Below, in pieces: positions 1 to 32,004 of a DNA stretch of 32,004 nucleotides. Positions within the stretch are counted from its first letter, which is position 1, and every line of letters starts with the position of its first letter. Position numbers and translations under genes: made by a program. Location of the stretch: sequence record SRR20825019_448, one strand, 5' to 3'. The notes under the pieces are model-generated. The model was given only the letters and a program-made list of their open reading frames with translations. It made no database searches and had not been told where the DNA came from.

Positions 1-349
1 TCGGCCCGGACAGTACACGCGGGGGCAAAGCCATGCAAGCCAAATTCCCCCCACATGGCGAATTGCGAGATACAACCGTTTACATTTTCCTGAATTTTGC
101 TGCCGCAGGCCCCAGGAACCAACCAATGTCACTTAAAAAATTCAACAAATAGTAAAAAATATTTTTTATATATTTCAATGTGTTACATATAATATCGTGC
201 GTTATATAAAATTTTATCCAATTAATTACCTATGATTAAGGCGCTTCCCTTTATAAATCATTCCAAGTGCTCTTGCGGGGTTGAGCGGCATCGCCAAAAT
301 TTCTCGCGCAACTGAGCGTTTCACGACAAAAGAATTTTGGATGGACCCC

Positions 350-718
350 ATGTTGAAAACATTGAAAACTTTCGTAGCCCTTACCTTCGCCGTCGCCCTG
401 AGCCTCAGTGCCATCAGCGCACCCGCCCAGGCCAACGACATGAAAAAATGGCAGATTGAAGTTGTTAAATCTGTTGCAAAAAACCAACGCTACCCACGTT
501 CCGCCATCGCGCGTGAAATTGAAGGCAAAGCGAAGGTTCGCCTTGTTGTGGCGGCGGATGGCTCGATCACCAGCCACGAAATTGTTGAAGCAACCGGCGA
601 GAGCGTTCTCGACAACGAAATTCCAAAGCTAGTGGAAAAGCTGAACCCGCTTCCCGCGCTCCCAGGTGGTCAGGCAGAGATGTCTTTTGTGCTGCCGCTG
701 AGTTGGACACTGAACTGA
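350..718 (+). CDS. Exported TonB C-terminal-domain-only protein, paralog 1
   Basis: Signal-peptide-like N-terminus (MLKTLK...APAQA) followed directly by a TonB_C-like domain (YPRSAIAREIEGKAKVRLVVAADG...G..VLD). Start is ATG 350 or 341; the track start at 281 is probably too long. Confidence 0.75.
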   Translation: MLKTLKTFVALTFAVALSLSAISAPAQANDMKKWQIEVVKSVAKNQRYPRSAIAREIEGKAKVRLVVAADGSITSHEIVEATGESVLDNEIPKLVEKLNPLPALPGGQAEMSFVLPLSWTLN

Positions 719-770
719 CTTTCCTCACCCTATGATGTTTTGAGTACCACTTTATTTGTTATGAGTATGC

Positions 771-803
771 ATGGCCTCGGCGCTTTCGTCGGGGCCATTT
801 TTT
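771..803 (+). terminator. Intrinsic terminator
   Basis: Stem ATGGCCTCGGCG/CGTCGGGGCCAT followed by a T-tract. Confidence 0.8.
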
Positions 804-1070
804 GTGGCACGCCCCCGTCCTCTCGCTTCCAAAAACACTGCCTTCAGCGCGAATCACTTCACCAAATAATGAATGACCGAATCGATAAAATTGTATGTAA
901 TTCCAATGGTTTGTAATTTTCTTTCGTACACGCATCAAAACTGGCCATTTTCCTCACATTTCAGACCCGCCAAACACCGCGAAACATAGTCTAAACGTCG
1001 GTAACCATTGGTTAATCTATTTCGCTCATATGCTGTGCGCAGAGTTAACCCCCCGCTTGAGAGTATTGAG

Positions 1071-1430
1071 ATGAAAAACCTTTCTATTGTTGCTGCTGTT
1101 CTTGCAATGGTCACCATCGGCATGCAGACTTCCCCCGCGTTTGCTGACGACATGAATGACTGGAAAAAGGCTGTTGTTCAGAAGCTTGTGAAAACACAAA
1201 AATACCCTCGCGCGGCCATCTCGCGCGAAATTGAGGGCAAAGCCAAAATCCGCCTGATCGTGGCTGCCGACGGTGCCATCACAGCGCATGAAATTGTTGA
1301 AGCAACTGGTCAGGATGTTCTCGACAACGAAATCCCCAAGCTGATCGCAAAACTGAGCCCGCTGCCAGCACTGCCCGCAGGCCAGAGCGATCTCAGCTTC
1401 ATCCTGCCGCTTGAGTGGTCCCTCCGCTAA
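1071..1430 (+). CDS. Exported TonB C-terminal-domain-only protein, paralog 2
   Basis: Signal-peptide-like MKNLSIVAAVLAMV...SPAFA plus a TonB_C-like domain (YPRAAISREIEG). Mature region is 63/94 identical to paralog 1 by manual alignment. Confidence 0.75.
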   Translation: MKNLSIVAAVLAMVTIGMQTSPAFADDMNDWKKAVVQKLVKTQKYPRAAISREIEGKAKIRLIVAADGAITAHEIVEATGQDVLDNEIPKLIAKLSPLPALPAGQSDLSFILPLEWSLR

Positions 1431-1466
1431 ACGCTTCAGACTCACCTAAACGGTAGCCCAAGGATT

Positions 1467-1498
1467 AAAAAGCCCCGCGCCGTAACGCCGGGGCTTTT
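1467..1498. terminator. Bidirectional intrinsic terminator
   Basis: AAAAGCCCCG...CGGGGCTTTT between convergent genes. Confidence 0.75.
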
Positions 1499-1533
1499 CC
1501 TAATTGGTGTGGCTTAGTGAGAGGGTTGCCCTT

Positions 1534-3162
1534 TCAGGCAACCCGGTCTGAGACCGCACGGCCAAATGGGATAAGTGTGGTGTCGCGCGGTTCGGCCATC
1601 AGTTCTGGATAGTCCGCCGTATAATGAAGCCCACGGGATTCTTTCCTGAGCTGCGCAGACCGCACAATCAGATCCGCGACCGTAACGAGGTTACGGAGCT
1701 CCAAGAGGTCAGCCGTCACCCGGAAGTTGCCGTAGTATTCGTGAATTTCAGCGGCCAGCAGATCAACTCGACGTTTCGCACGGGCGAGGCGCTTGTCTGT
1801 GCGCACAATGCCCACATAATCCCACATAAAACGCCGAAGCTCTTTCCAGTTGTGGGTTACCACCACCTCTTCATCACTATCTGTGACCTGGCTTTCATCC
1901 CAGTCCCGCACGATGGTGGCTGAGGGCAGCCCGCCAATGTTTTCCAGAATGTCATCTGCGGCAGAATTGCCGAGCACGAGACATTCAAGAAGGCTATTGG
2001 ATGCCATGCGGTTGGCACCATGCAGGCCTGTATGCGCACATTCACCGATGGCATATAGTCGCTCCAGATCCGTGCGGGCGTGCATGTCTACATGCACACC
2101 GCCGCAGGTATAATGCGCCGCTGGCACCACCGGGATCATATCCTTCGTGATGTCTATGCCGAGCGAGAGGCAGTGCCGGTAAATATTCGGAAAATGCGAG
2201 ACGATGAAGTCTGCGTCCTTGTGCGTGATATCAAGCCACACACAGTCCTGTCCCTTGCGTTTCATCTCCGCATCAATCGCACGCGCTACGATATCGCGCG
2301 GCGCAAGTTCGGCGCGCTCGTCATACTCTGGCATGAAACGCTCACCGTCCCGGCCCCTGAGCACAGCCCCTTCACCGCGCATGGCTTCCGTAATCAGGAA
2401 GGTTTTGGCGTCTGGATGATAGAGACACGTGGGATGGAACTGGTTGAACTCCAGGTTACTAACCCGGCACCCCGCCCGCCATGCCATGGCAATACCGTCG
2501 CCAGTGGAAGCGTCCGGGTTTGAGCTATAGAGATACACCCGGCTCGCGCCACCTGTGGCAATAATGGTCGCCCGGGCCGTGAAGGTTTCCACCCGGCCCT
2601 TCTCAAGGTTCAGCACATAAACACCATGCGCCTGGTCATTATAAGACGCCGGGCTTTTCAAATGCCGGTTGGTGATAACATCAATAGCCATATGGTTCTC
2701 ATAGACATCGATGTTGGGTTCCTCGAGCACACGGTCATTCAAGGTGTTCTGCACGGCCTTGCCGGTTGCGTCAGCGGCGTGAATGATACGCCTGTGGCTA
2801 TGGCCGCCTTCTCGTGTCAGGTGATAGTCATAGCCGTCCTCATGCGCCTGATTGACCCGGTCAAACTCAACGCCCAAGTTGATAAGGCTCTCGATCGCGT
2901 CGCGACCCCGCTCAACCACAAACCGCACTGCTTCTTCGGAACATAGGCCCGCGCCCGCCACAAGCGTATCGTCGATGTGGGATTGCACGGTATCAGTGGC
3001 CTCAAGCACCGCGGCGATACCACCTTGCGCCCAGCGGGTGGACCCGCCCGCCATCTCACCTTTGGAAAGCACCGCCACCCGCATATGCGGGGCGAGCTTG
3101 AGCGCGGCGGTTAAACCCGCTGCACCGGTTCCAACAATCACAACATCGTACGTGCGCCTCAT
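1534..3162 (-). CDS. nadB: L-aspartate oxidase
   Basis: FAD motif [55 protein letters not shown]. Confidence 0.95.
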
Positions 3163-4115
3163 TCAGCCGCGTCCTTCTGTTTTACCTTATCGCTTGTGAG
3201 CTGCAGGAATATATCCTCCAGGTCGGTCTCGTTTGTCGAGATATCATTGATGGTCAGCCCAGCGTCCTGCACGGCACGCAACACCTGCCCCACATTGCCG
3301 GTGGCCTGGGAAAGCTGCACGGCAAGTTTGTTGGTCTCCCGCACCTCTGCGGTAAAGGACGCAAGCGTGGCCGGTACAGCATCCAGCGTTTCTGCTACTT
3401 CAATGATCACCTCTTTTTCGTCAATGCGTTTGAGGAGCTGTTTGGTTGGCTCGCAGGCGACAACTTCACCGTGGTTGATGATGGCGATAGTGTCGCAAAG
3501 CTCCTCCGCTTCCTCAAGATAGTGCGTGGTGAGCACAATGGTTGTGCCGCGCCGGTGCAGCTCCCGCACATAGTCCCACAACTGTTGCCTCAGCTCGATA
3601 TCCACACCCGCCGTTGGTTCATCAAGGATCAGGATCGGCGGGTTATGTACCATGGCTTTCGCCACCAGAAGCCGCCGTTTCATGCCACCCGATAATGTGC
3701 GGGAATAAGCATCTGCCTTATCGAACAGATGCACCGCTTTCAGAAGTTCTTCCGTGCGGCGTTCGTGCGGCTTCACGCCGTACATACCTGCCTGCACCTC
3801 CAACATCTCACGCGGGGTAAAAAAGGCGTCAAACAACAGTTCCTGCGGCACAATGCCAATGTTGGCGCGTGCGTTCCGGGGATTGTCGTCGATGTCGAAA
3901 CCCCAGATGCTGGCGCTGCCTTCGGTTTTGTTCACAAGGCCTGCAAGAATGTTGATTGTGGTGGACTTTCCCGCGCCGTTGGGGCCCAAAAGCCCGAACA
4001 TCGACCCTTGCGGGATTTCAAGGTCTATACCCTTGAGCGCGAGTTTATCTTCCGCGCCGCCACGGCCCTTGTATATTTTCTTCAGACCCCTGATCTCGAT
4101 CGCATTTTTCGACAA
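3159..4115 (-). CDS. ABC-2 type exporter ATP-binding protein (YadG-like)
   Basis: Walker A GPNGAGKS, signature LSGGMKRR, Walker [20 protein letters not shown] start; ATGA overlap with nadB. Confidence 0.9.
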
Positions 4116-4263
4116 TGTTCCAACCCAATCCTGAAATGCTAACGTTTATTTTATCGACAAAGCGCCTACGCTGTTACCGCAGTGCTTGTTCGCCCGCTGT
4201 CGCTTGGTTATATAAAGCTAAATTCAAACTGCACGAGTTCAATTTGCAATAAAGAGAAGCCCG

Positions 4264-4446
4264 ATGACGGTAGAAGCTCCTGAAACCAAAATTGTTGACA
4301 CCAAAAAAGTATCCTGTGACGGCGATGAAGGCCCTATGGGCCACCCACGCGTCTATCTGACCATGGACACTAAGGGCAAAGTAGAATGCCCATATTGTGA
4401 CCGACTCTACATTTTGCAAGGCGGCCCGTCAGACACATCTAAGTGA
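4264..4446 (+). CDS. zf-CHCC zinc-finger protein (NDUFS6-like)
   Basis: SCDG...GHPRVYL...CPYC pattern, 60 aa. Confidence 0.85.
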   Translation: MTVEAPETKIVDTKKVSCDGDEGPMGHPRVYLTMDTKGKVECPYCDRLYILQGGPSDTSK

Positions 4447-4537
4447 TTGTGCTGCCTTTTTTCTAATCTCTTGCCCAAGGAAATTTTGGCCAATTCCTGC
4501 CTCAACCCCAGGGCCTGCTTCAACTTAGGAATAGCAC

Positions 4538-7312
4538 ATGTCAGATGCCGACAGCAAAGCGCCACATCTTTACCTGATTGACGGCTCCGGTTTTATTTTC
4601 CGGGCTTATCATGCTTTGCCTCCCATGACCCGCGCAGACGGTACACCGGTGAACGCGGTCTATGGCTTCTCGAACATGCTTTTCAAGCTGCTGCAAGACC
4701 TGAACGACAATGAAAAACCCACGCACCTTGCAGTGATTTTCGATGCGGCGCGCAAAAACTTCCGTAATGACATCTACAAAGAATACAAGGCTCACCGCCC
4801 ACCAGCACCTGAAGACCTCGTGCCCCAGTTTTCCATCATCAAGGATGCGGCTGTCGCTTTTGGCGTACCGGCAATTGAGATGGAGGGTTATGAGGCGGAT
4901 GACCTGATCGCAACCTATACCCACCAGGCCCGCGAAAAAGGCTGGCAGGTCACCATCGTCAGCTCGGACAAAGACCTGATGCAACTGGTTGATGACGGTA
5001 CCACCATGTTCGACAGCATGAAAAACAAGCGTGTCGGGTACGACGGTGTGCTGGAGAAATTTGGTGTAACACCTGACCGGGTTGTGGATGTGCAGTCGCT
5101 CGCCGGTGATAGCGTCGACAACGTGCCTGGCGTGCCTGGCATTGGCATCAAAACAGCCGCACAGCTTATTCAGGAATATGGTGATCTCGATACGCTGCTT
5201 GAACGCGCGGCTGAGATCAAACAGAACAAGCGCCGCGAAAATCTGATCGAATTTGCCGAGATGGCTCGCATCAGCCGCCAGCTTGTCAGCCTCGCAAAAG
5301 ACGCCCCGGTTGAGTTTGAGCTTGACCATATGACGCTTGAAGACCCGGCGCCTGAACCGCTAATGGCGTTTCTAGACCAGCAGAACTTCCGCTCGCTCAA
5401 GGTCAAGGTTGTGCATCATTACGGGGTCGATGTTGGCTCAGACCCTGTGAGCGACGCGGTTTCGGTGACAGAAACCCACTATGAATGCGTGAGCGATATG
5501 GCCGCGCTTGAGCGCTGGATCAAACTGGCGGAACAAACCGGCGCCGTGGCTGTGGATACGGAAACCACGTCCCTCAACCCGGCCATGGCGGAGCTCGTCG
5601 GTATTTCCCTATCCGTGGAGCCCGGCAAAGCTTGCTATATTCCGGTGGCTCATGCCCAAGCTGGCGGCGATTTGCTCTCAGAAAAACCCAACCAGCTTGA
5701 TAAAGCAGCAGTGATCAAGGCCATCAAGCCAATGCTTGAAGACCGGAGCGTGCTGAAGATCGGGCAGAACCTCAAGTATGATATGTCGATCCTCGCGCGG
5801 GAGGGCATTAACGTTACGCCTATCGATGATACGATGCTGATGTCTTATGCGCTGGATGCAGGCAAACATGGCCACGGCATGGATGAGCTTTCCGGCCTTC
5901 ATCTCGACATCACCCCGGTAAGCTTCAAGGAAGTGGCCGGTACCGGCAAAAACCAGATCACCTTTGATCAGGTGCCGCTTGATAAAGCCACAAACTATGC
6001 GGCGGAAGATGCAGACATCACCGGCCGCCTGTGGCGCATCCTGAAACCGCGTCTTGCTGAGGAGAAAGTCACCACGGTATACGAGACGCTCGAACGGCCG
6101 CTCGTCAGTGTGCTTTCCGCCATGGAGCGTGAGGGCATCAAGGTTGATGTCGGTGTACTCAACAAGCTCTCAAACGAGTTTGGTGTGGGTATTGAACGGC
6201 TGGACAAAGAAATTCAGGAGCTGGCCGGTCGCCCCTTCAACGTCAACTCACCCAAACAGTTGGGTGAGATCCTGTTTGACGAACAGGGCCTGAAGGGCGG
6301 CAAGAAATCCTCAAAAACCGGTGCATGGCAAACCAATGTTGATGTACTGGAAAAACTGGCCGCTGAGGGCCATGAAATCCCCAAAAAGGTGATGGAATAC
6401 CGCCAGTTCTCCAAGCTCAAGAGCACGTATACAGACTCGCTCGTGCATCAGGTCAGCAGCCGCACAGGCCGCGTGCATACAAGTTTCCATATGGCGTCTA
6501 CCACCACCGGGCGGCTGTCATCCAACGACCCCAACCTGCAGAACATTCCAATCCGCACGGAAGAAGGCCGCAAGATCCGTCGTGCTTTCATCGCGGACAA
6601 GGGCAATATCCTGCTGGCGGCAGACTATAGCCAGATCGAGCTGCGGATTCTTGCGCATATTGCCGATATCGGCGCGCTAAAACAGGCTTTTGCAGAAGGC
6701 ACAGACATTCATGCCATGACGGCAAGTGAGGTTTTTGGCGTGCCTATTGAAGGCATGGACCCAATGGTGCGAAGGCAGGCCAAGGCTATCAACTTCGGTA
6801 TCATATACGGGATATCTGCCTTTGGGCTCGCCCGCCAGCTTGGCATCAGCCGCGGAGATGCCCAGGGTTATATCGACGCCTATTTCGAGCGTTTCCCCGG
6901 CATCCGAAAATATATGGATGAGACCATCGCGTTCGCGAAAGAGCATGGCTATGTGGAAACGCTGTTTGGCCGCAAATGCCATATCACCGCGCTGACGGAC
7001 AAGAACCCCATGAAGCGCGGTTTTGGGGAACGCGCGGCCATCAACGCGCCCATTCAGGGCTCCGCGGCCGATATCATCCGCCGTGCCATGGTGCGCATGC
7101 CACATGCACTTGCTGATGCAGGCCTGACGGATGTGCGCATGCTTCTGCAAGTACATGATGAACTGGTGTTCGAAGCCCCTGAAGGCTTGGCAGAAAAAGC
7201 CATCCCGCTGATTGAGGAGACCATGGCCAAAGCATGTGAACCTGTTATCACCCTGTCTGTTCCGCTTGATGTGGACTGTGGCACCGGCAAGAACTGGCAG
7301 GAAGCCCACTAG
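4538..7312 (+). CDS. polA: DNA polymerase I
   Basis: 5'-3' exonuclease (LIDGS, EADD), 3'-5' exonuclease (DTETT), polymerase motifs DYSQIELR, KAINFGIIYG, QVHDEL. Confidence 0.98.
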   Translation: MSDADSKAPHLYLIDGSGFIFRAYHALPPMTRADGTPVNAVYGFSNMLFKLLQDLNDNEKPTHLAVIFDAARKNFRNDIYKEYKAHRPPAPEDLVPQFSIIKDAAVAFGVPAIEMEGYEADDLIATYTHQAREKGWQVTIVSSDKDLMQLVDDGTTMFDSMKNKRVGYDGVLEKFGVTPDRVVDVQSLAGDSVDNVPGVPGIGIKTAAQLIQEYGDLDTLLERAAEIKQNKRRENLIEFAEMARISRQLVSLAKDAPVEFELDHMTLEDPAPEPLMAFLDQQNFRSLKVKVVHHYGVDVGSDPVSDAVSVTETHYECVSDMAALERWIKLAEQTGAVAVDTETTSLNPAMAELVGISLSVEPGKACYIPVAHAQAGGDLLSEKPNQLDKAAVIKAIKPMLEDRSVLKIGQNLKYDMSILAREGINVTPIDDTMLMSYALDAGKHGHGMDELSGLHLDITPVSFKEVAGTGKNQITFDQVPLDKATNYAAEDADITGRLWRILKPRLAEEKVTTVYETLERPLVSVLSAMEREGIKVDVGVLNKLSNEFGVGIERLDKEIQELAGRPFNVNSPKQLGEILFDEQGLKGGKKSSKTGAWQTNVDVLEKLAAEGHEIPKKVMEYRQFSKLKSTYTDSLVHQVSSRTGRVHTSFHMASTTTGRLSSNDPNLQNIPIRTEEGRKIRRAFIADKGNILLAADYSQIELRILAHIADIGALKQAFAEGTDIHAMTASEVFGVPIEGMDPMVRRQAKAINFGIIYGISAFGLARQLGISRGDAQGYIDAYFERFPGIRKYMDETIAFAKEHGYVETLFGRKCHITALTDKNPMKRGFGERAAINAPIQGSAADIIRRAMVRMPHALADAGLTDVRMLLQVHDELVFEAPEGLAEKAIPLIEETMAKACEPVITLSVPLDVDCGTGKNWQEAH
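7246..7312 (+). repeat. 67-bp direct repeat copy 1 (functional polA 3' end)
   Basis: 62/67 nt identical to 7954-8020. Confidence 0.95.
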
Positions 7313-7327
7313 AAGGTATCGGCTATA

Positions 7328-7915
7328 TCAACCACTATGGGGTCTGCCCGCCTCATAATAGTGGTTGCTGCCCTCATCAGTATGGCCGCCCAAAAGGACC
7401 AAGCCCGACCCGACCAACACCCGCTCGTACTCATCCTGTCCGAGCGAGATGGAGCGACGCCCGGTGAGCAGGTCTTCCCATTCACATCGTTCGCGCGGGG
7501 CACTGAAAAGGAATCGCGCACCCGGTCGGAGGGCTTGCGCAACTCCTTTGATCAGTTTTCGCTGGTCGCGCTCAGCAAGCAGAAACAGAAGCCCAACCGC
7601 AACGACGGCATCAAACTGCCGATTAAAAAAGCGGCTGTCCTGCCCCGCTTCGCACGCGCTTTGAGCATCTGGAAAATTGTGCCGGAAAACCTCAAGCAAG
7701 GTAGGCGAGGCGTCAATCCCAAAAACTTCAAGACCTTCCTCACTCAACACTTTGGTAATCGGCACACCTGAGCCACAGCCAATATCGACTACCACGCCGC
7801 CCGGTGGCAAATTTTCGCGCGCCCATATCCGCACCAGTTCCGCCCCGACATTGCTTCGGAACTTCAGAAATTGTCCGGCGATACCGTCCCACCCTTCGGA
7901 CAAGTCCGTGGTCAT
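7328..7915 (-). CDS. Class I SAM-dependent methyltransferase
   Basis: Motif I VVDIGCGSG, GIDAS, FDAVVA, LRPGARFLF. ATG 7915 is preceded by the SD-like AGGGGAGA; the track start at 8017 lies inside the repeat. Confidence 0.85.
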   Translation of the reverse strand: MTTDLSEGWDGIAGQFLKFRSNVGAELVRIWARENLPPGGVVVDIGCGSGVPITKVLSEEGLEVFGIDASPTLLEVFRHNFPDAQSACEAGQDSRFFNRQFDAVVAVGLLFLLAERDQRKLIKGVAQALRPGARFLFSAPRERCEWEDLLTGRRSISLGQDEYERVLVGSGLVLLGGHTDEGSNHYYEAGRPHSG

Positions 7916-7953
7916 GTGTGTATCTCCCCTAACGGTAACGGTTTTTCGCATCG

Positions 7954-8020
7954 TATCAACCTGTCTGTTCTGCTTGATGTGGACTGTGGCACCGGCCAGA
8001 ACTAGCAGGAAGCACACTAG
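7954..8020 (+). pseudogene. 67-bp direct repeat copy 2: degenerate polA 3' fragment
   Basis: Translates INLSVLLDVDCGTGQN*QEAH* versus PolA ITLSVPLDVDCGTGKNWQEAH*; TGG>TAG premature stop. Confidence 0.9.
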
Positions 8021-8163
8021 CCCCGATTATAGACTAAAAAGGTCTATAACTTTGCGCAATCCGTCCCCCTTGGGATGCTGTTGGTCTCAAAGGTCGAAAT
8101 TGGGACGTGACAGCGTCTCCGCCGTTATTCCATAATACACAAGGGGTTGAAGGGAATATTGCG

Positions 8164-8922
8164 ATGAAGTACTGGGCGTCCGCCATCATGGTGTTTTTTA
8201 TAAGCTTGCCGTCATTCGCTGCTGGCACGCTTTCGGACAACATACTGATTGATAGTAACTCTCTCGGTTACACCCTTCAGTTCAGGATCTATATCCCTGA
8301 GAACACTAAAAAAACCGATACCCTCCCTACCGTCTACGTGGCCGATGGGCAGTGGTATATCTCTGACGGTAAGATGCCTGAGATACTTGATAGCGAGATC
8401 GCTGCTGGGCGCATGCGTCCGGTGATCGCCATATTTATGGATAGTGGCGAGCCGGGCAACCCGCGTAACAATCGCCGCAATGATGAGTTCATGTGTAACG
8501 CAACTTATGCGCAGTTCTACCGTGATGAACTTATCCCCACCATTGAGCACAGCTTCCCGGTCAGCAAAAGCCGGGATGACCGGGTGATCATGGGGCTTTC
8601 GTTCGGCGGTTTGAACGCAGCGTGCTTCGGGCTGATGATTCCGGACAGTTTTGCGGGCATTGGCATGCACTCCCCCGCCAACAGCGAACACCTCAAGCTT
8701 CTCTCTGACATGTACACAAAGCGAGAAAAACTACCACTCAAGATATTCTTCTCCACCGGCACAAAACGCGACAATACAAAAGCCGCCCGCAAGTTCCATA
8801 ATGTGCTGGAAAGACAGGGTTACGACATGACCTATACCGAGGTCCCTTTCGGGCATAACTGGGATAACTGGGGGCCACTTGTGGATGACCTGCTGCTCAC
8901 TTTTTTCGCCACCACACCATAG
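8164..8922 (+). CDS. Exported alpha/beta hydrolase, Fes/IroE-like esterase family
   Basis: Signal peptide MKYWASAIMVFFISLPSFA, PTVYVADG, ELIPTIE, nucleophile elbow GLSFGG, C-terminal GHNW. Confidence 0.8.
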   Translation: MKYWASAIMVFFISLPSFAAGTLSDNILIDSNSLGYTLQFRIYIPENTKKTDTLPTVYVADGQWYISDGKMPEILDSEIAAGRMRPVIAIFMDSGEPGNPRNNRRNDEFMCNATYAQFYRDELIPTIEHSFPVSKSRDDRVIMGLSFGGLNAACFGLMIPDSFAGIGMHSPANSEHLKLLSDMYTKREKLPLKIFFSTGTKRDNTKAARKFHNVLERQGYDMTYTEVPFGHNWDNWGPLVDDLLLTFFATTP

Positions 8923-9034
8923 CATCCTTGCACACCAGGTCATCTAGGCCCATGTTACCGGGGTGGTTTTCACCACTTTAACCTCCCCGGAGCCATGTGA
9001 CTGTGGCTCGCTCAATTGTCCGAGGCACTCTTTC

Positions 9035-10246
9035 ATGCACCTTCGCAGAGAAAATACGCTTGGTTTGGCGCTTCTTTTGGGAAGTGTTGTGGCACTAATG
9101 CCGCTGGCGATCGACATGTATCTGCCAGCTTTCAGCGCGATTGGCGCTTTTTTTGATACACCTCAGTCCCAGGTCGAGCTGTCACTTACCGTTTATTTCA
9201 TTGGTGTAGCACTTGGCCAGCTCGTCTATGGCCCGCTTGCTGACCGCTACGGTCGCCGCAAACCGCTTCTGTTTGGCCTCACCATCTCTGCCCTTAGCTC
9301 GCTAGCCTGCGCCACAGTATCCACGATCGAGGGTTTGATAGCGCTTCGTTTCCTGCAGGCCTTTGGTATGTGTGCCGGCGGTGTTATCTCGCGCGCCATC
9401 GTCCGGGATATGTTCGAGCCCACGGATGTGGCGCGCTTCTTCTCGCTTCTGATGCTGGTGATGGGGGTGGCGCCGATCCTCGCGCCTATATTCGGCGCGC
9501 AGATCAGCCTGCATTTCGGCTGGCAGATGATCTTCTATCTCATCGCCGCAGTGAGCTTTATCGATCTACTGGCTGTGATGTTCCTGCTGCCTGAAACCCA
9601 CCGGCCCAACCCGGGGGTGCGCCTGACCGCGACCTTCAGTACCTACCGCGATATTCTGCGCGACCGTCATTTTGTCGGCTACGCCATGTCAGGCGGAGCA
9701 GCGTTTTCGTCGATGTTTGCCTATATCACCGGCTCAGCATTCGTATTGATCGAATATTACGGTGTGGCGCCAGAGAACTTCGGTTTTATCTTTGGCGCAA
9801 ACGCGGCTGGTTTCATCATCATGAGCCAGGTTAATCGTGCGCTTCTCAAGCGGTACAGCTATCACGCCATTTTCCACACGGGGCTTAAAGTGCTCGTGGG
9901 GGCGGGTGTTCTGCTCGCCATTGGTGGCGTCATTGGCGTTCCCTTGCCGCTCTTCCTCATACCACTGTTTGTATTTATCGCCTCGTTGGGCGTTATATCA
10001 CCCAACAGCATGGCAGGAGCACTCGCAGGCGAAGGCAGACGCGCAGGCGCAGCCTCAGCGCTTGGCGGGGCCTTGCAGTTCTCCCTGTCTTTCATTTTCT
10101 CCGGCGCTGTCGGTATTGTGCACGCTACTTCGCCGATGCCCATGTGCCTGATCATGCTGTCAGGCGCGATAATCGCGCTTTTGTTTGCACGAATGACAAA
10201 TGGGCCAAAACGCCTGGATGATGCTCCAGCAGCGCCTCAACCATGA
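9035..10246 (+). CDS. Bcr/CflA family MFS efflux transporter
   Basis: PLAIDMYLPA, motif A GPLADRYGRRK, RAIVRD, APILAP, LPET, many TM segments. Start ATG 9035 is inferred. Confidence 0.9.
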   Translation: MHLRRENTLGLALLLGSVVALMPLAIDMYLPAFSAIGAFFDTPQSQVELSLTVYFIGVALGQLVYGPLADRYGRRKPLLFGLTISALSSLACATVSTIEGLIALRFLQAFGMCAGGVISRAIVRDMFEPTDVARFFSLLMLVMGVAPILAPIFGAQISLHFGWQMIFYLIAAVSFIDLLAVMFLLPETHRPNPGVRLTATFSTYRDILRDRHFVGYAMSGGAAFSSMFAYITGSAFVLIEYYGVAPENFGFIFGANAAGFIIMSQVNRALLKRYSYHAIFHTGLKVLVGAGVLLAIGGVIGVPLPLFLIPLFVFIASLGVISPNSMAGALAGEGRRAGAASALGGALQFSLSFIFSGAVGIVHATSPMPMCLIMLSGAIIALLFARMTNGPKRLDDAPAAPQP

Positions 10247-10274
10247 AAAAGGGCGGCCAATGTGCCGCCCTCTT
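10246..10274. terminator. Probable bidirectional terminator
   Basis: AGGGCGGC/GCCGCCCT stem with an A-tract on the left, between convergent genes. Confidence 0.7.
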
Positions 10275-10300
10275 CGTACTGAATCTGAAATACTTTTTAC

Positions 10301-11746
10301 TTAAGCGGCAAAATAGGTAAAGACATGAAAAAGCCCGGCGGACAATAGCGCCGACGCGGGCACCGTAATCACCCACGCAGCCACAATGGTCAACAACTCA
10401 CGGCGGCGCACAAGGCGGCGACGTTCACGCTTTTTCTTCTCGGATGTTGTTTTGGCTTTTTTGTTCGGCCGGGTGGAAAGAAACTCTCGCAAAAATCCAA
10501 CACCAAACACTCCACCCACTGCAATATGGGTGGAGGAAACAGGCAGACCAAGCCAACTGGCGGCAATCACCGTGATCGCCGCAGAAAGCGCCACACAAAA
10601 GGCCCGCATCTGGTTGAGCTTGGTGATCTTCTCACCCACCGTGCGGATAAGTTTGGGGCCATAAAGCAGAAGCCCTATAGAGATACCAATCGCGCCAATA
10701 ACCATGACCCAAAGCGGCAGTGCCACCTTGCCCGTGCCCATATCGGCGCTGCTGGCTGCACTCACAATTGCGGCAAGAGGCCCCACGGCGTTCGCCACGT
10801 CGTTGGCACCGTGTGCGAACGATAGAAGGGCCGCAGAACATATCAGTGGCACCGTAAATAGTTTCGCGACCGACTTGCGGCGGTTCTCCAGCCCATAGGA
10901 TGCTTTGGCGACCAACGGCTTGGTGCCAGCCCATGTAAGCGCGGCGCTGCCAAAGCCGATCAGCCACAACATGCCGATGCCTGGCACCCATAGTTTCTTG
11001 AGGCCTTTCATCACCAGATACATGGAAAAAGCGCCCGCCATGATGCCAACAAAAACCGGCACCCATGTGCGGGAAGCCTCAAGCATATCGTCTTTTGCCA
11101 ATATCAGGCGTTTGATCATGAAAAGGAACAGCGCCGCCACAATACCACCAAGAAGGGGAGAGATAACCCAGCTGGCGGCAATCGCACTCATCTTCGTCCA
11201 GTCAATGCTGTCCATACCGGCAGCCGCCACACCTGCGCCAACAACACCACCAACAATTGAGTGCGTGGTAGAAACAGGCGCGCCAAGCCAAGTCGCGAGG
11301 TTCAGCCACAGCGCGGCCGCCAGAAGCGCCCCCATCATGGCCCAGATGAAAGTCATCTGATCTGTCATCGCGCTTGGGTCTACAATGCCCTTGCGGATTG
11401 TGGAGACAACATCGCCACCCGCAAGGATCGCACCCGCCGCCTCAAAGGTCGCAGCAATAATCAGTGCACCAAACATGGTCAGCGCCTTTGAACCAACGGC
11501 CGGGCCGATATTGTTGGCCACGTCGTTCGCGCCAATGTTCATCGCCATATAGGCGCCGATCACAGCGGCGGCGACGATAAACATTCCCGTTGGGTTACCG
11601 GTCTGCGTCAGAGCGGTGTAGATAAGCACGAGGACAAGAAAGACCGTCGCCATGCCTAAATTGGCAAATTGACGCCCCTGTGCACGCGCGCCGGCACTGA
11701 ACTGCTGTACCTTCTCCAGGTCGACGTTGACCTTATGCTTTTCCAT
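10301..11746 (-). CDS. PiT family inorganic phosphate transporter
   Basis: Two GANDVAN signatures plus PVSTTHS and PVSSTH. Start ATG 11746 is inferred. Confidence 0.9.
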   Translation of the reverse strand: MEKHKVNVDLEKVQQFSAGARAQGRQFANLGMATVFLVLVLIYTALTQTGNPTGMFIVAAAVIGAYMAMNIGANDVANNIGPAVGSKALTMFGALIIAATFEAAGAILAGGDVVSTIRKGIVDPSAMTDQMTFIWAMMGALLAAALWLNLATWLGAPVSTTHSIVGGVVGAGVAAAGMDSIDWTKMSAIAASWVISPLLGGIVAALFLFMIKRLILAKDDMLEASRTWVPVFVGIMAGAFSMYLVMKGLKKLWVPGIGMLWLIGFGSAALTWAGTKPLVAKASYGLENRRKSVAKLFTVPLICSAALLSFAHGANDVANAVGPLAAIVSAASSADMGTGKVALPLWVMVIGAIGISIGLLLYGPKLIRTVGEKITKLNQMRAFCVALSAAITVIAASWLGLPVSSTHIAVGGVFGVGFLREFLSTRPNKKAKTTSEKKKRERRRLVRRRELLTIVAAWVITVPASALLSAGLFHVFTYFAA

Positions 11747-11805
11747 AAACCAGCCCTTCCTGATTTGCGGCCCCCAACTACCGCCCATTTCGGCCTTATA
11801 ACAGC

Positions 11806-11834
11806 GTGACACAAAAATGTAATGAAAATGTCAC
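11806..11834. promoter_or_regulatory. Pho-box-like 11-bp-periodic repeats upstream of the PiT gene
   Basis: GTGACAC-AAAA-ATGTAAT-GAAA-ATGTCAC resembles the PhoB CTGTCAT-N4 repeats. Confidence 0.5.
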
Positions 11835-11852
11835 ATGATCTGGCCTACACGC

Positions 11853-11878
11853 AAAAAAGGCGGCCAAAGCCGCCTTTT
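11853..11878 (-). terminator. Intrinsic terminator after TBDR 1
   Basis: AAAAGGCGGC-CAAA-GCCGCCTTTT. Confidence 0.8.
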
Positions 11879-11901
11879 CCCAACATTTTTAAGTCGCGTC
11901 C

Positions 11902-14451
11902 CTAGTAGCGGAAGCGCAGTGTAAGGCCGTAGGTACGCGGGTCACCGATATAGGCATTAAGGCTACCGCCCGGAATAGTCGAATCAAACGTATCAAGCAC
12001 ATAAGCCTCATTGAGGAGGTTACGCGCCCAAAGCTGGAGCGACCATGCACCGTCAATATCACCTACGCCCATGCTGGCACCAACAAGCGCGTAGCTGTCC
12101 TGGCTTTGGCGGTCATCTTGCGCAACAGACAGGCGAGCCGTGCTGTTGTAGAAGAGCTCACCCCGCACAAACATTTCCAGATCGTCATTGATTGGACGAC
12201 GATAGGTTGCCGTTGCGTTACCAGAGAATTTTGGCGTTTCAGACAGGCGTGAGCCAGACAAGTCCTGTAGCGGACGAAGGATGCCACCACCCTCAGGCTC
12301 AGCAAATGTACAGCCCGATGTGTCATGCGCAGGGCATGGGCCATTCGGGAAGTTCTTGTATTCCGCTTTCCAGAGCCAGGTGAAACCACCAGTCAACAGA
12401 AGCTCAGGTGTTGCCTGGAACTTGCCGTCGAACTCAAGGCCCTGCGCCGCAGCATCAACGTTACCCGGCACAAAGCTTGAGCCCGTGAAGATGTTTTCCT
12501 GGAAACCGTCAATGCTTTGGTCAAACACTGCGAAATCAAGGCTCATTCGGTTATCAAGAAGGCGTGCTTTCAGGCCCGCTTCCCATGAGGTTGCAATTTC
12601 CTTATCAAACTGGAAATCACCTACGCGAGCTGCTGCACTATCAAGCGCAAACCCACCGGCTTTATAACCACGGGAATAGCTCGCATAAACCGCCAGGTCG
12701 TCATTGACCTGATAGTTGGCGATGATGTTGCCGGAGAAGTTATCATCCGAAAAACTATCGTTCACGTTCGCAGCTGGCGGGAAGAACTGAAGCCCCGTCA
12801 GGCCAAGAAGTGGATTAAAGTCCGGGTTGGTCGCCACAGCACTTGCTTGCGCCGTTGCTGTCGGGATTACCGTACTCTGGATAACTTCTGGCGGCACACC
12901 ACCTGCCTGTGCTTGAGCAACCGCCTGCTGCACCGCTTGACCGACAAAAATTTCCACGAAATCAAGCGCCGCAAATGGGTCGTCGATCACGATATCCGAA
13001 TCCATGGATTTCTTGTCGTGCGTATAACGAAGGCCACCTGTCAGGGTTAGTTGATCAGATACATGCCAATCTACCTGCACAAACGCACTGTAGCTTTCGT
13101 TCTTCTGGTTGAAGAGGCCTTGCAGTTGGCCGGAACCGTTAGCGAGGAAATAGCCCGATGGTGCGCCAAGGCCAGCTTCAAGCTGGCTGACCGCGCCACC
13201 TGTCAGGATATCCGCGAACGGACGAAGGCCGGGGCCCTGTACTGTCTGGTTGTCGGCTGACAGGTCTTGATTGTAGTAATAAACGCCCGCCATCCATTCA
13301 AACGGACCGTCTGTATTGGAGGTCAGACGAATTTCCTGCGTGAACGTATCATAATCCTGATCCAGAACACGGCGCTTGTTGAGCTGAAGGTCTGAGAAAT
13401 CGGCATCAATGTCCTGCAGCTCGCGGTAGCCGCGGAACGCAGAGATCGATGTCAGTGTAAAACTTTCAAAATCAATGTCGATCTGGCCGGATACACCGTA
13501 TGATTCCAGATTCCCAACAACCACTTCACCATCAATAGTGGTCTGGCGGTCCTTGATATCTGGGGCCCCATTGATGTCGGAGCCAAGTACTGTAAGCGCT
13601 TGTTGTGAACCAGCAGCCACTAGATAGAACGGCGCCGCACAGCATTCTTCATTGAGGTCGCTATAGTCTGCAATAATGCGAACGCTTGTGCTGTCTGTTG
13701 GCTCAAACAGTATTTGCCCGCGCAGGCCATACCGATCACGCTCGTTCAGCTTGCGGCCATCAGCGTTGTCAATCGTACCATCACGCTTGTTGACGTTAAC
13801 GTCGAGGCGCATGGCAAGCGTGTCTTCCTGTAGCGGAATATTGACAGCAGCCTTACCAACCTTGGCGTCATAGTTGCCATAGGTCAGCTCGCCCTCAACC
13901 TCAAAGTCATAATGCGGCGCTTTGGTCACATAATTGATCACGCCCGCAGACGTGTTTTTACCAAAGAGCGTGGACTGGGGCCCACGCAACACTTCAATGC
14001 GCTCGATGCCCAGGAAGTCGTTGACCGATGCACCGTTTCTGGAGCGATAAACGCCGTCAACAAACACACCAACAGCAGGCTCAAGCCCGAAGTTGAAGGT
14101 GGACGAACCGATACCGCGAACGGAGAAACTTGTGTTGGATGCCGATGCGCGCTGCACAATCTGCAGGCTGGGCACCAATGTTTGCAGCGCCGTGAGGTCA
14201 CGCGCCTGCGCGAGCGACATGGTGCTGCCGCCAATTGCCGACACCGCGACCGGTGTTTCGAGGATGGTTGCTTCCCGCTTCTGGGCAGTCACCAAAATCT
14301 CCTCAAGCGCGAAGGAGACATCACTATCTTGATTATCCTGCGCAACCGCAGCGCCCGTTACCATCATCGCTCCGGCAAGTGTTCCGGTAGCAACTGAAAG
14401 CATAAGTTGAGCGCGACGACGAGACGCACCTTGTCCATACTTGAAATTCAT
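11902..14451 (-). CDS. TonB-dependent receptor 1
   Basis: Signal peptide, TonB box region LEEILVTAQKR, plug motifs VGVFVDGVY and IEVLRGPQSTLFGKN, C-terminal PRTYGLTLRFRY. Confidence 0.95.
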   Translation of the reverse strand: MNFKYGQGASRRRAQLMLSVATGTLAGAMMVTGAAVAQDNQDSDVSFALEEILVTAQKREATILETPVAVSAIGGSTMSLAQARDLTALQTLVPSLQIVQRASASNTSFSVRGIGSSTFNFGLEPAVGVFVDGVYRSRNGASVNDFLGIERIEVLRGPQSTLFGKNTSAGVINYVTKAPHYDFEVEGELTYGNYDAKVGKAAVNIPLQEDTLAMRLDVNVNKRDGTIDNADGRKLNERDRYGLRGQILFEPTDSTSVRIIADYSDLNEECCAAPFYLVAAGSQQALTVLGSDINGAPDIKDRQTTIDGEVVVGNLESYGVSGQIDIDFESFTLTSISAFRGYRELQDIDADFSDLQLNKRRVLDQDYDTFTQEIRLTSNTDGPFEWMAGVYYYNQDLSADNQTVQGPGLRPFADILTGGAVSQLEAGLGAPSGYFLANGSGQLQGLFNQKNESYSAFVQVDWHVSDQLTLTGGLRYTHDKKSMDSDIVIDDPFAALDFVEIFVGQAVQQAVAQAQAGGVPPEVIQSTVIPTATAQASAVATNPDFNPLLGLTGLQFFPPAANVNDSFSDDNFSGNIIANYQVNDDLAVYASYSRGYKAGGFALDSAAARVGDFQFDKEIATSWEAGLKARLLDNRMSLDFAVFDQSIDGFQENIFTGSSFVPGNVDAAAQGLEFDGKFQATPELLLTGGFTWLWKAEYKNFPNGPCPAHDTSGCTFAEPEGGGILRPLQDLSGSRLSETPKFSGNATATYRRPINDDLEMFVRGELFYNSTARLSVAQDDRQSQDSYALVGASMGVGDIDGAWSLQLWARNLLNEAYVLDTFDSTIPGGSLNAYIGDPRTYGLTLRFRY

Positions 14452-14678
14452 ACTTCCCTCCCTTGGACCTTTAACCGGTGCCCTGCTGGCTTCCTTACAC
14501 CGGTTTGGAGCAATACTGCCTCTCGATTTACGTGCACGTCAAGCGGTGCGGCGCTCACTTTTTCGCAATTGAGACACCAGTGTCACCACTGAAACACACC
14601 TTACTTTATGACGTTTTTTTTAAAGCTGGCTCTAAGGTCAAGATTCCGTAACGGAAATTTAAGGGGAGGAAGGAACAC

Positions 14679-14705
14679 AAAAAGAATAAGGCGGCCGAAG
14701 CCGCC
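14679..14705 (-). terminator. Probable intrinsic terminator after TBDR 2
   Basis: GGCGGC-CGAA-GCCGCC with an A-rich tract on the left (U-tract on the minus strand). Confidence 0.65.
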
Positions 14706-14739
14706 CCAAAAAAAATTTAAGTCCCCTTTATACCAAAGT

Positions 14740-17337
14740 CTAAAAATCGAGGCTCAGGGTCAGGCCATAGGTTCGTGGATCGTTGGGGTAGCCGTTGTAA
14801 CTTCCCGATTGCGCCACGGAATCAAAGATAAGCTGGAGATAATTCTCGTTGGTAATGTTCTTGGCCCATGCAGACAGGCGCCAGCGATTATCTTCACCTC
14901 CTTCAATGCCGATGCTGGCATTCAGGATGAATGTGCTGGGCATATCGCCAAACGGGTCAAGGTCACCGGCAACGTTTCGCTCGCCCCTATAATAGGCTTC
15001 ACCCTGAATAAACCCGAGCATGTTGTCCCCAATTGGCTGGGTATATGTTGCCGTGGATGTCATCGTCCATTTAGGCGCATCAGCGAGGCGAGTGCCCGTG
15101 AGGTCGGCCGCTCCCGTATAAGCCGCGTTGGTCGGGTCACACGATGGCTGCGGATTGGTTACCCGGCACGGCCCCCCCACAAATGAGGTATAGGTGGCGT
15201 CACTATAGGCGGCGGCAAATGTCCAGTTCAAATTCTCGGTTAGCGCGAACTGGCTATCAACTTCAATACCCTTGATGCGGATCGAACCAGCGTTCCTGAG
15301 TTCAAAGCCAAGGCCAGTGAAGATGTTGGACTGGAAGTCATCAACCTTTTGACTATAGGCCGCGATATTGACCTGTGCCCGCCTGTCCCAGAAACGGATT
15401 TTTGCACCCAGTTCCCAGGCATCCACAGTCTCGGGTTCAAACTCATAGGTGTTGGTATCGCCTGCGTTACTGGTAGCAGCAGCGCGGGAAGTGTCAAAAC
15501 CGCCAGCCTTATAACCGCGTGAGAAGCTGAAATATGTATTCAGGTCATCGTTCCAGTCATACGCAAGGATAACGTTACCCGTGAGCTTGTCTTCCGAGCG
15601 AGACCGGTCAAAATCGTTGCGCGGCGGGAAGAACTGGAGCGCCGCAAAACCACCAAACGGGTTGGCAAAATTTGGGTCCGAGATTGTCTGATTGAGGAGC
15701 GCCATTGCTGTCGGAAACGGTACGCCGGCCCCAAGAACTTGTGCAAGGAATATAGCGTTATAAACATTGCCAAGGTCAGGTGCCCCGTTGGCGTCAAACA
15801 CGTCTGTGAAATTCAGTGCTGCGAACGGGTCATCGATGTTGAAAACACCGGTCGCATCTTTCTTCTCTTTGGTGTAGCGCAGGCCGCCTGTCAGGGTCAG
15901 TTGATCAGTGATGTGCACATCAACTTGCCCAAAAGCCGCCCAGCTGCTTGAAGCTGTATCAAACTTCTCCTGCACCATGCCGCCTTCTTCGGCGAAATAG
16001 GTGCCCACCGGCACCGGCGCTGGCCACAGGCCACCACCCGCGAGGGCAGACAGGGTCAGTTCAAGTCCGGTGATATTATCAAAGCCCGGCACAAAAGCAT
16101 CGGAGCCCGCCAGTATGCTGAAGAAATCCCGGTTGTCAGCGCCGTAAGGCACCTTGTCTGTCGCGTCCAGGTTTTGCTTGGAATAGAAACCGCCAACGAG
16201 CCAGTCCACCCGGTTGTCGCCCGTGGATGCAAGCCGGATTTCCTGGGTGAAGATATCCACTTTGGTAAGCTCGCCGTTTCGTTTGATCAGGTCGGCTTGA
16301 GTGAAGTCAGCATCGAAGTTGGCGTCGGATTCAAAATCCCTGTAAGCGGAGATGGACGTCAGCTCAGCAGAGCCCAGGTCCCATTTCAACTCACCTGAAA
16401 CACCAAAATCTTTCATGGCGTTAAGCATCACACCGTTGAAAGCAGTTTTGCGCTCATAGGGGTCAGGTGGCACGATCTCAAAACCAAGGGCCGCGACAGC
16501 AGCCATGGTTGGCCCGTGCTCAATGAAGGGTGCCGCACAGCAAGCTTCATTGATTTCCGAATAGTCCCCAATCAGGCGGAAGGAGATAGCATCTGAAGGC
16601 TCCAACAACAGTTGGCCGCGCACGGCCCAACGGTCTCGGTCGTTTACGTCACGGCCGTCGCTTACATTTTCAATAAAGCCGTCGCGCTTGTTCACATTGG
16701 CCGAAAGCCTGAACGCTGCCTTGTCCTCTGCTATCGGCCCCGTCACCGTGCCCTTGAGGATAATCTGGTCATAGTTGCCGTACGAAACCTCGGCCTTGCC
16801 GCCAAATTCATATTCTGGCGACTTGGTCACAAAGGAGATTACGCCCGCAGACGTGTTTTTCCCAAAAAGCGTGGACTGCGGGCCGCGCAGGACCTCGACC
16901 CGTTCAACCGAGAGAAAATCGCCAATGGCGGCCCCTGTACGGGAACGGTAAATGCCGTCCACATAGATGCCCACCGAGGGCTCAAGCCCCGGGTTGAAGC
17001 CTGAGGTGCCAATACCGCGAATGTTAACCACCGTCTGGAAAGACGCAGCGGCTTGCGTGGTGTTCATGGCAGGCACTGCCATCATCAGGTCACGAACGTC
17101 GCGGATGTTGGATTTTTCGAGTGTTTCGCCGGTGTAGGCGCTGACGGCAATCGGTACGTCCTGAAGTGTCTTGGCGCGCTTTTGCGCCGTTACCAGGATT
17201 TCTTCCAGCGTGAAACCGCCGTCACTATCCTGATTGTCCTGTGCAAGCACCTGACCAGAAAAGCCAAGCGCTACCGCACCGATAGCAACCGAATGCAGCA
17301 GATGGGCACGCAGCGCGCGCCGTGTATAAACCTTCAT
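14740..17337 (-). CDS. TonB-dependent receptor 2 (paralog of receptor 1)
   Basis: LEEILVTAQKR, VEVLRGPQSTLFGKN, C-terminal PRTYGLTLSLDF. ATG 17337 follows the SD-like GGGGAGA. Confidence 0.95.
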   Translation of the reverse strand: MKVYTRRALRAHLLHSVAIGAVALGFSGQVLAQDNQDSDGGFTLEEILVTAQKRAKTLQDVPIAVSAYTGETLEKSNIRDVRDLMMAVPAMNTTQAAASFQTVVNIRGIGTSGFNPGLEPSVGIYVDGIYRSRTGAAIGDFLSVERVEVLRGPQSTLFGKNTSAGVISFVTKSPEYEFGGKAEVSYGNYDQIILKGTVTGPIAEDKAAFRLSANVNKRDGFIENVSDGRDVNDRDRWAVRGQLLLEPSDAISFRLIGDYSEINEACCAAPFIEHGPTMAAVAALGFEIVPPDPYERKTAFNGVMLNAMKDFGVSGELKWDLGSAELTSISAYRDFESDANFDADFTQADLIKRNGELTKVDIFTQEIRLASTGDNRVDWLVGGFYSKQNLDATDKVPYGADNRDFFSILAGSDAFVPGFDNITGLELTLSALAGGGLWPAPVPVGTYFAEEGGMVQEKFDTASSSWAAFGQVDVHITDQLTLTGGLRYTKEKKDATGVFNIDDPFAALNFTDVFDANGAPDLGNVYNAIFLAQVLGAGVPFPTAMALLNQTISDPNFANPFGGFAALQFFPPRNDFDRSRSEDKLTGNVILAYDWNDDLNTYFSFSRGYKAGGFDTSRAAATSNAGDTNTYEFEPETVDAWELGAKIRFWDRRAQVNIAAYSQKVDDFQSNIFTGLGFELRNAGSIRIKGIEVDSQFALTENLNWTFAAAYSDATYTSFVGGPCRVTNPQPSCDPTNAAYTGAADLTGTRLADAPKWTMTSTATYTQPIGDNMLGFIQGEAYYRGERNVAGDLDPFGDMPSTFILNASIGIEGGEDNRWRLSAWAKNITNENYLQLIFDSVAQSGSYNGYPNDPRTYGLTLSLDF

Positions 17338-17631
17338 GGTAATCTCCCCAGATTTTCCCCATAGCCCCGCCTTGGCCGGTCCCAAGTCAAATCTCCGCAC
17401 GTTCTGGCAAACATGATGGCAGGAGTAGACCTCAATACCATTTTAAGGCAGTTCATTAAAATGATTTACCTCGAATGACAAAAGGTCAAGAAAAAGCACG
17501 CATAAAACTTAAGTTTCCGATCACCCGCCGTGCGTGTGTTGCACCTATACCATTGATTCAGGGCATGTTTTTAAGAGCGCGATAATTTCAGGTTTTTATT
17601 ACCGCATGCTTGGCTTGTATCACTGCCGCCC

Positions 17632-17660
17632 AAAAAAGAAGGGCAGCGATGCTGCCCTTC
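17632..17660 (-). terminator. Intrinsic terminator after TBDR 3
   Basis: GAAGGGCAGC-GAT-GCTGCCCTTC with a left A-tract. Confidence 0.75.
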
Positions 17661-17695
17661 TCGTGGTTATTTTGCTTTGTATCAAGCGTGTCTGA

Positions 17696-20365
17696 TTAGA
17701 ACTGAGCCACCAGTTTGGCATATACCATACGACCGCGCGGATCGTGAGTACGGCTCTCGTAACCACCGTTAGTGGAAACATATGGTGGTGCTTTATCAAA
17801 CGCGTTGATCACACCGAACTGAAGGCTAGACCCTTCCATGCTTTCGCTAAGGGCGCTCAGCTGCAGGGTATATTGAGCATCAACAGTCGTCATGGAGCCA
17901 ATCGTGCTCCCTGCTGTCTGATCGTCATTCATGCCACTGATGTGCCGCACATAGAAGCGAGCGTCATGGTTTTCATTACCCCAGGCCATACCCGTATTAA
18001 TGCGCCACGACGGTGTTGGGCTGCCGAAGTTTGCAAAGTTACGGTTACCAGCACCATCAATGGACCCCGCTTGCGGGTCTTCAAGATCGTACTTGAGCAC
18101 ATGTGTTGCCTCGAAGAACGGCATGAAGGTACCCATGTCAGTATCGATGTTGTATTTCGCCGATACGTCAAAGCCCTGCGTCGTCACTTTGGAAGCGTTC
18201 AGATAATCCACGATCACCATGATGATGCTGCCTGACGTACCCGCCGAGCGGATCACACGGCTTGTATCTGTCGGGTTCGCATTCACAACGGCTTGGTAGT
18301 TTTCCTGAATGATTACGTCCGTGAAGGTGTAGTTCCAGAAATCAACATCAAGATCGAGACCGCCAACAGGTTCCCACGTGAAACCGAAGTTCCAAGCTTT
18401 GCCTTGCTCCGGCACGATAGTGCGGCCACCTTCAGGTGCCACAGAACGAACCGCAGCGAACGCTGTGCCGCCAAGTGGGTCTGTAACCTGATTAAGCGAC
18501 GTGCCACCACCGGAAACCTGAAGCACACTTGGTGCCCGGAAACTGGTGGAGTAACTACCACGAAGCGCCATGGTTTCTGTTGGGCGATACAGAAGCGAGA
18601 TTTTCGGATCAGTGGTTGCCCCGATATCGCCGCCGTAAATCTCGTGACGCAGTGCGATCGAAAGGTCGAGCTGATCAGTGATCGGAATAAGTGATTCCCC
18701 GAAAATACCAACAGCGCTACGATTGTCGCTGAAATCAGTGTTGCCGATTACGAAAGCAAAACCGTCCGCGTTCGAGATGTCGTCATAGTCACGACCCCAG
18801 AACTCATCCCGGATCTGAATACCTAGCGCGAGACCGATATCGCCTGCACCAGTGGAACCAATCGTACCGGATACCACCGCATCATAAACGGTTGTTTTCG
18901 AAGTACCGTCAATCACTTGTTCGCCGATGATATAGTCCATCACCGCGGCACTATTCGGTGCTGTGGTGAAGCTTGTAGCAAACGGGTTGAAGAACTCACA
19001 ACCCGCCGTACCCGGCGCAACTGAACCAACGCCGGCGTCACAAGCGCCGTAACCGATCAAGGCACGCTGGAAGTTGTCTGTGATCACATCAGCTGTTGCG
19101 ATCTGATAGGTGTTCTTACCGTGGGTAACACCAAAATCATAGCTCCAGTTCTCATTGAAATCACCTGTCAACTCGACGTTGAAACGGTATGTTTCAGACG
19201 CAAACCGGTTCGGGCTTGGATCACCACCGTTACCGATCGCGCGGCCAAGGAAGGTCACGCCCTCACCAAATGGGTTTTCAGGGTGATAAGCTGGTACACC
19301 CGCTGAACCCAGTTGCAGATACGGGAAGGTTGGTGAGTTGTTCCGGACCGCGCCGGTATCAGCCCAGCCACCTTCCAGGCGCAATTGGTGACCGTCCCCG
19401 AGATCTTGCGTCACCACGGCGTAAGCCTGTTTGCGCTCCTCTTCAGGGACAAGGTTATAATAGTCACCGAAGTCAAAGCCACAGGTACCCACATTGATAC
19501 CGCCTCCTAGCGGTACCGCCACATCCGGGATACCGCCCACTTCCTCACAACCGTATGGGTCGATGACCGGCGCTGTTGTGCCGATCAAGCCAATAATAGA
19601 CGGCACATAATAGGAGCCTGGGTTACCAAGAACCGAGCTATCGTCTGACGGCAGGCTGAAGCGACGCTCCGCAGTTGTCAGCGGTGAACGGTCATAATAA
19701 CTGAACGCACCCATAAAGTGGGTCGTATCATTCCCGAAACCGAACTTGGCTTCATAAAGCTGGTCAGATTGGCTGCCCTGGTCGGTAAGCGTCTGGTACT
19801 TGGCGCTGACCTTCACACCTTCGAACTGGTCGTCGGTAATGAAGTTAACAACGCCCGCGACAGCGTCGGTACCATAAATGGCGGCTGCGCCGTCTTTCAC
19901 GATCTCAATCCGCTGCACAGCAATCTGCGGCACAAGCGCGCTTGTATCCACAAACGCAATACCGTCGTTTGTTGTTGTGCCGGCAACCACCTGGCGACGA
20001 CCGTTCAGGAGAACGAGCGTTGATGCCACACCTAGGCCGCGCAGGTTAAAGTTGGACGTGCCTGACGTACCGTTCTGCGTAAACGCATCCGGGTTATTCT
20101 GGGCACCATTGTTGATGGTCAGGGTCTGAACAAGGTCAGCCACATTGCTGGCGCCGATCTGGTTCAGGTTTTCTGAGCCAATCACCGCAATCGGTGATGG
20201 GCTGTTAAACTGTGATTTACCTTTAAGATAAGTACCGGTGACCACGACTTCTTCGATTTCCAGCATGGAATCGGCTTCGTCCTGGGCTATTACCGGATTT
20301 ACTGCAAACAAACTCAAACATCCCGCGGCGAGCGCGGTCGTATTGAACAAGCGGTTCTGGCGCAT
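17696..20365 (-). CDS. TonB-dependent receptor 3 (different subfamily)
   Basis: IEEVVVTGT, NLRGLG..STLVLLNGRR, IEIVKDGAAAIYGTDAVAGVVNFI, terminal Phe. Confidence 0.95.
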   Translation of the reverse strand: MRQNRLFNTTALAAGCLSLFAVNPVIAQDEADSMLEIEEVVVTGTYLKGKSQFNSPSPIAVIGSENLNQIGASNVADLVQTLTINNGAQNNPDAFTQNGTSGTSNFNLRGLGVASTLVLLNGRRQVVAGTTTNDGIAFVDTSALVPQIAVQRIEIVKDGAAAIYGTDAVAGVVNFITDDQFEGVKVSAKYQTLTDQGSQSDQLYEAKFGFGNDTTHFMGAFSYYDRSPLTTAERRFSLPSDDSSVLGNPGSYYVPSIIGLIGTTAPVIDPYGCEEVGGIPDVAVPLGGGINVGTCGFDFGDYYNLVPEEERKQAYAVVTQDLGDGHQLRLEGGWADTGAVRNNSPTFPYLQLGSAGVPAYHPENPFGEGVTFLGRAIGNGGDPSPNRFASETYRFNVELTGDFNENWSYDFGVTHGKNTYQIATADVITDNFQRALIGYGACDAGVGSVAPGTAGCEFFNPFATSFTTAPNSAAVMDYIIGEQVIDGTSKTTVYDAVVSGTIGSTGAGDIGLALGIQIRDEFWGRDYDDISNADGFAFVIGNTDFSDNRSAVGIFGESLIPITDQLDLSIALRHEIYGGDIGATTDPKISLLYRPTETMALRGSYSTSFRAPSVLQVSGGGTSLNQVTDPLGGTAFAAVRSVAPEGGRTIVPEQGKAWNFGFTWEPVGGLDLDVDFWNYTFTDVIIQENYQAVVNANPTDTSRVIRSAGTSGSIIMVIVDYLNASKVTTQGFDVSAKYNIDTDMGTFMPFFEATHVLKYDLEDPQAGSIDGAGNRNFANFGSPTPSWRINTGMAWGNENHDARFYVRHISGMNDDQTAGSTIGSMTTVDAQYTLQLSALSESMEGSSLQFGVINAFDKAPPYVSTNGGYESRTHDPRGRMVYAKLVAQF

Positions 20366-20515
20366 GTTTCCCCTCCGTTGTTAAAAAGCTACTGCTTTTC
20401 CTTCCCAACAGTAATTGGATAGGTCGAAAGCCATTAGCGTCAAGCGGATGAGGAAATTTCAATACGTCGAAAAGCGCCACTGTTGCCTCTGAGCAACAGT
20501 TTCGGTCAACACAGG

Positions 20516-20929
20516 TCAGTTGGGATGGATAAGTGCCTGTTTTACAAACACCTCAGCCATGCCAACGCCAAGGCGCGCATCGATATAAGGTGTCAGGTAA
20601 GCTTTCACGATATCAGGGTCTATTGGCCTGTTCACCTGAAAGGTTTGGCGCGACAACATAGACAGTGCTGTATTGAAGTCTGACCGGACTTGGGGCAGCC
20701 GTGATCGCACGACCTCAAAGTCCTGAGTGTTCTCCATCACCAGTACAATCTGCAATGTAGCCTGACCCTCAACAATGCCGCGTTTGATGACGGAGAAATT
20801 GAACGGTGACATCTCAAGCTTCGGTTTGCCGACAAACTCCTTGTCTCCTTCTTCCTCTTCAGAGAAAGCAAAAGCCGCAGGACCGAAAAGGCTAAAACCC
20901 ATCAAAAAAGCGATTAGAAAAATTCGCAT
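20516..20929 (-). CDS. FliL-like exported/membrane protein
   Basis: Hydrophobic N-terminus, acidic linker, then EMSPFNFSV, RLPQVRSDF and EVFVKQ, resembling the FliL C-terminal domain; 137 aa. Confidence 0.55.
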   Translation of the reverse strand: MRIFLIAFLMGFSLFGPAAFAFSEEEEGDKEFVGKPKLEMSPFNFSVIKRGIVEGQATLQIVLVMENTQDFEVVRSRLPQVRSDFNTALSMLSRQTFQVNRPIDPDIVKAYLTPYIDARLGVGMAEVFVKQALIHPN

Positions 20930-21143
20930 CAAAAACCCACCGTTCCCATTTTCAGTCATCACGCAGCCGGTATGATCCGGCACTGTATCGGCCACGCATC
21001 ATGCCTATATTTCTGTGAATACAGCCTTAACATTTCACATCACCTGATAGAAGCTATCTCATAAAGTTAACCAGCTTACCTTGCCACCCTCACCGTCACA
21101 TCACGTGAATAAAACAGCTCATCAAATCGCTGCAACATAAGAA

Positions 21144-21202
21144 TGTCGCATTATAAGACATGTGTTGTATTATGCGATGATTTTGTGTCCTTTTTTGCAA
21201 CA
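21144..21202. promoter_or_regulatory. Three 17-bp imperfect palindromes (candidate enhancer-binding-protein sites)
   Basis: TGTCGCATTATAAGACA (21144-21160), TGTTGTATTATGCGATG (21163-21179), TGTCCTTTTTTGCAACA (21186-21202); loose consensus TGTYGCA-N3-TGCRACA. Confidence 0.45.
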
Positions 21203-21242
21203 AATTCAACCATTTAATTGAACACTTATACAATAAAAGTCA

Positions 21243-21255
21243 CAACATATTGATT
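21243..21255 (-). promoter_or_regulatory. IHF binding site
   Basis: Minus strand AATCAATATGTTG matches WATCAANNNNTTR exactly, in an AT-rich context. Confidence 0.65.
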
Positions 21256-21283
21256 TATAATGATATTTAAGAACTTATTAAAA

Positions 21284-21300
21284 CTGGCACGAGCCTTGTA
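21284..21300 (+). promoter_or_regulatory. Sigma54 (-24/-12) promoter candidate
   Basis: CTGGCACGAGCCTTGTA versus consensus YTGGCACG-N4-TTGCW; one deviation (C>T at -12). Confidence 0.6.
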
Positions 21301-21310
21301 TATATAGGGA

Positions 21311-21437
21311 TACCTCTCGAGCAGGGGTGCGGGAATGGGTAAATTTATTTACTCGACCCCCAATCGTGCACCTGTTCCCGCGTACCCCGCGCTCGAGAAG
21401 TTTCTCCTAAAAGCCGCGCCGCAAGCGCGGTTTTTTT
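21311..21437 (+). ncRNA. Candidate structured small RNA (~125 nt)
   Basis: Long stem (21315-21340 pairs with 21370-21398), UUUCUCCU linker, terminator hairpin plus U7, immediately downstream of the predicted sigma54 start site. Confidence 0.6.
21409..21437. terminator. Intrinsic terminator (strongest on +, may also serve the convergent FlaEY-like gene)
   Basis: AAAAGCCGCGC-CGCAA-GCGCGGTTTTTTT. Confidence 0.85.
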
Positions 21438-21512
21438 GTTGCTAAAATCAACCAGATAGCGCGAACAGAGAATGCTTGAATTCACCTGAACGCATCATTC
21501 CCACGAGTGATT

Positions 21513-24500
21513 TTATGCAAAAAGGCTGAAGCTTGATGAGGATGCGCCCGACTGAAGGCGCGCAAGCCCGGTCTGAAGGTTCGCGAGTTGCGCCTGTTGA
21601 TAGGGAGACGCAGATCCCTGGTTAGCGGAACCGTTCTTCAGTTGCTCAATCAGCGGATTATAGTCCAGCGACCGGTAGGCGCGCTGCACGGTTGAAACTG
21701 CCCCGTCCAGAAGTCCCAGCACATATTTGGCCGTTTGTTTGTCCCCGATATGAATAGCCCCGTCGAGGCCAAGAGCAAACACGCCACCTGTATCCTCTTC
21801 AGGTGGGATATCCTTATCTTTGTCGGTGGTGATATCAAACACTTCGTTCTTGGGCAAAATCCGGCCCGGCTCAATACCAATGCGACTCAACAGGTCCCGG
21901 CCTTCCTTACCAGCAAAAAGCTCGATGGCAACACCATCGTCCAGGGCGCTGATCTTCATTTTTGAGCCCTCATCTGTATTGGAGACCTCTACCTTCAACT
22001 TCGAAAAGCCTGCTATGCGAATTTTCCGCGCCAGATCATCAAACGTATCGCCCTCGTCGAGCTCAATACGTTTTTTGCTACCACCATCAATGGAGAGATA
22101 GAAAAAGTCATCCACTTTGGCTGACGTTTGGGTCTGTATATCAAGAGTCTCATCAATCTGGACCGTGCCCTGCGGCAGACCAAGCGTTTCCAGAACGGAA
22201 TTACCCTTGTTCGTGAAAGCAATACTGCCAGCCGTAGACCCCGCGAGCCCCTCGCCATATTGCTCAATATCTTCAACAACGCCCGAGGTACCATTAAGGC
22301 GCGCTACAAAAGCATCCGTCGAGCCCTGCCCGGTCTCACCCGCAAACGTTCCGCTTGTTGAGCCTGCAACATAAACAACGCCGTCGGCAACCGTCACATC
22401 AGCAACCCGGTCGGTGCTGCTGGTGGAAAGATACGTAGTGAAATCACCACTCAGGTCCGTCGCGCCTGAAAGTGTCAGGCCGCTTACAAAACCTTCAAAT
22501 GCCCCTTCAGCGCTGCCGTTTTTGGTAGCTGTTCCGCCAGCATCAAGGCTGGCGTTGGTGGTAACCCCAGCGATATAGACCTTGCCATTCGTGTTATCGA
22601 TCGTGATGCCCTGGATAGAACCACCCGCCCCAAGGCTGCCAAAATCAACACTGTCGGTCTGGTTGGTGAGATCGCTGCCGTCAATGCGGCGCACTACGGC
22701 ATTGCCGTCTTCTTCCACCGCCACAACCAGGTTGTCGTTATCGTCAACAGCGATACCCTTGATCACCTCGTTGTCGCTGGTGCCAAATACGTTGGAATCC
22801 ACGAGCGCTCCGGTAGAGCCGGACAGCTTCACGATCAAGGCGTCCTGCCCACCGGAAAACCCCGAGGAGGCACTGACGCCCGACTTGGTGTAACCGCCCA
22901 CAAAAATGTCGCCACTCGAATCAACTGCCACGCTGTTCGCACCAGTTTCACCAAAAGTATCAAGCTGGTAGCGGAAAACCTCATCACCACGCTTGCTGAT
23001 CTTTTGTACAAAAAGGTCGGTGCTATCTACCACATCGGAGGACGAAAGCTTGCTGTCAGTCTGGCCAACAAGAATTACATTGTCGTCCTCGTCAACAGTT
23101 ATGCCCTGCACGCTCGCAGTACCTGAAACACCCAGAAGGCGGGAAAAAACAACGTTTCCTTCGCTGTCGAATTTAGTGAGGAAAACATCTTCACCTTCAG
23201 CAGTATTTAGCTGGTGGCCAAAACTACCTGCTGATGTCCCCACCACATAAATGCTGCCTTCACTATCGGTCGCGATACGCTTGGCCGTGGTATCCGCATT
23301 AACCTTATTGGCGCTATCGATATTGGTGAGCGAAGAGGTGTTGTCCGTGCCGTCAGCGTCGTCATCATCTTCCGTCGCGTCTTCGCCGAGCACCTTGGTT
23401 TTTGCGTCAGCCAGAAACTTGTCCCGCATCTCCTGAAGCTTGGGGTCAAGCTCGTCGTCTTCTTCCTCTTTCACCAAGCCTTTGATTTCCGTGGCCGCAT
23501 AATCAATGCCCGCAAAAGACGTGGTGTCATCAGCCGCTATCGTGCCACTCAGGTTATTGAATTCCGTGATCCGGCTCGTAACCGCATAGGAGTCATCAAG
23601 CTGCTTCACCGAAGACGCCACATAGAGCGTCGGCGCGGAGCTCGCAGCCGAGAAAGAGACCTCCTCTGTGATTGTGCCGTCAACCTGCAGGCCATACCGA
23701 CCGCTGGAACCGTCTCGCCGGATATCAAACCGGGTCTGGTGTTTGATATATTCTTCACCCTCGTCATCAAGAGCCGTAAGGGCTTCAATCTTGCTGTTGA
23801 CCAGATCCTTGATGCTGTTAAGTGAAAGCGTGCCCGAGATTTCGCTCAGGTCAACTTCGATATTATCCGTCTCACCGCTTTTAGTGATGGAGACCGTGAA
23901 AACTTCCGTGCCTGTCAACCCTGCAAGCGCGTCATTGGGATTTGATGCAACCAGCGAACCGTCAAACCCGGTTTCGTTCTTGCCAAGCCGCGCGCTGGTT
24001 TCTGTTTTATACTGCTTTTCGCCCAGAAAAAGCTCAAGCTTCTCAAGCTGCGCGGTCGAGAGATACTCCCGCACCTCAGAGAGGCCTTTCTGGAACTGCT
24101 CGTTCAGCCGTTTGAGCGACGCAGACGACGTTGTATCGGCGGAGGCATACTCAGCCAGAATACGCAAGTTGGACAGGGCTTTGAAAACAGCAAAAGAAGC
24201 TTGTTTGTCCGGGTTGTCCGCAACTGCCTTCAAGTCACTCGATTTCAGGTCAATGAAACTTGATAGCTCACGAACTTCACGAATCTGCTGGTTAAGCGTT
24301 TTGGTTTCTTCGGCCTGTTGCCACGGCGGCACAATCCCGTCATTGGTACTACCAAAGTTATAGGCAGCGCGATCTTCTGCAGAAAGGCTGGCCAGCGTAC
24401 GTTGGGCGATCTTGGAGTTGGCAGCAGCCTGAATAAGCGATGCATCCACCCCGATGATCTGGGTGGTGAAATTGGTTTGGCCGCCAAGGCCAAATAATCC

Positions 24501-24533
24501 ACCGCTTGAATTTGCTATGCCAAAAAATGCCAT
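21513..24533 (-). CDS. FlaEY-like flagellum-associated protein with beta-propeller (SBBP-like) repeats
   Basis: Repeats such as IATDSEGSIYVVG..DVFLTKFDSEGN and VAVDSSGDIFVGG..DALIVKL. N-terminal PPW motif and C-terminal QLANLQTGLARL recall Caulobacter FlaEY (from memory, unverified). No Sec signal. Confidence 0.55.
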   Translation of the reverse strand: MAFFGIANSSGGLFGLGGQTNFTTQIIGVDASLIQAAANSKIAQRTLASLSAEDRAAYNFGSTNDGIVPPWQQAEETKTLNQQIREVRELSSFIDLKSSDLKAVADNPDKQASFAVFKALSNLRILAEYASADTTSSASLKRLNEQFQKGLSEVREYLSTAQLEKLELFLGEKQYKTETSARLGKNETGFDGSLVASNPNDALAGLTGTEVFTVSITKSGETDNIEVDLSEISGTLSLNSIKDLVNSKIEALTALDDEGEEYIKHQTRFDIRRDGSSGRYGLQVDGTITEEVSFSAASSAPTLYVASSVKQLDDSYAVTSRITEFNNLSGTIAADDTTSFAGIDYAATEIKGLVKEEEDDELDPKLQEMRDKFLADAKTKVLGEDATEDDDDADGTDNTSSLTNIDSANKVNADTTAKRIATDSEGSIYVVGTSAGSFGHQLNTAEGEDVFLTKFDSEGNVVFSRLLGVSGTASVQGITVDEDDNVILVGQTDSKLSSSDVVDSTDLFVQKISKRGDEVFRYQLDTFGETGANSVAVDSSGDIFVGGYTKSGVSASSGFSGGQDALIVKLSGSTGALVDSNVFGTSDNEVIKGIAVDDNDNLVVAVEEDGNAVVRRIDGSDLTNQTDSVDFGSLGAGGSIQGITIDNTNGKVYIAGVTTNASLDAGGTATKNGSAEGAFEGFVSGLTLSGATDLSGDFTTYLSTSSTDRVADVTVADGVVYVAGSTSGTFAGETGQGSTDAFVARLNGTSGVVEDIEQYGEGLAGSTAGSIAFTNKGNSVLETLGLPQGTVQIDETLDIQTQTSAKVDDFFYLSIDGGSKKRIELDEGDTFDDLARKIRIAGFSKLKVEVSNTDEGSKMKISALDDGVAIELFAGKEGRDLLSRIGIEPGRILPKNEVFDITTDKDKDIPPEEDTGGVFALGLDGAIHIGDKQTAKYVLGLLDGAVSTVQRAYRSLDYNPLIEQLKNGSANQGSASPYQQAQLANLQTGLARLQSGASSSSFSLFA

Positions 24534-24613
24534 TCGCTACTTTACCAGCTTTCTGCCGTCTATCCTAGCGAGCCATTCGGGGCCAATTTTTGGCCGGGGG
24601 CCCGCATGTAAAA

Positions 24614-24702
24614 CTCGGCAAATATTGCCGCATAGGCAAATTATTCCCCGTAAAACTGACAACCTCATCAGAACGACTCGGCCTCGCGGGAATTTATTGC
24701 CG
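24614..24702. promoter_or_regulatory. ftr-like (FlbD-type) elements upstream of the FlaEY-like gene
   Basis: CTCGGCAAATATTGCCG (24614-24630, core CGGCAA-N3-TTGCCG palindrome), weaker AGGCAAATTATTCCC (24634-24648) and GGGAATTTATTGCCG (24688-24702). Confidence 0.55.
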
Positions 24703-24823
24703 TTGAATTGCTTTTTCTCACAATTCTCCCTACATGTGATGCAAGGAACGTGACAATTACGCTGCAGACACCCGAGAGCCGTATCTTCTGGGCCACGACA
24801 GCAAACGACGAGGACTTTGACCG

Positions 24824-25126
24824 ATGACCGCCATTTTTGTGCTGCTTGATAGCCTTCTCGGCTTTTATGCGCTCTTGCTCATCATCAGCGTGGTGCTGAG
24901 CTGGCTCACCACCTTCGGCATTATCAACACCCATCAGCCGTTTGTACGGTCGGTCCTGCACTTCCTGCATGCCGTGACCGAACCGGCGCTCAGGCCCATT
25001 CGTCGCATTCTGCCCGATATGGGTGGTATCGACATTTCACCCATCATTCTCTGGTTCCTGATCTATGCGCTTAGGGTACTGCTGAAGGCAGACATCGCCC
25101 CACTCTTTGGCGTGAATGTCTACTGA
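24824..25126 (+). CDS. yggT: YggT family membrane protein
   Basis: VLSWL, VTEPALRPIRRILP, GGIDISPII. Confidence 0.9.
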   Translation: MTAIFVLLDSLLGFYALLLIISVVLSWLTTFGIINTHQPFVRSVLHFLHAVTEPALRPIRRILPDMGGIDISPIILWFLIYALRVLLKADIAPLFGVNVY

Positions 25127-25439
25127 GGTTTTTGAGCAGACGGAAGGCGGCATCCGCCTTCACATCCGCCTGACCCCGAACGCACGATCTGAGGGCATTG
25201 AGCGCATAGACATATCTGCAGAGGGCACCAAACGCTTGCGCGCCAGCGTCACCGTGGTGCCCGAAAAGGGCAAGGCCAACAAGGCGCTGATCAAGCTTCT
25301 CGCCAAAAAACTGAGGTTGCCCAAATCGACCATTCGCCTTATAGCGGGGGAGCAATCCCGGAATAAGACTATCGCAATCGACGGTCATCCGGATGAACTG
25401 ATACCGGCGCTTGAAAATATGCTCTCCAGCCTTGGGTGA
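25116..25439 (+). CDS. DUF167 / UPF0235 (YggU-like) protein
   Basis: RLTPNA, PEKGKANKALIKLLAK, GEQSRNK; typical yggT-DUF167-folD order. Confidence 0.9.
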   Translation: MSTEVFEQTEGGIRLHIRLTPNARSEGIERIDISAEGTKRLRASVTVVPEKGKANKALIKLLAKKLRLPKSTIRLIAGEQSRNKTIAIDGHPDELIPALENMLSSLG

Positions 25440-25499
25440 TGGGTTGCCCTGAAATGGCTTTAAAGCAAACTTTGGCGCCCGCAAGGAGACGCCCATCCA

Positions 25500-26399
25500 A
25501 TGGCCACCACCCCTTCAAACCTCATTGATGGCAAGGCGTTTGCCGCCCGTGTTCGAGACGGCGTTGCCGCCGATGTCACGAAGCTGAAAAGCCGCGGCAT
25601 CACGCCAGGCCTCGCGGTTGTGATCGTGGGGGAAGACCCCGCAAGCCAGGTTTATGTGCGCAACAAGGTGCGCCAGACAGCTGAGGTTGGCATGCACAGC
25701 GTGCATCACGAATTCCCTGCAAACACCAGCCAGGAAGATCTGGTTGCCAAAGTGCGTGAGCTGAACGCAGACAACAACATCAATGGCATTTTGGTGCAAT
25801 TGCCACTGCCCAAGCATATCGATGAGGTAGCCGTGATTGAAACCATCGCACCAGAGAAGGATGTTGACGGTTTTCACGTGATCAATACCGGCCTTCTCGC
25901 CACCGGCGGCGAGGGCATGGTGCCCTGCACCCCGCTCGGTTGCCTGCTGATGCTCAAGGACCGATTGGGTGACCTGTCCGGCAAAAAGGCTGTTGTGGTG
26001 GGCCGCTCCAACATTGTTGGCAAACCCATGGCTCAGCTTCTGCTGGACGCCAACTGCACTGTTACCATCGCCCACAGCCGCACCAGAGACCTGCCCGGTG
26101 AGGTTCGCGCTGCAGATATCGTGGTGGCTGCTGTTGGCCGGCCTGAGATGATCAAGGGTGACTGGATCAAAGAGGGCGCGGCAGTTATCGACGTAGGCAT
26201 CAACCGTATTGACGCGCCAGAGCTTGGCGAAGGCAAAACCCGCCTCGTGGGTGACGTGGACTTCAACGGTGCCGCGCCTCATGCTGGTGCCATCACCCCG
26301 GTGCCGGGCGGTGTTGGCCCCATGACCATTGCCTGCCTGCTTAAAAATACCGTGACAGCAGCGTGCCGACAGAACAATATCGACCCGAACGCACTTTAA
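25500..26399 (+). CDS. folD: Bifunctional methylenetetrahydrofolate dehydrogenase/cyclohydrolase
   Basis: [45 protein letters not shown]. Confidence 0.97.
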
Positions 26400-26463
26400 A
26401 ACGTATTTGATCCAGGGGTTATCTGCTGCCTGCTGGTGGCGGGATCAAAAAGGGACACGACGC

Positions 26464-27084
26464 ATGTATGAAGCCTTCATCGCCGCTTTTATCGCTCTTT
26501 TTGTGATTGTTGACCCCATCGGTATCGCGCCCGTTTTTGCGGGCCTTACCCAAAACGCCACCCGCCAGCATCAACGCTCCATGGCGATCAAAGGCACATT
26601 GATCGGCACGCTGATCCTGATTTTTTTCGCGCTTGTGGGCAAGCCGTTCCTCAACGCCCTTGGCATTTCCATGGACGGCCTTCGGGTCGCCGGGGGTATC
26701 ATGCTGTTTATCATCGCGCTTGAAATGGTCTTTGAGAAACGCACCGAACGCAAGCAGGAATCCGCCGAAAAAATGGATGAATATTTCGAAGATGTTTCGG
26801 TGTTTCCGATCGCGCTACCGCTTCTGGCCGGGCCTGGTGCTATTGCAACCATCATGCTCACCATGACCTCTTATGAGCATGACTTCATGGCGCAGATGGC
26901 GGTGCTCGCCGCGCTTGTGCTGGTGATGATCATCACGCTGGTGGTCTTCTTCACTGCCGGTAAGGTGATGGACCTTCTGGGCCCAACCGTGAATGCGGTT
27001 TTGACCCGGCTTCTAGGCGTGATCCTCGCGGCACTCGCGGCACAATATGTGCTTGATGGTCTGAAGAATACTTTCCTCGGGTAA
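26464..27084 (+). CDS. MarC family membrane protein
   Basis: VDPIG, FPIALPLLAGPGAI, TRLLGVILAALA. Start ATG 26464 is inferred. Confidence 0.9.
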   Translation: MYEAFIAAFIALFVIVDPIGIAPVFAGLTQNATRQHQRSMAIKGTLIGTLILIFFALVGKPFLNALGISMDGLRVAGGIMLFIIALEMVFEKRTERKQESAEKMDEYFEDVSVFPIALPLLAGPGAIATIMLTMTSYEHDFMAQMAVLAALVLVMIITLVVFFTAGKVMDLLGPTVNAVLTRLLGVILAALAAQYVLDGLKNTFLG

Positions 27085-27086
27085 GT

Positions 27087-27167
27087 GCCACACTTGCGCC
27101 GCACATACGCCGCAAAAACCAGCACACTTTCCGCCACACTGCGCCGCATATACGCCACACCCTGCGC
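27087..27167 (+). repeat. Degenerate ~11-bp tandem repeats
   Basis: GCCACACTTGCGCCGCACATACGCC (27087-27111) recurs as GCCACACTGCGCCGCATATACGCC (27133-27156), followed by a partial copy. Confidence 0.7.
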
Positions 27168-27293
27168 ACCCAACCGCTCGGGCAAAACGACTAGTCGCAA
27201 AGCCTTTGGGCAAGCGTTGACAGCGGCCTCCCAAGCCTGCACTGTCGCGGCAATCAACTTGGGGACAAAACCAATCAGGGTTAGGAAAAATCA

Positions 27294-28976
27294 ATGAAAA
27301 AACTGGTAACCGTCGCCGGTCTGATGCTTGCGCTAGGCGCCTGTGAAGACAAGGCAACCACCACCACTGAAACCGCCGGAACCGCAGAAAGCACCGCTTC
27401 TGCGCCATATGAAATGAACGCTGATGCGCTCGCGGATCATGTCAAAACACTCGCCTCTGACGAGTTTGGCGGTCGTGCTCCGGGCTCGCCGGGGGAAGAA
27501 TTGACCGTGCGCTATCTGGAAGCCGCCTTCAAAGAGGCTGGGCTTAAAGGTGCCAATGGCGGCAGCTTCATCCAGGAAGTGCCACTAGTGTCCATTGAGA
27601 CACAGGGCACACCCGCCATGCAGATCACTGGTGGCGTCGGGGAAAACCTTGACCTTGCCTACCGTGCCGATCAGGTAACCTGGACCCGGCGCGAGCAAAA
27701 TGACACCGAAGTCCATGAAAGCGACGTGGTGTTTGTAGGCTACGGCATCAACGCGCCTGAGCGCGGCTGGAACGACTATGAAGGCGTTGACGTTAAAGGG
27801 AAAACGGTTGTTATCCTTGTAAACGACCCGGGCTTTTCCACCCAGGACCCCGCGCTTTTTGAAGGCAACACCATGACCTACTATGGTCGCTGGGATTATA
27901 AGTTTGATGAAGCAGCGCGCCAAGGTGCTGCCGCCGCGCTGATTATTCATGATACCAAACCTGCGGCCTACGGCTGGGGCACAGTAGACAGCAGCTGGAC
28001 AGGCCCTCAGTTCGGCATGGTCCGCGATGACAAAGGCGCCTCGCTTTCTGAACTTGAAGGCTGGATCACCACGGAAAGCGCGGACAGGCTGTTCGCAAAA
28101 GCCGGCCTTGACCGCGCGGCACTCAGCAGCGCTGCCACCGCGCCGGGCTTTAAAGCTGTACCCATGGACCTCAAGTTCTCTGGCGGGTTCCGCAGTGAAA
28201 TCAACCACGTACAGTCTCGTAACGTGGCAGGTGTTCTGGAGGGCAGCGAACGCCCGGATGAGTATTTCATCTATATGGCGCACTGGGACCATATCGGCAC
28301 CGACCCGACCGTTGAGGGTGACGGCATCTATAATGGCGCGCTTGATAACGCAACCGGCACAGGTGGTCTTGTTGAACTTGCCCGCGCTTACACAAGCGCA
28401 GAGAACCCACCAAAACGTTCCGTGTTGTTCCTCGCTGTCACCGCTGAAGAGCAAGGCTTGCTGGGCTCAGCCTATTATGCAGCCAACCCGCTGGTACCGC
28501 TTGAAAGGACTGTCGGCGGCATCAACATGGACGGCTTAAACTATTATGGCCCAACCCATGACGTGACCGTTGTCGGCCTCGGAAACTCGGAACTGGACGA
28601 TTACCTCAAAACAGCCGCGAACAACCGCAGCCGTGTGCTGGTGGCAGATCAGGAGCCGGAGAAAGGCTACTTCTACCGCTCAGACCATTTTGAGCTCTCC
28701 AAACGTGGTGTGCCAATGCTCTACCCAAATTCAGGCTATGATCATATCGAGAAGGGTCGGGCTTATGTGGAAGGTTTGGTCGCCGAGTACCTCGCGAACC
28801 GCTACCACCAACCGGCTGACGAATATCAGGATAGCTGGGACTTGAACGGCGCCATCAAGGACCTCGAGCTTTATTATGCGACCGGCCGCCTGATTATCGA
28901 TAGCGATGTATGGCCTAACTGGCGTGAAGGCAGCGAATTTAAAGCCCTTCGTGATGAGCAGCGCAGCGGCCAATAA
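27294..28976 (+). CDS. M28 family metallopeptidase with PA domain, predicted lipoprotein
   Basis: Lipobox LGAC; Zn-ligand motifs AHWDH, GALDNATG, AEEQGLLGS, INMD, YHQPAD. Confidence 0.9.
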   Translation: MKKLVTVAGLMLALGACEDKATTTTETAGTAESTASAPYEMNADALADHVKTLASDEFGGRAPGSPGEELTVRYLEAAFKEAGLKGANGGSFIQEVPLVSIETQGTPAMQITGGVGENLDLAYRADQVTWTRREQNDTEVHESDVVFVGYGINAPERGWNDYEGVDVKGKTVVILVNDPGFSTQDPALFEGNTMTYYGRWDYKFDEAARQGAAAALIIHDTKPAAYGWGTVDSSWTGPQFGMVRDDKGASLSELEGWITTESADRLFAKAGLDRAALSSAATAPGFKAVPMDLKFSGGFRSEINHVQSRNVAGVLEGSERPDEYFIYMAHWDHIGTDPTVEGDGIYNGALDNATGTGGLVELARAYTSAENPPKRSVLFLAVTAEEQGLLGSAYYAANPLVPLERTVGGINMDGLNYYGPTHDVTVVGLGNSELDDYLKTAANNRSRVLVADQEPEKGYFYRSDHFELSKRGVPMLYPNSGYDHIEKGRAYVEGLVAEYLANRYHQPADEYQDSWDLNGAIKDLELYYATGRLIIDSDVWPNWREGSEFKALRDEQRSGQ

Positions 28977-29008
28977 CACACGTCGCCTGCACCATTGGAA
29001 AGAACGAG

Positions 29009-29036
29009 AAGGACGGTCATTGGCCGTCCTTTTTTT
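29009..29036 (+). terminator. Intrinsic terminator
   Basis: AAGGACGGTC-ATT-GGCCGTCCTT followed by a T-tract. Confidence 0.8.
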
Positions 29037-29113
29037 CATAAACGAAAAGACGAGTTTCGATACCTTGTTCACACGCCTATGCTCGACCGAGGGTATATAG
29101 GAAGGGACACACA

Positions 29114-29845
29114 ATGAAACGCCATGCTTTTGCTGCCGCCGCCATGCTGCTCGCAGCTGGCTTTACGCCAACCAGCGCAACCGACCACGGCTGGAACAAG
29201 GGGCTGGACCTAGATAATGCAGACCTCAGCACGTTCCGCCTCGTCCTGATGAATGAGGGTGCAGAAGCAGGGGACATGACCTATGGCTGGCACAAGATGG
29301 GCGAGCAGTATGTAATCGAAGATCGTACCACCATGGAGCCCAACATTGTGGAGACCGCCAAAGCCGTGGTGGACGGCACCACTCTCCTACCCCGCAGCGT
29401 GGCTATCAGTTTAGTCATGGGCGAAAGCTTTATGAATGTGGACTTAGGCTGGAACGACCTGAACCGCCAAGGCAAATTTACCAGCAAACGCGCTGGCAGT
29501 GAAGAAACCGTGCGTGAGGTTGATCTGATTGAGGACAACCCCGCGCCGCTCCGACTTGCCGTTGTTGGTTTTGTCGCTGCGATGCCGCTTGATGTAGGGT
29601 TTGAGAATAGCTTTGATTGGTTCAACACCCTGGCGAACAGGACCGAGACAGTCAAAATTAGCGTTACCGGGACACAGGAAGTGGAAACCCCTGCCGGGAA
29701 TTTTGACACCTATGTGGTGGAGATTAGCGGCGGGACGCCAGAAAACATCGTTTATGTCACCAAAACAAAGCCTCGCCGTATTGTACGTATCGATGTGGTT
29801 GGAAGGCCCTTACATTTTTTACTGGCCGCAAACCAGCCTAACTAA
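29114..29845 (+). CDS. Exported hypothetical protein, DUF3108-like
   Basis: Signal peptide, beta-rich sequence, motif VETPAGNFDTYVV. Confidence 0.55.
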   Translation: MKRHAFAAAAMLLAAGFTPTSATDHGWNKGLDLDNADLSTFRLVLMNEGAEAGDMTYGWHKMGEQYVIEDRTTMEPNIVETAKAVVDGTTLLPRSVAISLVMGESFMNVDLGWNDLNRQGKFTSKRAGSEETVREVDLIEDNPAPLRLAVVGFVAAMPLDVGFENSFDWFNTLANRTETVKISVTGTQEVETPAGNFDTYVVEISGGTPENIVYVTKTKPRRIVRIDVVGRPLHFLLAANQPN

Positions 29846-30783
29846 AAGCCAAAAGCGTGTAGCGCCACAAGCGTCAGCGATAGTGTGAGCGCAGACCCCG
29901 CCGTTGATATCAGCACGGTCGTTGCCGCCCGCCGCGACCCCACGCCGTGTTGAGTGGCAAAACTATAAGCCACCATACCAGAGGGCAGCGCCGCCATCAG
30001 GGTGGCACTGCCAACCCACACTGGCGGCAGCCCAATAGCAAAATGGCAAACAACAAACACCAGCGCAGGCAGCAGCAACAGCTTGAGCACGGTTGCCATC
30101 GCAGCCTGCACAATATCGCCCGCGATCTCAACGCGAGAGAGCGCAAGCCCGGCAGCAAACAATCCAACAGGAGCAGCAGCCCCGGCCGGTAGCGCCGTCA
30201 GGCGGTCGAGCCACATGGGAAATGGCAAGCCAAGCGCCGACCAGGTAAGGCCTGTGATCAGGGCAATTATGATCGGGTTCTGGCGAATACTCATGAAGGT
30301 GCGCGCCAGAATGCCAGGGCCTTCTGTGTTGTTTTTCGCGCGCTCGACAATGATGGTGGTGACCGGCAACAGCGTGAGTGAATGAAAGCTAAGAAGCAGC
30401 AAGAGAAGCCGCACACCCTCGGCCCCGTAAGCTCCTTCGAGAATGGGGATGCCAATAAAACCGCCATTGGCGAAACAGGCAGAAAGGGCAAAAATACCCT
30501 GTTCTGCCATCGTCAGCCGGAACAGATATTTCGCCACCAGTACTGCAAGCGCATAGAGCACATAGAGGGAGCTATAATAAGCCCCCACAAGCACAAGCTC
30601 GTCTGCATGCGGCAGGTCGCGCGCCGCAATAGAGCGAAACAAAAGTGCAGGGATAGCAATATACCAGACAAAAGCGATGAGGATTGCGCTGGAGCCTTCC
30701 GGGAAAAGCCGGGTACGGCCAAGACCGTACCCAAGCATGATCAGCAGGAAGACCGGTGCGATAATGGTCAGTATCTCAGCCAC
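29842..30783 (-). CDS. AEC family transporter
   Basis: APVFLLIMLGY, IAIPALLF, ANGGFIGIP, NPIIIA, LKLLLLP; GTG start. Confidence 0.9.
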   Translation of the reverse strand: MAEILTIIAPVFLLIMLGYGLGRTRLFPEGSSAILIAFVWYIAIPALLFRSIAARDLPHADELVLVGAYYSSLYVLYALAVLVAKYLFRLTMAEQGIFALSACFANGGFIGIPILEGAYGAEGVRLLLLLLSFHSLTLLPVTTIIVERAKNNTEGPGILARTFMSIRQNPIIIALITGLTWSALGLPFPMWLDRLTALPAGAAAPVGLFAAGLALSRVEIAGDIVQAAMATVLKLLLLPALVFVVCHFAIGLPPVWVGSATLMAALPSGMVAYSFATQHGVGSRRAATTVLISTAGSALTLSLTLVALHAFGF

Positions 30784-30806
30784 AAACCCTCATCTCTCAG
30801 AAAGCC

Positions 30807-32004
30807 TTATTCGTAGGCAGGTGGTTCCGGCACCTTGCCGCGGCGCTTGAGCAGTTGCAGCCTCAGCGCATTCAACTTGATAAAGCCCTGTGCGTCGCGC
30901 TGGTCATAAACGCTATCCGCCTCAAAGGTCACATGCTCCATGGAATAAAGGCTTTTCGGGCTCTTGCGGCCAACCACATGAACACCGCCCTTATAAAGCA
31001 TCAGGCGCACGGTGCCCTCCACATGCTCCTGGCTCTTGTCGATCAGGGCTTGCATCATTTCCCGCTCGGGTGAGAACCAGAAACCGTTATAAATCAGCTC
31101 CGCATACTTGGGCATGATCTCGTCCTTGAGGTGCATGGCACCGCGGTCGAGTGTGATCTGCTCAATACCCCGGTGTGCGGATAGCAGGATGGTACCGCCC
31201 GGCGTTTCATAAATGCCGCGCGATTTCATGCCCACAAAGCGGTTCTCGAGAAGGTCAAGTCGGCCAATACCATGCTTTTTACCGTAATCGTTCAAGGCTG
31301 TCAGCAGCGTAGCGGGGCTCATTGCCACGCCGTTGATGCCAACCGCGTCCCCGCGCTTGAACTCAACCTCAATATATTCTGGTGTGTCCGGCGCCGTAAG
31401 CGGGTCATCGGTACGGGCGTAGACATATTCTTCCGCCGCGACCCATGGGTCCTCCAGCGCTTTACCTTCACTTGAGGTGTGCAACAGGTTTGCGTCCACG
31501 CTGAACGGGGCTTCGCCGCGTTTGTCTTTTGGCACAGGAATTTGGTGTTGCTCTGCAAAGTTCAGAAGATCCGTGCGGCTATGCAGGTCCCACTCCCGCC
31601 AAGGTGCAATCACCTTGATGTCAGGGTTGAGTGCATAATAGCCAAGCTCAAACCGAACCTGATCATTACCCTTCCCGGTGGCACCATGGCAAACCGCATC
31701 GGCACCCACTTCCCGGGCGATCTCAATCTGCCTCTTGGAAATCAATGGCCGCGCGATGGATGTACCCAGGAGGTACATGCCCTCATAAACCGTATTGGCA
31801 CGGAACATGGGGAAGACGTAGTTTTCAACAAAGTCTTCGCGCAGGTCTTCAATGTAAATCTCTTTGATACCGAGCATTTCCGCTTTTCGTCGTGCCGGTT
31901 CAAGCTCCTCGCCCTGGCCGAGGTCTGCGGTGAAAGTCACCACTTCGCAACCATAAGTGACCTGCAGCCACTTGAGGATGATGGAGGTATCAAGCCCGCC
32001 TGAA
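30807..32004 (-). CDS. argG: Argininosuccinate synthase (5' end outside the window)
   Basis: Frame stays open to the window edge ([13 protein letters not shown]); [35 protein letters not shown]. Confidence 0.97.

Follow-up and report, generated by a model that had tools for sequence, protein, structure and literature searches.

The segment at positions 21144 to 21437 of the window, the 32,004 bp stretch of DNA that was analysed, almost certainly includes a genuine, conserved small RNA (sRNA) gene. The RNA is judged to represent an undescribed family that works like the Qrr RNAs but is not a member of the Qrr family. The reading preferred here, with a probability of roughly 0.6, is that it is a trans-acting, base-pairing sRNA that forms the output of a relay running from a LuxU-like Hpt protein through a LuxO-like sigma54 activator (bEBP) to sigma54. 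The LuxU-like Hpt would relay to the LuxO-like bEBP, and the phosphorylated LuxO-like protein would bind three TTGCA-W3-TGCAA-type boxes approximately 95-135 bp upstream of the -24 element. With IHF bending the DNA, sigma54 polymerase would produce an RNA of ~125 nt, in which a covarying stem would display a C-rich loop with the core CGACCCCC. Pairing of this loop with GGGGGUC-type ribosome-binding regions would block translation, and the hpt (luxU-like) mRNA may be one target in some lineages, giving negative feedback on the activator of the RNA. The computed part of this mechanism comprises conservation, structure, the box consensus and co-occurrence with a LuxO-like gene; transcription of the RNA is predicted from the DNA. 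The literature searched, which excluded most subscription journals and supplements, gave no account of the RNA or its seed, nor of LuxO in Kordiimonas, and genome-wide sRNA prediction tables could list the RNA.

Organisation and conservation of the RNA locus

The host of the window is a Kordiimonas, the name carried by relatives of a neighbouring gene, and in the nearest genome (G001) the element region is 100% identical by BLAST. Three unstranded 17 bp enhancer repeats, all imperfect palindromes, are located at 21144-21160, 21163-21179 and 21186-21202, with 4, 2 and 4 mismatches to the LuxO box, respectively. An exact match to the IHF consensus (21243-21255, minus strand) is followed by a plus strand sigma54 -24/-12 promoter motif (21285-21299). 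The predicted sRNA occupies 21311-21437 on the plus strand, with the +1 placed from promoter spacing. It includes an 11 bp helix identified by covariation (21330-21340 with 21370-21380) that closes a loop, the invariant C-rich portion of which (21351-21366) is the putative seed, assigned by conservation. A UUUCUCCU linker (21401-21408) and an intrinsic terminator hairpin (21409-21437) complete the plus strand transcript. All of the parts named in the original prediction, namely the three repeats, IHF site, sigma54 promoter, stem with a 29 nt loop and terminator, sit where it had placed them. A divergent fliL-like gene (20516-20929, minus strand) belongs to an Atlas cluster named putative FliL and has no Pfam or NCBIfam match. 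Just past it, three tandem TonB-dependent receptor genes are found on the minus strand at 11902-20365. On the other side of the RNA is a convergent gene for a 1006 aa SBBP beta-propeller protein (21513-24533, minus strand); its putative flaEY-like label comes from the original prediction.

The RNA has a predicted fold of -61.2 kcal/mol (z -6.8), and none of 200 shuffles was equally stable. Reads from one sequencing run that may be of RNA covered 21565-21700 alone, and two other runs contributed none, which speaks neither for nor against expression. Taken singly, the sigma54 and IHF motifs are within chance, being matched in 21 and 30 of 100 shuffles of 32 kb, respectively, and they are considered proven because they are conserved across relatives, not by the motif match alone. 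No long start-to-stop open reading frame is present at 21311-21437 on either strand, which agrees with the absence of a protein gene claimed originally, and a small-protein reading of the element was rejected for want of a notable start-to-stop frame. The Rfam search that had been proposed returned no match at the gathering score for the window and 10 homolog loci; 11 weak matches were terminator or hairpin noise, and Qrr was not among them.

The element was found in 43 of 45 Kordiimonadaceae genomes, the three weakest cases being confirmed by reading, though the genomes compared are related and such counts are not independent. Kordiimonas gwangyangensis DSM 19435 is one of its carriers. An alignment of 31 rows shows that the three repeats, an IHF-like site, the promoter, the stem and the loop are kept while the spacers diverge. 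A sigma54 motif lies at a near-fixed distance in 64 of 82 unique seed copies, as judged from sequence only. The -12 element of the window, TTGT rather than TTGC, was read correctly in the original prediction; it is not an oddity, however, as TTGT is the family norm (51 of the 64 sigma54-type copies, against 7 with TTGC and 6 with TTGA). An IHF-like site with at most 1 mismatch is present in 46 of the 64, where 11.8 are expected, and 54 of 63 homologs have a terminator-like hairpin of variable sequence. Matches at three further loci were dropped, one being a phage match without the stem (L076), one lying inside a coding frame (L074) and one matching the model without seed or synteny (L333).

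Sixteen nucleotides of the loop are invariant in all 48 rows of an alignment filtered for redundancy, and a mini-stem of 3-4 bp closes its C-run. Two-sided changes occur at 9 of the 11 pairs of the helix in these rows, and 95.5% of cells are paired, compared with 31-51% for slid partners, a percentage that is not a probability as the structure was derived from the same, related rows. Of the long stem described originally, the 11 bp helix is kept and covaries, but the outer 8 bp helix does not keep its register across relatives. The UUUCUCCU linker, which had been taken for an anti-Shine-Dalgarno seed, is found in only 2 of 63 homologs and is probably not the seed; it is the large loop that is invariant. 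Conservation of promoter and stem and helix covariation support the predicted sigma54/IHF/enhancer-controlled, terminated, non-coding RNA, which has no Rfam family.

Beyond the family, a covariance model and promoter patterns identified homologs with a box, a sigma54 promoter and a CGACCCCC-type loop in 17 of 21 LuxO-bearing genomes from four sister families. The loops of these homologs differ but retain CGACCCCC or a near variant. The RNA was found in one of 7 genomes without a LuxO-like gene, and in none of 6 LuxO-bearing genomes of family f131. In G521, a member of this sphingomonad-side family, the same boxes appear to drive polysaccharide genes and not an RNA. The genomes searched outside the order did not yield the RNA. 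A 17-mer search matched 2 of 401 genomes of the class outside the order, and the promoter-plus-core pattern matched in 13 of 54 LuxO-bearing genomes there, 4 of which were read in context, none being this RNA family. In three genomes of one sister genus (L341, L343 and L347), another sigma54 promoter, also with LuxO-type boxes, lies downstream of metH and is followed by a conserved, structured non-coding stretch that is unrelated to the seed and, in L341, has no Rfam match. Homologs adjoining proS (L493-L495) have an additional hairpin ahead of the terminator; its long, C/U-rich loop is a further anti-Shine-Dalgarno-like element.

The loop, candidate targets and probable mode of action

The RNA probably acts by base-pairing, and the shared core predicts target sites of the form GGGGGUC(G). 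The hpt gene was picked for examination after one match pointed to it. Of 30 hpt loci, 10 have GGGGGTC overlapping the start (at one locus the gene is a kinase domain and the site is not a start), and the motif is also at the hpt start in 3 sister-family genomes, compared with none of 456 background ORFs. Cognate duplexes range from -21.6 to -24.9 kcal/mol, and are matched by 1-11 of 515 background leaders. Twelve of the 30 hpt leaders fall below the 5th percentile and 18 pair no better than background. The positives come mostly from one clade, perhaps three lineages, and some of the sites are Met-Gly-Gly codons. Complementarity in luxO leaders is not conserved. A precedent for feedback through hpt is the repression of luxOU mRNA by Vibrio Qrr RNAs (PMC2632942, partial text). 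Base-pairing with an hpt start, and with it negative feedback on the activator in some lineages, may therefore be proposed at a little under even odds.

Searches for wider targets were made at several levels. The complement of the 16-mer, allowing wobble and up to 2 mismatches, showed no excess over the control in 5 complete genomes (24 loci read). GRTTGGGGG before an ATG gave 68 matches, about 50 of which were read, with no gene common across genomes, and TGGGGGTC before a start gave 119, only hpt being shared among the 50 that were inspected. When 150 of 163 matches from 20 genomes were inspected by eye, no family-wide target gene was seen. A HapR-like gene was rejected as a target as its 30 leaders have no conserved complement, and GGGGGTC is absent from luxI/luxR leaders.

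With no target common to the family in either the 20-genome or the 5-genome searches, a second reading stays alive, namely that the same promoter logic produces a protein decoy, the loop of which titrates an RNA-binding protein as in GlmY, CrcZ and CsrB. Invariance of the 16 loop nucleotides while stems are freely replaced, and the mini-stem closing the C-run, would both suit a protein-binding element. So would the predicted tandem repetition of hairpin and loop within one transcript in L023, L205 and L227. On the other hand, the loop is anti-Shine-Dalgarno-like, the length of its C-run ranges from 5 to 7 in one sister family, hpt leaders are complementary in separate lineages and no candidate protein was identified. 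The decoy reading is considered unlikely, well below base-pairing.

Further copies of the seed bear on the same question. Apart from one chance match and one tandem repeat, the 18 copies without a sigma54 motif keep the loop on unrelated stems. A TTGAC-type -35 element was present in all 9 metagenome copies examined. One seed copy shares a contig with genes for capsid, portal and terminase proteins; the bin is 76% complete, so the host is not certain. A second is in an IMG/VR contig that also has integrase and repressor genes, and a third is on a plasmid-like contig with ParA/Rep. Searches of two phage/plasmid collections gave one chance 28 nt match in one and none in the other. The phage and plasmid copies may be mimics of the host RNA, an interpretation that also fits a decoy. 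Sigma70-type seed copies were recorded at L210, L212, L222, L224, L232, L235 and L236; several of this type lie, by eye, between STAS-like and chemoreceptor-like genes, and those in L235 and L236 are followed by 12 bp tandem repeats.

The probable LuxO-like activator and its proposed relay

The consensus of the repeats is TG-TTGCA-W3-TGCAA-CA, with centres near -135, -115 and -95 from the promoter. The LuxO upstream activating sequence is the 13-mer TTGCAWWWTGCAA, TTGCA-W3-TGCAA (PMC10162802, partial text). In 44 of 64 copies the best box differs from TTGCAWWWTGCAA at no more than 1 position, compared with 0.06% of shuffles, and 41 of the 64 have two sites within 2 mismatches.

G001 encodes 7 sigma54 activators, of which FlbD, NtrC, PspF and NtrX pass their models and two have no assignment. 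LuxO is the best model for the seventh (595.4 bits, versus 389 for NtrC and 328 for GlrR), though the score is below the NF041946 curated cut-off of 800 bits, which was passed by none of 151 and none of 301 alphaproteobacterial genomes. This protein, the single LuxO-family member in G001, covers positions 2-462 of the 463-position model with a REC-AAA-HTH architecture, and its best PDB match is LuxO 5EP0. The GAFTGA loop is present in all of the LuxO-like rows displayed. The autoinhibitory linker glycine of LuxO (PMC4878744, partial text) is replaced by Arg in G001 and by Arg or Lys in most Kordiimonadaceae, with Gly only in G010; it is common among other alphaproteobacterial LuxO-like proteins. 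LuxO-like proteins were detected in 55 of 301 alphaproteobacterial genomes.

A LuxO-like gene is present in 43 of 45 family genomes, and the two without it, G044 (96% complete) and G045 (100%), are the same two that lack the RNA. Two single cases are informative. G010 has a different recognition helix in the HTH and TATCA-type repeats, and in G451, where the LuxO-like gene is absent, the RNA is in place without sigma54 motif or boxes. In G041 the luxO-like gene is split yet the boxes are kept; the gene is divided over two frames at L300:1735-3167, through an assembly error or a recent loss. Since the boxes match the LuxO upstream activating sequence, the RNA co-occurs with the gene and the boxes change or vanish with it, the activator is most likely LuxO-like. 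The original prediction of enhancer control holds, and the enhancer-binding protein that it left unidentified can now be given this name with fair odds. Control of the RNA by the LuxO-like protein is thus very probable as far as genome comparison can indicate, and the protein would be expected to bind the boxes directly.

An alternative is that another bEBP, such as FlbD, NtrC or a TacA-like protein, activates the sRNA as part of a flagellar or nitrogen programme. The fliL-like/flaEY-like neighbourhood is kept in 59 of 64 copies (the fliL-like gene adjoins 56 and the SBBP gene 59), and 13 of 17 sister-family copies adjoin a fliL-like gene. FlbD and NtrC are both encoded in G001, and TTGCA-type half sites are short. 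The neighbourhood is also what stands of the motility link suggested originally; that link has position as its sole basis: the target searches yielded no flagellar gene, and the boxes agree with LuxO and are not tied to FlbD. The boxes are altered or lost where the LuxO-like gene is altered or lost, and also occur upstream of several luxO-like genes, which parallels LuxO autorepression (PMC2632942, partial text). Activation by a different bEBP is improbable. The luxO-like gene at L110:9863-11811 lies near the rpoN cluster, with a PilZ gene and DUF1491 running divergently from it, and boxes precede it in several genomes.

The partner proposed for the LuxO-like activator is a standalone Hpt with LuxU 1Y6D as the best PDB match (E 2e-7) and LuxU as the best model, at 43.2 bits, below the NF041948 cut-off of 140. 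Its gene adjoins an FKBP gene. The same FKBP gene precedes, in two sister-family genomes, a gene for an Hpt or a hybrid kinase that is immediately next to the luxO-like one; four further sister-family genomes have an Hpt one gene away from the RNA locus. The hpt gene is kept in G044, without a luxO-like gene or RNA. As to the presumed input signal, LuxI-type synthases were found in all 5 genomes tested and LuxS in none of the 5; a quorum-type input is doubtful. LuxI/LuxR-type clusters are located at L521:4177-6904, L522:4897-6547 and L524:4136-5754, and two are in G001. A HapR/OpaR-like TetR gene divergent from alkB is found in 34 of 45 genomes; a conserved palindromic operator separates the pair (L248:1102-1701, L265-L294), and the product is probably an alkane-pathway regulator.

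The least probable alternative, that the RNA is a sponge pairing with another sRNA in the manner of CrfA or QrrX, would suit a long invariant loop on a stable hairpin, and CrfA of Caulobacter works so via a stem-loop (PMC12559287, partial text), but a conserved complement to the 16-mer (at most 2 mismatches) is absent from 5 complete genomes, where matches are at control level, and CrfA has the reverse polarity, with a G/A-rich loop that binds C-rich sRNAs.

Comparison with known systems

The closest parallel to the preferred LuxU-LuxO-type reading is the LuxU-LuxO-sigma54-Qrr pathway of the Vibrionaceae. Both have LuxO-type boxes, a sigma54 promoter, LuxO-like and LuxU-like proteins, a terminated RNA of ~100-125 nt, extra copies and a possible feedback site on a relay mRNA. 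Unlike Qrr, the new RNA has no Rfam match and is a single long hairpin with the seed in its loop. It also lies ~166 kb from the luxO-like gene in G001 (at 2,409 and 2,242 kb, respectively), whereas one Qrr copy is divergent from luxO in 20 of 21 taxa (PMC10162802, partial text). Conserved pairing to a HapR-like gene, the linker Gly and LuxS are further differences, being absent here, and LuxI-type synthases are present.

SypG is a LuxO paralog that drives polysaccharide genes and qrr1 in Vibrio fischeri (PMC10162802, partial text). The systems share a LuxO-family bEBP and overlapping boxes, and G521 has boxes at polysaccharide genes, but in G001 there is only one LuxO-family protein and the locus is a non-coding RNA.

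The alpha-r8/suhB family (SisA-D and MmgR) shares a C-rich anti-Shine-Dalgarno-like seed, a terminator, sibling copies and an alphaproteobacterial host with the new RNA. The kinship with this family suggested originally is not borne out. The family core is UUUCCUCCCU (PMC12559287, partial text), which the new RNA lacks; its seed is in the loop of a long stem, it has a sigma54 promoter with LuxO boxes, and it matches no Rfam family.

GlmY and CrcZ are sigma54 decoy RNAs. Control of a non-coding RNA by a bEBP and sigma54 is common to them and the new RNA, but the latter has no Rfam match, and for its activator the GlrR model is far weaker than LuxO.

The LuxO-Qrr circuit has been studied as a Vibrionaceae system. 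A 2004 survey of 138 genomes reports LuxU orthologs only in Vibrio (PMC524169). If the reading proposed here is true, a protein relay and DNA box would be common to Vibrio and marine Alphaproteobacteria, with the RNA output invented separately, and both the circuit's origin and what LuxO-like proteins do across the Alphaproteobacteria would become directly testable. A more speculative extension, which we consider rather unlikely as a whole, is that an entire order-level group of marine Alphaproteobacteria has a Vibrio-style LuxU-LuxO-sigma54 relay, an independently evolved sRNA with luxU feedback, and constitutively promoted seed mimics on temperate phages and a plasmid that hold the host LuxO-on. 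The seed copies on prophages would be candidates for mimicry of a host signalling sRNA by a phage.
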